Source: a bacterium (GTDB lineage Bacteria; UBA8248; JACPRG01; G963555815). From it: a stretch of DNA of 64,000 bases. Position 1 is the stretch's first letter; the number at the start of each line of letters is the position of its first letter. The stretch lies in contig OZ244653.1 of the NCBI GenBank assembly GCA_965218795.1, positions 768,001 through 832,000 on the forward strand, written 5' to 3'. The notes below the pieces were generated by a model that had not been told where the DNA came from, did not search any database, and was given only the letters and a program-made list of their open reading frames with translations. Both the position numbers and the translations under genes were made by a program. This document shows positions 1-64,000 of this stretch, piece after piece.

Positions 1-175
1 TGCGCAGACGCTTCTTTTGATCTCTTCCAATGTCGGTCTCGATTCGGAGCAAGAGTTAACCGCTACTCACATGATAATCGGTTTTGAAACCGGGTTGGGA
101 AACGAAAACTGCGAACCTATCATTAATGGATAAAATTAATAATATCTTATTAACTAATTGAATATAAATAAAATA

Positions 176-250
176 TGGTGGCCCCAACGGGGATCGAACC
201 CGTGTTTTAGCCTTGAGAGGGCTACGTCCTGACCGCTAGACGATAGGGCC
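176..250 (-). tRNA. tRNA-Glu (anticodon CTC)
   Basis: Reverse complement GGCCCTATCGTCTAGCGGTCAGGACGTAGCC-CTCTCAA-GGCTAAAACACGGGTTCGATCCCCGTTGGGGCCACCA folds as a cloverleaf, with GTTCGA T-loop and encoded CCA. Confidence 0.96.
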
Positions 251-524
251 ACTGATTTGTGAAGCAACACCCGGGATTTCCAGTTTGCCCTTCGTTCAAT
301 CCCTGGCTGCGATTTCAGGGTTGAGACTCTTGCCCGGCAATGAAATCGATTATGGTCTCCGGCCTTCGACCTGTCAAATAGATGGTTCACCGCGCACGAG
401 GTCTTTCGGATGAACGTTCAGGCGGTCCCGTTCGGATCAGCCGCAAAAGCGAGGGTCGTGAATCGGCGAATCTCGCTTTGGTGAAAAAGGCTACGACACA
501 TAGCCGTAGCCCTGGTGGTTGATA

Positions 525-598
525 TGGCTGGGGAGCTAGGATTCGAACCTAGGTTTTCTGATCCAGAGTCAGACGTCTTGCCGCTGGACCACTCCCCA
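525..598 (-). tRNA. tRNA-Gln (anticodon CTG)
   Basis: Reverse complement TGGGGAGTGGTCCAGCGGCAAGACGTCTGA-CTCTGGA-TCAGAAAACCTAGGTTCGAATCCTAGCTCCCCAGCCA; cloverleaf with CCA end. Confidence 0.96.
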
Positions 599-677
599 GC
601 AAAAACACGTTGATAATCTACCTTCCGGCCCTATGCCGGTCAAGCCGAATCGATTGGGAGACAGCCGGAGACGGATC

Positions 678-2099
678 TCACTCTCCCGCATCCATGGCGT
701 GCGCGATGCCCCTGTCGAGGCGAGCGAGGGTCTCCTCCTTTCCCAACAGCACCAGCACCTCCGTAATGGGCGGGCTGACGGTCCCGCCGGTCGCTGCAAC
801 CCGCGCGGGCTGGGCCACGGCCAGCAGCTTGATGCCTTCTTCCTGGACGATGCCCTGAAATATGTCGTTGATGCTTTCTTCGCTGAAGTCCTGCAAACCT
901 TCCAGGCGGGAACGCAGTTTCTTGAGCCGTTCTCCCGTCTCCCCTTTCAGGAATTTCCTCGCGGCTTTCTCGTCATATTCAAAATCGGAGCGATAGAAAT
1001 ACCGAGTGGACCGGGCCAGTTCACGGAGAGTCCGGGATCGCTCCTGAAGGCTCCGGATGATGCGCTCCAGCCGGGATTGAGATTCGGCGTTCTCCGCAGT
1101 CTCTACGCCTTCCTCGGCGAGGAAAGGTTTCAGTAGAGGCATGATCTCCGCAGGCGCCATCCGGTTCATATGCTGAGAGTTCACCCAGCGGAGCTTGTCC
1201 ACGTCGAAAATAGCGGACGACGTGCCAATGGGCGCAAGGTCGAACAGCCCGACAATCTCCTCCCGGGTGAAGATTTCCTGGTCGCCGTGGGACCAGCCGA
1301 GCCGGACGAGGCAGTTGTTCATGGCCTCGGGGAGGTATCCCTCCCGCTGGTACTCCTGAATGGACGTCGCTCCGTGCCGCTTGCTCAGGCGCTTCTTGTC
1401 CGGCCCCAGAATCAGCGAGACGTGGGCGAACCGGGGGAGCTCCCATCCGAGCCCGTGATAGATCATCGCCTGGCGCGGGGTGTTGGCAAGATGGTCGTCC
1501 CCGCGGATGACGTGGGAGATTCGCATATCCACGTCATCCACCACGACCACGAAGTTGTAGGTGGGCGTCCCGTCGCTCCGCAGGATGATCATGTCGTCGA
1601 GCTGGGCGTTTTCGAAGGTCACATCGCCCCGCAGCAGGTCGTGAATGACGGTCCGGCCTTCCTCGGGCGCGGCGAACCGCAGTACGTATGGAAGATCCGG
1701 CTCGTCGCTCCGGTTTCGGCACCGTCGGTCGTAACGCGGCGGCCGGCCCTCGGCCCGCGCCTTCTCGCGCATGGCTTCGAGCTCATCAGGCGTGCAGAAG
1801 CACCGGTAGACCTTTCCCTCGGCGAGCAGTCGCCGGGCGGTTTCCGTGTAGATATCCTGGCGCTCGGATTGGCGGTGGGGACCTTCGTCCCAGTCTATCC
1901 CCAGCCATGTAAGCCCGTCCAGAATCTGCTGGATGGACTCCTCGGTGGAGCGCTCCCGGTCGGTGTCCTCGATCCGGAGAATGTACGCTCCCCCGTGGTG
2001 CCGGGCGAAGAACCAATTGAACAGCGCGGTCCGAACCCCGCCGATGTGAAGGTGGCCGGTTGGGCTGGGGGCGAAGCGGACTCGAATTTCCTGGCTCAT
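678..2099 (-). CDS. gltX: glutamate--tRNA ligase
   Basis: RVRFAPSPTGHLHIGG (HIGH motif), LRIEDTD, HVIRGDDH, KRLSKRHG (KMSKS motif); 473 aa. Confidence 0.98.
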   Translation of the reverse strand: MSQEIRVRFAPSPTGHLHIGGVRTALFNWFFARHHGGAYILRIEDTDRERSTEESIQQILDGLTWLGIDWDEGPHRQSERQDIYTETARRLLAEGKVYRCFCTPDELEAMREKARAEGRPPRYDRRCRNRSDEPDLPYVLRFAAPEEGRTVIHDLLRGDVTFENAQLDDMIILRSDGTPTYNFVVVVDDVDMRISHVIRGDDHLANTPRQAMIYHGLGWELPRFAHVSLILGPDKKRLSKRHGATSIQEYQREGYLPEAMNNCLVRLGWSHGDQEIFTREEIVGLFDLAPIGTSSAIFDVDKLRWVNSQHMNRMAPAEIMPLLKPFLAEEGVETAENAESQSRLERIIRSLQERSRTLRELARSTRYFYRSDFEYDEKAARKFLKGETGERLKKLRSRLEGLQDFSEESINDIFQGIVQEEGIKLLAVAQPARVAATGGTVSPPITEVLVLLGKEETLARLDRGIAHAMDAGE

Positions 2100-2336
2100 G
2101 GGCTTTCCTTCATTCGGATTCCCGGCGGCTCATCCTCTCTCGTGCCGTGTCTCTCAAATGCATCGGCACATGGGTGATGGCAGAAGCCGCTTCAATCATA
2201 AGAACTGCGCTCGCGGCGGGCATCTTGCCCGGCATTGCGGGAGAACGATGGCCCGCGGAACTGTGGCGCCTTCGCTACTGCACTATCCTTTAGGTAGGGG
2301 CTCCCCCATCCCGCGTAAAGGGGTCCGGCGTTTCCA

Positions 2337-3215
2337 TCAGAGAAGAAAGATCAGGACGAGCGGCGTCGTCGCGAGGCTGATCACGGTCGAGACCCAGACC
2401 ACCGATGCCACCATCTCCGGGTTCTTGTCGAACTTTTGAGCGAAGATGAAATTGATGACCGCGGAGGGCATGCTGAAGCCCAGGATCACGACAGCCCGCG
2501 CGACGCCTTCCAGGTCCAGGAGCGTGACGGTCAGCCAGGCGAGGGCAAATCCTCCAGCGATGCGAAGGGCGGCGGCGGCGGTCGCCATCTTCAAGGCGCG
2601 GACGCGGACCGTCACCAGCCGATAGCCCAGAGAGAAGAGCATGAACCCGATGGCCGCGGTACCCATCATTTCCAGCGGCCGCTGTATGATGAGGGGCACC
2701 TTCCATCCCATGAGAGAGACGACGATGCCGGCGCCGGCAGTATACATCATCGGCATTTGGAGGGCTTCAGAGGCGTTCTTGGCCCCCCGGCTGACAATCG
2801 CCATCCCCAGGGTGTAGTGGATGATGACATTTGTCGCGAAAAAGATTACGGCAAGCGCCAGCCCCTGCTCTCCGAAAGCGAACAGGCAAAGCGGCAGGTT
2901 CATGTTTCCGGCGTTGGGAAACATGATCGGGAGGTAAAGCCCGCGGAGGTCCTCCCGGAAGAATCTTAAAAAAATGGTGCACAGGAGCCACATCCCCAGT
3001 ATGATGAGGAGTACGGCGAGCGGGATGAAACCCATCATCCGCGGGGAAAGGTCGCTTTTGGCTAAGGCAGAAAACGCGAGGGCCGGGGAGGCGACGTAGA
3101 TGATGACTTCCGTCAGCGCGTCCAGGTCGATTTTCTTCAGCCGCCCGAACAGGTACCCCAGCCCAATCAGAAAAAACACCGGGAAAACGATTGAGAAGAC
3201 CTTGGCGGCTATCAT
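2337..3215 (-). CDS. AEC (auxin efflux carrier) family transporter
   Basis: Highly hydrophobic 292 aa; FPNAGNMNLPL motif; SMPSAV...STVISLATTP C-terminus. Confidence 0.85.
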   Translation of the reverse strand: MIAAKVFSIVFPVFFLIGLGYLFGRLKKIDLDALTEVIIYVASPALAFSALAKSDLSPRMMGFIPLAVLLIILGMWLLCTIFLRFFREDLRGLYLPIMFPNAGNMNLPLCLFAFGEQGLALAVIFFATNVIIHYTLGMAIVSRGAKNASEALQMPMMYTAGAGIVVSLMGWKVPLIIQRPLEMMGTAAIGFMLFSLGYRLVTVRVRALKMATAAAALRIAGGFALAWLTVTLLDLEGVARAVVILGFSMPSAVINFIFAQKFDKNPEMVASVVWVSTVISLATTPLVLIFLL

Positions 3216-3392
3216 GTGTGCCCAGGGTTCAAATGGCTGCGGATCTGAGCGCCCCGGTTCAGATCCATTGTTCGGGAATGGGGCGGGGAGACGCGGAATC
3301 TTATCTCATACATCGGCCCCCTGGCAAAAGGCCCGGGCAGACGCGCAGCACAGGAAGTCCCCGATGCCGATCGGAATCGGGATCCACGCCGA

Positions 3393-4628
3393 ATGAATCG
3401 TCTGAGCGTCCTCGGTTGGTCCTTCTACGATTTTGCCAATTCAGCTTATCCCACGGTCATCGTGACGGTGGCCTACAGCATCTATTTTAAAAATGTGGTG
3501 GCGTCCGGCGGAGGGGATTTCTTTTGGGGGCTGGCCATCTCGGTGTCGATGGTGAGCGTTGCCGCCTTGGCCCCCTTTCTTGGCTCCGTCGCGGACGTTT
3601 CGGGATCCAAGAAAAAGTTTCTTCTTCTCTTCGCCACCCTCTGCGTGGTCTTCACCGGGCTTTTGTTCTTCGTGGAACGCGGAGACTTACTCGCCGGAGT
3701 CCTGTTTTTTATTCTGGCGAACATCGGCTTCGAGGCGAGCTTGATCTTCTATAACGCATTTGTTCCGGATCTGGCGGATCCGAAGGATTACGGAAAGGTC
3801 TCCGGCTACGGCTGGGCGTTCGGATACGTCGGCGGTCTGCTCTGCCTCTTTTGGGTGCTCCCGCTGATCAAGGGTGGTTTTGCGGAGGAAAATCTTTTGA
3901 ATTTTCGCTCCGCGTTCCCACGGGTGGCGATCTTCTACGCCGTGTTCACCCTCCCGACCATCCTGTGGCTCAGAGAGGAAACGTCCCGGCCGAAGGGAGT
4001 CGGCTGGGACGTGATGGTCCGCCGGGGTTGGGTTCAGCTTCGCGAGACCTTTCACCACATACGCCGCCTGCGGCACCTCTTCCGGTTTCTGGTGGCCTTT
4101 CTTCTGTACAACGACGGCATCGCTACGGTGATCGCTTTCAGTTCCATATACGCCGTCGGCACGCTGGGCTTCAGCGTGGCGGAGGTGACGGTCCTGTTCA
4201 TCGCCGTCCAGGCATCGGCGTGCGTCGGCGCATTCGCTTTCGGGTTCGTCGTGGATCGGTGGGGCGCCAAGCCGACACTGCTGTTGCTGCTGGCGGTTTG
4301 GTGTCTCGTCGTCCTCGCGGCATTCTTCACCACGACGCAGGGTCAGTATTTTGGGGTGGCCATGGTGGCGGGTATCGGCCTGGGATCGGTCCAGTCCGCC
4401 AGCCGAAGCCTGATGGCGATGTTCATTCCGGAAGGCAAAAGCGCCGAATTTTATGGCTTCTACGGGATTTGCGGAAAGCTCTCGGCCATTCTGGGGCCAG
4501 TGACGTTCGGAACGGTTTCCGTCCTGGCGGGAAGCCAGCGGGTGGCCATCCTCTCTGTCTTAATCTTTTTTCTGCTCGGAATGGCAACGCTTGCGACCGT
4601 TCGGGTCAGTCGAGTGAAGGAATCGTAG
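3393..4628 (+). CDS. MFS transporter (UMF1/ATG22-like)
   Basis: WSFYDFANSAY N-terminus, GKVSGYGWAFGYVGG, SRSLMA...EFYGFY; about 12 TM segments. Confidence 0.88.
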   Translation: MNRLSVLGWSFYDFANSAYPTVIVTVAYSIYFKNVVASGGGDFFWGLAISVSMVSVAALAPFLGSVADVSGSKKKFLLLFATLCVVFTGLLFFVERGDLLAGVLFFILANIGFEASLIFYNAFVPDLADPKDYGKVSGYGWAFGYVGGLLCLFWVLPLIKGGFAEENLLNFRSAFPRVAIFYAVFTLPTILWLREETSRPKGVGWDVMVRRGWVQLRETFHHIRRLRHLFRFLVAFLLYNDGIATVIAFSSIYAVGTLGFSVAEVTVLFIAVQASACVGAFAFGFVVDRWGAKPTLLLLLAVWCLVVLAAFFTTTQGQYFGVAMVAGIGLGSVQSASRSLMAMFIPEGKSAEFYGFYGICGKLSAILGPVTFGTVSVLAGSQRVAILSVLIFFLLGMATLATVRVSRVKES

Positions 4629-4639
4629 AGACCGCCGGG

Positions 4640-4952
4640 CTCAGGCGAGGGCGGGCTGGAGGGTTTCCTGCGGGCATCGCAACAATTCTTCGGTGCGATA
4701 GGGTTAGGCAATGACGCGGGGGAAGCCGTACTCCTGATAGTTCGCCATGATGGGAGCGTTGGAGTAACAGCTGGAGACGATGGCCTTCACGTCAGGGTCG
4801 ATTTGAAGCAGCCACGGAATCGTTTCCCGGCCGCCCGCTCCCTTGGGAACGGTCAGGTCGAGGATCACGCAATCAAACGGCCGCCCTTCTTCCTGTACCC
4901 TTGGTAGCAGCGAGCAGCGAAGGGCCTCTTTACCTTCTTCGGCCGGATTCAC
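4640..4952 (-). pseudogene. remnant of a receiver domain from a hybrid histidine kinase/response regulator
   Basis: FDCVILDLTVPKGAGG...KAIVSS; the expected VIAKPY reads VIA*PY (TAA); no N-terminus. Confidence 0.6.
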
Positions 4953-5416
4953 TCACCATATATAAGAGCTTAAGGCAATATCAACACTAAAAGGGGCATA
5001 TCCTGCGCTTGAAAGGTCGCTCCCGAAGCCGGAGACCGTCATTAGGGGCGCAAGAGGAACACGACATATCTGAAAATCAATCAACGTATTCCTTGCAATA
5101 AATTATGGGGATAAAACATTTCGATTCATGACGCAAGACCTTGAAAGTCTGCATCCGGGTCGTAATGGCCCGGCTTCCGGCTGAAACGCCGAGGCGCGCA
5201 GAACCACTTAGAAAAATTCCCGCCTCGAGCCTCTTTCTCAGGGTTGATTGCCGCCCATTTGCCTTGGAGAACTGAAAATTTTCGGCCTGTGTTTGAAAAG
5301 TCTCGAAATTCAACCCTGTCGGATACACATTTTTCTAGACAGGCAAGGCGTTTCGTTGAGCCTCACGATCGAAAGTGATAATTTCACTAAAGTCGCCGGT
5401 TTTCGAGGGTTTGCGA

Positions 5417-6667
5417 ATGGTTTCGTTAGATGAGGGCAGAAATACAGCCGTTGATCGCGCGCCTTTCCTCGGGGCGGAGAAGGTCGAAGTTTTAGAGGGC
5501 AGGAACCGGGCGAGCGCCGAAGACGTTCTTGCGGGCTTTGACCATCCCCGTTGGGATCAGTCCGCAATGGACGGATTCGGGTTCAAGGCTGCGGATACGG
5601 CGGGGGCCTCCCCGGCCTCTCCCGTCCGTCTGAGGCTCACCGAAACACTGACCGCGGGCGGCGCGGCCTCTGCCGACATCGGCCCCGGCGAGGCCGTCCG
5701 AATCATGACCGGCGCGGTCATTCCGCCTGGAACGGACGCCGTCGCACCTCTGGAAGAGGCCCACGCCGAAAACGGATTCGTTTTCATCCAGAATCCGGCG
5801 CAAGCCGGCCAGTACGTTCGGAAGGCGGGAGATGAAGTCGGCGCGGGTTCGCGCATCCTCGACCGGGGGGAGGAGATTCGGGCGACCCACATCGAATCCC
5901 TGACACTGATGGGGAGAACACACGTTGAGGTGGGGAGGCGACCCCTGGTGGCGATTTTTTCCACCGGGGATGAAGTCGTCGAGCCCGAGGATCACCGGAC
6001 TGTGGAAGGGGGCTTGGGCCATGGTCAGTTCTATTGTTCCATCAACTACTATATGGCGGCCCTGGTCATGGAGGCGGGAGGCGTCCCGCTTCGGATGGGA
6101 ATCGCCGAGGACACGCTGAAATCCACTTCGGAACGCGTCCTCGCCTGCGCCAACGCGGACGCCGTGATCATCACGGGAGGAACGGGGAAGGGAGACAAGG
6201 ACCTCGTCGCGCCGGCGATGACAGAGGCCGGCGTGGAAATGGTGTTCAAGAACGTTGACATATGGCCGGGGACTTATTCGGCCTTCGGTCTTCTGGGACG
6301 AAACCTGGTGTTCAACATTCCGGGGAACCCTTCGGCCGCACACATTTGCTATGAGTTGTTCGTCCGTCCGGCTTTTCGTCGCATGGCGGGATACCGCGAT
6401 CCAGGACCCCGATTCCAGCGGGTCATGCTGGGCGCCGGGATTCGGGTGAAGGCGCGTGAAGGGCTTCCGAACTTTGTGCGGGGTCGCGTTGTCTTCGGTG
6501 CCTCGGACGGCCGTCTGATTGCGATGCCGTGGAAGAGCGAGGGGTTGCCGCCCTCGCGGATGAACGCCTTTCTCGTCGTCCCGGCCGGGGTCGGAGAGGT
6601 CCGCCAGGGGGAATCCGTGGAGGCCCTGCTTTTTTCTCCTCCGCAGCAGGATGATTCGCCCGGCTGA
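5417..6667 (+). CDS. moeA: molybdopterin molybdenumtransferase (gephyrin-like)
   Basis: SAMDGFG, RIMTGAVIPPGTDAV, STGDEV, PGNPSA motifs. Confidence 0.9.
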   Translation: MVSLDEGRNTAVDRAPFLGAEKVEVLEGRNRASAEDVLAGFDHPRWDQSAMDGFGFKAADTAGASPASPVRLRLTETLTAGGAASADIGPGEAVRIMTGAVIPPGTDAVAPLEEAHAENGFVFIQNPAQAGQYVRKAGDEVGAGSRILDRGEEIRATHIESLTLMGRTHVEVGRRPLVAIFSTGDEVVEPEDHRTVEGGLGHGQFYCSINYYMAALVMEAGGVPLRMGIAEDTLKSTSERVLACANADAVIITGGTGKGDKDLVAPAMTEAGVEMVFKNVDIWPGTYSAFGLLGRNLVFNIPGNPSAAHICYELFVRPAFRRMAGYRDPGPRFQRVMLGAGIRVKAREGLPNFVRGRVVFGASDGRLIAMPWKSEGLPPSRMNAFLVVPAGVGEVRQGESVEALLFSPPQQDDSPG

Positions 6668-6801
6668 AGCAATGGAAGCCTGGGCCGAATTCGAATGCGA
6701 AACGACTGCCGGAGGCTCAAGTCTGCCCCTATGTTCCGGACGCCCGGTTGAAGTGAACATAGCGCAGTCTCATCTTTACATGAGCCCGCAAGGAGTCAAC
6801 C

Positions 6802-7275
6802 ATGTCATCCAATGACCGTATCGATCAACGACTCAACGAGCTTGGGATCCAGCTTCCTGAACCACCCTCGCCGGTCGGGGACTATATCGCCGTCCACCAT
6901 GCGGGTCATTTGATTTTCGTATCCGGACAAATCCCTCTGGAAGCCGGGAACCTCAAATTTACGGGGAAGATCGGTTCCGATTTGACCGTCGAGGAAGGAC
7001 AGGCGGCGGCGCGACTGTGCGCCATCAATGCTCTGGCCCAGATCCGCAAATCCCTGGGGAGCTGGGAGGGCTTCGGCGGCATCGTGAGGATGAGCGGTTA
7101 CGTGGCCAGCGCCGAGGGATTTACCGGCCAGGCGCAGGTCATGGACGGCGCATCCGGGTTGATGGCCGAGGCGTTGGGTGACCGGGCCGCTCATGCGCGT
7201 CTGGCCATAGGCGTGAGCGAGTTGCCCCTGGGAGCGCCGGTCGAACTGGAGGTCATCGCCAAGAAGTCCGGATAG
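6802..7275 (+). CDS. RidA/YjgF family protein
   Basis: LIFVSGQIP, HARLAIGVSELPLGAPVELE; RBS AAGGAG upstream. Confidence 0.9.
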   Translation: MSSNDRIDQRLNELGIQLPEPPSPVGDYIAVHHAGHLIFVSGQIPLEAGNLKFTGKIGSDLTVEEGQAAARLCAINALAQIRKSLGSWEGFGGIVRMSGYVASAEGFTGQAQVMDGASGLMAEALGDRAAHARLAIGVSELPLGAPVELEVIAKKSG

Positions 7276-7345
7276 CTCAGATCTTTGTGCCGTATCGGGT
7301 CCGTTGCCACTGTTCCCGCATTGAATCATTTCCCGGGAGTTCCGT

Positions 7346-7921
7346 TTGGCCGCTGGCAAGGGAAGTCGCAAAGATTTCGAAGAGGTGGCCCTGGTCCACC
7401 TGGACTCCATTTACCGTGCGGCCTTGCGTCTTAGCCGGGAACCCGCAGACGCACAGGATCTTACCCAGGACGTCTTCCTCCGAGCCTATCGCGCCTTTCA
7501 CCAATTCGAGGTTGGGACCAATTGCAGGGCCTGGCTGTTCAAGATTTTGAAGAACGCTTTCATCAACCGGGAGCGTTCGATGAGCCAATCCCGGACCCAC
7601 ATTCCACTGGACGAAACCGAAGCCTTCAATGAAGGGTGGATCGAGGAAGCCTCTTCCGCCGCCGGCGAGAGGCCCGAAGACCGATTCCTGAGCAAGCTGA
7701 CCGGGGATCAGATCCGCCAGGCGGTGGACAAGCTGCCGGACAGCTTCCGTCGGGTCTTCATTCTCTCCGAGGTTGAAGGCTTTACGTACAGAGAGATCGC
7801 CCGGATCGAGGACTGCCCGCTCGGCACGGTGATGTCCCGTTTGTTCCGCGCACGGAGGATGCTCCAGTCGCACCTGCGCGAATATACCGAGGAAACCGAT
7901 TATCGCGTCACGAAGACATAG
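7346..7921 (+). CDS. ECF sigma-70 family RNA polymerase sigma factor
   Basis: DAQDLTQDVFLRAY, AWLFKILKN, YREIARIEDCPLGTVMSRLFRAR. Confidence 0.92.
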   Translation: MAAGKGSRKDFEEVALVHLDSIYRAALRLSREPADAQDLTQDVFLRAYRAFHQFEVGTNCRAWLFKILKNAFINRERSMSQSRTHIPLDETEAFNEGWIEEASSAAGERPEDRFLSKLTGDQIRQAVDKLPDSFRRVFILSEVEGFTYREIARIEDCPLGTVMSRLFRARRMLQSHLREYTEETDYRVTKT

Positions 7922-7976
7922 GGCAGATGGTTCCCTTATTTGATTCATCTGGATTCATCTCAAGAAGGATTCGACC

Positions 7977-8756
7977 GTGCACCCAGTCTTGTTCGAGTTC
8001 GGCCCGGTGGTGGTGCGGTTCTATGGGCTGATGTACGTCATCGCCCTGCTCGCGGGCGTATGGATCATCCGCGGGGAGTCGGACCGCCTCGGGCTCGGTC
8101 TGGCGAAAGAAGACGTCTACAATTACTGTTTGTACGGCTTGATCGCGGGCATCATCGGCGGCCGGATTTACTACGTCATCTTCAATTGGCCCTATTACGG
8201 ACGAAACCCCGCGGAAATCCCGGCCATCTGGCACGGCGGTCTGGCGATCCACGGCGGTGTGATCGCCGGGTTCCTTTTCTCTCTGTGGTATGTCCGGCGC
8301 CGAAAGATTCCGCTCTGGAGGTTGGGCGATGCCGCGGCTCCGGCGCTCATCCTGGGACAGGCCTTCGGCCGCTTCGGGAACTTCATGAACGGCGACGCGC
8401 ACGGGGTTCCCACGTCAATGCCGTGGGGCGTCATTTTCCCTCGGGAGAGCATCGCGGGCTGGGAGTTCCCCGGCCGGCCGGTTCATCCGACCATGCTCTA
8501 CGAGCTGCTGTTCAACCTCTGCTGGTTCGGAATCCTCTGGAGGTTGAGGAAGCGCCCGCACAAGGACGGGTTCATCTTCGGGCTGTACGTGATCCTGTAT
8601 TCCGTGGGGCGGTTCATCGTCAGCTCGTTCCGGGCGGACAGCTTGATGCTTGGGGGCCTTCGGACGGCCCACGTCATCAGCATCGTTCTGATCGCGATTG
8701 CCGGGTTATGGATTGCGAGAGGGCGTCTCTGGTCGGCCCCAGAGGAGCGCGGCTGA
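7977..8756 (+). CDS. lgt: prolipoprotein diacylglyceryl transferase
   Basis: RFYGLMY, GGRIYYV, GGLAIHGG, GQAFGRFGNFMNG, HPTMLYE. Confidence 0.96.
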   Translation: MHPVLFEFGPVVVRFYGLMYVIALLAGVWIIRGESDRLGLGLAKEDVYNYCLYGLIAGIIGGRIYYVIFNWPYYGRNPAEIPAIWHGGLAIHGGVIAGFLFSLWYVRRRKIPLWRLGDAAAPALILGQAFGRFGNFMNGDAHGVPTSMPWGVIFPRESIAGWEFPGRPVHPTMLYELLFNLCWFGILWRLRKRPHKDGFIFGLYVILYSVGRFIVSSFRADSLMLGGLRTAHVISIVLIAIAGLWIARGRLWSAPEERG

Positions 8757-8993
8757 CGGCGGCATGGAAGGCCTTTTGCGTCACCGGATGCGGGTGACCC
8801 GTTTCCGTCGCCGCTCCAAGCACTTCGCGGCGCCAGAACCAGGCAATGGGAAACGTGTCTTGCGGGCCGGACTGTCCGTTTCGTCGCTATGGCTGAACGA
8901 ATGCGGACTGGTTATCATCCAGACGATGAGCGAAGATATCGTCGTACCGAATTATTGGAGCGCGCACGATCCAATCTTGAGCGAGAGCAATGA

Positions 8994-9841
8994 ATGACTG
9001 ACGTCAACCCCCCACCGATAACCTGCTTTGGCCAACCCTTAAAGCATTGGAAGCCCGGGGAGGTTCCGCCTCCGTTCAGGAACTATCGGAACAGTTGGCC
9101 TCCGATCTGCAATTGCCCGACGAGGTCTTGAACGTCCCGCACGGAGAAGGACCGCAATCCGAATTCGATTATCGCGCTGGATGGGCGCGCACCCGCTTGA
9201 AGTATGCTGACGCAGTCGACAACACGTCGAGAGGCATTTGGACGATCACGGAACTTGGTCGACGGATTCGAACGGAGGAAGAAGTACGCGACCTGGTCCG
9301 TCAGGGACGTGCCGAGCGGCACCGGAAGAGGCGATCGCGGAACATCGAGTCTGAAGCAGAGAACGGCGACGGGGTCAAAGAGCAGGATTGGACGGAAGAT
9401 ATTCTCGATATTGTGCGACGTATGAAACCCGACGCCTTCGAGCGACTTTGTCAGCGCGTTCTTCGGGAATCAGGATTCACCAAGGTTGAAGTATCGGGCC
9501 GCTCTGGAGATGGCGGTATCGACGGTGCCGGGGTATTGCGCGTCAACCTCATCTCGTTTCATGTTCGCTTCCAGTGCAAGAGATACGCTGGTTCGGTCGG
9601 TGCGCCTGAAATTCGAGACTTCAGGGGAGCCATGATCGGTCGCGCAGACAAGGGGTTGTTCATCACCACAGGCTGGTTCACCAAGGATGCGGAACGAGAA
9701 GCCGTCCGGGACGGGGCACCTGCTATCGATCTGATCAATGGCATCGAACTTTGCCGGCTTCTGAGGGAGCTTGAACTGGGTGTAAGCATCGTGACCGTCG
9801 AAGTTGCCAAGCCTAGGCCGGAATTCTTCGAGGGCCTCTAA
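8994..9841 (+). CDS. mrr: Mrr type IV restriction endonuclease (apparent frameshift near the start)
   Basis: Mrr_N wHTH (LLWPTLKAL...YRAGWARTRLK...SRGIWTIT) plus Mrr_cat (GRSGDGGIDG, FQCKRY, KGLFITT, IDLINGIEL). ATG at 8994 is out of frame with the main ORF across C6 at 9008-9013. Confidence 0.88.
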
Positions 9842-9923
9842 GACGCATGCTCACAGCGCTCGGCGTGCGGCCGAGCCTCTATCTCGCGACGAAGGCGCAC
9901 AGGGTTGTATGGAAGTTGTAAAG

Positions 9924-10947
9924 TGTGGGGTTCGTATAGATCATTTCAATTCGTGCAGCTTCTGATCCATCACGTAGTTCTGGTCCCGGATTCGCTCCTT
10001 GGTCGGTTCGAACGCGGCGTAGACGTCTTCGGGCAGGGGCGTTTTCGACAGCAGGTCGCAAACACGATCAATGGGTGAACGGCCGTTCAGGGCCGTATGC
10101 GGTCGATGCCAATTGTAGAAGTACCGCCATTCGTCCAGCTGCTGTTGAAGATCGACTGCCTTCAGAGCGACGGTTGACCAGAACTCCTGCAGATCGGTCT
10201 TCTGGCTGCGCTTGCCCTTGCCGTTCAGATGGGGTGACCGAGGCTTGATCGGACGGAACTTGATCGCCCATTCGCATGAGGCGTTGCTGGACCTTGCAGG
10301 CGAAGAACTCGCGGCCACGGTCCGTCTGGGTCCGCTGTATGGGGAAAGGCATCTCCTCAAGCACCTGCTCAAGGAAGTCAAGGGTGTTCGAGGCCGTGCG
10401 GCGCGGATCAATCCCAACACCTTGTAGCGGCTGCAATCGTCTATCGCCGTATATGGATACAGGGCCGGGGCGATCTGACAGACATCCATCAGGACGCGGT
10501 CCCCCGGGACGGGCCGGACATAGCGTTTGCTCCTTTTCCGCCAAGACCGTTTGCGTTCGAGAACGTTGACCCCATGCCGCTCCAGGACCTTGTGGACCGT
10601 CTCAAGCGAGAGGCGAAGGTCGTGACGACGAATGAGCTCGCTTCTGAGCTGCTTTATCCCAAGCCGCCGCTCAAGACGGAGGCGGACGATCAAGCGCTCT
10701 TCCCGCTCGAACACCTTCTTCCTCGGAGATCGGTGAGGACGCCTGCTCTGGCTACTCAGGCCGTCCACACCGGCCTGGTCGTATCTCCGTTGCCATTTGC
10801 GTAGGGTCGGTCGGGAAATACCGCATCGTCGGCAAACGAGGCCCGCGTCGCCGGTTGCCTTATACAACTCGATCCAGCCCAGGCGCTTCTCCTGATCCGC
10901 ATCCATTCCTCATCTTACGAGATGAAATGATCTATACGAACCCCACA
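9924..10947 (-). mobile_element. IS481-family insertion sequence
   Basis: Perfect 25-bp terminal inverted repeats TGTGGGGTTCGTATAGATCATTTCA (9924-9948 / 10923-10947); TGT...ACA ends; ~1 kb. Confidence 0.92.
9941..10906 (-). pseudogene. IS481-family transposase with internal frameshifts
   Basis: HTH (CGISRPTLRKW), TAIDDCSRY, SPHLNGK, YNWHRPHTALNG; the IQRTQTDRGREF segment lies in another frame (two compensating shifts). Confidence 0.85.
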
Positions 10948-11159
10948 TATAAAGAAAACGGTGCCGGGAACCTGGACAAATCTCTGTTCCGAGCCAGGTA
11001 AAGCAAATCCCCGCTATCCTAGAGGCAGCAGTTTCCCCACGAGATACCACACAGCGCAAATAAGCTGGTGGCCACACTTGCCCCGACTCTTGCGGGCGGT
11101 CAATCAACCGGTTAGATTTCAATCGAACGGATTCGGGCTCAAACCGGAAGGGGCGCTCA

Positions 11160-11960
11160 TTGAGACTGGAAGATAAAGTGGCTCTCGTTACGGGCGGCAG
11201 CCGGGGGGTCGGCCTGGGGATCTGCACATGCTTGGCGGAGGAGGGGGCGTCGGTCATCGTCGCCGATGTCGACGCCGAGACCGCGGATGAGGCGGCGAAC
11301 GCCCTGAGCAAGCAGGAAAACAAGCCCCTCGCGCTGCTCATGGACGTGCGGGATGAATCCTCAGTCCGCGAGGGCGTGCGAAAAACCCTGGAACATTTCG
11401 GCCGGATCGACATTCTTGTCAATAACGCGGGCGTCCTGGGCGGACGGGTTCTGGGCGTTCCGCTGACCGACCTGTCCGTTGAGGACTGGGACCGGGCCTA
11501 CGAGGTCAACACGCGGGGGACCTTCCTGGTCTGCCGGGAGGTTGCCCCGCACATGAAGGAGCGGCGCTCCGGGAGTATCCTGAACGTGTCCTCCCGCGCG
11601 GGTCGGGACGGGCGCGAGACGCTTCCTCATTACGGGAGCGCGAAGGCGGCGGTGATCAACTTCACGATGGCGCTGGCCAAGGAGATGGCCCCGTATTTCG
11701 TGACCGTCAATGCGGTCTGCCCCGGACTGCTCTGGACGCCCATGTGGAACGACCTGGGAAAGCTTTACGCCGAGAAGTTCCCTGAATTTCGGGGGATGAC
11801 GCCCCGGCAGGTCTTTGACGAGTTCGTGAACCGTCAGCCGCTCAGAAGGGAGCAGACCACGGAGGACATCGGCCGCGCGGCCGTATTCCTTGTATCCGGA
11901 GACGCGCGGAATATTACCGGCCAAGCCCTTCTGGTGGATGGTGGTTCGGTAATGTTTTGA
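11160..11960 (+). CDS. SDR family NAD(P)-dependent oxidoreductase
   Basis: TGGSRGVG, LVNNAG, YGSAK catalytic motif. Confidence 0.93.
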   Translation: MRLEDKVALVTGGSRGVGLGICTCLAEEGASVIVADVDAETADEAANALSKQENKPLALLMDVRDESSVREGVRKTLEHFGRIDILVNNAGVLGGRVLGVPLTDLSVEDWDRAYEVNTRGTFLVCREVAPHMKERRSGSILNVSSRAGRDGRETLPHYGSAKAAVINFTMALAKEMAPYFVTVNAVCPGLLWTPMWNDLGKLYAEKFPEFRGMTPRQVFDEFVNRQPLRREQTTEDIGRAAVFLVSGDARNITGQALLVDGGSVMF

Positions 11961-12180
11961 TTTCAATTTCAAATATATATGTGCTATTCTTTAATGTATT
12001 TATGAAGGATAGGCGGAAGGCGCAGTCAAGTTCGGATGAGTGTTGCCTGTTCCACTTGGAAAGCCTATTCTTTCAAGTAGATCAGACGGCGGTCCGGAAG
12101 TGTGGGGAGAGCCGCGTATATGGACCGTGCTGAAGAAGATGAGGGTCTGCGGGCCTGCAACCAACCCACGTGGAGATGAG

Positions 12181-14997
12181 ATGTTCGGATTCATCAGAAA
12201 GGTCGTCGGGAGCAAGAACGACCGAGAGCTCAAGCGTATTGGTGCATACGTCGAGCGGACCAACGCGTTCGAACCGGAGATGCAGAAGCTCTCCGACAAC
12301 CAGTTGCGCGGGAAGAAGTCCGAGTTCAGGAAACGGCTGGAAGAGGACGCGACGCTGGAGGACCTGATACCGGAAGCCTTTGCCGCGTGCCGAGAGGTTT
12401 CCCGCCGCAAGCTCAACATGCGGCACTTCGACGTTCAGCTGATGGGCGGGGTGGTCCTCCACGAAGGAAAGATCTCCGAGATGAAGACCGGCGAAGGCAA
12501 GACCTTGGTCGCCACGCTGGCCGTCTACCTGAACGCGCTGGAGGGAAAAGGGGTCCACCTCGTCACGGTCAACGATTACCTGGCCGGGCGCGACGCCGAA
12601 TGGATGGGCTCGCTCTATGAAGGGCTTGGCCTCACCGTCGGGGTCATCCAGCACGACATGGACGACGCCGACCGCCAGCAGGCCTATGCCTGCGACGTAA
12701 CCTACGGGACGAACAACGAGTTCGGCTTCGATTACCTGCGCGACAACATGAAGTTCTCCGTGGAGGAGATGGTCCAGCCCGAGCTGAATTTCGCCATCGT
12801 GGACGAGGTGGACAGCATCCTGATCGACGAGGCCCGGACGCCGCTCATCATATCGGGTCCGGCCGAGCAATCCACCGACCTGTACTATAAAATCGACCGC
12901 CTCATTTCCCCCATGCTCAAGGTCAAGGAAGGGTTCGAGGAAGAAGAGAGCGTCGAGGAGGATCTGCCCGATTCCGAAAAGGACGCTATCAGCAAGGTCA
13001 AATACGAATACCTGACGGTGGACGAGAAGAGCCGGACGGCCACCCTGAACGAATCTGGTATGCCCGAGATGGAAAAGCGCCTCCAGAAGGCGGGACTGAT
13101 GGATTCGGGCAGCCTGTTCGACCTGGAACAGATCGAAATCCTGCATCACGTCAATCAGGCCCTGAAGGCCCACGTCCTGTTCCAGCGAGACGTGGACTAT
13201 GTCGTCCAGGAGGGACAGGTGGTCATCGTGGACGAGTTCACCGGACGAACGATGCCCGGCCGTCGTTACAGCGAAGGCCTCCACCAGGCCCTGGAGGCCA
13301 AAGAGCACGTCAAGATCGAGAACGAGAACCAGACCCTCGCCACGATCACCTTTCAGAACTATTTCCGAATGTACAACAAGCTGGCGGGAATGACCGGGAC
13401 GGCGGACACCGAGGCCGCGGAGTTCGCTCAGATATACAACCTGGACGTCGTCGTGGTTCCGACCAACCAGACGCTCATCCGGACCGAGTACCCCGACGTG
13501 GTCTACCGGACCGAGTCTGAGAAGTACGATGCCGCGGTGAACGAGATCGCCGAGTGCCATGAGCGCGGCCAGCCCACTCTCGTCGGCACCGGGTCCATCG
13601 AGAACTCCGAGAAGGTCAGCAAGCTCCTGAAGCGGCGGGGGATCCCTCATAACGTGTTGAACGCCAAAAACCACGCCCGGGAGGCGGATTTCATCGCACA
13701 GGCGGGCCGGCTCAAGGCCGTGACGATCTCAACGAACATGGCGGGCCGCGGGACGGATATCCTTCTGGGCGGCAACCCGGAGTTTCTGGCGAAGACCGCG
13801 GCGGCCGGCGATGAGCGCTCGACGTTCGAAGCCGAGTTCCCCAAGTATCAGGAGATCTGTGATCAGGAGCATCAGGATGTCGTCGCTCTCGGCGGTCTGC
13901 ACGTCATCGGCACCGAGCGACACGAGAGCCGCCGCATCGACAATCAGCTTCGCGGCCGCTCGGGCCGTCAGGGCGATCCGGGCTCCTCCCGTTTCTATCT
14001 GTCTCTGGAGGACAGCCTTCTCCGCATCTTCGGCTCGGACCGCATCAGCGGGATCATGGAAAAACTGGGCATGGAAGAGGGCGAGCCCATTGAGCACAAC
14101 ATGGTCACCAAGGCCATCGGCAATGCCCAGAAGAAGGTGGAGGCCTATCACTTCGACATCCGCAAACATCTCCTGGAATACGACGACGTGATGAACAAGC
14201 AGCGGGAGGTCATCTACGACCAGCGGCGGGAGGTCATCGACGGCGGGAACAGCCGCGAGATGCTCTTCAGCATGGTCGAGGACGTGGCCGAGGCCGCCGT
14301 CGGCCAGTACCTGGACAACGATCTCCATCCGGATGATTGGGATTTGGACGGGCTGGTGCAGGCCCTGGAACGGCTGTTCAATCTGGAGGTCGAGCGGAAC
14401 GGCTTCATGATCTCCCTGGGCGGGAGCCAAAACTGGATCAGCTTGGAGGAGTCCACGCCGGACGAAGTGACCGAGCAGGTCATGGCCGCCATTGCGCAGG
14501 CCTACAAGGGAAAGGAAGAGGCGACGGGAGAGGATACACTCCGCTTTCTGGAGCGGCTGGTCATGCTGCAGATCATCGACGACCAGTGGAAGGACCACCT
14601 CCTGGCCATGGACCACCTCAAGGAAGGCATCGGGTTCCGGGGTTACGCCCAAAAGAATCCGCTCAACGAATACAAACGGGAGGGATTCGACATCTTCTCG
14701 TCCATGATGGACCGTATCAAGGAGGAGATCCCGGAATACCTGCTCCGCGTCCAGGTGAGCCCGGATGAGGAGGGGATGGACGAAGGCCTGTTGGGCCGCC
14801 GGGGGGCACGGATGTTCGAGCACCGCGGCGAGGAGATGGCGCCTTCGTCCTACGAGGGCGAAGACGAGTTGGTTGCGAACACCTCGGAGCCCGCTGCGGT
14901 CGAGACTTACCGGCGCGACGGACGGAAGATCGGCCGGAACGAATCCTGCCCCTGCGGAAGCGGGAAAAAATACAAGCACTGCCACGGAAGGACCTGA
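12181..14997 (+). CDS. secA: preprotein translocase subunit SecA
   Basis: [42 protein letters not shown]-terminal [19 protein letters not shown]; start placed at MFGFIRK after GGAG. Confidence 0.98.
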
Positions 14998-15001
14998 TCG
15001 G

Positions 15002-15823
15002 TTGGGGTTCAAGATCGCCGGTATCCAGATGAAGTGCACCCCGGAGAAGGATCGAAACCTGAAGCGGGCTTTGGAGTTGGGGAGCCTGGCCGCCGACCAG
15101 GGAGCCCGCCTCATCTGTTTTCAAGAGCTGTTTCACACGCGCTGGTTTCCCCGTAACTCAGATCCCGATGCCCAAGACCTGGCCGAGCCGATTCCCGGTC
15201 CCACGGTGGATCGCTTGGCCCTCGAGGCGCTGAAGTGGAAGGCAGCGGTCATCGCGCCGATCTTTGAGCGGGACGAGCAGGGCCGGGGATTCAACTCCGC
15301 CGCCGTCATCGACGAGAAGGGGGATCTGCAAGGGGTCTACCGAAAGGTTCACGTGCCGCATTTCGATTTGTGGGAGGAGCGCTCCTACTTTGAACCGGGC
15401 GACAGGGGGTTTCCCGTCTTCGACCTGGGTTTCGTCCGGCTCGGGGTCCTCATCTGCTGGGACGTCTTCTTCCCGGAGGGCGCGCGGGCTTTGGCCCTGG
15501 GGGGCGCTCAGTTGATCGCCGCGCCCACGGCGGCGGCCTTCGCCAGCCACCTGCGGTGGGAGACCGTCCTGCGGTCCCACGCCATTACCAACGGAGTGTA
15601 CGTCCTTCGGGTGAACCGGGTCGGTAGCGAAGAAGAGCAGGATTTCTACGGCGCAAGCTTTTGCGCGGATCCCGAAGGAGACCTCGTGGGCGAGCCGAGC
15701 GGCATGACAGACGGCGTCCTCCTTGCGGATATTGATCCGGCCCGCGTCGACCAGGTTCGGAACGAGTGGACCTACATCTCCGACCGACGCCCCGACGTCT
15801 ACGGATCGATCGTACGGGAGTAA
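15002..15823 (+). CDS. carbon-nitrogen hydrolase (nitrilase family, N-carbamoylputrescine amidase-like)
   Basis: CFQELF, YRKVHVP, GVLICWD (Glu-Lys-Cys triad), DRRPDVY. Confidence 0.9.
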   Translation: MGFKIAGIQMKCTPEKDRNLKRALELGSLAADQGARLICFQELFHTRWFPRNSDPDAQDLAEPIPGPTVDRLALEALKWKAAVIAPIFERDEQGRGFNSAAVIDEKGDLQGVYRKVHVPHFDLWEERSYFEPGDRGFPVFDLGFVRLGVLICWDVFFPEGARALALGGAQLIAAPTAAAFASHLRWETVLRSHAITNGVYVLRVNRVGSEEEQDFYGASFCADPEGDLVGEPSGMTDGVLLADIDPARVDQVRNEWTYISDRRPDVYGSIVRE

Positions 15824-15864
15824 GCGGCGGCAGCTCCGCCTTCCCCTTGGATTGGGTTTGCCGC

Positions 15865-16209
15865 ATGGCAAGTTCTTGGAGGGCCTCCTTGTCGCTCAGG
15901 ATACTCTCGGCTTTCCTCATCGCACTCACGCTGGTTGCCTGCGGGCCGTCCTGGCGGGCCCGCTTCGTGAGAGAATCTGTTGATCAAGCGACCCGGGATT
16001 CCGTAACAAAGAGGCTGGGCGCGCCCCACTTCACCCGCGAACTGGACTCCGGCGGGTCCGTCTGGGTCTATCAGTACAAAGGGTCACGGCCGTTTTTGAC
16101 GACGTTTCGCAGTCACGCCCAGGGCGGCGGCTCCTACTGCACGGAGTTCATCCTGACCTTCGACGAGAAGAAGATCCTCCGTGAGTGGAAAGCCCACGAT
16201 TGTAATTAG
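15865..16209 (+). CDS. small lipoprotein (SmpA/BamE-like)
   Basis: Signal peptide with LVAC lipobox; LGAP...VWVYQY...FILTFDEKKILREW. Confidence 0.6.
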   Translation: MASSWRASLSLRILSAFLIALTLVACGPSWRARFVRESVDQATRDSVTKRLGAPHFTRELDSGGSVWVYQYKGSRPFLTTFRSHAQGGGSYCTEFILTFDEKKILREWKAHDCN

Positions 16210-16283
16210 ATTCGAAGGGAAACCGGGGGCCAAGCCCTCTACAAACCTTATCCCCAACGCCGCGCGCTGAGACGTCTCGCTCC

Positions 16284-16730
16284 GTGTGTCCTTCTGATGG
16301 CCTTGTCCCTTGCGGCTTGCTCCTTTGTTCAGAAGATGGGGGGGAATCCGTATCAGGCCCTGCTCTGTTAGCCCGAGACCGGATCCCCGCCGTACCCCCG
16401 GTCATCTTTCATCACGGGATGGTCGTAGGCCTTCATGGACTCTCGGGCGCCTCCGAGCGGAGGTATTCGCTGGAGTCGTTTTGTCACGCCCTGGCGGGGG
16501 ACGGTTACCTGGCTTCCCTCCCGGTCCGGAGGCTCCAAACCCCCGGCCCGTCATGGCGGTGGATGACCGGGGCGGTACAGCCGGAGCAACACCGACTGCC
16601 GTCCGGGTCCGACGCGCGCCCACCGACTGTTTTACGCGGTCGGCCCTACTGGTCGGCCGTGCGGGCGTTCCTGGACAAGTATGTGAAGTCATCCGAGGAT
16701 TTCTCTTTCCGGTTCGGCTCGGATTCATGA
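16284..16730 (+). pseudogene. possible degraded alpha/beta (dienelactone-type) hydrolase fragment
   Basis: PPVIFHHG...FCHALAGDGYLASLPVRR and a C-terminal YWSAVRAFLDKY, with the middle missing. Confidence 0.35.
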
Positions 16731-16794
16731 TCGAGTTCCCGGCCTTCGGTCGTCTCCCTCCAATCCTTTCCGCATCATTTGTTTCGGTTTTTCT

Positions 16795-16824
16795 AATCCG
16801 GCAAATCTGTGTAATCTGTGGATT
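16795..16824. repeat. short palindromic intergenic repeat (AATCCGGCAAATCTGTGTAATCTGTGGATT)
   Basis: Internal ATCTGTG tandem duplication with AATCC/GGATT arms; resembles repeats seen around accessory genes. Confidence 0.4.
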
Positions 16825-16969
16825 CAATCTCAACATGGAGAATGGAATGGACGCCTCCCACTCCCTGATGTCGGACGGCGAGAGGGCTAAAGTGGACCCA
16901 CGGGGGCCGACGGCATCACAGTGCCCAAGGGGGAAGAACAAACTCTTCCCAAGCCAACCGGAGGGTCCA

Positions 16970-17999
16970 ATGATGAAGACTGGCAGAACGGTCGTGGGCG
17001 TGGATACGGCGAAAAGGGTGTTTCAACTGTACTGGGTCGACATGGAGACGGGCGAGATCATGGGTCTGAGGCTGACACGGGCGAAGTTCCTGGAGCACTT
17101 CGCCAATCGCGCGCCGTGCCTGATTGGCATGGAGGCGTGCGGCGGCTCGCAGCACTGGTCGCGCCGGCTGCAGGAGCTGGGCCACGCGGTCAGGCTTCTG
17201 CCGGCAAAGATGGTCAGACCGTTCGTGGGCGGCAACAAGAGCGATGTACATGACGCACGCGCGCTCTGGACGGCGGTGCAGCAGCCCGGCATCAAGACGG
17301 TTGCGCTCAAGAGCGAGGAGCAACAGGCGGTCCTGGTGCTGCATCGCATGCGCCAGCAGCTGGTGAAGTTCCACACCGCCCAGATCAACGGCCTGCGTGG
17401 TCTGTTGGCCGAATACGGCGAAGTCATGCCGCAAGGCCGGGCCGGTATGAGGGGGGGGTATGGCCGTGGCCCTTGAGCGGGTCTCGGAACGATTGCCGGC
17501 GATGGTCGTGGAGACCTTGCGTGAGCAGTGGGCGCGTGTGGCCCGGCTCGACGAGGAGATTGGTGATATCGAGCGGCGGCTCAAGCTGTGGCATCGGGAC
17601 AATGCGGCCAGCCAGCGGATCGCGGAGATCCCCGGTGTCGGGGTGCTGAGCGCGACCGCCGCGGTGGCCGCGATGGTCGATCCGGGCGCGTTCAAGTCCG
17701 GCCGGGAGTTTGCCGCCTGGCTGGGTCTGGTGCCCCGACACAGCGGCACCGGCGGGCGGGTTCGCATGCTCGGCATCTCCAAGCGCGGGGACACCTACCT
17801 GCGGACCCTGCTGATCCACGGCGCCCGCTCGGTGCTCACCCACACCAAGGCGCCGCCGGAGTGGCGGGTGCGACTGGCCGAGCGCCGGCCGGCGAACGTC
17901 GTCGCTGTTGCGCTGGCGAACAAGACGGCGCGCACGATCTGGGCCTTGCTGGCCCATGCCCGGGCGTACCAACCAAATTTTGTCAGTCAGGCCGCGTAA
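16970..17999 (+). CDS. IS110/IS1111 DEDD recombinase, split by a frameshift in G8 (17451-17458)
   Basis: VGVDTAK, IGMEACGG, KSDVHDA; second frame has IPGVG, FAAWLGLVP, GISKRGDTYLRTLLIHGARS, ALANKTAR. Confidence 0.92.
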
Positions 18000-18059
18000 G
18001 CGCGGTTGGCGACAGGAACCACCAACCAAGGAGGTGGCACGCTGAAAGGTTGCGCAAGG

Positions 18060-18225
18060 TACGACAAGGTGTGATGGCCAACAGGTCAGACCGCGATCCG
18101 CCAAGCCTGCATGTCGTCAGGGGCGAAAAGCCCTCAAGGAGAATGAGGCGCGGGTCGGCAGATTCCATCGGGGCCAGCAGGCACAAGCCCTGCACAAACA
18201 GGCCGCATATAGAACTGCAACCTGT
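18060..18225 (+). ncRNA. predicted bridge/seekRNA of the IS1111 element
   Basis: Two stem/internal-loop/stem domains whose loops match the target flanks (GTCGTC 18113-18118; CAAGGAGA 18135-18142) and donor ends (ATTCCAT 18162-18168; CATATA 18206-18211); boundaries approximate. Confidence 0.7.
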
Positions 18226-18280
18226 TGTCCGGAAACACCAAATCGTCCCTCGCAAACCGGGAGGCGTCCATATAAACGAT

Positions 18281-19513
18281 ATGAATTCCGTGAAGTATCT
18301 GCTTATCGGTGGCGGGTTGGCTTCCAACCGGGCCGCCAAGACGCTTCGCCAAAAGGACTCGGAGGGTTCCATCCTTTTGGTGGGGGAAGAACCGCACGTC
18401 CCGTATAACCGGCCTCCTCTGTCGAAAGAATTCCTGCGCGGGGAGAATCCGAGGGGGAAATTGTTTTTCGATCAGGAAGGATACTACGGCGAAAAGATGA
18501 TTGGTCTCAGCCTGAACGCCCGGGTGGCGGAGCTGGACCCGGCGGGAAAGTCCGCGAAGCTGGAGGGGGGCGAGACCGTTGCGTTTGAAAAGGCATTCAT
18601 CGCCACGGGCGGACGGCCCGTCAGGCTGAGTGTTGCCGGCGCGGACCTGGACGGCGTTCACTACCTGCGCGATCTGGACGACACGGAAGCCATCGCGGCC
18701 GAGGCGGAGGAGGGCAAGCGCGCGGTCATCGTGGGGGCCGGCTTCATCGGCCTGGAAATCGCGGCGTCCTTGAGGCAGATGGGTGTCGAGGTGAACGTGG
18801 TCGAGGCGGAATCGCGAATCTGGTCCCGATTCACGGACGAGACGCTTTCCGGCTTTTTCCAGAATTACTGCGCGGAGAAGGGGATCACCTTCCACACGGG
18901 GGATACGGTTTTCGGGATCCTCGGCGAGGGACGGCCTTCTGCCGTGACAACGGCATCGGGGAAGGAGATCGCGTGCGACTTCGTCGTCATCGCCATCGGC
19001 ATCGTGCCCAACGTGGAGCTCGCCGAAGGCGCGGGGCTGGAGGTGGATAACGGCATCGTCGTCAACGAGTTTCTGCAAACCTCGAATCCGGATGTATACG
19101 CCGGCGGTGACTGCGCGAATTATCCGGACCCGGTGTTCGGCAAGCGGCGACGGGTGGAGCACTGGGGCCATGCGGGGTATTGCGGCACGCTGGCGGCCCA
19201 GAATATGTCGGGCGAGAAGAACAGGTACGACCATTTAACGACCGTCTGGTCCGACATCTTTGATCTCAAACTTCTGTTCGGCGGTGACGAGCACGAATTC
19301 GACCGGGTGCTGTTACGCGGGAAGCTGGAGGAGAAATCATTTGTGGCGTTTTATCTGAAAGAGAATCTTGTCCGGGCCTATTTCTCCGTGAACTCCGACA
19401 TGAAGCTGCTGCGCTTTTATCAGCGATTGATCAGGGAGAACATCGACCTCAGCGGCAAGGAAGTACAGCTCCGGGACCCGGAATTCGATGTGAAGGAATT
19501 TTTTTCGGAATAG
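18281..19513 (+). CDS. FAD/NAD(P)H-dependent oxidoreductase (ferredoxin reductase/AIF-like)
   Basis: IGGGLAS, PYNRPPLSKEFL, ATGG, VGAGFIGLE, YAGGD, RRVEHW, WSDIFD. Confidence 0.9.
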   Translation: MNSVKYLLIGGGLASNRAAKTLRQKDSEGSILLVGEEPHVPYNRPPLSKEFLRGENPRGKLFFDQEGYYGEKMIGLSLNARVAELDPAGKSAKLEGGETVAFEKAFIATGGRPVRLSVAGADLDGVHYLRDLDDTEAIAAEAEEGKRAVIVGAGFIGLEIAASLRQMGVEVNVVEAESRIWSRFTDETLSGFFQNYCAEKGITFHTGDTVFGILGEGRPSAVTTASGKEIACDFVVIAIGIVPNVELAEGAGLEVDNGIVVNEFLQTSNPDVYAGGDCANYPDPVFGKRRRVEHWGHAGYCGTLAAQNMSGEKNRYDHLTTVWSDIFDLKLLFGGDEHEFDRVLLRGKLEEKSFVAFYLKENLVRAYFSVNSDMKLLRFYQRLIRENIDLSGKEVQLRDPEFDVKEFFSE

Positions 19514-19572
19514 GGCTTTGGGCTGGCTCATGCCCCGGCCCATACCTGTTTCATCAGCGGGCCCAGGGCGGC

Positions 19573-20763
19573 TTACGGTGGTTGATCAGCGTCGCGTCGC
19601 TTTCCTTGCGCAGAACGGTCAAGGTCCGTGACCTTGCGGAAGTGGGGCATGACTTCCGAGGCGAACATCTCAAGATTCTTGCGGGCGAGGTCGTGGGGCA
19701 GGCTGCCGAAGTGAAGCACCGCCACCAGCAGACCGAAGCCCGACTCTTTCTGGCATTCCTCCAGTTGTTGCCGCACGGTCTCCGCGCTTCCGACCAGGAT
19801 CATCCGCTTCTCCAGAAGATCGCGCGGCACAGTCCTCTTGCTCTGGGTCTTGAGCTTGTCCCCCAGGATCCGCGCCATCGATTTTTCGGAAACGTAACCC
19901 GGGGGGAAGAGGAGGTGGGGGGTCGTCTGAAGGTACCGGTTGAAAAGGCAGTCGATGTGCGGCTCGGCCTCTTTCCAGGCGATCTCGTCCGTCTCGGCGA
20001 CGTAGATCGGGGCGGACCAGCCCAGCTGCTCGGGTTCGGCTTCGTATCCGCTTTTCCGCGCCTCTTCCTTGTACTCCTCATGGAGCGTCCTGACGTGGGA
20101 GAAGGGGCTGTAGATCTGGATGTAGGGATGCCGGTTTCGGGCAGCGAAGGAGATCGTTTCCGCGCTCCCCATGGATGGCATCCAGATGGGCGGGCAGGGC
20201 TTCTGGTAAGGACGCGGCCAGGTGTTGACGCAGCGGAAGTTGTAGTGCTTCCCCTCGAAGGCGAACGGGCCCGGCTCGGTCCAGGCGCGAATGATCAAGT
20301 CCAGGGCCTCGTAGAACCGGTCGCGCGAGGTCGTCGGGTCCATGCTGAACGCGGTGAACTCGGTCCCGATGCCGCGCACGACACCGGAGACGATTCGCCC
20401 TTGGGTGATCACGTCCAGCATGGCCACTTCCTCGGCCACGCGAAGGGGGTGGTTGCGCAGGTTGATGGCGTTTCCGAGGATCGCGATCCTGGCCCGGGAG
20501 GTCCGGCGGGCGAGGGCGGCCGCGATGATGTTGGGCGCGGGCATCAGGCCGTAGCAGGTCTGGTGATGCTCGTTGACGCAAATGGCGTCGAAGCCCAGCT
20601 CGTCGGCTCTCTCTAGAATGTCCAGGTAGGTGTTGTAGAGCTCATGCCCGAGCTCGGGGTCGTAATAATGGTTGGGGAGGGTGGCCCACGAGGAATCGTG
20701 CTTTTCGAGGTAATCCTCGGGCATATGGATATACGGCATCAGGTGAAAGTAACAGAACAGCAT
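19573..20763 (-). CDS. LLM class (luciferase-like) flavin-dependent oxidoreductase
   Basis: LGFDAICVNEHH, HPLRVAEEVAMLD, WPRPYQKPCPPIW. Confidence 0.92.
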   Translation of the reverse strand: MLFCYFHLMPYIHMPEDYLEKHDSSWATLPNHYYDPELGHELYNTYLDILERADELGFDAICVNEHHQTCYGLMPAPNIIAAALARRTSRARIAILGNAINLRNHPLRVAEEVAMLDVITQGRIVSGVVRGIGTEFTAFSMDPTTSRDRFYEALDLIIRAWTEPGPFAFEGKHYNFRCVNTWPRPYQKPCPPIWMPSMGSAETISFAARNRHPYIQIYSPFSHVRTLHEEYKEEARKSGYEAEPEQLGWSAPIYVAETDEIAWKEAEPHIDCLFNRYLQTTPHLLFPPGYVSEKSMARILGDKLKTQSKRTVPRDLLEKRMILVGSAETVRQQLEECQKESGFGLLVAVLHFGSLPHDLARKNLEMFASEVMPHFRKVTDLDRSAQGKRRDADQPP

Positions 20764-21167
20764 GTCGCGGGCCTGCCCCTGTCCACAAAGAGAAGTTGAG
20801 GTTACGCTCGTAAAAGTCTACCCGTGTGGATGGGTTGGGGCAACCTTGGAGTCGCCGGACTCGATTTTCAGCGCTTCAACGGCAGCCGAATAATCTCATT
20901 TCAAACTGCGGCGGCCAGTGACCCAAAGCCGCCGGATTGTCATTTTTTCGCTCCCGACAGGCCAGTGCTTGATCCTTTGTTGCAATTTGTCCCATTTGAT
21001 CCCTGTCTGGGGCTTGCCAACTTCAACTTGGGTCCTGGGACCGGATTGGGCGTAAAATCTTCGAGGAGGCTGAAGTGTCGGGAAGGCGTCAAGGAGGCCC
21101 CCAGTCCCCATCGGCTGAGCCGTTGCCGACCGTATCAACCGGGTCGCCTACTTCCCGCGAATACCTG

Positions 21168-21854
21168 ATGAATCGGATGAGAGGAGAAACCGGATTGACG
21201 GCTGACGAGAAACAAGCCCGCGAAGTGGTTGAGGAGTTCGTGATCCCGAGGGGGTCGGCGAAAGCGTTCTTTCTCCGGAAGGGTCACGTCTTGCGCATCA
21301 CGGCTCACGAGGGGAAGCAGGTAGCGGACGTCAAATTCATCAATGCTCACGATACCAGGGAGCAGGTTTGCGCCTGGTGGTCATCCTGTCTCAACTCTGA
21401 GCGTCCGAGCGGCGAGATTCTCGGAGGCACAAAGAGAATCACGGAGCTTTACTCGAAACCGCCCTGGGAACGGGTGATGCTTCGCGTCATCGATGACAAG
21501 GTGGGCGACCATCTCTTCAACGGGTCGTGTTCGCCGAAGGTCCGGGAGCTGATGCCGGGAGACGAGTATCTGGGCGACAAGACGTGCGTCGAGCTTTTCG
21601 CGGAATGCCTGAAGCCGCATGGGATCGGCCTTGAGGATCTCGATGGCTCCGGCACTTTCAACGTGTTCATGCCCGTGCGCTTCAAGGATGACGAAAACGG
21701 CACCTGGGTGTTTCTTCCGCCGTCATGCGAAAAGGGCGACTCCATAGAGTTCCTGGCGGAGATGGACATCCTGGTGGCCGCCACCTCATGCCCCCAGGTC
21801 AACATCATCAACGACTTCGACCCAAAGGCGATGAAGTACGAGATCCTGATCTGA
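21168..21854 (+). CDS. DUF1989 / urea carboxylase-associated family protein
   Basis: EGKQVAD, HLFNGSC, FNVFM, GDSIEFLAEMDILVAATSCPQ. Confidence 0.85.
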   Translation: MNRMRGETGLTADEKQAREVVEEFVIPRGSAKAFFLRKGHVLRITAHEGKQVADVKFINAHDTREQVCAWWSSCLNSERPSGEILGGTKRITELYSKPPWERVMLRVIDDKVGDHLFNGSCSPKVRELMPGDEYLGDKTCVELFAECLKPHGIGLEDLDGSGTFNVFMPVRFKDDENGTWVFLPPSCEKGDSIEFLAEMDILVAATSCPQVNIINDFDPKAMKYEILI

Positions 21855-22151
21855 CGCGGTTCACGAGAGACGTTGCGTCTTGGCCATGTCTCGGCGGTCG
21901 AGTCTCGGTATCTGCGCGCCAGGACGGCGCATTGGGGCAGGGCGCTACCTGTTCATGGAGGCTCAGGGCTTTTTCACCCGACCGTTCCGCAGGCGAGCCA
22001 TTCAATCCCCGCGTGAACGACAACGGAATCGGCATTGGGCCGTATCCTGCAAAGGCGGAAATCAGGACGAAAAAGAGGGCATAAGCGTATGTAAGGATGG
22101 TGTCCCTTATATCTTAGAATTGCCTGGCGATGAATTTAAGCTACAATTGTA

Positions 22152-23300
22152 ATGAGCAAAATGGGAGGATTGATTATGTCCGCAGAACCACCCAGCAAAG
22201 GGCTTCACCTTCCCAGTCTGTCGGTCAAGGGCTTGCGCGGGATTGCAGACCTCTTGATTCCGCGACTGGGCCGCGTGACGCTGATTGTCGGGAAGAACGG
22301 GGTCGGCAAGACCACTCTGCTTGATGCCGTCCGCATCTATGCCGCGCGCGGCAGGTATTCCGTCCTCACGAGCATATTACAGAACAGGGAAGAGCTTATT
22401 ACCGTTGTTGATGAGGACGGTGATGAGATATCTGCGCCCGATTATGAGGCGTTGTTCCATGGCCGCCGCGCCTCGACGGATTCCCGCATATCAGTCGGCC
22501 CGGAGGAGCCGTCACAGCAACTCAGTATCAAGTATGACACGGGGCCATTATTGAAACAGAGAACCTTGTTATCCGAGGATTCCCCGAACGGTGATGAGCC
22601 GATGCTCAAGATTGAATTCCAAGGCATACAGCAAGAAATTCCTGTACGCTCCTTCTTCCGTGAATCGCATTTACTACGCCACCAATATCGCAGGTTTCGG
22701 GATGATGAATCGGAACGTCCGTCTGAGATTCGATGCCTGTCTTTGGGTCCGAGTTTGCCGACCAACGCTGATATAACGCGGTTCTGGGACAGCGTAGCGC
22801 TTACGGATGATGAAGACCGCGCGGTACAAGCACTTCAGTTGATTTACGACGATGAAGTAAGTCGTGTCGCAGTGGTTGATGACGATAGACGGCCGCGTTA
22901 CGGCCGGCGGGCGGTTGTGAAAATCAACGGGCAAGATCGTCCCATTCCTCTGAAAAGCCTCGGAGATGGAGCAGTACGTTTGTTCGGCGTCGCCTTGGCT
23001 CTCGCCAACAGCCAGGACGGTTTTCTGGTTATCGACGAAACGGAAAACGGTATCCATCATTCGGTGCAGCGCGATTTCTGGAAGATGGTTATGCGAACGG
23101 CGCACGAGAACAACGTGCAGGTTCTCGCAACCACGCACGGCTGGGATTGCGTAGCGGGTTTTGCGCGAGCGGCAACGGAATCAGAGCAAGTGGAAGGCGC
23201 TCTCGTTCGCCTTGAGAGGAACGACGACGGAATTCGCGCGGTGGGGTATTCCGAAGAAGATCTCCGAGTCGCAGCCGAGCAAGGCATTGAAGTCAGATAG
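22152..23300 (+). CDS. AAA_15/AAA_21-type ABC ATPase (putative defence sensor)
   Basis: Walker A GKNGVGKT, signature SLGDG, Walker B/D-loop IDETENGIHH, H-loop ATTHG. Confidence 0.9.
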   Translation: MSKMGGLIMSAEPPSKGLHLPSLSVKGLRGIADLLIPRLGRVTLIVGKNGVGKTTLLDAVRIYAARGRYSVLTSILQNREELITVVDEDGDEISAPDYEALFHGRRASTDSRISVGPEEPSQQLSIKYDTGPLLKQRTLLSEDSPNGDEPMLKIEFQGIQQEIPVRSFFRESHLLRHQYRRFRDDESERPSEIRCLSLGPSLPTNADITRFWDSVALTDDEDRAVQALQLIYDDEVSRVAVVDDDRRPRYGRRAVVKINGQDRPIPLKSLGDGAVRLFGVALALANSQDGFLVIDETENGIHHSVQRDFWKMVMRTAHENNVQVLATTHGWDCVAGFARAATESEQVEGALVRLERNDDGIRAVGYSEEDLRVAAEQGIEVR

Positions 23301-23303
23301 CTG

Positions 23304-23951
23304 ATGACAAGCCCGCCTTCGCCGTCATCCGATCGCGTTCTTTTAGTCGAAGGGCCAGACGACAAACACGTGATTTCGCATCTCCGTGAGTGTCATCAAC
23401 TGACGTCGACCTTTTCCATTCTGGACAAGAAAGGCATCGACCAATTGCTCGATTCGATCAACCCCGAAATCAAAGCTCCGGGGCGGCGGGCCGTTGGCAT
23501 TGTCGTGGATGCAAACGACGATTTGAACGCGCGTTGGAATGCTGTCATCGATCGGCTTCGGGGGGCGAACATCCAGGCGCCCCCGTCCCCCAATCCAACC
23601 GGGACAATCATAAACGACGAACCCCGCGTCGGTATCTGGCTGATGCCGGACAACGCCGAGCCCGGCGAACTTGAAAATTTCGTTGTGCGAATGATTCCAT
23701 CCGGTGACCGGGTATGGCCGCTGTCCCAACGCTACATAGACGGTATTCCGACAGCAGAGAGAAAGTTTTCAGAGAGGAAGACAGAGCGAGCCAAACTTCA
23801 TGCCTGGCTGGCGGCCAGGGAGGATCCCAGGCGAATGGGTTCAGCCATTCGTGCGCGTGATTTGGATATTACAGATCCTCTCTGCCAGAAATGCATTGCC
23901 TGGCTTAAGGCACTGTTCGATCAGCCCGTAGGTCGGATTAGCGTAGCGTAA
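23304..23951 (+). CDS. DUF3226-like TOPRIM-fold protein
   Basis: LLVEGPDD, GIVVDAN, GIWLMPDN...GELENF, KAKLHAWLA-type motif; starts 3 bp after the ATPase stop. Confidence 0.8.
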   Translation: MTSPPSPSSDRVLLVEGPDDKHVISHLRECHQLTSTFSILDKKGIDQLLDSINPEIKAPGRRAVGIVVDANDDLNARWNAVIDRLRGANIQAPPSPNPTGTIINDEPRVGIWLMPDNAEPGELENFVVRMIPSGDRVWPLSQRYIDGIPTAERKFSERKTERAKLHAWLAAREDPRRMGSAIRARDLDITDPLCQKCIAWLKALFDQPVGRISVA

Positions 23952-23957
23952 TCCGAC
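23928..23957 (+). repeat. REP palindrome 1
   Basis: GTAG GTCGGATTA GCGTAGCG TAATCCGAC. Confidence 0.92.
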
Positions 23958-23965
23958 GCATCGCC

Positions 23966-24082
23966 GTTATTCCCCGACGGCGGTTCCATCCCCCCCCACG
24001 CGGGCGATGGCGGCCTGTATCCTTTTCCCGAAGCGAATTAATCAGTTCGCGGTTGGTTTGACGAGGGCCTGCTCCGGCTCTG
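23966..24082 (-). repeat. degenerate copy D of the hsdS 3' end
   Basis: Minus strand reads EPEQALV..NRELI..FGKRIQAAIARV across frameshifts; aligns with 28130-28250. Confidence 0.8.
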
Positions 24083-24383
24083 CCCATCCGGCGGCGGGTC
24101 AACCTCCCGCCTCTCGTGCGCGGGCGGCGGATGCAGCGACCGTCGAATCGACAGGGGAGTAAGAGGCGGGGCATGAGAAAACGGCGTTTCCTTCGAGGGC
24201 GTCGTTTTTTTGGCGTTTCAGCGCCCGTTCACCCCCGGTTTTCCATCGAGAAAATCCCCGGAAATGCAGGCTGAAAACCCTTACGAAAATTGCCGGAAAA
24301 TCTGGGCCCTTTGCAACGGTTTCCGTCCGCATGCAGCCTTATATAGTAAGAATTCGCTGTACGAGACGGACTACCGGCAGCCC

Positions 24384-24413
24384 GCAGGTCGGATTAGCGT
24401 AGCGTAATCCGGC
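24384..24413 (+). repeat. REP palindrome 2
   Basis: GCAG GTCGGATTA GCGTAGCG TAATCCGGC. Confidence 0.9.
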
Positions 24414-24439
24414 GGTCTCGCTGATCTCAGGAGAATTGC

Positions 24440-25405
24440 ATGAAGAACATCGTCGTCTGCTGCGACGGAACCGGCAACGAATACGGGCGCAACAACACGA
24501 ACGTCGTGGAAACCTACGTGCTGGCCGTGAAGGATGAGTCGCAGGTCGTGTATTACGACCCGGGCGTCGGCACTGGCGGCTGGGAGTACCACGAGGAGAG
24601 TAGCGTCCTACGAGCGAAAGGCGACCAAGCGACTGGCTACGGGCTCCAAAAGAACGTCGAGGACGCCTACCGCTTTCTGATGGGCTGTTACGAAGACGGC
24701 GACCGCCTGTATCTCTTCGGCTTCAGCCGCGGCGCTTTCACCGTGCGCTCGCTGGCCGGGATGCTCTACAAATGCGGACTGCTCGGGGCGGACGCCGGCA
24801 ACCTCGTCGAGTACGCCGCCAAGCTCTACAACACGGACAACAACGACGAAGTGGCGCAAGGCTTCCGCCGGGAGTTCGGCCGAAAATGCCCTGTCCACTT
24901 CATCGGTGTCTGGGATACTGTGGAGTCGCTGGTGCTGAACGCCGGCAAGCGTTTTCACGACGCCCGACTCAACCCTGAAGTCATCTACGGCTTCCACGCC
25001 CTGGCCATCGACGAGAAGCGCCGCGATTTTCCGCCTTCTCTCTGGAACGAGAGCAACGTTCAGTCACGTCAAACCATCGAGCAGGTCTGGTTCGCGGGCG
25101 TTCATGCGGACGTGGGCGGCTGGTACGACGAACGCGGGCTGTCGAATATCGCCTTGCATTGGATGCTCGGCAAGGCGATGCAGCACGGGTTGCGGGTGGA
25201 CAAGGATAAGCTCACAGAATATCAGCGTGACCCGCATGACGAGATGCATCTGTCGTATACGGGTTTCTGGAAGTTTCGCGGCCAAAGACAGCGCAAGATT
25301 CCACAGGGCGCGATGATCCATGAAAGCGTGTTCAAGCGCCGGGACAATCCGGCCAACCGGTATCAGCCCCGGAATCTGCCGGACGAATACGGTACGGTGA
25401 AGTAG
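24440..25405 (+). CDS. DUF2235 alpha/beta hydrolase (Tle1-like phospholipase domain)
   Basis: CCDGTGN, YYDPGVGT, GFSRGA nucleophile elbow, GVWDTV, HALAIDE, WFAGVHADVGG; RBS AGGAG. Confidence 0.92.
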   Translation: MKNIVVCCDGTGNEYGRNNTNVVETYVLAVKDESQVVYYDPGVGTGGWEYHEESSVLRAKGDQATGYGLQKNVEDAYRFLMGCYEDGDRLYLFGFSRGAFTVRSLAGMLYKCGLLGADAGNLVEYAAKLYNTDNNDEVAQGFRREFGRKCPVHFIGVWDTVESLVLNAGKRFHDARLNPEVIYGFHALAIDEKRRDFPPSLWNESNVQSRQTIEQVWFAGVHADVGGWYDERGLSNIALHWMLGKAMQHGLRVDKDKLTEYQRDPHDEMHLSYTGFWKFRGQRQRKIPQGAMIHESVFKRRDNPANRYQPRNLPDEYGTVK

Positions 25406-25411
25406 GTGACT

Positions 25412-25441
25412 GTCGGGTTGCGCTCCGCTAACCCGACCTGC
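25412..25441 (-). repeat. REP palindrome 3 (inverted)
   Basis: GTCGGGTTGCGCTCCGCTAACCCGACCTGC. Confidence 0.9.
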
Positions 25442-25443
25442 GG

Positions 25444-25540
25444 CTATTGGATACTCAAAAGCTCATCTGTCGAAATCTTCGCTTGTTTGAGAATCGCCCT
25501 TAACGTGTCCTCGGGCATATCACCGGGATGGTTGGGGATA
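25444..25540 (-). pseudogene. C-terminal half of a HicA-family toxin
   Basis: Minus strand reads IPNHPGDMPEDTLRAILKQAKISTDELLSIQ*; the N-terminal half is absent. Confidence 0.75.
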
Positions 25541-25747
25541 GTCGAAAGAATCCCCGGTTTCCTTCAATGCCGGCCGGCCCTGACGTTCGGCCTGGGCTTC
25601 CAGCAGCTTCTTTGCCACGTCGCGGGCAATTTCCAGGGTCTCAGCCACCGTGCGGCCTTGGGCCACCAAGCCGAGGAGCTCGTCCGACATCGCCAAGTAA
25701 ACCCCTTCGGGCAACTTCTCGATATGCAAATTGACGATATGCTCCAT
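25520..25747 (-). CDS. HicB/DUF1902-like antitoxin (C-terminus altered by deletion)
   Basis: IEKLPEGVYLA.SDEL.GLVAQGRTVAETLEIARDVAKKLLE. Confidence 0.8.
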   Translation of the reverse strand: MEHIVNLHIEKLPEGVYLAMSDELLGLVAQGRTVAETLEIARDVAKKLLEAQAERQGRPALKETGDSFDYPQPSR

Positions 25748-25822
25748 ATTCAAGACCTCGCTTCGCTAACTGCCCTGCGACTTGGTCCCAACCCTTGCTG
25801 GCCGGCGCGACAGCCCGATTTT

Positions 25823-25915
25823 CACCCCAAACGCGGGAGATGAGAAGCTGAATCTTTTGCTCGAAGCGATCGAGCAGATCCCGGTTGACGGTGACGAGGC
25901 CCTGCTCCGGCTCTG
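25823..25915 (-). repeat. degenerate copy C of the hsdS 3' end
   Basis: Minus strand reads EPEQ.LVTVNRDLLDRFEQKIQLLISRVWGEN versus native EAEQALVAVNRELIDRFEKKSQTAIARVWGGD. Confidence 0.85.
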
Positions 25916-26303
25916 TCCACCCGGAGGTGGGTCAATCTCATCTAGAAGGAAGTAAGGGCCCCCTGATAAGAGGGGCAAGGGGAGGGGGGGATATACCGTG
26001 CATGGTAAAATGGTGCCTCCTTCGAGGAGCACCGTTTTTTGGCGTCTCAGCGTCTGTTCACCCCGATTTTCCGTCTGTCTACACCCGGCTTTTCATCGTC
26101 CCTCCACACCCGCGCGATAGTAGCCTGAATTTTCTCGAAACGTTCACCTGCCTGCGCAGGCACTGTGGGCAGGTCAGAATACCCTACAATACCAACCTGG
26201 ATTCGAGGTCGCGAACGGTTCAGCACCCAGAACCGCGCATGCGGTTAAGCGAAGGGCCGAATGGCCCGGAAGCCGGGGGGCATGGTGTAGCGGCAAGCGC
26301 TCC

Positions 26304-26528
26304 TTACGCAAATTCGTACAGAGGCGCCGTACTTGTTGGTTGATGCTCTGTACGCAGCATGACTTCAATTTTGCGAACAGTGTCCGGTTCAAACAGTACG
26401 TCTCCACATACAGAACAAACGTCCGCTGGAACGTGATCAATCACAATCACTTGACCCTGATGACGCACGGTATGCACAACCTTTCGCTCTTCGTATTCTC
26501 CAGGACATCCTTCAATACCGCATTTCAT
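26304..26528 (-). CDS. YgiT-type zinc finger protein (MqsA-like antitoxin)
   Basis: MKCGIEGC...VIDHVPADVCSVCGDVLF. Confidence 0.88.
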   Translation of the reverse strand: MKCGIEGCPGEYEERKVVHTVRHQGQVIVIDHVPADVCSVCGDVLFEPDTVRKIEVMLRTEHQPTSTAPLYEFA

Positions 26529-26875
26529 GTCAATCGCCTCCTTTGAATCGGCGTTATCCATTTTGGCGGCTTGGGCTCATACACCGTAATGATTATAAGG
26601 ATGGGGCAATCTGTAGTACAAACAACATGAACAGGCCGACCCGCCTCGGTGAAACCATTTAGCAAACAACACGCCCCCCTTCGATGTTGCGCGTAATTCT
26701 CCAAGATATGGCCTTGAGAGATTGCTTCAAGTAATTCATCAAGAACGATATTCTCCTCAACCATCTCTTGTTGGGCATGTTGAGTGAAACGCAGGTTATC
26801 GTCACGATCTTGGCTTAGTATTTTGTCCAGAATCTCGTTCTGGTCGAGGTCACCTGTGTCGACACTCACCAGCAT
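26525..26875 (-). CDS. DUF4258 protein (putative RelE-like toxin)
   Basis: FTQHAQQEM, GHILENY, CLLNG...PVHVVC, IITVYEP..PKW; overlaps the zinc-finger gene (ATGA). Confidence 0.88.
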   Translation of the reverse strand: MLVSVDTGDLDQNEILDKILSQDRDDNLRFTQHAQQEMVEENIVLDELLEAISQGHILENYAQHRRGACCLLNGFTEAGRPVHVVCTTDCPILIIITVYEPKPPKWITPIQRRRLT

Positions 26876-26961
26876 ACTCCTTCACTGCAATCTTGCAACA
26901 CAACCAAATCGGCATTTCCGCTAACGTCTTGTCAAGCGTCCGAACCGAGAATGCGGTTGGG

Positions 26962-27050
26962 CGAAGGGCGGAGATGGCAAGCTGAATATTTCGCTCGAAG
27001 CGTTCGAGCAACACGCGGTTGGCTTCAACGAAGGGCTGTTCCGCTTCAGC
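26962..27050 (-). repeat. degenerate copy B of the hsdS 3' end
   Basis: Minus strand reads AEAEQPFVEANRVLLERFERNIQLAIS; abuts REP 4. Confidence 0.8.
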
Positions 27051-27052
27051 CC

Positions 27053-27082
27053 GCAGGTCGGGTTAGCGGAGCGTAACCCGAC
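27053..27082 (+). repeat. REP palindrome 4
   Basis: GCAG GTCGGGTTA GCGGAGCG TAACCCGAC. Confidence 0.92.
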
Positions 27083-27089
27083 AGCCCCG

Positions 27090-27629
27090 CTATTCCCGCC
27101 CAATCCCTTCGCCCAACACCGGCTCCGTACGGCCCCAGTCTCTTGGATAGAGGCCCCGCTGCACGTACCGTCGGAAACTCGAATGCGGCCAGTCACAGGG
27201 CTGCCGGACATATCCGTGTTTCACCGGGTTGTAATGGATATATTCCACATGCTGCCGGTAGTCGGTCTCGTCACGTATGACGTGTTCCCAATACCGCGGC
27301 TGCCATAATGTCGGCGGAGTCCGGTGCGGGTGAGCCGGGACACGCCCGTATTGCAGACGCGGCGGGCAATGCCTGGTCGTCCAGGTTTTGATTAACCGCC
27401 ACCGGGTCGGATAGTCCGCATCCGCGGCCGGCAAGGTCCAGATGCAATGGAGATGATCGGGCAAAACCGCCATCGCGTTGACGGTGAAGGGCCGCTTCCG
27501 GTTGACGTGTTGAAATGCTTGACGCAATACCTCAACGGCCTCTTCGTCGGAGAACAGTTTTCGCCTGCGGGCGGTGACGACGGTGAAGAAGTATGTCCCG
27601 CCGGGGATCAGGGCTCGTCGGTACTGCAT
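27090..27629 (-). CDS. REP-associated tyrosine transposase (RAYT, HUH Y1)
   Basis: GGTYFFTVVT, LPDHLHCIW (HUH), WQPRYWEHVIRD, YIHYNPVKHG, DWPHSSF; flanked by inverted REPs. Confidence 0.96.
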   Translation of the reverse strand: MQYRRALIPGGTYFFTVVTARRRKLFSDEEAVEVLRQAFQHVNRKRPFTVNAMAVLPDHLHCIWTLPAADADYPTRWRLIKTWTTRHCPPRLQYGRVPAHPHRTPPTLWQPRYWEHVIRDETDYRQHVEYIHYNPVKHGYVRQPCDWPHSSFRRYVQRGLYPRDWGRTEPVLGEGIGRE

Positions 27630-27650
27630 GGCGTGGGCCGGTTGGGGTTC

Positions 27651-27680
27651 GTCGGGTTACGCTCCGCTAACCCGACCTAC
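27651..27680 (-). repeat. REP palindrome 5 (inverted)
   Basis: GTCGGGTTACGCTCCGCTAACCCGACCTAC. Confidence 0.92.
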
Positions 27681-27767
27681 AGTCTGCGTACAACTCTTTG
27701 TTTGCCGCGCAATGCTTTCGGACTTCATCCATCGATCGTACCAGTACCAAGTGTGAGCGACCAGCCC

Positions 27768-27797
27768 GTAGGTCGGATTAGCGTAGCGTAATCCGAC
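27768..27797 (+). repeat. REP palindrome 6
   Basis: GTAGGTCGGATTAGCGTAGCGTAATCCGAC, identical to REP 1. Confidence 0.92.
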
Positions 27798-27849
27798 AGT
27801 CTTGCTTTTTGAGGGTTCGCCGCAAGTGTTCTGGTAATCGAGTCTATCG

Positions 27850-28062
27850 TCATCTTAGGCCGATACACATAATCGTCTTCTCGCTGGAGTAAACCTGAAT
27901 TGCCAAACTGTACGACCTTTTGCGAATCTTCTCCAATATAGGAGCAAATTGCTTTTGAAGGGCCTCTTTGCCCAACGAAGCACGTAATAGCTTGCCTTCA
28001 TCAACGTTGGCTATGGCCTCCGACAAATCCTGCAACTGCTGTATCGATTCGTTGCTCACCAT
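27850..28062 (-). pseudogene. truncated hypothetical gene between REPs 6 and 7
   Basis: Good RBS (AAGGGAG) and ATG, lower GC, only 70 codons. Confidence 0.45.
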
Positions 28063-28088
28063 CAGAAAACTCCCTTCTCGCTCATCCC

Positions 28089-28118
28089 GTAGGTCGGGTT
28101 AGCGGAGCGTAACCCGAC
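28089..28118 (+). repeat. REP palindrome 7
   Basis: GTAGGTCGGGTTAGCGGAGCGTAACCCGAC, 11 bp past the hsdS stop codon. Confidence 0.92.
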
Positions 28119-28129
28119 GCTTCGCCACA

Positions 28130-30644
28130 TTATGCTCCGGCATTGGGCGCGTCCCCGCCCCAAACGCGGGCGATGGCGGTCTGGCTCTTTTTCTCGAAGC
28201 GATCAATCAGTTCGCGGTTGACGGCGACAAGGGCCTGCTCGGCTTCAATCTCGGCGACGATGGCTTGCTGGGTTTCAGGGGGCGGGAGGGGAATCTTGTG
28301 TTCCTCGACCACCGTCTTCCGCATAGAGGGCGGCTGTGCATCGCTCTGCCCAACGCGAAAGGTCGAATGCCAACAACCAGGTGTGGAGGAAATCCGGTAA
28401 GAGCTTGGAGTTCGGCACGACCCCCATGACATTATTGTCATATGTCGAATCGCGGGTGAGAAGACGTTTTTTGTTCGTGGCAATAGCCGCACCAATCTTT
28501 GGGAAAATGACTGTTCCAGCGGGGAATGTCTTGGCCTTGAGTTCCCGAAGAACACCACTGGATATTGCGTTGTTCCACGACACAATCCGCACTTCGTTGC
28601 CCGGCAAGTTCATATCGCTGACCTTTAGGAACGGAATCTTCTCCTCGCTCTTGCCTTGATAAGCAGTAGGGAAACCAAAACCGCTTTCAACAGATGCCAC
28701 TTCTTTGATTGCCACCATTGGCCAGTCGGGGTCGATGGGGATGTGGGGGCGGTAGTTGTCGATGACGGCACGGGCGCCGTCGATGATCTTCTGGTAGCCC
28801 TCGATCTCGGCGACGATTTCCTTCTGCACTTCCGGCGGCGGTAGGGGAATTTTAAGCTTTTTGATGTCGTCCTTATTGATTGATGCAAACGCTGCTCCCG
28901 TGTTACCAGTTATCTCTCCTTCCAAGCTCCGCAGAACGTAGAAGGCATAAGCTGTGAGCAGTTGGTTCGTTTCGGGCCTTATGGCGGAAAGGCCGCGGCC
29001 AATGCAGATTCGTTCAGTCGCCAGATTGACCGGACCAACCGGAGCACGCACAGACATGAGGATATCGCCTTCCTGGGCAAATCTCTGAGGATCGGTAGTC
29101 CATTTTGTTGGTTCCCCGATCCATAATTGACCAAACTCAGTTTTACCCTGATAGAAGGGCGCGCCAATGCCTGTATCGTTGTAGGACTTTCCAGCTGGTG
29201 ACTGTCCGGCAATAACTTCTGCAACTTTGCCCAATGGCACTATGGGAAAGTGCGATGTGCGGATGCCATTTTCCCGATACCGCTCCCCGCTCAGGTTGTA
29301 ATCCCCATTCGCGGCGATCCTTTCCTTTTCCACGATGAGGGCGGCCCCCCGTTCGATGAAGCTTCTTAACATGGATGAACAGGATTCCTCCTTATCCTGT
29401 CTATCCTGTGCATCCATGTTCATGTATTCCTTCACGCCCTGCGCTGTCTCCGGCAGGTCGTTCCTGTCAACCTCCCGCCGCTGCGCTCCCAGGTCGAACC
29501 CGTCGTTCTCCACCTTGAAGAAGCCGATGCGGTCCGTCCGTTTTGCCAGCGACTTGTCCAGCAGCAGGACCGAGGTCTTGACGCCGGAATACGGCTTAAA
29601 CACGCCGGCCGGCAGTGAAACGACCGCAACCAAGTACTCCTCGACAAGCATCCTGCGAAGCTGTTTGTGGGCGTTCTGGCTCTGGAAGATGATCCCCTCG
29701 GGCACGATGATGCCCGCGCGGCCCGCAGGCGTCAGGTGCTCGGCCATGTAGTCCACGAACAGCACCTCGCTCCGCTTGGACTGCACCGAGAAGCGGTTGT
29801 GGGGCCGGATCCCGCCTTTCGGCGACATGAACGGCGGATTCGCCAGAATCACGTCCGCGTATTCGTTCCAGCGTTCCTCGCTGGTGAGCGTGTCGTACTC
29901 GGAAATATGCGGGTCATTGAAGCCGTGCAGGTACATGTTGACCAGCGACAGGCGCACCATGTCGGGCGAAATGTCGTAGCCCTCGAGGTTGGCGGCCAGC
30001 CGCGTCCGTTCGTCGGGAGTCAAGGCGCTCTGGCCGTTTTCATCCGTGTTCGCCTTAAGGATGTGCTTATACGACGAAATCAGGAAACCGGCGGTGCCGC
30101 AGGCGGGGTCGAACAGCTTCTCGTCTTTTTGGGGGTCAACGATCTCGACGATGAAGTCGATGATGTGGCGCGGCGTGCGGAACTGCCCCGCGTCGCCCTG
30201 GGAGCCGAGGACGGAGAGCAGGTACTCGAAGGCGTCGCCCAGGCGCTCGCTGTGATCGTAGGTGAACTCGTCGATGACCTTGAGAAAGGCCCGCAGGGTC
30301 TCCGGGTCGCGATAGGGCAGATAGGCGTTCTTGAAGATGTCGCGGAAGAGCAGGGGGATACCCGGGTTCTCCGGCATCCGGGCGATGGCCTCGGCGTAGA
30401 GGTTCAGGGTCTCATGGCCGCCGAGTCCTGCGCGCATCAGCCTGGCCCAGCCGTAGCGGGCGAACTCGCCGGCGAAGAAGCCGCGCTTCCCGCCCAGCTC
30501 CTCGCTCTCCGCGTCGATGTCGTCCATGAACTTGTAGATGAGGGCGATGGTGATCTGCTCGACCTGGCTTTTGGGGTCGGGCACCTTGCCCACGAGGATG
30601 TCGCGGGCGGTGTCGATGCGTCGCCTGGTGTCGGCGTCCAGCAT
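28130..30644 (-). CDS. hsdM: type I RM fused methyltransferase-specificity subunit (HsdM-HsdS), frameshift at ~28346
   Basis: GQFRTPRH, DPACGTAGFL, ILANPPF (N6-adenine MTase), then two TRDs each ending KIPLPPPE.Q..IVAEIE; the last ~70 aa are in ORF 28130..28585. Confidence 0.9.
29368..29420. repeat. palindromic repeat lying in frame inside hsdM
   Basis: AACATGGATGAACAGGAT ... ATCCTGTGCATCCATGTT (17/18 complementary) with an internal ATCCTGT duplication. Confidence 0.7.
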
Positions 30645-30656
30645 GGGGCCTCCTCT

Positions 30657-33207
30657 CTAGGGGTACGGAGCAAACTGGTTCAGGGAAACGTAATCCTTGA
30701 CGTAGTTCGGAATGAGAGCGCGGTACTTCTCCGGCACCTCGCTGAAATTGGCGAGGGATAAGGTCAGGTTCGTGGCGAGTTCGGCGTATCGCCTCTCGTC
30801 GATGATGGCGCGAATCCGGTCGCTCGTGACATACGCCTCGAAGTAGCTCTTCATGGCCGGGATGGCGCCAGCCTCCTCGGGTTTATGATCGGCGATGAAC
30901 TTGGCGAATTCCTCCTCCAGCAGATCGCGCCTGGACTTGAAGTGGGGAATGAGGTCGAAGACCCTCTCCAGAATCTCGCGCAATGTGACGCGGCGATCCA
31001 CGTCGGCGGCCTTGCGCAGCTTGTCGAGGTTGTAATACTCCTCGGGCTTGTCGAAGACCTCGCGGTTCACGTAGTCGATGACGCGACTCCACTCGCCTTT
31101 CCCGACGGCGTCGGCGATGGTCGCATCCTCCCGCGCGGTCTCCCTGAACCTGTCGAACAACATCCGGTCGACCTTCATCCCCCGGGGGCCGACGGTCTCC
31201 TCCTCAATCGTCGAGATGATGTCCTCGCCCAGGTACTCGTATGCGCCATCAACCCGAACCGGCCCCTTGCCCGCCGGGTCGGAATCACCCCCGTCTCCGC
31301 CCTGCGGCAGCTTCAACACCTCATCATAGTTGTACTCGGTCTCGAAGTATTCATAGTTGGCGAAGAAATCGAAAAGCCTGAACGTGGTCTTTTTCGTCTT
31401 TTCCGATTCGGGGAAGTCGTCCTTGAGCCTCTCATCAACAAGCTCTTGCCTGAAATCGTGCGGACGGGTTCCGCGTCCTTTGATTTGCACGAAATCGGTG
31501 GGCGAGAAGATGGGACGAAACAGGCCGATGTTCAGAATATCGGTGCAGTCATAACCGGTGGTCATCATGCCCACCGTCACGCAGACGCGGGCCTTGCTCG
31601 TCCGGTAACCGTCCAGGAAGTTGGCCGAGCCGAGCAGGTTGTTGTTGGCGAAGTTGACAGTGAACTTCTGAGCATCGGCGATCTGCGAGGTCACCTGCAC
31701 GGCGAAGTCGGACTGGTACTTGCCGGGGAACATTCTGTCGGCGATCTGGTTGAATATCTGCGTCAGCTTGGCCGCGTGGCTCTGGCTCACGGCGAAGACG
31801 ATGGACTTGCCAATCTCGCCGCTGACCGGATCGCGCAGAGCATTCTCCAGGAAGGTCTTGCAGAAGAGCTGGTTGGTGGCGTCAGAGTAAAAGCGCTTCT
31901 CGAACTCGCGCTTTTTGTAGATTTCCTCCCACTCCTCGCCCTCATCGTCGGTGAATGCGGCGACGAAGCCATCCTCGGAGAGGAGTTGCGTGGTTACTTC
32001 CGTGCGCGCGTCCACCAAAGTCGGGTTGATCAGGTATTCGTCTCTCACGCCGTCGAGCAGCGAATAGCGGAAGGTGGGCTCTCCGCTCTCGCAGCCGAAG
32101 GTGCGATAGGTATCGAGGAGGAGGCGGCGTTCGGCCTCGCGCGGGTCATGCGTCGCGGCGCCGTTCTTTCCGGTGCCCTTCAAATAGTCGCGGGGCGTCG
32201 CGGTCAGGCCGAGCTTGCAGCCCACGAAGAAGTCGAATACCGCGCGGGCGTTGCCGCCAATCGAACGGTGCGCTTCGTCGGAGATCACCAGGTCGAAATC
32301 GGTCGGCGAGAAAAGCTGCTGATACTTGTTGTTGAACAAGAGCGATTGAACGGTGGTGACGACGATCTCGGCGCGCCGCCAGTCGTCGCGGTTCTCCTTG
32401 TAGATAACCGTCTGGAAGTCCGCCGAAAGCAACGCGGTGAAAACCTTCCGTGCCTGCTCCTCCAGTTCCAGTCGATCCACCAGGAAGAGGGCGCGGCGGG
32501 CGTTGCCCGAACGCAGAAACAGCTTGATGACGGCGGCGGCGGTGAGCGTCTTCCCCGTGCCGGTGGCCATCTCGAACAGAAAGCGGTCGCCGCCTTCCTT
32601 CACCACCCTTTGCAGCGCGCGGATCGCTCCCAGTTGATAGTCGCGCAGAAAGCGCAGTTTATTCGTCTGGATGAAGCCGGGGCGTTCGTCTTCGTTCTTC
32701 CAGGCGGCTTCGGAGGCGTAGTTTGGCCGCTGGGTGAGGACGATGTAGTCGTCGCCGACTCGTTCATCGATCAGGCGCCGCGGGTCGGGCGCGACCTTTT
32801 GGTAACCGGATACCGATTCCGACGTCGGGAAGGAGGTGATGACATAGGAGTTGCCGCGCTCCAGATCCCAGAAGTAGTGCAGGTTGCCGTTCGACAGGAT
32901 GACGAAGCGGCAGTTCTGCGATCGGGCGTATTTGCGGGCCTGCTCCTTGCCGACGAGGGGGTTCTTGTCCTCCTGACTTGGCTTCCAGAACGACGAGCGG
33001 GAATCCCTTGTCGTCGAGAAGCAGGAAGTCGATGTAGCCCGTAGCAGTCTTCTCGAAATCGTTGCCCAGGGCGTCGAGGTCGGACGTCTTGATGGTAACG
33101 CTCGGCTCCAGGCGGATGTTGGCAGGCTTGCCCTTCTCGGCGAAGAAGCGCCATCCGGCCGCCTCAAGCAGCTTGTTGATTTTTACGCGGGCGGCGGCTT
33201 CGTTCAT
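30657..33207 (-). CDS. hsdR: type I restriction endonuclease subunit R, frameshift at ~32973
   Basis: N-terminal IDFLLLD...VLEAK nuclease motif (ORF 32764..33207) continues into MATGTGKT, DEAHRS, GLTATP, MMTTGYD, QIKGRGTR. Confidence 0.9.
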
Positions 33208-33748
33208 TTATCCAATTCTCCACAGGGTTCACCATCTCTCCTCCTTTTAGAGCCTTCTCTTGATGAGAGCAAACCTGATCGACCTTCCCGGCAGCGATTC
33301 CGGGACACCCTGCTTCATGAACGGCTTTCGGATTGGTGCGCCGCACCGTCGAATCCGCGGCCTGGCCTGGCTTGCGGGCATCGGCTGGAACGTCGCTCAC
33401 AGGCCGGACATTGGCCCCGACGCGCCCGTCGCGGAGCAGGAATATGGTCTGGACCATAGCGCTTTGGACCGACAGGGCCGCACATGGATTGATATTTCCC
33501 CATCGGCCCATCCAGATCGCTTGAAGGCAGTTCCCCTAAGTACGACCTCTCGACCAGGCGCCTCCCGCACGCGAAAACGTTTCGTGCAAGACCGGAGCAA
33601 GATTCTGACGTTGCCGGATGGGTTCTCCCGCCGGGTTTTCCGGGAAAAGCTGTATGATTCGGTGGAGGCGCGCTGCCGGAGGAATCGGAAGGGGGCCTGA
33701 CGAAGGCTGTCCGTTGATCCCGGGATATCCTGCGGGTTGATTCACACG

Positions 33749-34366
33749 TCAACGCGCCGCGACGGCGCTGATCACTTCCCCCGCCTTGGATACCCAGCCG
33801 AACTTCATCGCAAAGTTCTTCAACGCGGCCTCGTGCAGGTCCTCCGCGTAGGACGAGACCGCATCGGAGACCAATGTTGTCCTGAAACCGCGGTGGAAGG
33901 CCTCTCGGGCGGTTTCTTCAACGCAGATCTGCGTCACCGTCCCGGTCACGAACAGGGATTCCACGTGACGGGCCTTGAGGATATCTTCGAGGTTGGTGTT
34001 GTGAAAGGCCCCGTATCCGAACTTCTCTACAATTGGGTCTTCAGGTTCAGGATAGATCTCCTCGATGATGTCCGAGCAGTCCAGGTCCTTCTCGACATCC
34101 TCATAATGACGGGGATGTCCCTTCCAGCAGCAGCAGACAGGCGGAGCCAGCATGGGCGACCACTCCCAAACAAGCGTGGGCTCAGGGCCGGCCAGAAATT
34201 TCGTGTAGATGACAGGAAGGTTTTTCGCCCGGCAAAAGGCGATGAGCTCCTGGTGGGTGGAGATGGTTTCCCGGGCCTGGGGAACCTCCAAAGGGGCCCC
34301 GACCCGAACGAAATCGTTCTGCATGTCGACAATGACCAAGGCCGGCTGGGCCAGATGGTCAACCAT
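33749..34366 (-). CDS. cysteine hydrolase (isochorismatase family)
   Basis: ALVIVDMQNDF, VEKFGYGAF, GTVTQICVEETAR. Confidence 0.92.
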   Translation of the reverse strand: MVDHLAQPALVIVDMQNDFVRVGAPLEVPQARETISTHQELIAFCRAKNLPVIYTKFLAGPEPTLVWEWSPMLAPPVCCCWKGHPRHYEDVEKDLDCSDIIEEIYPEPEDPIVEKFGYGAFHNTNLEDILKARHVESLFVTGTVTQICVEETAREAFHRGFRTTLVSDAVSSYAEDLHEAALKNFAMKFGWVSKAGEVISAVAAR

Positions 34367-35174
34367 ATCGGCTTCCCCCAAACGCAAATGCCGGAATCAT
34401 GCGTGACCGTAGAGTCTCGCGGCGTTTTGGCCAGGAGTGAATCCAGCGCGTCATCCGGAATCATCGTTTCCCGTTTCGACGCGGTGTCTTCCCCTTCGTT
34501 TACACGTGCGGATGACGGCCATTAGAATTGCCTACACTCGCCTTGTCAAGAATTCTACAGCTCCCGCCCCATGCTCAAGGACTTCATGTTCGAATGATAT
34601 CTCCTGAGAAATCCGGTTTTGGTGGAATTCTAAAACTTTCGTATTGTATTCGTTGAAAGGCTTGTGAGTGGAAAGGGAGAGGGAGAGAGTGGCGCATGTG
34701 CGGTCAATCAATCGAAAAAACCGATGGGTTGTCTGTTTGGGCGCTTGTGGAATATTAAAAAAGGACCAAACAAAGCCAAATAACTATTGTCGAATAAGGA
34801 AAAGTGATTTGTGTTCGGACCATGAAAGCCAAATATTCGGGTTCAAGTTATCGGTAAAAACGATGGTAAGGCGAGTCCACAGACTCCGGCAGGCGCTCCG
34901 AGCGAAGGGAGGGATCTCCGCTGGTTTGATGGAGAACAAGAATGAAAGAACGGGATTCCCCGTCCGAAATGACAGAGAGGCGTTGCAGAGCAGCGCGAAA
35001 ACGCCGAGGCGCGTTGCCTCCTCCGCGAACAAACGGTTTTGATGCGAGGGGACATACCCGGAATGGGCGGGGGCAGTGACCCGCCCCGACATGCCGCGCG
35101 GAGGGACATCACCACTATGCGCGTGGTGAATGCGGTCCAGGTCGGAGATCCGGTACCGCGTCAGGGCGAAGCCC

Positions 35175-36086
35175 TCAACGCGGCGAATGCGATGCAACGG
35201 GACGTTGCCGGCCCGGGTCGATGCCCCGGCGGTGGGCTTCGAAGGTCCGGAGGACGATGGGGATGAGCCCTTCCTCGGGCAGGCCGAGCTCGGAGAAAAC
35301 CCGGCGGGCGATGTCTTCAACAGGGTTGGGAGAGGGGGCCAACTCCTTTTCCGCCAGGCGGACGAGGCGGTCGATGTCCCGGATATATTCCTCGCCCGCG
35401 TCGATGTGCGCCCGGACCTGGTCTCCGCGCGAGACCTTCAGGCTCATGGCGGACAACAAAAAGTCGGCGTTCACAGAGCGGAGTTTTTCGAGGCTGGCCA
35501 GGGTCTGACCGACGTCCTCATAAATGGGCAGCGTCCCCGGCTCGGGCAAAACGTCCCCGCTGATCAACACCCCATCCTTGGGGATGTACAGTGAAACGCT
35601 TCCCGCTGAATGGCCGGGGGTATGAAAGACGTGGACTTCCACACCATCGCCCAGATCGATCACATCGCCTTCGTTGATCTCCCGATGCACCAGCACGGGG
35701 CCGGAGCACAGGTCGATCATCTTCCCCACGGGCCGGACGCGCATCTGGCGCTCCAGGTCCTCGATGCATGGGATGTCCATCGGATGAGCGCAAAAACTCG
35801 GGTCCGCCAATTCCTGAAACACCCCGTTGCCGCCGATGTGGTCGAAGTGGCAGTGGGTGTTGATGACAACGTCCACGTCCTCCGGGTTCATGCCGATGGT
35901 TTCGATGAATCCGAAAATGCCCTCAGCCGCGGGCGCAACGGCCGTATCCACAACCGCGAGCTTCCCGCCCTCGATGACGTAGGACGTGACGAACCGGGGG
36001 ATCTTCTCCCCGCCCGGCAGTTCGATCTCGAACTCCGGCCAGAGGGCGTGAACGTGCGGGGAAATGAACATCGGCTCTCTGGACAT
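35175..36086 (-). CDS. MBL-fold metallo-hydrolase
   Basis: THCHFDHIGG, TPGHSAGS, ISGD. Confidence 0.92.
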   Translation of the reverse strand: MSREPMFISPHVHALWPEFEIELPGGEKIPRFVTSYVIEGGKLAVVDTAVAPAAEGIFGFIETIGMNPEDVDVVINTHCHFDHIGGNGVFQELADPSFCAHPMDIPCIEDLERQMRVRPVGKMIDLCSGPVLVHREINEGDVIDLGDGVEVHVFHTPGHSAGSVSLYIPKDGVLISGDVLPEPGTLPIYEDVGQTLASLEKLRSVNADFLLSAMSLKVSRGDQVRAHIDAGEEYIRDIDRLVRLAEKELAPSPNPVEDIARRVFSELGLPEEGLIPIVLRTFEAHRRGIDPGRQRPVASHSPR

Positions 36087-36232
36087 GAAAACCTATCAAC
36101 AGGTGGCAGCACGCCACAACCATCTTGCCGCGCCAGGGGTGGCGGTTTGGGCCGGAACAGTGGCCGTCCCCGACAAACGCCGCGGAGCAGCGCATATGTG
36201 AGCCAGGTCGATGACCTGGCGGCGCGGCGCCT

Positions 36233-36979
36233 CTAGCTCATGACCGAGCCGCCGTTCACCGAGATGGTTTGGCCCGTGATGAAATCGGAATCCGGGCTCA
36301 GCAGGAAGACGATCGTCCCGATCATGTCCTCCGGGACCTCGCGCCGCTGGATGGCCCGCGATTTGTTGATCATCTCGTCGTGCTCCGGGCGCTCCTTCAG
36401 GTCTCTCGCGTGAGGGATGTAATCCGGCGCAACGGAGTTGACGTTGATGCCGAATTCGCCGCACTCCCGGGCCAGAGCGCGCGAGAACCCAACCACCCCG
36501 GCCTTGGACGTTACGTAATGGATCAGACCCGGCGTGCCCTTGAAGATCGTGTTCGACGCGATGTTGATGATGCGGCCCTTTTTCTGCTCCTTCATGTAAG
36601 GCACGACCGCCCTGGAGCACAGAAAGATGCCCCGCAAGTTGACGGCCATGACGCGGTCCCACTCGTCCACAGGGATGTCGGAGAAGGGCTTGACCGAGAG
36701 GTCATGATAAACGGCGGCGTTGTTGAGCAGGCCGTCGATCCGCCCGTAGGTGTCGTGGGCCGTCTTCGCCATTTCCAGGGCCGCCTTCTCATCGGAAACG
36801 TCAACGGAGACGGCAATCGCCTCGCCCCCGGCCCCTTCGATCTCACTGACTGTCTCGGATGCGTCGAGGATATCCGCGGCGACCACTCTGGCGCCTTCGG
36901 CCGCCAGCGCCTTGGCGTACACGCGGCCGATGTTGCGGCTCGCGCCGGTGACAATCACAACCTCGTCTTTCAGTCTCAT
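36233..36979 (-). CDS. SDR family oxidoreductase
   Basis: TGASRNIG, LNNAA, YVTSK, ITGQTISVNGG. Confidence 0.92.
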   Translation of the reverse strand: MRLKDEVVIVTGASRNIGRVYAKALAAEGARVVAADILDASETVSEIEGAGGEAIAVSVDVSDEKAALEMAKTAHDTYGRIDGLLNNAAVYHDLSVKPFSDIPVDEWDRVMAVNLRGIFLCSRAVVPYMKEQKKGRIINIASNTIFKGTPGLIHYVTSKAGVVGFSRALARECGEFGINVNSVAPDYIPHARDLKERPEHDEMINKSRAIQRREVPEDMIGTIVFLLSPDSDFITGQTISVNGGSVMS

Positions 36980-37000
36980 GGTACCCCTCCCGGTTTCGGT

Positions 37001-37740
37001 TCAGATGGCGCGATGGGCAGCGTTCGGCGCCGCCCCCTGGTTGTCCGGTATTCGGGCAATGCCCGCCCCGTTGATCCACAGCTTCGGCGAATCGATCTTC
37101 AACGGCTGCCTTCCGGCCGTTCTTTCATGCGGCGCTTTCCCGGCGCGGGCTCTGCGGATGGCCCGGGCCAGGAGCGAATCCTCCGCGATACCGGCCGGCC
37201 GGTCAACTCGTCCCTCACGCGGCCGATAATCATCACCGCGCTCTGCATCCGGACGGGAGCGCGCTTCATCGAGCGGAGGCGGTAGAAGGTGGAGAGGGCG
37301 TCCTGCGCACCGTAACGGATGACATAACCCCAAGCGGGGTCGTTGTTCCGTTGACAGAAGGCGAATTTGTTCTCCCGGTCGAGGCCGATCCGCTTCCGGA
37401 TCCGGTAGAATCCCTCGCGCTGCCGGAGGCGGTAGAAGAGAGGGTGGCGCTCGACGGGATCCCAGAGGCTCTTGAACCGGTCGTCCACGGGATAGAAAAG
37501 CGAGAAGGTCTTGTTTGGACCGGACCGTAGAGATGAGGCGCAGGACGGGTGCCCCGATGTAAGTGGCGCGCCCGGCCGCGGCGATTTCAGATTCCCCGCC
37601 GGTATGCCGAACCAGGAGATTTGAAAGGTCAGCCGTACGCCAACCCGGAAGGGGAGGGCGGGTTCCTGCTCGACGGATGAAGCGGGGGCGGGGAGCAAGA
37701 GAGAAAGAATGCGGGCGGAACCAACCACCCGGGGCCCCTT
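37001..37740 (-). pseudogene. DUF3108-like protein, frameshifted
   Basis: PFRVGVRLTFQISWFGIPAG, FSLFYPVDDRFKS, QDALSTFYRLR motifs interrupted by scrambled stretches. Confidence 0.55.
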
Positions 37741-37843
37741 GACCCGGAGCCTGAACACCGGCCGAAGGCTTCCGGAACTTATCTCCGGCATAACCTCGGG
37801 ACGGGACGCCGACGGTAGCATGATCAGGGGTCGTGACATCAAC

Positions 37844-38782
37844 CTATCGGCTCTCTGCGACGAAGGGATAGACAGCCCCGAGCGGGCCGGCGTCATCGCC
37901 CAGCCGGCCCGTGACCACCTCCAAGGATTCCGTGTTGGCGGCGAAGGCCCTGCGCTTCATCTCGGCCTCGGCCGGTCCGAGAAGGATTTCTCCCGTCCGG
38001 GAAACCCCTCCGGTCAGGATGATCATAGCCGGATTGAAGAGGTTGGCGAAATTGGCCATGCCGACGCCGAGGGATCGGCCCGTCTCCCGCATGACCTCGA
38101 CGGCAAGAGGATCCCCGTCTTGGGCGGCCTCCGCAATGTCTTCCACCGTATGGTCCGAGCCGGCGGCCAGTCGGCCGGAACTGCCCCCATCGGCCAGCTT
38201 TTCACCGAGCCGGCGAAGGATTCCGCAAGCGCCGACAAAGGCTTCCAGGCAACCGCGGTTTCCACATCGACAGGGAGGTCCGTTGATGTCGATCGTGGTG
38301 TGGCCGCCCTCGGCGCCGAATCCGTCCCCGCCGCGCCAGAGACTGCCGCGCAGGATATACCCTGTGCCGATGCCGGTCCCCAGGGTGATGGCCACGAGCG
38401 TTTCGGCTCCCTTCCCTGCGCCGCGCCAATGCTCTCCCAGGGCGATGGCGTTGGCGTCGTTCTCGAGGAGAGCGGTGACCCCGAATGTCTCTTCCAGGGC
38501 ATCGCAAAGGGGGAAGCCTTCGAAGGCCAGAAGATTCGGGGAGGACCGAATCGAGCGGCGGTCCGGCGCGAGGACACCCGCGCAACCGACGCCGATCCCC
38601 TCGATCCTCCGTCCGTCCGCCGCGGATTCCACCAGGCCGCCAAGGGTCCGGCGTATCGCCTCACCCCCTCCCCCGGGGGAGGGCCTGTGGACGCGGGCCG
38701 TAATTTCTCCGGACGAGGATACGGCGGAGGCCTTGACGTTGGTGCCGCCGATATCCAGCCCGATATACGTCGATTCGTCCAT
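37844..38782 (-). CDS. ROK family kinase (glucokinase-like)
   Basis: GLDIGGT, ENDANA, TLGTGIG, EGGH...CRCGNRGCLE. Confidence 0.93.
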   Translation of the reverse strand: MDESTYIGLDIGGTNVKASAVSSSGEITARVHRPSPGGGGEAIRRTLGGLVESAADGRRIEGIGVGCAGVLAPDRRSIRSSPNLLAFEGFPLCDALEETFGVTALLENDANAIALGEHWRGAGKGAETLVAITLGTGIGTGYILRGSLWRGGDGFGAEGGHTTIDINGPPCRCGNRGCLEAFVGACGILRRLGEKLADGGSSGRLAAGSDHTVEDIAEAAQDGDPLAVEVMRETGRSLGVGMANFANLFNPAMIILTGGVSRTGEILLGPAEAEMKRRAFAANTESLEVVTGRLGDDAGPLGAVYPFVAESR

Positions 38783-38887
38783 GGTATTCGTACCCGCGGA
38801 ATGGGATCCGGCACCCCGGGTGCGCCGCCGCGTCCGGTTTGCCCATTGACCGGAGCTCCTTCGTGTATAATACCCTCTGCCTCATGT

Positions 38888-39511
38888 GTGGAGAATCCCG
38901 CTTTGGAATACCTTCTGAACTTTTTCACCAGTTATTCAGGCTGGCTCGTTTACGTCCTCCTGTTCGCCGTTCTTTTCCTCTCGGGATTGGGTTTGCCGGT
39001 GCCGGAGGACGCGGTGCTTCTATCCGGAGGGTTTCTCCTCTACTTCGGATACGCTGAATTTGCGCCGACGCTCGCCGTGATGTTTCTGGGCGTTCTGTCG
39101 GGGGATCTCCTCATCTTCACCATTGGGCGGAAATGGGGAAGCGAGGCGATCCAGCATAAAAGCGTTGCTCACCTCATGACGCCCAAGCGGCGGGTGCGGG
39201 TTCAGCGGTATTTCGAGCGGTACGGGACGATGACAATCCTGCTTGCGCGATTCCTGGCGGGCTTGCGCGCGGCGACTTATCTGTTGGCAGGCACCTCCGG
39301 GATGCGGTTTCGGCAGTTCTTCTGGCTGGATTCCCTTGCCGTCCTCGTGAGCGTGCCCCTGGTCACCTACCTGGGCTTTATCTTTGCGCCTCAATTGGAA
39401 CAGCTGCTGAAACTGCTTCGGCGGGCCGAGGGAATCGTGCTGCTCGTCGTGATCATAATGGGTATCGCGATCATCTGGTATCGCCGGTCAAGAAAGCGGC
39501 AGGAAGCCTGA
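38888..39511 (+). CDS. DedA family membrane protein
   Basis: GLGLPVPED, GDLLIFTIGR, ARFLAGLR. Confidence 0.9.
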   Translation: MENPALEYLLNFFTSYSGWLVYVLLFAVLFLSGLGLPVPEDAVLLSGGFLLYFGYAEFAPTLAVMFLGVLSGDLLIFTIGRKWGSEAIQHKSVAHLMTPKRRVRVQRYFERYGTMTILLARFLAGLRAATYLLAGTSGMRFRQFFWLDSLAVLVSVPLVTYLGFIFAPQLEQLLKLLRRAEGIVLLVVIIMGIAIIWYRRSRKRQEA

Positions 39512-39605
39512 ACAGAAAGCCTGAAGCTGGAAACAGGAGAATCGAATCCTCATCCGTTTCCTGAAGTTGCAACTCAATCCCTCCGAAAAACTTTTCGGGG
39601 TTGGC

Positions 39606-40391
39606 TCAGGAATCCTTTTTTAAGGATTTGCAAGGGGATTTTCTGGCGCCGGGTTCGTTTTCCGGTTTATCGGACAATCGGATGAAGCCGACCCAGCTCT
39701 GACCCGAGCCGCCGAGTGTGGACGTGTCGATCTGCACGGCGATGGAGTGAACGTCGGGCGCGTAGTCCGTTCCGAAGATCTGCTTATAGTCCTCGGCCAG
39801 ATTTCTTGATTCCGTGAACCAGATATGCACCGGTGACTCGCCGTTTTGCAGGATGACGTACCAAGTAATGGGGACGCCCGCAATGCGGAGTGCTTTTCTC
39901 GACCACCAGGGTCGTTCCGCGGGGGCGATGAGGTACGAGCAGCGCGGCGCCTTATTGTCCCACAGATACCCGATCGCCCGTAGATTCCCCTTTCCCCCTT
40001 TTTTGAACGTTACGTAGATATTAATGGGCTGATCATCGGTGTAAAAATCGCGGGCATCGGCATCGGCAAGCACAGCCTGAATTTTCCATCGCCAGGTGAG
40101 GATGGGCGATTTCTCCATAGAGACCGAGAGCTTCCGCCTTCCGAGAAAGAAGGATTTTTGCTCGGCCCGGAGTTGGAGGATTTTTTTGGAACCCTCGGTC
40201 AGAATTGTAATGTCACCGGGCTCGACCTTGCCCTGGTACTCTTTCAGTTCCCACCCTTCCGGAACGCCCTTCTCCCCTTGTGGGGCGGGCCAGTTGTCCA
40301 CGATGACCTCGACCGCTTCCTGTCCCCAGGCAGGCGTGAAAACCCCCAGGAGGGAGACCGCGACGATCAGGTTCCGCCAGAACTTTCTCAT
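39606..40391 (-). CDS. DUF3047 exported protein
   Basis: Signal peptide; PILTWRWKI, DDQP, IGYLWD, ESRNLAEDYKQIFG. Confidence 0.8.
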   Translation of the reverse strand: MRKFWRNLIVAVSLLGVFTPAWGQEAVEVIVDNWPAPQGEKGVPEGWELKEYQGKVEPGDITILTEGSKKILQLRAEQKSFFLGRRKLSVSMEKSPILTWRWKIQAVLADADARDFYTDDQPINIYVTFKKGGKGNLRAIGYLWDNKAPRCSYLIAPAERPWWSRKALRIAGVPITWYVILQNGESPVHIWFTESRNLAEDYKQIFGTDYAPDVHSIAVQIDTSTLGGSGQSWVGFIRLSDKPENEPGARKSPCKSLKKDS

Positions 40392-40441
40392 GGCGCCGTT
40401 CCCTTTTTGATTCCTCCCCATGGGCTGATGCTTCATCGCGT

Positions 40442-41116
40442 TTACCGGACTTCGACCTCGAGTATTTCTTCCAGTTCCTTGAGGGCGACGGTCAAGGCGA
40501 CCCCTTCCGCTTCGGACGAAGTTTCCAGGATGCCTCTGATTTCAATGCGGTCCGGGGATGCGTCCCGCCGGAACTCCAAACTGACCAGGGGTGTGCCCGT
40601 ATTCTGCAAGACCTCCTCCATCTTCTTCAGGATGTCGGGCGCGTCTCTCGCCGTCACGAGAATGCTTTTCCTCGTTTTTTCGCGGGAAAAGTGAGATTCG
40701 TACCGGCGCAGAATGACCAAACCGACCATCAGAAAAGCCGTCGTGACGAACGCCGCCCAGTAGATCCCGGCCCCGACGGCCATCCCGATGGCGGCCGTCG
40801 TCCAGATGTTTGCGGCCGTTGTCAAACCCCGGATACTGATGCCCAGGCGAAGGATCGCACCTGCGCCGAGAAATCCGATGCCCGTTACGATGTTCGACGC
40901 GATCCGGGTAGGATCTCCTCCCATCTCATTTGCGACCTGGACGGAGACGATCATGACAAGGGCGGACCCCAGACTCAGGATCAAGTGCGTTCGCAGACCA
41001 GCGGGCTGGTTCCTCCATTCGCGTTCTGCACCGATGATCCCGCCCAGCAGCGTGGCCAGGAGAAGCCGAAAAAAGATAACACCCGCGTCTATGGCCATTC
41101 GTTCTACTCGCTCCAC
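40442..41116 (-). CDS. MgtC/SapB family protein
   Basis: IGAERE...AGLRTH, DPTRIA..IVTGIGFLGAG, GLTTAA.IW. Confidence 0.93.
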   Translation of the reverse strand: MERVERMAIDAGVIFFRLLLATLLGGIIGAEREWRNQPAGLRTHLILSLGSALVMIVSVQVANEMGGDPTRIASNIVTGIGFLGAGAILRLGISIRGLTTAANIWTTAAIGMAVGAGIYWAAFVTTAFLMVGLVILRRYESHFSREKTRKSILVTARDAPDILKKMEEVLQNTGTPLVSLEFRRDASPDRIEIRGILETSSEAEGVALTVALKELEEILEVEVR

Positions 41117-41518
41117 AACCCGGCCAGACGGCGGCGGTTCGGGTTCAGGAGCGCCTCGTCTGCCTTAACGCCAAGCTCGATGACGCTTTCGAGTCCCTTC
41201 CTCGATTGCACTTTCCCTGAAATTGATCGCTCAGTCCCGGCACGCGCACTCACTTTCGTGCTGCGCCGCTTGGTGACCGTGGAAGGTTTGGAGCGTTTCG
41301 TGGATTTGGGAAATGCAGCCTTTCCAGGCGCTGTTGCATTGCTTCCAGGTCGTCGCCCGATCGTTGAGCCACAACTCAGTGCCTTTCAGTCCCAAGGCCG
41401 TTCAATCATTGACACGTACTTTCACGATATCATACGCCAAGTTGACAAACCCGGCGATACAAATCCAGTCTTTTCCCTTTTGGCTCCCATCCACCCGATT
41501 TCTCTTTTCCGAGGCCAT

Positions 41519-42526
41519 ATGCGGCGGGTCGGGCTGATCGTCAATCCTCAATCGGGCAAGGACATCCGGCGGAGCGTTAGAGGGGCGACCACCGCCTCTT
41601 ATCAGGATAAGGTGGACCTGATCCGGCGAATCATCACCGGCCTTGTGAATGGCGGCGTCGAAGAAGCCCTGATGATGTCCGATCCGACCGGAATGGCCCG
41701 GCGCGCCCGCAACGGCCTGGACGGCGAGTTTGCGGAGGCTGCCCGTGTTCTCGAGATGTGGTCGGACGGCACGGCGGAGGATACGGACCGGGCCGTGGAG
41801 GCAATGGTGGAGCAGGCCTGCGGCTGCATCATCACCGTGGGCGGGGACGGAACCCATCGGCGCGTGAGCCGGCGCTGCGGGGAAATCCCTCTCCTTCCCC
41901 TGCCGGGTGGAACCAACAACGTTTTCAGCGAGCCCCTGGACGGCCTCGTGGTCGGATTGGCGGCCGGCGCGTTTCTCTCGTTCGGCGATCCAGAAGGACG
42001 TTCTGCCTGAGGAGCAAACGGCTTGTGGTCGAGCGGGACGGCGAACCGATGGATGAGGCCCTGATCGACGTTGCCGTCTCCGATCACCTGGAGGTGGGGG
42101 CGCGGGCCCTTTGGGAGCCGGAAAGGCTCAATGCGCTGGTATTGTCACAGGGGCTCCCGACGAGGATTGGACTCTCCGCCATCGGCGCGCGGGATGCTTG
42201 AGCCCATCGGACCCCGCGAGAAGGCGGGGCTCCACGTCCAATTCAAGGCTCAGGGAAAAGGGGGGCGGTCCATTCGGGCGGGAATCCTGCCCGGCGTCCT
42301 GGCCGAGGTCAACGTCAAGAAATTCAGCAGGCTGAATATCGGCGAGGCGGTCTCCATCCCGGCCGGGACCGGCGCCCTGGCTATGGACGGAGAGCGCGAG
42401 ACTGTCATGCGCAAGGGCCGTCATTGGGCTGTACGCTTGCAGAAGGATGGCCCCTGGCGGCTGGATGCAGACCGCACAATGCGCGGGGCCGTGAAGCGAA
42501 ATTGGCTGAACGGGGCCGATGGATAA
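41519..42526 (+). pseudogene. AcoX-like / NAD kinase family protein with two frameshifts (~42000, ~42195)
   Basis: VGLIVNPQSGKDIRR, GGDGT, GTNNVF, then ALIDVAV...GARALW, then ALAMDGERE, in three successive ORF segments. Confidence 0.75.
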
Positions 42527-42702
42527 GTCGTGACCGGGCGAGCTGTATCTCCTGCGGATACGCCGACTCCCCCTGCGCCATGCGAAGAGCGCCGTCGAGC
42601 AGACAATTTCCGCCTCGCCTTGACAGCCTTCAGCCCCCCTCTTATATTTGAATTTAGTTCTTCCCAGGCCCTCAATGGGTCTGATTTTCTTGGGATTTCT
42701 CG

Positions 42703-44016
42703 ATGAGCAGAAAATTTTCGATCCTGACATACGGCTGCCAGATGAACGAGAACGATTCCGAATGGATCTCGGGGATCCTGGACCGGCAGGGTTATGAGCG
42801 GGCCGATGACCCCGGCGATGCCGACCTCATCCTCCTCAACACATGCAGCATTCGCGATAAGGCCGAGCAGAAGATGTTCAGCAAACTCGGCCAACTCTCG
42901 ATCCTCAAGGATAAGAAGCCCAACCTGAAAATCGGGGTCTGCGGTTGCGTGGCTCAACGGATAAGCTCGACCATCGTCAGACGCGCGCCCTCGGTGGATC
43001 TCGTATTCGGAACTCAAAATATCGGAAAGCTGCCGGAATTTCTCGACCGAATGGAGGCCCGCGGTTCAAGCGTGGTGGATGTGGAACCGGTTCCTTTCGA
43101 TTGGGACGCCGATACCCCGGTCATCCGTCAATCTACGGTCAAGGCCTACGTGACGGTGTCCGTGGGTTGCAACAAGAATTGCTCCTTCTGCATCGTCCCC
43201 ACCACCCGGGGACGCGAGATCAGCAAACCCAAGGAGGTGATCCTTCAGGAAGTCAGGAATTTGGGGGGCAAAGGATACAAGGAGGTCACGCTGTTGGGGC
43301 AGAACGTGAATTCGTACGGACGAGACCTTGGAAGGCAGTCAACCTTCCCGGATCTGCTGCGAAGCGTAGCCGGCATCGATGGAATCGATCGGGTGCGGTT
43401 CACCACCTCGCATCCCCGGGATCTGTCGCCCGAACTGATGGAGGTGATGGCGTCCGAGTCGAAGGTCTGTGAATACTTCCACTTGCCGCTTCAGTCAGGA
43501 TCAGACCGAATATTAAGAAGGATGTTTAGAGGTTATACTTCAAATGGTTATATTGAACAAGTTGTGAAATTACGTGAGATCGTGAAGGACCTTGCCGTAA
43601 CCACGGATATCATAACCGGATTCCCCGGGGAAACGGAAGAAGATCATAAAGAATCCATGAAAGCGCTTGCGAAAGTTGAATTCGATAATATTTTTCTCTT
43701 TAAGTATTCGATTCGTCCGGGGACGCCTGCGGCCGAATTCAAGGACCAAGTGGCCGAAGAAGTGAAGTCCAGACGGTTCGATGAACTCATGAGTCTTCAG
43801 AAAGGGATCACCGAGAGAAAGAACCAGGCGCTCATGGGTGCGACTCTGGAAGTTTTGGTGGAAGGCCCCAGCCCCAAGAACCTCGGGAAGCTCACAGGGC
43901 GGACGAGAACCAACAAGGTGGTTAACTTTTACGGGCCATACAGACTGGTCGGGCAAACGGTGCCTATCGCCATCGAGCGCTGCGGACTATATAGTCTGGA
44001 AGGGAAGGCGGCTTAA
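42703..44016 (+). CDS. miaB: tRNA-2-methylthio-N6-dimethylallyladenosine synthase
   Basis: TYGCQMN, NTCSIR, CNKNCSFC radical SAM motif, RFTTSHP, TRAM domain. Confidence 0.96.
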   Translation: MSRKFSILTYGCQMNENDSEWISGILDRQGYERADDPGDADLILLNTCSIRDKAEQKMFSKLGQLSILKDKKPNLKIGVCGCVAQRISSTIVRRAPSVDLVFGTQNIGKLPEFLDRMEARGSSVVDVEPVPFDWDADTPVIRQSTVKAYVTVSVGCNKNCSFCIVPTTRGREISKPKEVILQEVRNLGGKGYKEVTLLGQNVNSYGRDLGRQSTFPDLLRSVAGIDGIDRVRFTTSHPRDLSPELMEVMASESKVCEYFHLPLQSGSDRILRRMFRGYTSNGYIEQVVKLREIVKDLAVTTDIITGFPGETEEDHKESMKALAKVEFDNIFLFKYSIRPGTPAAEFKDQVAEEVKSRRFDELMSLQKGITERKNQALMGATLEVLVEGPSPKNLGKLTGRTRTNKVVNFYGPYRLVGQTVPIAIERCGLYSLEGKAA

Positions 44017-44031
44017 GGGCGGGGAGAGTCC

Positions 44032-44553
44032 ATGAGTATGCTAGAGATGAAGGTGAAGGGCCTGACGCTGGATCCCCTCACCAATATGCCGATTGTCATA
44101 CTGAAAGACACCGAAGAGAAGAAGGTCCTGCCCATATGGGTCGGAATCTTCGAGGCCAATGCCATCGCTCTGGAGATGGAGCAGGTCAGCACCCCCCGCC
44201 CGATGACTCACGATCTGATCAAGAATATCATTGAAGGTTTCCAGGCCCAGGTCACCCGTATCGTCGTGAATGACTTGAAGGACAACACCTTCTACGCTGT
44301 GATCACCATCAGCCTGAACGGCACGGAAGTGGCGATCGATTCCCGCCCCTCGGATGCCATTGCGGTGGCGTTGCGTGTCAATGCCCCGATCTTTGTCGCG
44401 GAAAAGGTGATCGAGGAAGCCAAGAGCATCGAGTTCACCGAGCAGCAAGCCGCGGCGGCGGAGAAGGAAGGGGAAACCATGCCCGAGGGGGACGATTGGA
44501 AACAGTGGCTGGAAAACCTGAAACCCGAGGATTTCGGCAAATACGAAATGTAA
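44032..44553 (+). CDS. bifunctional nuclease family protein (DUF151)
   Basis: [25 protein letters not shown]. Confidence 0.93.
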
Positions 44554-44914
44554 GACCCATGAGCCGGGCCTCTCTCCCCAGGTCAGACGCACTTTACCTC
44601 CTGCTTTATACCTTTTTTGCTACCTATCCACCCGATCAGACCCGGTGCCCTCATTTCCGATCTGCGTGGTGTATTCGATAACGGATGAATGGGTGCAGAG
44701 CCTGATTCCCGAGCGCATCTCGCCGGGCGGGGATCCGATCGCGGACGGGACCGGAGCGGCTGCGGGCATCGCTCTTGCGCAGGGGGTATGGCGGAGGCGC
44801 TCTGCCCAATGGGCCGATGAGCGAGCTTTTTCCCCCAAGGGGGATGTGACATACTGAATCTCATCGGGAGCTTCTCCCGCTGAACAGGTTGACTTGATCA
44901 GAAAGGACTGTCGG

Positions 44915-45925
44915 ATGGAGCACGTCACCCGGGTTGTTGGAGAGCTTTCGCTGGTTCACCGGCCGAGGCGACTTCGAGAGACATCCGCGCTCCGGCATAT
45001 GCTTCAGGAAACGCAGCTCAATCCGTCGGATTTCATCTTCCCGATGTTTGTCGTTCCCGGGAGCGGGGTGAAGAGGGAAATTCCACCAATGCCGGGAAAC
45101 TATCATGTTTCTCTGGATTTGCTCGCGGATGAGGCGGCGGAAGTCCTGGATGCGGGCGTTCCCGCCGTCATGCTTTTCGGTATTCCCGAATCAAAGGACG
45201 AAGAAGCCACCGGCGCCTGGGCGGACGACGGGATCGTTCAGCAGGCCACCCGGAGATTGAAAGAATCCCACTCCGATCTGGTCGTCATCACGGATACCTG
45301 TCTCTGTGAATACATGAGTCACGGCCACTGCGGTGTCGTGAATGAGGACGGGCACATCGAAAACGATCTCTCGGTTGAGGTCCTGGCCCGGACCGCAGTG
45401 TCCCAGGCGCAGGCAGGAGCGGACATGGTCGCGCCTTCCGACATGATGGACGGCCGGATCGGGGCCATTCGGAGGGCGCTGGACGGGGCGGGGATGTCCC
45501 GCATCCCTATCATGAGCTATGCTGCGAAATATGCGACGTGTTTTTATGGGCCTTTCCGCGTCGCGGCGGAATCCGCGCCGGCCTTCGGAGACCGGAGGTC
45601 GTACCAGATGGATCCAGCCAACGTCAGGGAAGCCCTGCGGGAGGTCGAGCTGGACGTCACCGAAGGCGCCGACATTCTGATGGTCAAACCCGCCTTGCCG
45701 TACCTGGACGTGATCTACCGCGTCCGCGAGGCCTTCGATGTACCTGTCGCCGCCTACAACGTGAGCGGCGAGTTCGCCATGATCAAGGCGGCGGCGCAGA
45801 ATGGCTGGATAGACGGCGAAGCGGCGATGATGGAGGTTCTGACCTCCATCAAGCGAGCGGGAGCCGGCGTGATCCTGACTTATTTCGCGAAGGATGCCGC
45901 CCGCCTCTTGAACAAGGGACAATGA
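44915..45925 (+). CDS. hemB: porphobilinogen synthase
   Basis: [40 protein letters not shown]. Confidence 0.97.
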
Positions 45926-46341
45926 AGTCGGGGTCTGGATGCATCTGGAGCGGAGTGCTGAGAAGACGTGGAAGCTGTCAAGCCTGTCGTGGTGGAACGG
46001 GAATTTGAGGGGCATTCGATCTGCCTGGAGGCTCAGTGGCGGGGCACGGACTTGGCGGTACGAGGCCGAGGCCGAAGGATCCGAAGCGGATGTCCGCAAC
46101 GTCGAGCGTATTGAGCCGGCCGGCGCATCAGGATGAATGGCCTGCCCGGCGGATCGCCGAATCGTTCGCCTCCCGCCTGGAATCGAATGTTGCCGTTCTT
46201 TCCGGGATTCATTTTGACGACTTGAATGATTCTCAGATTCAGGAAGTCAACCGGCTCTGTCAGGTCCTGGCCGATGAGGTCCTTCCGGTTCTGGAAAACC
46301 CGGCAAGTGACAGACCCAGGCCGAAGGACATCCTGGAGTAG
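45922..46341 (+). pseudogene. LpdD/PAC4-like small protein, frameshifted
   Basis: C-terminal half SSVLSRPAHQDE..AR....VAVLSGIHFDD; N-terminal half in another frame. Confidence 0.45.
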
Positions 46342-46352
46342 CCGAATGGAAG

Positions 46353-47582
46353 GTGGATGACATTTCGGGGTTGGAGGTCCAGACGTTGAAGCGCAAAGAA
46401 ATCGTATTTCTCAGCGGAGCCCGAACACCCATCGGCACCTACGGAAGGACCTTAAAGGATTTCACGGCGACGGAACTCGCGACCGTTGCGGCCAAGGGGG
46501 CGTTGGCGCGGTCGGGAGTCTCTCCGGAAGACATCGACCATGTCGTCTTCGGAAACGTCATGCAGACCAGCCGGGACGCTCCCTATCTGGCCCGTCATGT
46601 GGGTCTCAACGCCGGGGTTCCGGTGGAAACGCCCGCACTGACGGTCAACCGGCTTTGCGCGTCGGGTTTTCAGGCCGTCATCGAGGGCGCTTATCAACTC
46701 CTTCTGGGCGAAGCCGAGTTTGTCCTGGTGGGCGGGGCCGAGTCCATGAGCCAAGCGCCCCACGCCATGTACGGGGCCCGCTGGGGCTTCAACCTGGGTG
46801 AGGGAAACCTGGTGGATACGTTGAACGTGGGGCTGACGGATTTACGCTGCGGTTGCTCGATGGGGCAGACCGCCGAGAACCTGGCCAAGCGTTACCAAAT
46901 CACCCGCGAGGAGACCGACCTGTTCGCTTATGAGAGCCAGCAGCGGACCCGGAAAGCCATGGAGTCCGGGCGGCTGGCGAAGGAGATCGTCCCGGTCATC
47001 GTGAAGGGACGAAAGGGCGAGGAAGTCGCTTTCAATGAGGATGAGCACCCCCGGCCGGACGTCACGGTTGAGAAGTTGTCGAGCCTCCGGCCGGTGTTCG
47101 ATGAGAACGGAATTGTCACGGCCGGAAATTCAAGCGGAATCAACGACGCCGCGGTCGCCATGGTGATGACCACGGCCGATGCCGCCCAAAAGCGGGTACT
47201 CACGCCGCTGGGACGGCTTGTCTCCTGGGGTGTTTCGGGCGTGGAACCGGAGGTCATGGGGATCGGGCCGGTCCCGGCCTCGAAGACCGCATTGGACCGC
47301 GCGGGGATGAAGTTCGGGGATATGGAGATCATCGAAGTCAACGAGGCCTTCGCTGCCCAGTACCTGGCGGTGGAGAAAGACCTCGGTCTCGACCGGTCGA
47401 TCGTCAACGTCAACGGCGGCGCCGTCGCGCTGGGCCATCCGATTGGGGCGACCGGCGCACGATTGACCTACAGCCTGCTGCTGGAGTTGAGCCTGACGGG
47501 CAAGAAGTTCGGATTGGCGACAGCCTGTGTCGGCGGCGGCCAAGGGATGGCCCTCATCCTGGCCGCGGCGAATGGGCAGTAA
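46353..47582 (+). CDS. acetyl-CoA C-acyltransferase (thiolase)
   Basis: TVNRLCASG, NEAFA, GHPIGATG, CVGGGQG. Confidence 0.95.
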   Translation: MDDISGLEVQTLKRKEIVFLSGARTPIGTYGRTLKDFTATELATVAAKGALARSGVSPEDIDHVVFGNVMQTSRDAPYLARHVGLNAGVPVETPALTVNRLCASGFQAVIEGAYQLLLGEAEFVLVGGAESMSQAPHAMYGARWGFNLGEGNLVDTLNVGLTDLRCGCSMGQTAENLAKRYQITREETDLFAYESQQRTRKAMESGRLAKEIVPVIVKGRKGEEVAFNEDEHPRPDVTVEKLSSLRPVFDENGIVTAGNSSGINDAAVAMVMTTADAAQKRVLTPLGRLVSWGVSGVEPEVMGIGPVPASKTALDRAGMKFGDMEIIEVNEAFAAQYLAVEKDLGLDRSIVNVNGGAVALGHPIGATGARLTYSLLLELSLTGKKFGLATACVGGGQGMALILAAANGQ

Positions 47583-47629
47583 GCTTCAAGCTCTCGGCCA
47601 ATCGATACGCTCCCGGCTGAGCCGGACAC

Positions 47630-48010
47630 ATGGATAAAGGTCCGTTTCTCTCTCTTGTTGAAGAGGTCGTCGAGGAAGTTCTTTATCTGCTGGAATCCGA
47701 GTTGGGCGTCCGTCTCGAAAACGTCGGGATCGCTGTCGAGGATGTCCCCTCGGACGAGGTTCTGGAGGCGGTGGGCGTCGGACCGGGAGGAACGCTCTAC
47801 GGCCTGTACCAGGGAATTCCGAGAACGGAGCGGTCCGTTTTTCAGGTGTCGGCGTTTCCTGACCGTATAACGATTTACCGGGTGCCCATTGAATCAGATG
47901 CGAGGGATGCCGCCGATCTCCGGGAGAAGATCCGCCGCACAGTCCTTCACGAGATTGCTCACCATTTCGGAATCAGTGACGACCGGTTGATGGATTTGGA
48001 CGCCTACTGA
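47630..48010 (+). CDS. zinicin-like metallopeptidase
   Basis: GLYQGIP, PDRITIYR, HEIAHHFG. Confidence 0.9.
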   Translation: MDKGPFLSLVEEVVEEVLYLLESELGVRLENVGIAVEDVPSDEVLEAVGVGPGGTLYGLYQGIPRTERSVFQVSAFPDRITIYRVPIESDARDAADLREKIRRTVLHEIAHHFGISDDRLMDLDAY

Positions 48011-48043
48011 CCGTTGGCCAGCCACCACAAGCCGCGCGGCTGA

Positions 48044-51000
48044 TCAGGTTCCCGCCGTTTCAGACGATTCAGTCATGCCCGTCGGTTGAGGCGAGAGGCC
48101 GATCATCCTCCGGCCGGCCCGCACGATGTCGTCGACAATCGCGTACAGGCAGGGGATCAGGATCAGCGTCAGGATGGTGGCGAAGCTCAACCCCCAGACG
48201 ATGGCGATCGCCATGGGCGACAGGAACTTGGCCTGGCCTGTGGCGAAGAAGGCCAGGGGGGTCAAACCGCCCACGGTCGTTGCCGTGGTGAGCAGGATCG
48301 GACGCAGGCGCGCGATTCCCGATTCCAGTATCGCCCGGTCTCTCGGGATCCCTCCCTGCCGCGACCGGTTGATGAAATCCACCATGATGAGCGAATCGTT
48401 GACGACCACGCCGATCAGGGCGACCAGCCCGATCACCGAAAGGAAGGCCATTGGCTCACCCATGACAAGGTGTCCGATCACCACACCATCCAGGGCAAAG
48501 GGAATGGCCGCCATGACCACCAGCGGCTGAATGAACGACCGGAACAGGGACCCCAGAACAAAATAAATCAGGAGGATCGCGATGACCGAGATCCGAGGGA
48601 TCGCGGAAAGGGAAGCTTCCGCCTCTTGCCGTTCCCCTTTGACCAGAACGCGGTACCCGGAGAGCCTCCGGCCGACGTCGCCAAAACGGCTCCGAAGGCT
48701 GTTGGACACCTGAACGGCGTTGGCCTCGGCGCTGTTCACATCCGCGTAAACGGTGATGGTCCGCTTTTGGTTGTGGCGGCGCACCTTGCTGGTGCCGATT
48801 GCGGTCGTCAGACGCGCTACGTCCCGGAGAAACACCTGCTCGCCCGACGCCAGCGTGATCTTGAGGTTGTTCAAGGCGTCGGCCTGCTGGCGCGTCTCCT
48901 CGGGGAAACGGACCACGATGGGGACATCTTCATCCCTCCGCTGAATCTTGGAGGCCTCCACACCCTGAAAGCCGTTTCGAACCTGACGCGCGACCTGTCG
49001 CAGATCCAGCCCCAAGGCCCGCGCCTCCGGGCGAAGGGTGATCTGCAACTCCTCTTTTCCCTCGGTGAAATCGTCGCGTACATCCCGGACCCCGCGAGTG
49101 GCGTTCAGGAACTCGATCACCTCATCCGCCAGACCCCGCAGGGTGGATAGCTGTTCCCCCGCAATCCGAACTTCAATATCGGGTCCACCGGGTCCGGATT
49201 GCGTCTTCAGGAACTGGAGTTTCAGGATGCCGGGGATCTTGCCGATGCCTTCCCGAAGCTGCGCGATCACCTCGTCAACGCCCCGCTTGCGGTCTTCCGA
49301 CAGCTCGACAAGCAGCTGGGCCAGGTTGGGACCGCGCTCGATCCGGATGACATCGAGAACGGTGAAGCCGGCGTTGGTAGCGACTGATGCCAATTCGGAC
49401 GGAGGAAGCTTGAACACCACCTCCTCCGCCTGTTTGGCGATCTCCAGTGTGTCCTCGATCCGGTTGGACGGGGAGGTCTCAAGGTTGATGAAAAACAGGG
49501 ACGATTCAAATTCACGGAACACAACGAACGGCATCCGGTAGTAAGCGACGGCCGCCAGCAGGACGCTCACACCCAGGAACGCCGCCCCGGCCACGTATCT
49601 CCACCGCAGGGCCAGATCGAGCAATGCGCCGTACCCCTTCCGCAGCCAGGAGATGAAACGGTTCTCTTTGGACCGGACCCTCGTGGCGTAGGAGGAGGTG
49701 ACGACGTCCCCCAGGTGCGACGGCAGAACAATGAGGGCCTCGAAGAGGGAAGCGATCAACGCAAAAGACACCACCAGAGGAATGGGTGAAAGGAAGGTTC
49801 CCATCTCTCCCGGGACGAGCAGCAAGGGGAGGAAGGCCACGATGGTGGTCACGACCGTTGCGACGACAGGCCAGCCGACCTCGGTGGTTCCCCGGATGGC
49901 CGCCTCCTTGGGACTCATGCCCGCTTCGACGTGCCGGTAGACGTTTTCCGAAACGACGATTGCGTCATCCACCAGCAGACCCAGGACCAGGATCAGACCG
50001 AACATCGAGAGCATGTTCAGGCTGATCCCCCAGATCTGCATGAGGACGATCCCGCCCAGCATGGCGACCGAGATGCCGATCCCCGTCAGGAGGGCCACCC
50101 GGAATCGGAGGAAAATGCACAGCAGGATGAAGACGATGATCAGACCGATAATCCCGCTGGTCCGGAGCGTATTGAGACGGTTTCGGACGAATATGGAGAA
50201 GTCATTGTAGACGCCAATCCGGACGGTTTCCGGAAACCGGGCTCGAATGTCCTTGACCATCTCCCGCACGGCAGCGGCGATATGAATCGCATCCCCCCCA
50301 CGCTCCTTCACGATGACCAGGTTGAGAGAAGGCTCTCCCCCCCAGCGGCTCAGGGTGACGGGTTCTTCGAATGTCTCCCGGACTTCGGCCAGATCTCCAA
50401 CCGTGAGGGGCGTACCCATCTGCAGGCTGCGTACGATGATCCGCCGGACATCGCCGGCGCCCGCCGCCTCGCCGAGACTTCGGATCAGAATCTCTCCCCG
50501 GCCGGTCTTCAGTGAGCCGCCGGGAACGTTCCGGTTCTGAGCGGCAATGGCCTCACGGATGTCGTCCAGGGTGAGCTCGTACTGCTCGAGGCGGGAAGGG
50601 TCCACCTCAACCCAGATCTGCCGCTCTCGATCGCCGAGGAGCCGGACGGCGGCGACCCCGGGGATCCGCCGAAAATCCTCCTTAAGGTCACGGGCCATCC
50701 GCCGAAGCGTCGCCTCGTCGATCTCTCCGGCCAGCGAAACCGTGATGACCGGCCAGGCGTATTTGACTTCCTGGATCAGAGGCTGTTCAGCTTCATCGGG
50801 CAGATTGGTCACATTGTCCAACGCACCGCGGACGTCCGAAAGCGCACGGCTCATATCGGTATCGGGCTGGAAGCGGAGCATCATCTCGGAGATTCCCTCA
50901 TGGGAGACCGAGATAAGCTCATCCAGTCCGCCCAGTTCGGCCACCTCCTCCTCGATCTTGGCCGTGATGAGCTTTTCGACCTCTTCCGGGGACGCCCCGG

Positions 51001-51157
51001 CGTAGAGGGTCTCGACGCGGATCGCCTTCCGGGAGAACTCAGGGAAGATCTCCCGATGCATGGCGCCGTAGGTCAACAGGCCCGCACCCACGACAAACAG
51101 TGTGAGCAGGTTGACGATGACACGGTTCCTGACTGAAAAAGCTGCGAGGGCTTTCAC
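48044..51157 (-). CDS. RND efflux permease (AcrB/AcrD/AcrF family)
   Basis: GASPEEVE, GLLVDDAIVV.EN, RLRPILLT; >1000 aa. Confidence 0.95.
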   Translation of the reverse strand: MKALAAFSVRNRVIVNLLTLFVVGAGLLTYGAMHREIFPEFSRKAIRVETLYAGASPEEVEKLITAKIEEEVAELGGLDELISVSHEGISEMMLRFQPDTDMSRALSDVRGALDNVTNLPDEAEQPLIQEVKYAWPVITVSLAGEIDEATLRRMARDLKEDFRRIPGVAAVRLLGDRERQIWVEVDPSRLEQYELTLDDIREAIAAQNRNVPGGSLKTGRGEILIRSLGEAAGAGDVRRIIVRSLQMGTPLTVGDLAEVRETFEEPVTLSRWGGEPSLNLVIVKERGGDAIHIAAAVREMVKDIRARFPETVRIGVYNDFSIFVRNRLNTLRTSGIIGLIIVFILLCIFLRFRVALLTGIGISVAMLGGIVLMQIWGISLNMLSMFGLILVLGLLVDDAIVVSENVYRHVEAGMSPKEAAIRGTTEVGWPVVATVVTTIVAFLPLLLVPGEMGTFLSPIPLVVSFALIASLFEALIVLPSHLGDVVTSSYATRVRSKENRFISWLRKGYGALLDLALRWRYVAGAAFLGVSVLLAAVAYYRMPFVVFREFESSLFFINLETSPSNRIEDTLEIAKQAEEVVFKLPPSELASVATNAGFTVLDVIRIERGPNLAQLLVELSEDRKRGVDEVIAQLREGIGKIPGILKLQFLKTQSGPGGPDIEVRIAGEQLSTLRGLADEVIEFLNATRGVRDVRDDFTEGKEELQITLRPEARALGLDLRQVARQVRNGFQGVEASKIQRRDEDVPIVVRFPEETRQQADALNNLKITLASGEQVFLRDVARLTTAIGTSKVRRHNQKRTITVYADVNSAEANAVQVSNSLRSRFGDVGRRLSGYRVLVKGERQEAEASLSAIPRISVIAILLIYFVLGSLFRSFIQPLVVMAAIPFALDGVVIGHLVMGEPMAFLSVIGLVALIGVVVNDSLIMVDFINRSRQGGIPRDRAILESGIARLRPILLTTATTVGGLTPLAFFATGQAKFLSPMAIAIVWGLSFATILTLILIPCLYAIVDDIVRAGRRMIGLSPQPTGMTESSETAGT

Positions 51158-51167
51158 GGAAGCTGCG

Positions 51168-52628
51168 TTACTCTCCGGGAGGCTTGTCTCCGTCCGATCG
51201 GCTTTGAATGACGCGGACTTTTGCACCCTCCTCCAGGAGATGCTGGCCCGACGTGACCAGGCGGTCACCCGCACGGAGGCCTTCCGCAATCAGCAGGCGG
51301 GAGCCGAACGCTCTGGAGATCCGGAGGGTTCTCCTGCGAGCCGTTCCGGACGAGGGGTCGACGACAAATACGAAGGGGTCTTTCCCCCGATGGCGCACGG
51401 CGGCGCGAGGCACCAGGATCGCCGATGGATAGGATTTGAAGGGAACCGTGACACGCGCGAACATCCCCGGGAGCAGACGTTCTACGCCCCGGTTGTCGAC
51501 CAGGACCTCTATTGGGAACGTGCGGGTGCGGGTATCGGCAAGGGGGCCGATGTAAGCCACGCGTCCCTGAAAGGGCTTCTCAAACCCTTCGACCCGAACC
51601 GTGGCGGGCAACCCGGAACGAATCAGCCCGATATCGGCCGCCGGCGCGCGGATCTGAACACGGACGACTTCGTGGTCCACGACACGGAACAGGACCGTAC
51701 CGGGTGAGACCACTTCGCCGACTGTCACCGATTTTTCGGAGATGACCCCTTTGAAGGGGGCCCGGAGCCGGGTGTCGCTGAGCGCTTGGCGCGCCCTGGA
51801 GAGCTCGGCCTCGGCGGCAGAGACGTTCGAGACACTGATGGCCGATTGGCCCTCCGCCTCCTCGAGCGCCTGTTCGGCTCGCTGGAGGTCCTCCTGTGTC
51901 CGGCGGACCAGAAGCTCGGAGCGTTCCATTTCCTGCTCGGGGGTCAGCTTGCTCTTGAACAACCCTTTCAGACGCGACCATTCGGCCCGGGCCAGCCGCA
52001 GTTTTTCCTGATTGATGCTGATGAGCGTTTTTTGACGCTTGGCGACGGCCTCGGCCCGGTTCTGTTCAGCCTTGGCGCGAGCGAGCAAGGCCAGACGATA
52101 GGCGACCTCGATGCGGAAAGGGGCGGGATCGATTTCAGCCAGCAGATCATTCCTTTGAAGGCGGGTCCCCAATTCAATCCCCTCCGGCACGCCCGAAACA
52201 GGACCCGATACCTTGGCGCTCAGGGCGGCCTCCTGAAAGGCCTTCACTGTACCCAGCGCAGGAAGCTGATGGACAAAGGGACGAGGCGTGACATGAACGG
52301 TCGTAACGGGAACGGCGGAGGGGACGGGGACAGGGGCGGGCGGTTCTTCAATGGCCTGAATCCAATAAATCCCTGCCAGCGTCACCGCTATGATGACGAG
52401 AACCATGAAAATGCTCAGGGTCCATCTCGCCGAATTCCTCCGGGACCGTTGCATGCGTGGACCCTTACCATCGCCGGATTGGGTGAGAATTTCTCCAATC
52501 GTTTCCGAATCAGTGGGTGGCGAAATTTCAGCATCCCCCAAGGCGCCCGGGCCAGCCCCTCCGTTGACCTCGGTCCCTGGCCGGGCGCGGGAGATTTCAA
52601 GCTCTTGACGTCTGGGGTCTTCTGCCAT
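51168..52628 (-). CDS. RND periplasmic adaptor (membrane fusion protein)
   Basis: One TM helix, long coiled coil, LRAPFKGVI, LLPGMF. Confidence 0.92.
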   Translation of the reverse strand: MAEDPRRQELEISRARPGTEVNGGAGPGALGDAEISPPTDSETIGEILTQSGDGKGPRMQRSRRNSARWTLSIFMVLVIIAVTLAGIYWIQAIEEPPAPVPVPSAVPVTTVHVTPRPFVHQLPALGTVKAFQEAALSAKVSGPVSGVPEGIELGTRLQRNDLLAEIDPAPFRIEVAYRLALLARAKAEQNRAEAVAKRQKTLISINQEKLRLARAEWSRLKGLFKSKLTPEQEMERSELLVRRTQEDLQRAEQALEEAEGQSAISVSNVSAAEAELSRARQALSDTRLRAPFKGVISEKSVTVGEVVSPGTVLFRVVDHEVVRVQIRAPAADIGLIRSGLPATVRVEGFEKPFQGRVAYIGPLADTRTRTFPIEVLVDNRGVERLLPGMFARVTVPFKSYPSAILVPRAAVRHRGKDPFVFVVDPSSGTARRRTLRISRAFGSRLLIAEGLRAGDRLVTSGQHLLEEGAKVRVIQSRSDGDKPPGE

Positions 52629-52896
52629 GTTCCATAACTATCGCCGATTTGAGCGAATCATGGATTGACAAGATTCCGTGTCTACGCCGCCTCAAGACGG
52701 AAAACGCCCTCTTCTGAAAAGTAGTCCGAATCGGTAGGCGCCGCAAGGCGAACGTGGAGATGGACAGTCAAGGTTCTCGTCTATGGTAGGATGATCCAAC
52801 AAGCCGTTTCCAATTGAGTCGAGAGACCGCTGGCACAGCACACCTCGCCATCACGGCGGTCCCGGTTTTGTTTGATCTCGAATTCACGGGTTTTCC

Positions 52897-53823
52897 ATGG
52901 TTTCCATCTCGACTGCGTATTGGCCCTCGGAGGGGGAGGGCGACAAAATACTCGATGAGGCCGACCGCCTGGGTTTTGGATCGCTCGAGTTGTCCAGCTA
53001 CACGGGGCGAAAACCGCTGGAAGAGATGCTTCCGGCCCTGCGGCGGAAGCGTCTTCAGGTCGTCAGCCTGCACAATCCGTGCCCCAAATATGAGCCGCGG
53101 CTGTTTCCGTGGGAGGTCGCTCGGCCCGAGCCTTTGCTGACGGCCTCCGATCGGGAAGAGCGCGAAGCCGCTTTGGACCTGGCCGAGAAGACCCTGGAAC
53201 TGGCAGCCGACCTGGAGGCCCGGGCCCTCGTCCTTCACCTGGGGCAAACGGACATCCCTCCGCAAGAGGAATGGTTACGGGAGTTCCATGATCGGGAACG
53301 GACGGAAACGGACGAGGGCCGCGAGCGTATTACCGCAATGCTGGACGAGCGCGCGAAGGCGGGAGAGGCCGTGTGGGATGCCCTGCGATTCAGTCTCGAG
53401 GAGCTGACCCGCAAAGGGGAACGCCTCGATTTGTTTCTGGGTGTGGAGAACCGCATCTATATTCACGAAGTGCCCACGTATGATGAAATTGAAAATATCC
53501 TGGCCGCTTTCGCTGGAGGCAACTTTCGATACTGGCATGACGTAGGTCATGCCACGGTTCATCAAAACCTTGGGCTTGCGGACATCGATGGAGTACTGGA
53601 TCGCCTGAGCGAACATCTCATCGGCCTTCACATCCACGATGCGAAGGGTTACGACGATCACCTCGCTCCGGGCCAGGGGGATGCCGACTTCGCCTCGCTT
53701 CCGTCTTATTTGAATTCAGAAACCATACGGGTCATCGAGACCCATCCGCAGGCAAGCGAGGAGGCGCTTCTGGAGGGGGTGGCGATGCTGAAAAACCTCG
53801 GAATCATAGGACCGACAGGATGA
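52897..53823 (+). CDS. sugar phosphate isomerase/epimerase (AP endonuclease 2 TIM barrel)
   Basis: SLHNPCP, GVENR, WHDVGH, HIHD...DDHLAPG. Confidence 0.85.
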   Translation: MVSISTAYWPSEGEGDKILDEADRLGFGSLELSSYTGRKPLEEMLPALRRKRLQVVSLHNPCPKYEPRLFPWEVARPEPLLTASDREEREAALDLAEKTLELAADLEARALVLHLGQTDIPPQEEWLREFHDRERTETDEGRERITAMLDERAKAGEAVWDALRFSLEELTRKGERLDLFLGVENRIYIHEVPTYDEIENILAAFAGGNFRYWHDVGHATVHQNLGLADIDGVLDRLSEHLIGLHIHDAKGYDDHLAPGQGDADFASLPSYLNSETIRVIETHPQASEEALLEGVAMLKNLGIIGPTG

Positions 53824-53927
53824 TTTCCACCGGGTCGTGGGAGGCGGGAGCGTCCGGCTTGGAACCAGGCGCCCCGCCATCGCCGGAGGAAGGCTTCTCA
53901 GTATGACGTTTCGCCGGAGAAGGGGCC

Positions 53928-54704
53928 ATGCCAGCTGAGTTCGAAAACATTCTTTATGAAGAGGGCGCCGGGCGCGTCACGATCACTATCAATCGTCCCC
54001 CCCTGAACCTGATCGATCTGGAAACCCTCGAGGAGATGCAGCAGGCCCTCCGCCAAGCCCGATCGGTTTCCGGACTCAAGGCCCTGGTGCTGACAGGAAG
54101 CGGCGACCAGGCCTTCTCGGCCGGCATTACGATCGAAAGCTTTACGCGCGAACGGATCCGGCGCTTCATGGAGATTGCCCGCAGCACCATCGGGATCATG
54201 GAGGAATTGGATATCGTGACCATTGCCGCTATCCGCGGAATGGCCCTGGGGGGAGGATGCGAACTGGCCTGCTGTTGCGACATCATTCTGGCGGACGATA
54301 CGGCCCAATTTGGGTTCCCTGAGGTCAAGGCGGGCCTGTTTCCGCCCGTGGGCGTAGTCGTTCTTCCGCGGTTGGCGGGGATGAAGAAGGCGATGGAGAT
54401 GATCCTGACCGGTGAAGCGCTGAGCGCCCATGAAGCGAAAGAGGCTGGAATCGTCAATTCCGTTTTTCCCCGGGAGGAATTCGATCAAGCGGTCACCCGT
54501 TTTGTCGGGCGTATCAATCGGTCCAGTGCGGCCGTGATGCGAATCACGCGCAGGGCGCTTTACGCTTCCGTCGATACCAATCTAAGGACCGCGCTCGAAC
54601 GAAGTGGATTCCTCTATCTCAACGACTTGATGAACACTGAGGATGCCCACGAAGGCCTGGCTGCGTTTCAGGAGCACCGAAGGCCCCGTTGGAAGAATCG
54701 CTAG
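53928..54704 (+). CDS. enoyl-CoA hydratase/isomerase family protein
   Basis: INRPPLN, AFSAG, ALGGGCEL, FGFPEV. Confidence 0.92.
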   Translation: MPAEFENILYEEGAGRVTITINRPPLNLIDLETLEEMQQALRQARSVSGLKALVLTGSGDQAFSAGITIESFTRERIRRFMEIARSTIGIMEELDIVTIAAIRGMALGGGCELACCCDIILADDTAQFGFPEVKAGLFPPVGVVVLPRLAGMKKAMEMILTGEALSAHEAKEAGIVNSVFPREEFDQAVTRFVGRINRSSAAVMRITRRALYASVDTNLRTALERSGFLYLNDLMNTEDAHEGLAAFQEHRRPRWKNR

Positions 54705-54882
54705 GCCCCGCAGGCCGGACTCGGGACTGCCAACCCCTTCCGGCGGTTTCCCCCCACGTCCGTTTGCGTACGTTCCTTTTTGGTTGCGTTGGCGGTTCCT
54801 GCCGGATGCGGGGACGCGCGCCGCTGAAAAACCTCGTGCTAAGGTACCGTCGTTTTGTCGGGCAAATCGCCGGGTGGATGGA

Positions 54883-55953
54883 ATGAAAGATCTCGTACCA
54901 CGGATTCAGCGGGGCGACATCGGGGCGGCGTCGCGGCTGATCTCTCTCGTCGAGGACCGCCGGCTCGAAGGCCGCGAAGCCATGAAGACCGTATTCAAGC
55001 TGACGGGAGGGGCCATGGTGATCGGGATCACCGGCCCCCCGGGCGCGGGCAAGAGCACGCTGGTGGACCGTCTCACGCGGCTCTACCGAGAACAAAAGAA
55101 AACCGTCGGAATCCTCGCCATCGATCCCACCAGCCCGTTTAGCGGAGGAGCCTTTCTGGGCGATCGAGTCCGTATGGGACGCCATGGAACGGACGAAGGC
55201 GTGTTCATCCGATCCATGGCCTCGCGCGGAACGCATGGGGGGGTCGCCCGCACGACAGCCGACGCGGTGTATGTCCTGGATGCATTGGGGCGGGACGTGA
55301 TTCTGATCGAGACCCTCGGCGTGGGGCAGGATGAAGTCGCTGTAGCATCCATGTCGGATCTCATCCTGATTGTCCTCCAACCCGCGACCGGGGACGAAGT
55401 CCAGATGTTGAAGGCGGGCATGATGGAAGCGGGCAATGTCTATGTGGTGAACAAGGCCGATCTCCCGGGAGCCGGTGAAACCGCCAGGCACATCCGGGAG
55501 ATGCTGCTTCGTTCCGAATCCACTGCGGCCTCGGCGTCGATCCGGGGAAAAGAGCGCCAGGTTTTCCTGACCATCGCCAATACGGGGCTGGGGGTTCAGT
55601 TGTTGCATCAGGCGATCGAAGACGGCTTGGCGGCGCTCAAGGAGCAGCCCGATGCCCTGGCGAACCGGCGTAGAGTCAGGCTCACGGAAAATCTTCGCTC
55701 CCTGCTTCAGGAAGAAGCCGGCGACAGAATGTGGAATCGTCTTCGGGAGTCAGCCGAATTCGATGCCTGGGTCGACGGCCTGATGGGCAGGACGATGGAT
55801 CCTTATACGCTTATCGATCGGGCTCTCAAGGCACTCGACGGCTCGCCCCCCTTTCCCGGTTCCCCTCCGCGATCACAGAATGTTTCGGATGATCCCGTTG
55901 CGAAACCCCGAGCCGCCAAATCGGCTCAGGCGTCTCTCAGGCGCGATCGCTGA
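54883..55953 (+). CDS. meaB: methylmalonyl-CoA mutase-associated GTPase
   Basis: GITGPPGAGKST, DPTSPFSGGAFLGDRVRM, ETLGVGQ, VNKAD. Confidence 0.93.
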   Translation: MKDLVPRIQRGDIGAASRLISLVEDRRLEGREAMKTVFKLTGGAMVIGITGPPGAGKSTLVDRLTRLYREQKKTVGILAIDPTSPFSGGAFLGDRVRMGRHGTDEGVFIRSMASRGTHGGVARTTADAVYVLDALGRDVILIETLGVGQDEVAVASMSDLILIVLQPATGDEVQMLKAGMMEAGNVYVVNKADLPGAGETARHIREMLLRSESTAASASIRGKERQVFLTIANTGLGVQLLHQAIEDGLAALKEQPDALANRRRVRLTENLRSLLQEEAGDRMWNRLRESAEFDAWVDGLMGRTMDPYTLIDRALKALDGSPPFPGSPPRSQNVSDDPVAKPRAAKSAQASLRRDR

Positions 55954-56059
55954 TAGTGACTCTTCTTGTTTCAGCCTGATTCACGAGGGCCGGACGATCA
56001 CGGGCATCCTCAAAATTAAGGAAGGTTGGCGGGCCGATGCAGGGAGATAACCAGCCCAA

Positions 56060-57277
56060 ATGACCTCGACTTCCCAGGAAGCCGCGCGCCTGGCGGACAC
56101 CCTGCGGCGTGAATCCAAGTCCCTCGGGTTCGACGCCCTGGCGATCACCGATGCCGGCCGGCTGGCTCGGGAGGACTTCTTCGATCGCTGGCTGAGCCGG
56201 GGGTTCGGCGGAAAGATGTCCTATCTTTATCGAAATCGGGACCCCCGGATCGATCCGCGCCGCGCGTGGCCGGAAGTGAAATCCGTTGTGACGCTCGCAA
56301 TGAGCTACCATACGGGCATCGGGCCTGTTGCGGAAAAAAGCCGTAAAGGTAAAAATGGACGCCCTATCGGGGCCGTTTCCCGGTATGCCTGGGGCCGGGA
56401 TTACCACAAGGTCATCCGGAAGCGTCTCATCAAGCTCGCTCGGACCGTCGAAGAATCGGGTCTGGGCCGCGCCGTCAAGTGTTACGTGGACACGGGACCG
56501 GTGATCGAGCGGGAATGGGCTGCCCGATCTGGACTGGGGTGGATCGGCAAGAATACGCTGGTTCTCAATTCGGAATTGGGCTCCTGGTTCTTTCTCGGAA
56601 TTCTGCTCCTGAACGTCGAGCTTCCCCCGGATAGTCCGCAGTCGGACCTCTGCGGCACGTGCACCCGCTGTATTCAGGCGTGTCCGACCGGCGCCCTCAC
56701 CCAGCCTTATGTCATGGACTCGAGCCGGTGCATCTCATACCTGAACATTGAGCTGCGGGGATGGATTCCCCGCGAATTGCGGGCCCTGATGGGCAGCTGG
56801 GTATTCGGGTGTGACGACTGCCAGACCGTATGCCCGTACAATGGCGATCCTCCGGTCTCGGGCAATCGGGATTTTTACCACCGGGAAAGGCTGGACGCGC
56901 CGGACTTGATCGAACTCCTTGAAATGGATGAGGGGTCATTTCAAGACCGTTTTCAGGGTTCTCCCCTCAAGCGCGCCCGGTGGGTTGGGATCGTTCGGAA
57001 CGCGGCGGTCGCTCTGGGCAACTCGGGGGAGGGGAGCGCCATTGCGCCGCTTGGCCGGGCGCTGGATCATGTGGAGCCGATCATCCGCGGGCATTCGGCC
57101 TGGGCGCTCGGGAGACTGGGCGGTCCAACGGCCAAGAAGTTTTTGAAAGAACGATTGGCCGCGGAATCCGATGCCGAGGTCAGGGTGGAAATCAAGGCCG
57201 CTCTCGACGATTGGGGAAAGCGAGGTCGGACTGCCGGAAGGAGCGCCGTCGTCCGAGTTTCTCCAGAGGAAACGTAA
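56060..57277 (+). CDS. queG: tRNA epoxyqueuosine reductase
   Basis: SRYAWGRDYH, VDTGPV, CGTCTRCIQACPT, CISY, GCDDCQTVCP, C-terminal HEAT repeat. Confidence 0.96.
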   Translation: MTSTSQEAARLADTLRRESKSLGFDALAITDAGRLAREDFFDRWLSRGFGGKMSYLYRNRDPRIDPRRAWPEVKSVVTLAMSYHTGIGPVAEKSRKGKNGRPIGAVSRYAWGRDYHKVIRKRLIKLARTVEESGLGRAVKCYVDTGPVIEREWAARSGLGWIGKNTLVLNSELGSWFFLGILLLNVELPPDSPQSDLCGTCTRCIQACPTGALTQPYVMDSSRCISYLNIELRGWIPRELRALMGSWVFGCDDCQTVCPYNGDPPVSGNRDFYHRERLDAPDLIELLEMDEGSFQDRFQGSPLKRARWVGIVRNAAVALGNSGEGSAIAPLGRALDHVEPIIRGHSAWALGRLGGPTAKKFLKERLAAESDAEVRVEIKAALDDWGKRGRTAGRSAVVRVSPEET

Positions 57278-57353
57278 CATATTCAATCTAAACGTAATTT
57301 ATTCAATATATTAACATGATTATATGAATGTATCAGTTTAGGAGACGAAAGTC

Positions 57354-58067
57354 ATGAATGCGTTGTCTGACACCAAGGAAAAGCTGATTCTGGCTCACAG
57401 GATCCTATCAGCCTACGGCGCTTTCGAGCTCAATCTCGGGCACGTCAGCGTACGGCTTCCGGAATCGGATCGATACATGATCATCGGTCACATTCACCAC
57501 CTCGGGAAGACCTTCGATGACCTCGAACCGGAGCACCTGACCATCATGGACGGCGAAGGTGAAGTGGTGGAAGGGGAGCTCAAGCCCCCCGGAGAGCGCT
57601 TCATTCATACGGAAATCTACAAAATGCGTCCGGACGTGCAGTCCATTGCCCATGCGCACCCGCACACCTCGGTCGCATTCAGTGTCTCGGGGACGGACAT
57701 CCTGCCGATTGGCCATCGGGGCACCATCTTCGCGCCCAAGGTCCGCATGCTGGACAACCCCGGACAGATCGACAGTCCGGAGTTGGGGCAGGAAGTGGCG
57801 GAGGCAATAGGGGGGGCGCCCGCCGTCATTCTGGCCGGACACGGTGTGGTTTGCGTGGGTGGCTCCATTGAGGAATCGGTCACCGTGATGATCGCCCTGG
57901 AAGACACGGCCAAGCTCCAGCTTACGGCCAGCCAGGTGGGGACGCCGCTGCCGATCGGGGACGAGCAGCTGGAAGATGGAATGACCCACGGGATTGAGTT
58001 CAGCGAGTTTATCGAGTGCACGTGGGCGGCCTATACTGCACGTGTTCGCCGAGCGGGCAAATCCTGA
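57354..58067 (+). CDS. class II aldolase/adducin family protein
   Basis: GHVSVR, ERFIHTEIY, HAHP, LAGHG. Confidence 0.9.
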   Translation: MNALSDTKEKLILAHRILSAYGAFELNLGHVSVRLPESDRYMIIGHIHHLGKTFDDLEPEHLTIMDGEGEVVEGELKPPGERFIHTEIYKMRPDVQSIAHAHPHTSVAFSVSGTDILPIGHRGTIFAPKVRMLDNPGQIDSPELGQEVAEAIGGAPAVILAGHGVVCVGGSIEESVTVMIALEDTAKLQLTASQVGTPLPIGDEQLEDGMTHGIEFSEFIECTWAAYTARVRRAGKS

Positions 58068-58175
58068 TCATTGCAGCCGCGATGATGATCCATTGATCCA
58101 AACTGCCCCGTTGCGACGTCAATTGGACTGCGCAGGAATGATAGGGACACGCTCCCTCTCAGGAGGATTTGACCC

Positions 58176-59198
58176 ATGCGAGCCATGGTTCTGCATGAAT
58201 TCAACGGTCCGTTAACGGAGGAAACCGTCCCCGATCCGAAACCAGGCCGCGGCGAGGCCGTCATCCGCGTACGCGGATGCGCCGTCGATCAGTTCGACCT
58301 GACGATTCGAAAGGGAGAGGTCGAAGGGACAAAACTGCCCCTCATCCTGGGACACGAAATCGCGGGAGAGGTCACGGAACTGGGGGAGGGGGTGGATGAC
58401 CTGACGGCCGGAGACCGGGTGGCTTCTACGCTCTATGTAACGTGCGGCCGGTGCCGGCCGTGCCGGACTGGGGCCGAGACCGTTTGCGAAAATTTCCTGG
58501 GGTACATCGGGGCGCAGTTCGACGGCGGCTACGCCGATCTCATGAAGGTGCCCGCGGGCAACCTGGTCCGGATAGGGGATACGATCTCGTATGAGGAGGG
58601 TTCGGTCCTGGCCAACGCCATCGGTACGCCTTATCACGGAATCGTCAGGCGGGCCCAGGTCCGGCCGGGCGAAACCGTCCTCATCACGGGCGCGGGCGGC
58701 GGGGTCGGTCTCCACGCAGTCCAGTTGGCCTCGCTCGCCGGCGGGCGCGTCATGGGGGCGGATATCAGCGACGACAAATGCCGGGGAATCCTGGAGATGG
58801 GCGCGGAGCGGGCGGTGGATCCAACCCGGGATTCGCTGGTGGAGACCGCCATGGACTGGACGGACGGCCACGGCGTAGACGTTGTCATCGAGTTGGTGGG
58901 AACGGCGACGATCGGCGAAACGATCCGCTGTCTGGCGATTCGGGGACGAATGGCCATCATCGGGTCGCATACGGGCCGAACGATGAAGACCGATCCGCTT
59001 TACCTCATGCGCAGGGAGTTGACCGTCATGGGCTCCCGGAACTGCTCCAAGCAGGATTTAAGGGAGGTCGTCGCCCTGGTGGAAGAGAAGAAGATCAAGG
59101 CGATTTTCTCGAAGACCTATCCATTGCAGCAGGCCGAGGCGGTTCTGGAGCGAATGGCTAAAGGAGAATATGTGGGCCGGCCCGTGTTGATTCCGTAG
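58176..59198 (+). CDS. zinc-binding alcohol dehydrogenase family protein
   Basis: GHEIAG, CGRCRPC...C, GAGGGVG. Confidence 0.92.
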   Translation: MRAMVLHEFNGPLTEETVPDPKPGRGEAVIRVRGCAVDQFDLTIRKGEVEGTKLPLILGHEIAGEVTELGEGVDDLTAGDRVASTLYVTCGRCRPCRTGAETVCENFLGYIGAQFDGGYADLMKVPAGNLVRIGDTISYEEGSVLANAIGTPYHGIVRRAQVRPGETVLITGAGGGVGLHAVQLASLAGGRVMGADISDDKCRGILEMGAERAVDPTRDSLVETAMDWTDGHGVDVVIELVGTATIGETIRCLAIRGRMAIIGSHTGRTMKTDPLYLMRRELTVMGSRNCSKQDLREVVALVEEKKIKAIFSKTYPLQQAEAVLERMAKGEYVGRPVLIP

Positions 59199-59323
59199 CG
59201 GAGGTCGTGACTTGCCCGGAGGCGATGGTGGCCCGCAAGGCGTTCGGGCGGGCCGCTTACTGGATCTGCGCTCTTCAATAGGTGAGGATTCGGTTTTGGG
59301 GGTTCAGGAAGTCCCGGTGGTGT

Positions 59324-59348
59324 GGATTCCTGCTTGTGCAGGAATGAC
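59324..59348. repeat. solitary palindromic repeat GGATTCCTGCTTGTGCAGGAATGAC
   Basis: ATTCCTGC/GCAGGAAT hairpin ending in TGAC, between convergent genes. Confidence 0.55.
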
Positions 59349-59581
59349 AAACTGGGGGCATGGCCTATGGCGGAATGCAAGCCGGGGACCTGGAAGAGAA
59401 AAACGAGTAGGGGCGAGGAAAAGGAGGGATGGAAGGAGCAGGATCTATCGCATTCAGGACTGCGAAACAAACCACGGTTCTTTCTCTGTTTTGATTTCGG
59501 AGATCCGCCGCCGAGCGTGCTTGGCTGTCGGGAAAGGCAAGAGAACCCGCACGGTCGAAAAGCGGAGAGCGGGGGCAAGGG

Positions 59582-60790
59582 TCAACCCTCGTTCAACAAC
59601 GACTCAACCGACCGTGTGAGCATCTCGATCCCGATTCCCATCGCGCCCTCGTCAAAGTCGAAGCGGGAGTTGTGGTGGGGATGGTTCAAGCCTTTTTCCT
59701 CATTGGCCGACCCGATGAAAAAGAAGCAGCCCGGGACCTTTCGGAGGAAGAAGGACATGTCCTCACCTCCCAGCGTGGTCTGGTGGCGGATGACCTCCCC
59801 GGGACCCACCAGCTCCTGGGCCAATCCCTCGATTCGGCCCACGACCCCCGGGTCGTTGCGCGTCACCGGGTACATCTTGCAATAGTCCACCTCGGCGGTG
59901 GCGCCGAATCCCGCGGCCACGCCTTCGGCCATTCGCTGAATCCGTCCCGGCATCACCTCCCACAATTCATCCGAAAGCGTGCGGACCGTCCCGAGCAGCT
60001 TGACTTCGTCGGGGATGACATTGAACGTGCTCCCCCCGTGAATCGAGCCGATCGTCAGAATGGCCGGATCGAGCGGATTTCGCTCCCGGCTCATCAGGGT
60101 CTGGAGCGCTGAGATCAGCTGAGCCGAGACGACTATGGGATCAACGCCGTCATGGGGCTTGGCCGCATGGGACCCTTTGCCGCGAACGGTGATTTCCAGA
60201 CGGTCCATGCTCGCCATGATCGGACCCGACTGGATTCCTATCTGCCCCACCGGCAGGTCATTCCACAGGTGGATGCCCACGGCGAGGTCGACGTCCGGGT
60301 CCTTGAGCGCTCCGGCTTCGATCATGGGCTGGGCCCCTCCGGGCCCCTCCTCGGCGGGCTGAAAGATGAACTTCACGTTGCCGTGCAGGCGGTCCCGGCG
60401 GTCGTTCAGGACCCGGGCCGCCATCAGCGCCATGGCCGTATGTCCGTCGTGACCGCAGGCGTGCATGACGCCGTCGTTTTGGGACCGATAAGGAACATCG
60501 CCTGCCTCCTGGATTGGGAGGGCGTCCATATCGGCGCGGACCATGACGGTCTTGCCCGAATGGCCGCCCCGCAGCAGGCCGACCACGCCTGTCTTGGCCA
60601 CGCCGCCGGTCGTCTTCAACCCAAGGGCCTTCAATCTGTCGGCTACGACGGAAGCCGTCCGATCCTCCTGGAAACCCAGCTCCGGCCGGGCGTGCAGGTC
60701 CCGGCGGATTTCAACGGCCTCTTCATACGCGGCGGCCACATCTTCGGAAAGGTCCGGAATGTTCGGGGGTTTGGATGGCTGTGCTGTCAT
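59582..60790 (-). CDS. M20 family amidohydrolase
   Basis: HARPELGFQE, RADMDALP, MHACGHDGH, FQPAEE, GGEDM, HHNSRF. Confidence 0.94.
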   Translation of the reverse strand: MTAQPSKPPNIPDLSEDVAAAYEEAVEIRRDLHARPELGFQEDRTASVVADRLKALGLKTTGGVAKTGVVGLLRGGHSGKTVMVRADMDALPIQEAGDVPYRSQNDGVMHACGHDGHTAMALMAARVLNDRRDRLHGNVKFIFQPAEEGPGGAQPMIEAGALKDPDVDLAVGIHLWNDLPVGQIGIQSGPIMASMDRLEITVRGKGSHAAKPHDGVDPIVVSAQLISALQTLMSRERNPLDPAILTIGSIHGGSTFNVIPDEVKLLGTVRTLSDELWEVMPGRIQRMAEGVAAGFGATAEVDYCKMYPVTRNDPGVVGRIEGLAQELVGPGEVIRHQTTLGGEDMSFFLRKVPGCFFFIGSANEEKGLNHPHHNSRFDFDEGAMGIGIEMLTRSVESLLNEG

Positions 60791-61060
60791 GAATCCTCCT
60801 TCAGGGCTCGCAGGCGGACGAACTCCTTCCACATTAGATTATCACATCCTTCCCCGTCCACCCCGTCCCGTATCGATGAGTCGGGGTTCCTCCATGCACG
60901 CATGGAGAAGCACGGCGTTGAATTACCGCCGCAAGCCGGATATCATCTGCCTTCGTGCGGGTATGTTTTCAGCGAACGGGTTAAAGCGGGGCGCGGGGAG
61001 AGCAGGTCTCTCCCCCGATGCCCCCGGCGTCATCAAACCATAGAAGAGGAGAATGAGAGT

Positions 61061-61816
61061 ATGCGTCTGGTCGATTTGAGCCACCCCTGGAACATGCACA
61101 CGCCCGCGTGGGTCGGATACGTGCCGCCGAAGATCTATTACTGGCAGACCATCAGCTCTGCGGGGATCAATGCCCAGGCCATCGAAACCACTTTGCATAT
61201 CGGGACTCACCTGGATTCCCAAATGCACGCCGTGCCCGGCGGGCAGAGCATCGGCGATTACGACGTCAATTGGCTCTACGGGGACGCCGCCATCGTGGAC
61301 ATCAGCAATGATGTCGAGGAGTGGGGAATCATCACGCCGGAGATGCTCACCAGCCAGGGCGTGGAGATCAGGAAGGGCGACATCCTCGTCTACCACACCG
61401 GCTACCATCATCATTACGTCGGGGGAGACAAGCCCGACGACTTCAAGTACATGTGCAGGCACCCGGGCGGTTACGTCGAGCTCGCCGAGTGGCTGCTGGA
61501 GATGGAAATCCGCTACACGGTGTTTGACTGCGGCTCGGGCGACCACCCCATGAATACGCACATCGCCGAGCGGGTGCCGCATCTCGTCCCGGAATTTGAA
61601 GATATGATGGGGAAGAAGCTCCACGAGGTGTTCCCCCGTGAAAATTGGTACGTCATGCACAAGATTCCCTTCGCGGCGGGCTGCATACACGTGGAGAACA
61701 TGGGCGGCGACATCGATCAGGTCCTCAACCGCCGGTGCCGGGTCGGCTGTTTCCCCTGGCGTTTCGACGGCGGCGAAGGGGCCATGTGCCGGATGGTGGC
61801 GTTCATCGAGGACTAG
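61061..61816 (+). CDS. cyclase family protein (kynurenine formamidase-like)
   Basis: VDLSHP, HIGTHLD, HVENMGG, FPWRF.GGEG..CR. Confidence 0.9.
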   Translation: MRLVDLSHPWNMHTPAWVGYVPPKIYYWQTISSAGINAQAIETTLHIGTHLDSQMHAVPGGQSIGDYDVNWLYGDAAIVDISNDVEEWGIITPEMLTSQGVEIRKGDILVYHTGYHHHYVGGDKPDDFKYMCRHPGGYVELAEWLLEMEIRYTVFDCGSGDHPMNTHIAERVPHLVPEFEDMMGKKLHEVFPRENWYVMHKIPFAAGCIHVENMGGDIDQVLNRRCRVGCFPWRFDGGEGAMCRMVAFIED

Positions 61817-61977
61817 GATCCCCGGAGAAGAAGGGCAGGGGGATTCGGGACCACGGTCTTTATTTCCCGGGTCATGTTCAAGATCACGATGCAGGGGAGG
61901 ACCCTGTGCCCTCCCTCCCTCCCGATTCCAAGAGTGGGTGGGGCAACAAGGATCCGTGCCTCCATAAATAGCGTGCA

Positions 61978-62763
61978 TTGATGGAACTCTTTAGTCTGTT
62001 CGGCGTCGAGAAACCCCTCATCGGTATGGTCCATCTTGGCCCCCTGCCGGGGAGCCCCCTGGATACGGGCGATTGGGAGGGGACCCTCGAAAACGCTGTT
62101 GCGGACGCCCGGGCTATCGCCAAGGGGGGCATGCATGGCTGCATCATCGAGAATTTCCACGACATGCCCTATTATCCTCATCGCGTCCCCCCGGCGACGG
62201 TCGCGGCGATGACAGAGGCCGGGCGGCGCATCCGGAAGGAAGTCGATCTTCCCATGGGGGTCAACGTACTGCGGAACGACGCCAGGGCCGCCCTCGCCGT
62301 CGCGTACGCCATAGACGCTCAATTCATCCGCATCAACATCTTTGTCGGGGCGCGCCTCACCGATCAGGGGCTCATCGAAGCCACGGCCTGGGAGGTTCAG
62401 CGAGACCGGAAGCGCTACATGCCCGGTTTGGCCATCTTCGCCGACGTCGGCGTGAAGCATTCCACCGCCCTCGGGGCTTCCAGTTTGGCGAACGAGGCTT
62501 CCGATGCCGCTTCCAGGGGGTTTGCCGACGCCCTCATCGTCTCCGGCGGCGAGACGGGCGAGAGCGCATCGGCCTCCGACCTCCGGCTCGTCCGGAATGC
62601 CGTCCCCTCGCTTCCCGTCCTGGTCGGCAGCGGCCTGACCCCTGAGAACGCCGCGGAAATGCTCTCTTCTTCGGATGGGGCGATTGTCGGAAGCGGTATC
62701 AAGGAAGAAGGGCGAGTGGAGAGGCCAGTGGATATCCAGAGAGTTCAAAAAATAATCAACTAA
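61978..62763 (+). CDS. BtpA/SgcQ family protein
   Basis: IGMVHL.PLPGSP, ENFHDMPY, GVNVLRND, ADVGVKHS, VGSG. Confidence 0.93.
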   Translation: MMELFSLFGVEKPLIGMVHLGPLPGSPLDTGDWEGTLENAVADARAIAKGGMHGCIIENFHDMPYYPHRVPPATVAAMTEAGRRIRKEVDLPMGVNVLRNDARAALAVAYAIDAQFIRINIFVGARLTDQGLIEATAWEVQRDRKRYMPGLAIFADVGVKHSTALGASSLANEASDAASRGFADALIVSGGETGESASASDLRLVRNAVPSLPVLVGSGLTPENAAEMLSSSDGAIVGSGIKEEGRVERPVDIQRVQKIIN

Positions 62764-62942
62764 AAACTTAAGTATTTATATTTCAGTAAGTTATAATAAT
62801 ATCATTAACTTTAAAAATTAACTAAATCGATAACTTTTGGTTAACATAATATATCTTATCAAAAGTTTTAAAACCGCCAAATGGCAGAACATCTAGGAAT
62901 AGAAAACGGTTCTCGAACGTCCCGCTGATTTCGGCTAAAGGA

Positions 62943-63164
62943 TTAGGGGTTCCGATCGATCCAGTTTTGAGCGACGTATCGGGCCATCTCCGCGCACTCT
63001 TCTCTGGTCGAGAACGGTTGCTCGGAGTGAAAATCCTGCGTGAACATCTTCCGGCCCTCGAGGCGCATGATGCTCACTTCCCACTTGAAGACACCGGGTT
63101 GAGCGTCGTCGATGGTGATCTTGACTTGGTATTTGTCGTCAACGATGTACTTTTCTTCGGACAA
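62943..63164 (-). CDS. hypothetical protein
   Basis: 73 aa ORF with TTG start preceded by AGGGAAG; protein-like composition. Confidence 0.6.
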   Translation of the reverse strand: MSEEKYIVDDKYQVKITIDDAQPGVFKWEVSIMRLEGRKMFTQDFHSEQPFSTREECAEMARYVAQNWIDRNP

Positions 63165-63276
63165 TTGACTTCCCTAACGAAACGAATACAGTGGAACCTT
63201 AAGATAAATCATGGCAATAAGAATATTGAAATTACGATTGGCTGGTGGGGATATTTTTCTGTTGGTTAGATGAAAC

Positions 63277-63948
63277 CTACTTTTTCGGCGATTCCTGAAT
63301 CCTTGCTCGCAGGGCCGGCGTCAAAAACGACGATTGGGGATACTTTCCGGCAAATTCCCGATACTTCTCGATCGCGGCCGCCTTGTCACCCTTCAATTCA
63401 TAACATTGGCCAATGGCGAGTAATGCCTGTTGCTTCGGGATATCGGCTTTTGACGAAAGCCTGCCAAAAGCGATTTGGGCTTCCTGACACTTTTTGAGGT
63501 CAACCAGAGAATAGCCCTGGCCGAGGATGGCCCCGGTCCGAACGGATTCCTGCGCGCTGGAATCAGCCGCGAGCACGCCGTAAGCCCCTGAAGCCTTATC
63601 CAGCTCGCCTTTCCGGTACAAGGTATGCCCCAGATACAGTCGGGCCAAGCGCGCGCCCTTCGTTCCGCCGTACACCCTCAATACCCGCTCGAACGGTTTC
63701 GAATCGGTCGGATTCTGCTCAAACCCGGCGATCGCCTCCGAGATCATGCCCGAGGCCGCGGCCTCGACGCCCGCTCGGTAAAATCGGTAAGCAAAAACCA
63801 GGACGATCACCACAAGCACGCAAGCGGCCGCCGTGGAGACCCACTTCCAGTTGGCTCGGACGTACTCTATCGTCCGGACCGACAAGGTGATGAACTCGTC
63901 GGGCTCCTTGAGTTGACGCCTGTCGATTTTTCCCTTGGCTCTGGCCAT
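63277..63948 (-). CDS. membrane-anchored TPR protein (YfgM-like)
   Basis: LKEPDEFIT, a single TM helix, then TPR repeats. Confidence 0.82.
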   Translation of the reverse strand: MARAKGKIDRRQLKEPDEFITLSVRTIEYVRANWKWVSTAAACVLVVIVLVFAYRFYRAGVEAAASGMISEAIAGFEQNPTDSKPFERVLRVYGGTKGARLARLYLGHTLYRKGELDKASGAYGVLAADSSAQESVRTGAILGQGYSLVDLKKCQEAQIAFGRLSSKADIPKQQALLAIGQCYELKGDKAAAIEKYREFAGKYPQSSFLTPALRARIQESPKK

Positions 63949-64000
63949 TTTTCCCTTGATCAATCCGTCCAAACGGCCGCGGCTGCGCCGTCGGCCAGAG

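Follow-up and report, generated by a model that had tools for sequence, protein, structure and literature searches.

Within the window, by which we mean the whole 64,000-nt stretch of bacterial DNA analysed here, an insertion sequence separates a purine-rich Shine-Dalgarno (SD) side from the start codon of an oxidoreductase gene. This arrangement raises the question of whether the element landed there under the direction of a guide RNA that it carries itself. Judged by its sequence features, the element is an IS1111-type insertion sequence of the IS110 family (16840-18274, + strand, 1435 bp), and an RNA-guided IS1111-group element that targets start regions very probably explains the locus. 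The host target and the element's ends were placed as follows.

16832-16839, + strand: left half of the target in the host, AACATGGA, which forms the purine-rich SD side of the region where oxidoreductase translation starts
16840-16846, + strand: left terminal extension GAATGGA (7 bp), which opens with GA, the crossover ("core") dinucleotide according to donor-guide covariation
16847-16859, + strand: left subterminal inverted repeat ATGGACGCCTCCC, which starts with ATG
18259-18274, + strand: right subterminal inverted repeat GGGAGGCGTCCAT, followed by ATA, the 3-bp extension
18275-18283, + strand: right half of the host target, AACGATATG, start codon included
18281-19513, + strand: downstream host gene, an intact ORF for a pyridine-nucleotide-disulphide oxidoreductase (Pyr_redox_2, E = 4.4e-66, plus Reductase_C)

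The two subterminal repeats form a perfect 13-bp pair, within the 11-13 bp range of the IS1111 group. They are conserved across 55 elements, and the ATG that opens the left one is invariant (55/55). The terminal extensions are asymmetric, as is usual in this group (left, 7 bp; right, 3 bp), a convention that we took from PMC11187229. The long non-coding region typical of the group is also present 3' of the transposase gene, where 275 nt separate the stop codon (17999) from the right end (18274), while the non-coding DNA 5' of the gene amounts to only ~130 nt. The element thus has neither the guide RNA in a long left end nor the very short repeats of the IS621 type. In IS621 (Durrant et al. 2024, PMC11208160), as described there, the bridge RNA lies in the left end and the repeats measure 2-3 bp, whereas here the RNA lies in the right end and the repeats measure 13 bp. 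The two systems nevertheless share a target loop and a donor loop, with two arms per loop that address opposite strands and meet in a common core.

An intact transposase of 330-350 aa, another feature of the IS1111 group, was not found; the gene is split into two pieces, which jointly make up ~343 codons.

16970-17476, + strand: N-terminal part of the transposase, DEDD/RuvC-like, PF01548 (E = 4.5e-11; 43.2 bits against a cut-off of 29)
17451-17458, + strand: G8 homopolymer, one base longer than in intact relatives, which splits the transposase frame
17460-17999, + strand: C-terminal part of the transposase, PF02371 (E = 8.2e-21), with the motif GLVPRHSGTG in the translation

This last motif follows the GL-P----S(t)G definition given for the IS1111 C-terminal PF02371 domain in PMC11187229. 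In relatives, the transposase frame is open over ~1150 nt.

The right non-coding end is predicted to encode the following RNA.

18071-18222, + strand: predicted long seekRNA, or bridge-like RNA, with two internal-loop domains, from folding, covariation and block-by-block homology with the ISEc11 non-coding region
18110-18118, + strand: target guide T, CATGTCGTC, complementary to the top strand (core GA, spacer CGAC, ATG)
18135-18142, + strand: target guide B, CAAGGAGA, identical to the top strand (SD side and core)
18158-18218, + strand: predicted donor-binding domain, with outer stem GCAG/CTGC and inner stems GGCC/GGCC and GCAGG/CCTGC (helices 5-7)
18162-18168, + strand: left donor guide ATTCCAT, reverse complement of the left end ATGGAAT
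18207-18214, + strand: right donor guide ATATAGAA, composed of ATATA from the right end, the GA core and the left end's first base

The predicted fold of 18000-18280 has a z-score of -4.12, and none of 200 shuffled sequences folds as well. Moreover, when the two-domain structure was laid over 38 distinct relatives, 97.7% of cells were paired and 11 pairs showed compensatory changes; none of 500 shuffles reached the observed conservation, and slid controls paired at no more than 42%. A search of 16000-19000 with the Rfam covariance models (cmscan, E up to 10) returned three chance-level matches, all outside the RNA. An earlier, sequence-only reading of this DNA had proposed the stem GCCT(G)CAT (18105-18112) / ATGAGGC (18143-18149), the target-loop arms GTCGTC (18113-18118) and CAAGGAGA, and a second domain enclosing ATTCCAT and CATATA (18206-18211); each of these was recovered where it had been placed. 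The target-loop/donor-loop layout that it had drawn from them is borne out both by the covariation of the structure and by position-for-position agreement with ISEc11 as presented in PMC11187229.

The donor guides also settle where the element begins. The left donor guide carries a C variant (TCCCAT) only when the left end reads ATGGGAT (4/4 cases), and the right donor guide covaries with the right end and core in 52 of the 52 readable elements, at ATACA/ATATA and at AA/GA. Since that guide reproduces the right end together with the 2 nt that precede ATGG, the left boundary falls at 16840 and the GA belongs to the element, so that the site before insertion read CATGGA|AACGATATG. The sequence-only reading had identified the IS1111 type correctly but had put the left boundary 2 bp off, at 16842. 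The oxidoreductase ATG at 18281, which it took to be rejoined to a GGAG ribosome-binding site on removal of the element, holds, although the last G of that GGAG is derived from the element. The upstream region of the same orthology in a genome of the same family reads ctggaggtcccATG. No exact empty site for this locus was found among the closest genomes, as these are only 72% identical in the gene, and none came to light for the second copy in this genome either.

We then compared the target guides with this site. The 5' target arm, CAUGUCGUC, complements core, spacer and ATG as read on the top strand, and the 3' arm, which matches the SD side and core, would pair with the bottom strand. Read together, they give AAGGA-GA-CGAC-ATG, the consensus of a region for translation start. 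The guide for the right flank, a 6-mer in the sequence-only reading, is a 9-mer that includes the start-codon complement, so that the guide register of that reading was off as well. At this copy, guide T matches 7 of 9 positions, or 8 of 9 if the GA of the left junction is counted as target, and guide B matches 6-7 of 8, or 6 of 8 if the AA of the right junction is taken as the target core, in which case the host-derived SD here is only GGA(AA).

The arrangement of these arms is that of a known system. ISEc11 has an experimentally validated seekRNA and a published target (Siddiquee et al. 2024, PMC11187229). The RNA blocks of the two elements align, with the guide arms at identical positions, and the same loop arms of ISEc11 hold AACAGTATTT and GTGAAAAT, which match its published target GTGAAAATACTG. 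ISEc11 and the other IS1111 seekRNA elements of that study resemble the present one in the DEDD transposase with PF02371, 13-bp repeats, 7/3-bp extensions and an RNA 3' of the gene. They also share the order of the predicted guides, with the top-strand match on the 5' side of the bottom-strand one and an overlap between them in the target, which measures 2-3 nt here compared with 4 in the seekRNA elements described in PMC11187229. The targets differ, being SD-spacer-ATG here and GTGAAAATACTG, attC, REP or Tn21 ends among the elements described there. Unlike ISEc11 and its relatives, the present element has a frameshifted transposase and is known from sequence alone. The closest named relative that we found is a transposase of the ISBcen4 family (68% identity in the N-terminal and 66% in the C-terminal part, well under the level for the same IS). 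The source data of PMC11187229 count ISBcen4 as an IS1111-type element. An ISBcen4-family element on the Burkholderia ambifaria plasmid pBMC401 has the same subterminal repeats and RNA blocks and different guides; for this copy, only the left guide matched its flank in our extraction.

Whether other members of the clade land at start regions was assessed with 80 loci fetched from at least 553 relatives. Both ends were found in 53 of the 80, and the other 27, which lacked two recognisable ends, were dropped. Together with the two copies of this genome, this gave 55 elements at 50 non-redundant sites, of which 49 remained once one locus (L019) had been removed; copies within one genome share guides, so these sites are not independent. 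Sites devoid of an RBS-like flank or start codon, which the sequence-only reading had named as evidence against its proposal, were the minority: an ATG stands 6-9 nt to the right of the insertion point at 42 of 49 sites, compared with 5.2% of background positions, an SD-like 4-mer lies at the insertion point at 37 of the 49, and the second copy also faces an ATG. The orientation relative to the downstream gene is always the same.

Guide arms were located by sequence anchors and a best-offset search, carried out identically for permuted controls. For the 5' arm (T), an average of 7.02 of 9 positions agreed with the element's own target, compared with 4.79 after permutation, and for the 3' arm (B) the average was 6.82 of 8, compared with 5.18; for neither arm did any of 2000 permutations reach the observed value. 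Loops that fail to covary with their targets, the other adverse outcome that had been named, were therefore not what we saw, and the proposal that the element is programmed for ribosome-binding sites is supported by the sites of its relatives and by this guide-target covariation.

Given that an SD and an ATG are common to most targets, these features alone are unable to show covariation, and they would equally be expected if the transposase protein itself recognised the SD-ATG context and the loop matches were coincidental or structural. Indeed, the A at T position 2 is invariant among guide pairs and may be structural, and AT and AATG could form the closing pairs of a stem. Against this stands the variable spacer considered by itself, which matched own targets at 4.9 of 6 positions versus 3.14 when permuted (0/2000 reached it). 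Moreover, where a member has been reprogrammed to a target other than an RBS, both of its arms have changed along with that target, and the homologous arms of ISEc11 were shown by experiment in PMC11187229 to be guides. We consider recognition by the protein very unlikely.

We also compared the 38 distinct guide pairs. AT occupies T positions 2-3 in 32 of them, and an SD 4-mer is present in B in 29; the two features coincide in 25. In 20 of the 38, T begins with A, which precludes pairing with the G of ATG, so that the guide reads "AT" and not the full codon. Six guide pairs are without AT. In five of them (L024, L034, L035, L042 and L043, read by eye) the target changes with the guide, with the switches AAA with TT, AG with CT and AC with GT, while the sixth (L041) shows a partial fit only. 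Overall, guides of the clade keep the "AT" and an SD-like purine run, the spacer-reading positions vary from element to element, and a minority is directed to REP-like or other targets.

One of these REP-targeting relatives made the insertion point visible, as its genome (G041) holds 12 empty REP sites. The comparison of the empty sites, TTGGGG(G)GAGAGGGATG, with the occupied ones is compatible with no added bases beyond the shared core, in G041 only. When empty sites were rebuilt across the set with no shared bases, with the left core kept or with the right core kept, the mean matches were 7.20, 7.02 and 7.22 for the nine positions of T and 6.82, 6.82 and 6.45 for the eight of B. Such similar values mean that guide matches alone do not fix the crossover point, which is fixed by the donor-guide covariation and the empty REP sites.

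The genome of the window holds a second copy (G000:C1:2589578-2590804, minus strand), which has a 200-bp deletion. Its site reads TAGGGA|GACGACATG, with 9 of 9 matches for guide T and 6 of 8 for guide B, and the ATG there starts a signal peptide, that of a substrate-binding protein whose frame is shifted. In the 5.17-Mb genome, the 15-nt target given by both arms together occurs nowhere with 0-1 mismatch, at 10 sites with 2 and at 150 with 3; the occupied sites have 2 mismatches (this copy) and 2-3 (second copy, read by eye). These figures bear on a further alternative, in which the elements are not aimed at start regions and the pattern arises from selection after insertion, or from misplaced boundaries, by which part of the element was counted as "flank". 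The 2-bp error in the first left boundary lends it some substance. Both occupied sites nevertheless fall among the ~160 of ~10 million positions within 3 mismatches of the 15-mer, flanks differ by site and run on into unrelated host genes with Pfam domains, and one orientation is kept throughout. This alternative is extremely improbable, and we retain targeting of start regions by the guides.

Whether the element still moves in this genome is another matter. The extra G of the G8 run is present in both copies, and a shift common to both is either older than the copying or a systematic error. Together with the deletion in the second copy, it means that both copies, as assembled, are probably non-autonomous. 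There is an even chance that the element is a dead relic here, its RNA perhaps still made, its transposition over and its programme of historical interest only. Beyond the frameshift and the deletion, this is suggested by three decayed remnants in the same genome and by the same insertion, with SNPs in the flanks, in contigs of four runs from four studies, for which no joint of an empty site across the element was listed; the locus thus gives no sign of recent movement. On the other side, the length of the G run differs among public runs (one base fewer in X6, one more in X4), so that some variants may be in frame, or the shift itself may stem from a homopolymer error in the assembly, and the host gene adjoining the second copy is also frameshifted.

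Landing at start sites is already known for IS900 and IS901. These elements are not known to have long subterminal repeats and lie in the opposite orientation, with an antisense hed ORF that uses host signals. Both belong to the IS110 family, were described in Mycobacterium avium and have been reported between the SD and the start codon (PMC2942039, citing Doran et al. 1997 and Inglis et al. 2003, as quoted there), and in the element list that belongs to the source data of PMC11187229 they are distant from the names of IS1111 type. In the library searched, we found no paper tying IS900 to a guide RNA, and none on an IS1111-type element or guide RNA directed at ribosome-binding sites. The arms described here provide a sequence-level account of IS110-family landings between SD and start codon. 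Taken as predicted pairing, the guide-target set shows that a widespread IS1111-type clade targets gene starts by base pairing; record titles place it in Alpha-, Beta- and Gammaproteobacteria, Acidobacteriota and Nitrospira. Its dozens of natural guide/target pairs are a possible training set for IS1111 targeting rules, such as mismatch tolerance, core choice and guide length.

As for the host, if the mechanisms of IS1111 elements and IS621 apply, with an RNA that binds the transposase and is required to form the circle and to transpose, a transposase-RNA complex would synapse the circular element with a matching start region, and insertion would follow between SD and start codon, always co-directional with the host gene. 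Host transcription would then run into the transposase gene. As the insertion shifts the host SD ~1.4 kb from the ATG, translation of the downstream gene, whose ORF is intact, should drop and would be lowered or silenced. Elements of this kind would be natural devices for translation knock-down or promoter trapping.

A bolder and rather doubtful extension is that the clade acts as a "gene-start seeker". If the SD- and AT-reading positions are kept while the spacer drifts, any bacterial genome would offer many landing sites, and at each of them the element would come to lie immediately downstream of a host promoter and SD; the captured SD, 6 nt from the ATG at 16847, might redirect host translation into the element. 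Guide T, being antisense to the start region of the target mRNA, could also act in trans as a small anti-RBS RNA. We considered a transposase extended at its N-terminus and begun from the captured host SD as a general feature and rejected it: the reading frame that leads from the left-end ATG into the transposase is open at this copy and is not conserved, being open and in frame in about 9-10 of ~40 distinct elements, with other frames elsewhere.

Finally, the position of these elements is of use for annotation, since the right end of a clade member points to a true start codon 6-9 nt further on. Among 31 downstream ORFs, 17 have Pfam domains that start near the N-terminus, and on a Burkholderia plasmid the CDS annotated in RefSeq begins 8 nt past the element.

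We show by sequence comparison that the predicted RNA of this IS1111-type element carries arms complementary to both a translation start region and the element's own ends, and that these arms covary with their targets across relatives. An intact pyridine-nucleotide-disulphide oxidoreductase gene begins just downstream of the element, with its ATG at 18281. The final 275 nt of the element are non-coding, and the 13-mers ATGGACGCCTCCC and GGGAGGCGTCCAT form perfect inverted repeats.

Features of the window copy
16840-18274, + strand: insertion sequence, 1435 bp
Left end, + strand: GAATGGA, then ATGGACGCCTCCC
Right end, + strand: GGGAGGCGTCCAT, then ATA
16970-17476, + strand: ORF piece 1, PF01548 (DEDD transposase domain), E = 4.5e-11
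17451-17458, + strand: run of eight G separating the two transposase ORF pieces
17460-17999, + strand: ORF piece 2, PF02371, E = 8.2e-21
18094-18101 with 18150-18157: basal stem (RNAalifold, 38 relatives)
Above the basal stem: first domain, with stem GCCT/AGGC, internal loop and capping hairpin GGGC/GCCC (RNAalifold)
Second domain: stems GGCC/GGCC and GCAGG/CCTGC (RNAalifold)
18110-18118, + strand: 5' arm of the first (target) loop, CATGTCGTC
18135-18142, + strand: 3' arm of the first loop, CAAGGAGA, copying the left side of the target

The boundaries follow from the donor (second) loop. Among 55 elements compared, the right donor arm corresponded to the right end (ATACA/ATATA) plus the 2 bases before the left-junction ATGG (AA/GA) in all 52 that were readable; by eye, it also fits the right end and the left-junction dinucleotide in the remaining 3. 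Therefore, those two bases move with the element. The convention stated for the IS1111 family in PMC11187229 is 7-bp and 3-bp extensions at the left and right ends, respectively, with no added bases, and the window element agrees with these extensions when the left dinucleotide is counted as element. The same donor-arm match gives CATGGA|AACGATATG as the pre-insertion site, rather than the CATGGAGA|AACGAT obtained when the sequence-only reading rejoined the flanks; the 'GGAG' ribosome-binding site that it ascribed to the host is likewise lost, as the completing G is the first base of the element. In a genome of the same family, the ortholog of the oxidoreductase gene carries ctggaggtcccATG at the corresponding place. 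A relative reprogrammed to target a REP-like palindrome (CCCTTTGGGG..GAGGGATG; loci L025-L031 of genome G041) occupies 7 copies of it, while 12 similar repeats are empty. Comparison of empty (TTGGGG(G)GAGAGGGATG) and occupied repeats (TTTGGGG-AA-[element]-GAGAGGGATG) supports the same insertion point.

The RNA at 18000-18280 has a predicted folding energy of -115.4 kcal/mol, versus -93.9 ± 5.2 in shuffles (z = -4.12; 0/200 shuffles as low). A consensus fold was computed with RNAalifold from 38 distinct relatives; in the structure that was scored, the outer stem of the second domain (GCAG/CTGC) was put in by hand and one invariant alternative helix was left out. In this edited structure, 97.7% of 1216 cells were paired and 11 of the 32 pairs showed compensatory changes, values attained by none of 500 shuffles; slid controls had at most 42% of cells paired. 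The variable parts of the alignment coincide exactly with the four loop arms. RNAalifold itself favoured pairing 18071-18077 (invariant GTGATGG) with 18165-18170 (CCATC(G)). Both sides are invariant; this modelled pairing would sequester the left donor guide and could be an alternative conformation.

The source genome (one contig, 5.17 Mb) contains a second copy at 2589578-2590804 on the minus strand, with 98-99% identity to the window copy and an internal deletion of 200 bp; its left flank is TAGGGAGA and its right flank GACGACATG. This right flank equals the reverse complement of the 5' arm, start codon included, at 9/9 positions, and the arm matches the right flank of the window copy (AACGATATG) at 7/9. 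The 3' arm matches CATGGA plus the core (the crossover dinucleotide, GA here) at 6-7/8 in the window copy, and TAGGGA plus GA at 6/8 in the second copy. The two arms share GA and jointly spell a 15-mer made of a consensus Shine-Dalgarno (SD) sequence, a 5-nt spacer and ATG. The SD-like target guide proposed from sequence alone stands insofar as the 3' arm copies the SD side and the arms together spell SD, spacer and ATG, while the arm facing the right flank is a 9-mer that includes the start-codon complement, not a 6-mer. The proposed donor loop was supported at both ends: one second-loop arm, ATTCCAT, reverse-complements the left end ATGGAAT, and the other, ATATAGAA, comprises the right end ATATA, GA and the opening base of the left end. 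The programmed 15-mer has no site in the genome at one mismatch or fewer, 10 at two and 150 at three, among the latter the right junction of the second copy itself; the occupied sites carry 2 and 2-3 mismatches.

To compare guides and targets in relatives, one genome per species was scanned for relatives of the C-terminal half, yielding at least 553 stretches, of which the best 80 (63-88% identity) were taken. Both inverted repeats were present within one mismatch in 53 of these loci; the other 27 (short contigs, truncated copies, too diverged) were left out. Together with the two own copies, this gave 55 elements at 50 non-redundant sites, or 49 without L019, a locus left out because a further copy of the element forms its right flank. 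Guides and targets were re-paired 2000 times.

Mean guide-target matches at own and permuted targets
5' arm, 9 positions: own target 7.02; permuted 4.79
5' arm, restricted to the six spacer/core positions: own target 4.90; permuted 3.14
3' arm, 8 positions: own target 6.82; permuted 5.18

Own-target matches exceeded all 2000 permutations, which bears out the covariation between loops and targets expected among homologues. An SD-like flank and a downstream start codon, also anticipated, recur at the other sites: an SD-like 4-mer lies at the insertion point in 37/49, and an ATG starts 6-9 nt to its right in 42/49 (versus 5.2% at the remaining positions of these loci), exactly facing the first three guide bases without gaps in 36/49. 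Downstream ORFs of 40 or more codons numbered 31, and 17 of them had a Pfam match (E ≤ 1e-5) beginning near the N-terminus (e.g., ABC ATPase, SbmA/BacA, ZnuA, ExbD, PhaC, AMP-binding enzyme, TldD/PmbA). On the Burkholderia plasmid pBTU (L100), a RefSeq-annotated HNH gene starts 8 nt past the element, which sits in an operon, flanked by a DUF1173 gene and this HNH gene; the annotation of the upstream CDS extends 11 nt into its left end. Among the 38 distinct guide pairs, positions 2-3 of the 5' arm read AT in 32 cases, the 3' arm contains GGAG/GAGG/AGGA in 29, and 25 pairs combine the two. The exceptions are informative: 5' arms beginning AAAGGCC, GAGCGGCC and AACAGGCC go with the sites GGCCTT, GGCCGCT and GGCCTGT, respectively, none at gene starts.

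Two 2024 papers (PMC11187229, PMC11208160) reported that IS1111 and IS110 elements choose their targets by RNA guidance. The seekRNA paper (PMC11187229), which uses ISEc11 as its principal model, gives the target of that element as GTGAAAATACTG. The non-coding region of an ISEc11 copy carried by an E. coli plasmid aligns with that of the window element block by block; its arms at the corresponding positions are AACAGTATTT, which reverse-complements the right part of the target, and GTGAAAAT, a copy of the target's left part, and its second loop matches the ISEc11 ends. As in the seekRNA described in PMC11187229, the top-strand match of the window element lies 5' of the bottom-strand match and the two overlap in the target. 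IS900 and IS901 have been reported to insert between SD and start codon, as cited in PMC2942039. Our literature search, which covered the text of papers outside subscription journals, returned no guide RNA tied to ribosome-binding-site targeting, including for any IS1111-type element. We judge the translation-start target class to be new for IS1111-type seekRNA elements and to be accounted for by the guides. At 66-68% identity between its transposase and an ISBcen4-family protein, the element counts as an unnamed relative.

By analogy with the mechanism published for the family, the excised circle, RNA and transposase would form a synapse with a matching site, and recombination at its core would land the element between SD and ATG, co-directional with the gene. 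The host SD would then precede the left end of the element, and the host ATG would be preceded by the right inverted repeat, with GGGAGG 16 nt off. Since this is beyond the usual SD distance, translation of the downstream gene should fall, and host transcription is predicted to proceed into the transposase gene. The left inverted repeat opens with an ATG (16847-16849), invariant in 55/55 elements and 6 nt from the host SD once inserted. In the window copy it is in the transposase frame, 41 codons upstream of the transposase; this frame is not conserved in relatives.

In four public runs from four studies, flank contigs entering the element covered both junctions (16700-16866, 18245-18400), with 2-5 flank differences in three of the runs, indicating that the insertion is common to related strains and not recent. 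No joint across the element (empty site) was found among the matches listed for the contigs of these runs. The G run has one base more than the same stretch in relatives with a ~1150-nt open frame, and this extra G is common to the window copy and the second copy. Its length equals that of the window in runs X1 and X7, with one base more in X4 and one fewer in X6; the frameshift may thus be genuine and variable, or else a homopolymer artefact, and the G8 run may be an on/off tract prone to slippage, or a homopolymer error. A frameshift in the host gene adjoining the second copy hints at assembly indel errors or gene decay. The ATG of this gene begins a signal-peptide-like sequence (L003 = G000:C1:2588078-2591500, about 1380-1500, minus strand) that runs past the frameshift into a 314-aa ORF, a putative periplasmic substrate-binding protein as read by eye.

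Moreover, three decayed remnants were found in the source genome, two of which keep the right end with an ATG 7 nt beyond.

Remnants on the source contig
G000:C1:1322232-1322268: right end, then ATG at 7 nt, GCCTGTCATG
G000:C1:2653794-2654087: right end, then ATG at 7 nt, AAGCTGTATG; by eye, putatively within the 3' part of another transposase gene
G000:C1:5086463-5086639: solitary RNA region, 88% identity, target arms TATGGATAGG and TGTGGAGA, differing from the window copy

The solitary RNA region lacks a transposase gene and has a truncated right inverted repeat. Other relatives also had unusual arrangements. At L019, part of another copy's RNA region directly follows the element, so these copies are tandem or nested; the non-coding region at L009 is interrupted by ~1.6 kb of foreign DNA, and the target at L044 is a tandem repeat of ATGTCATGAA.
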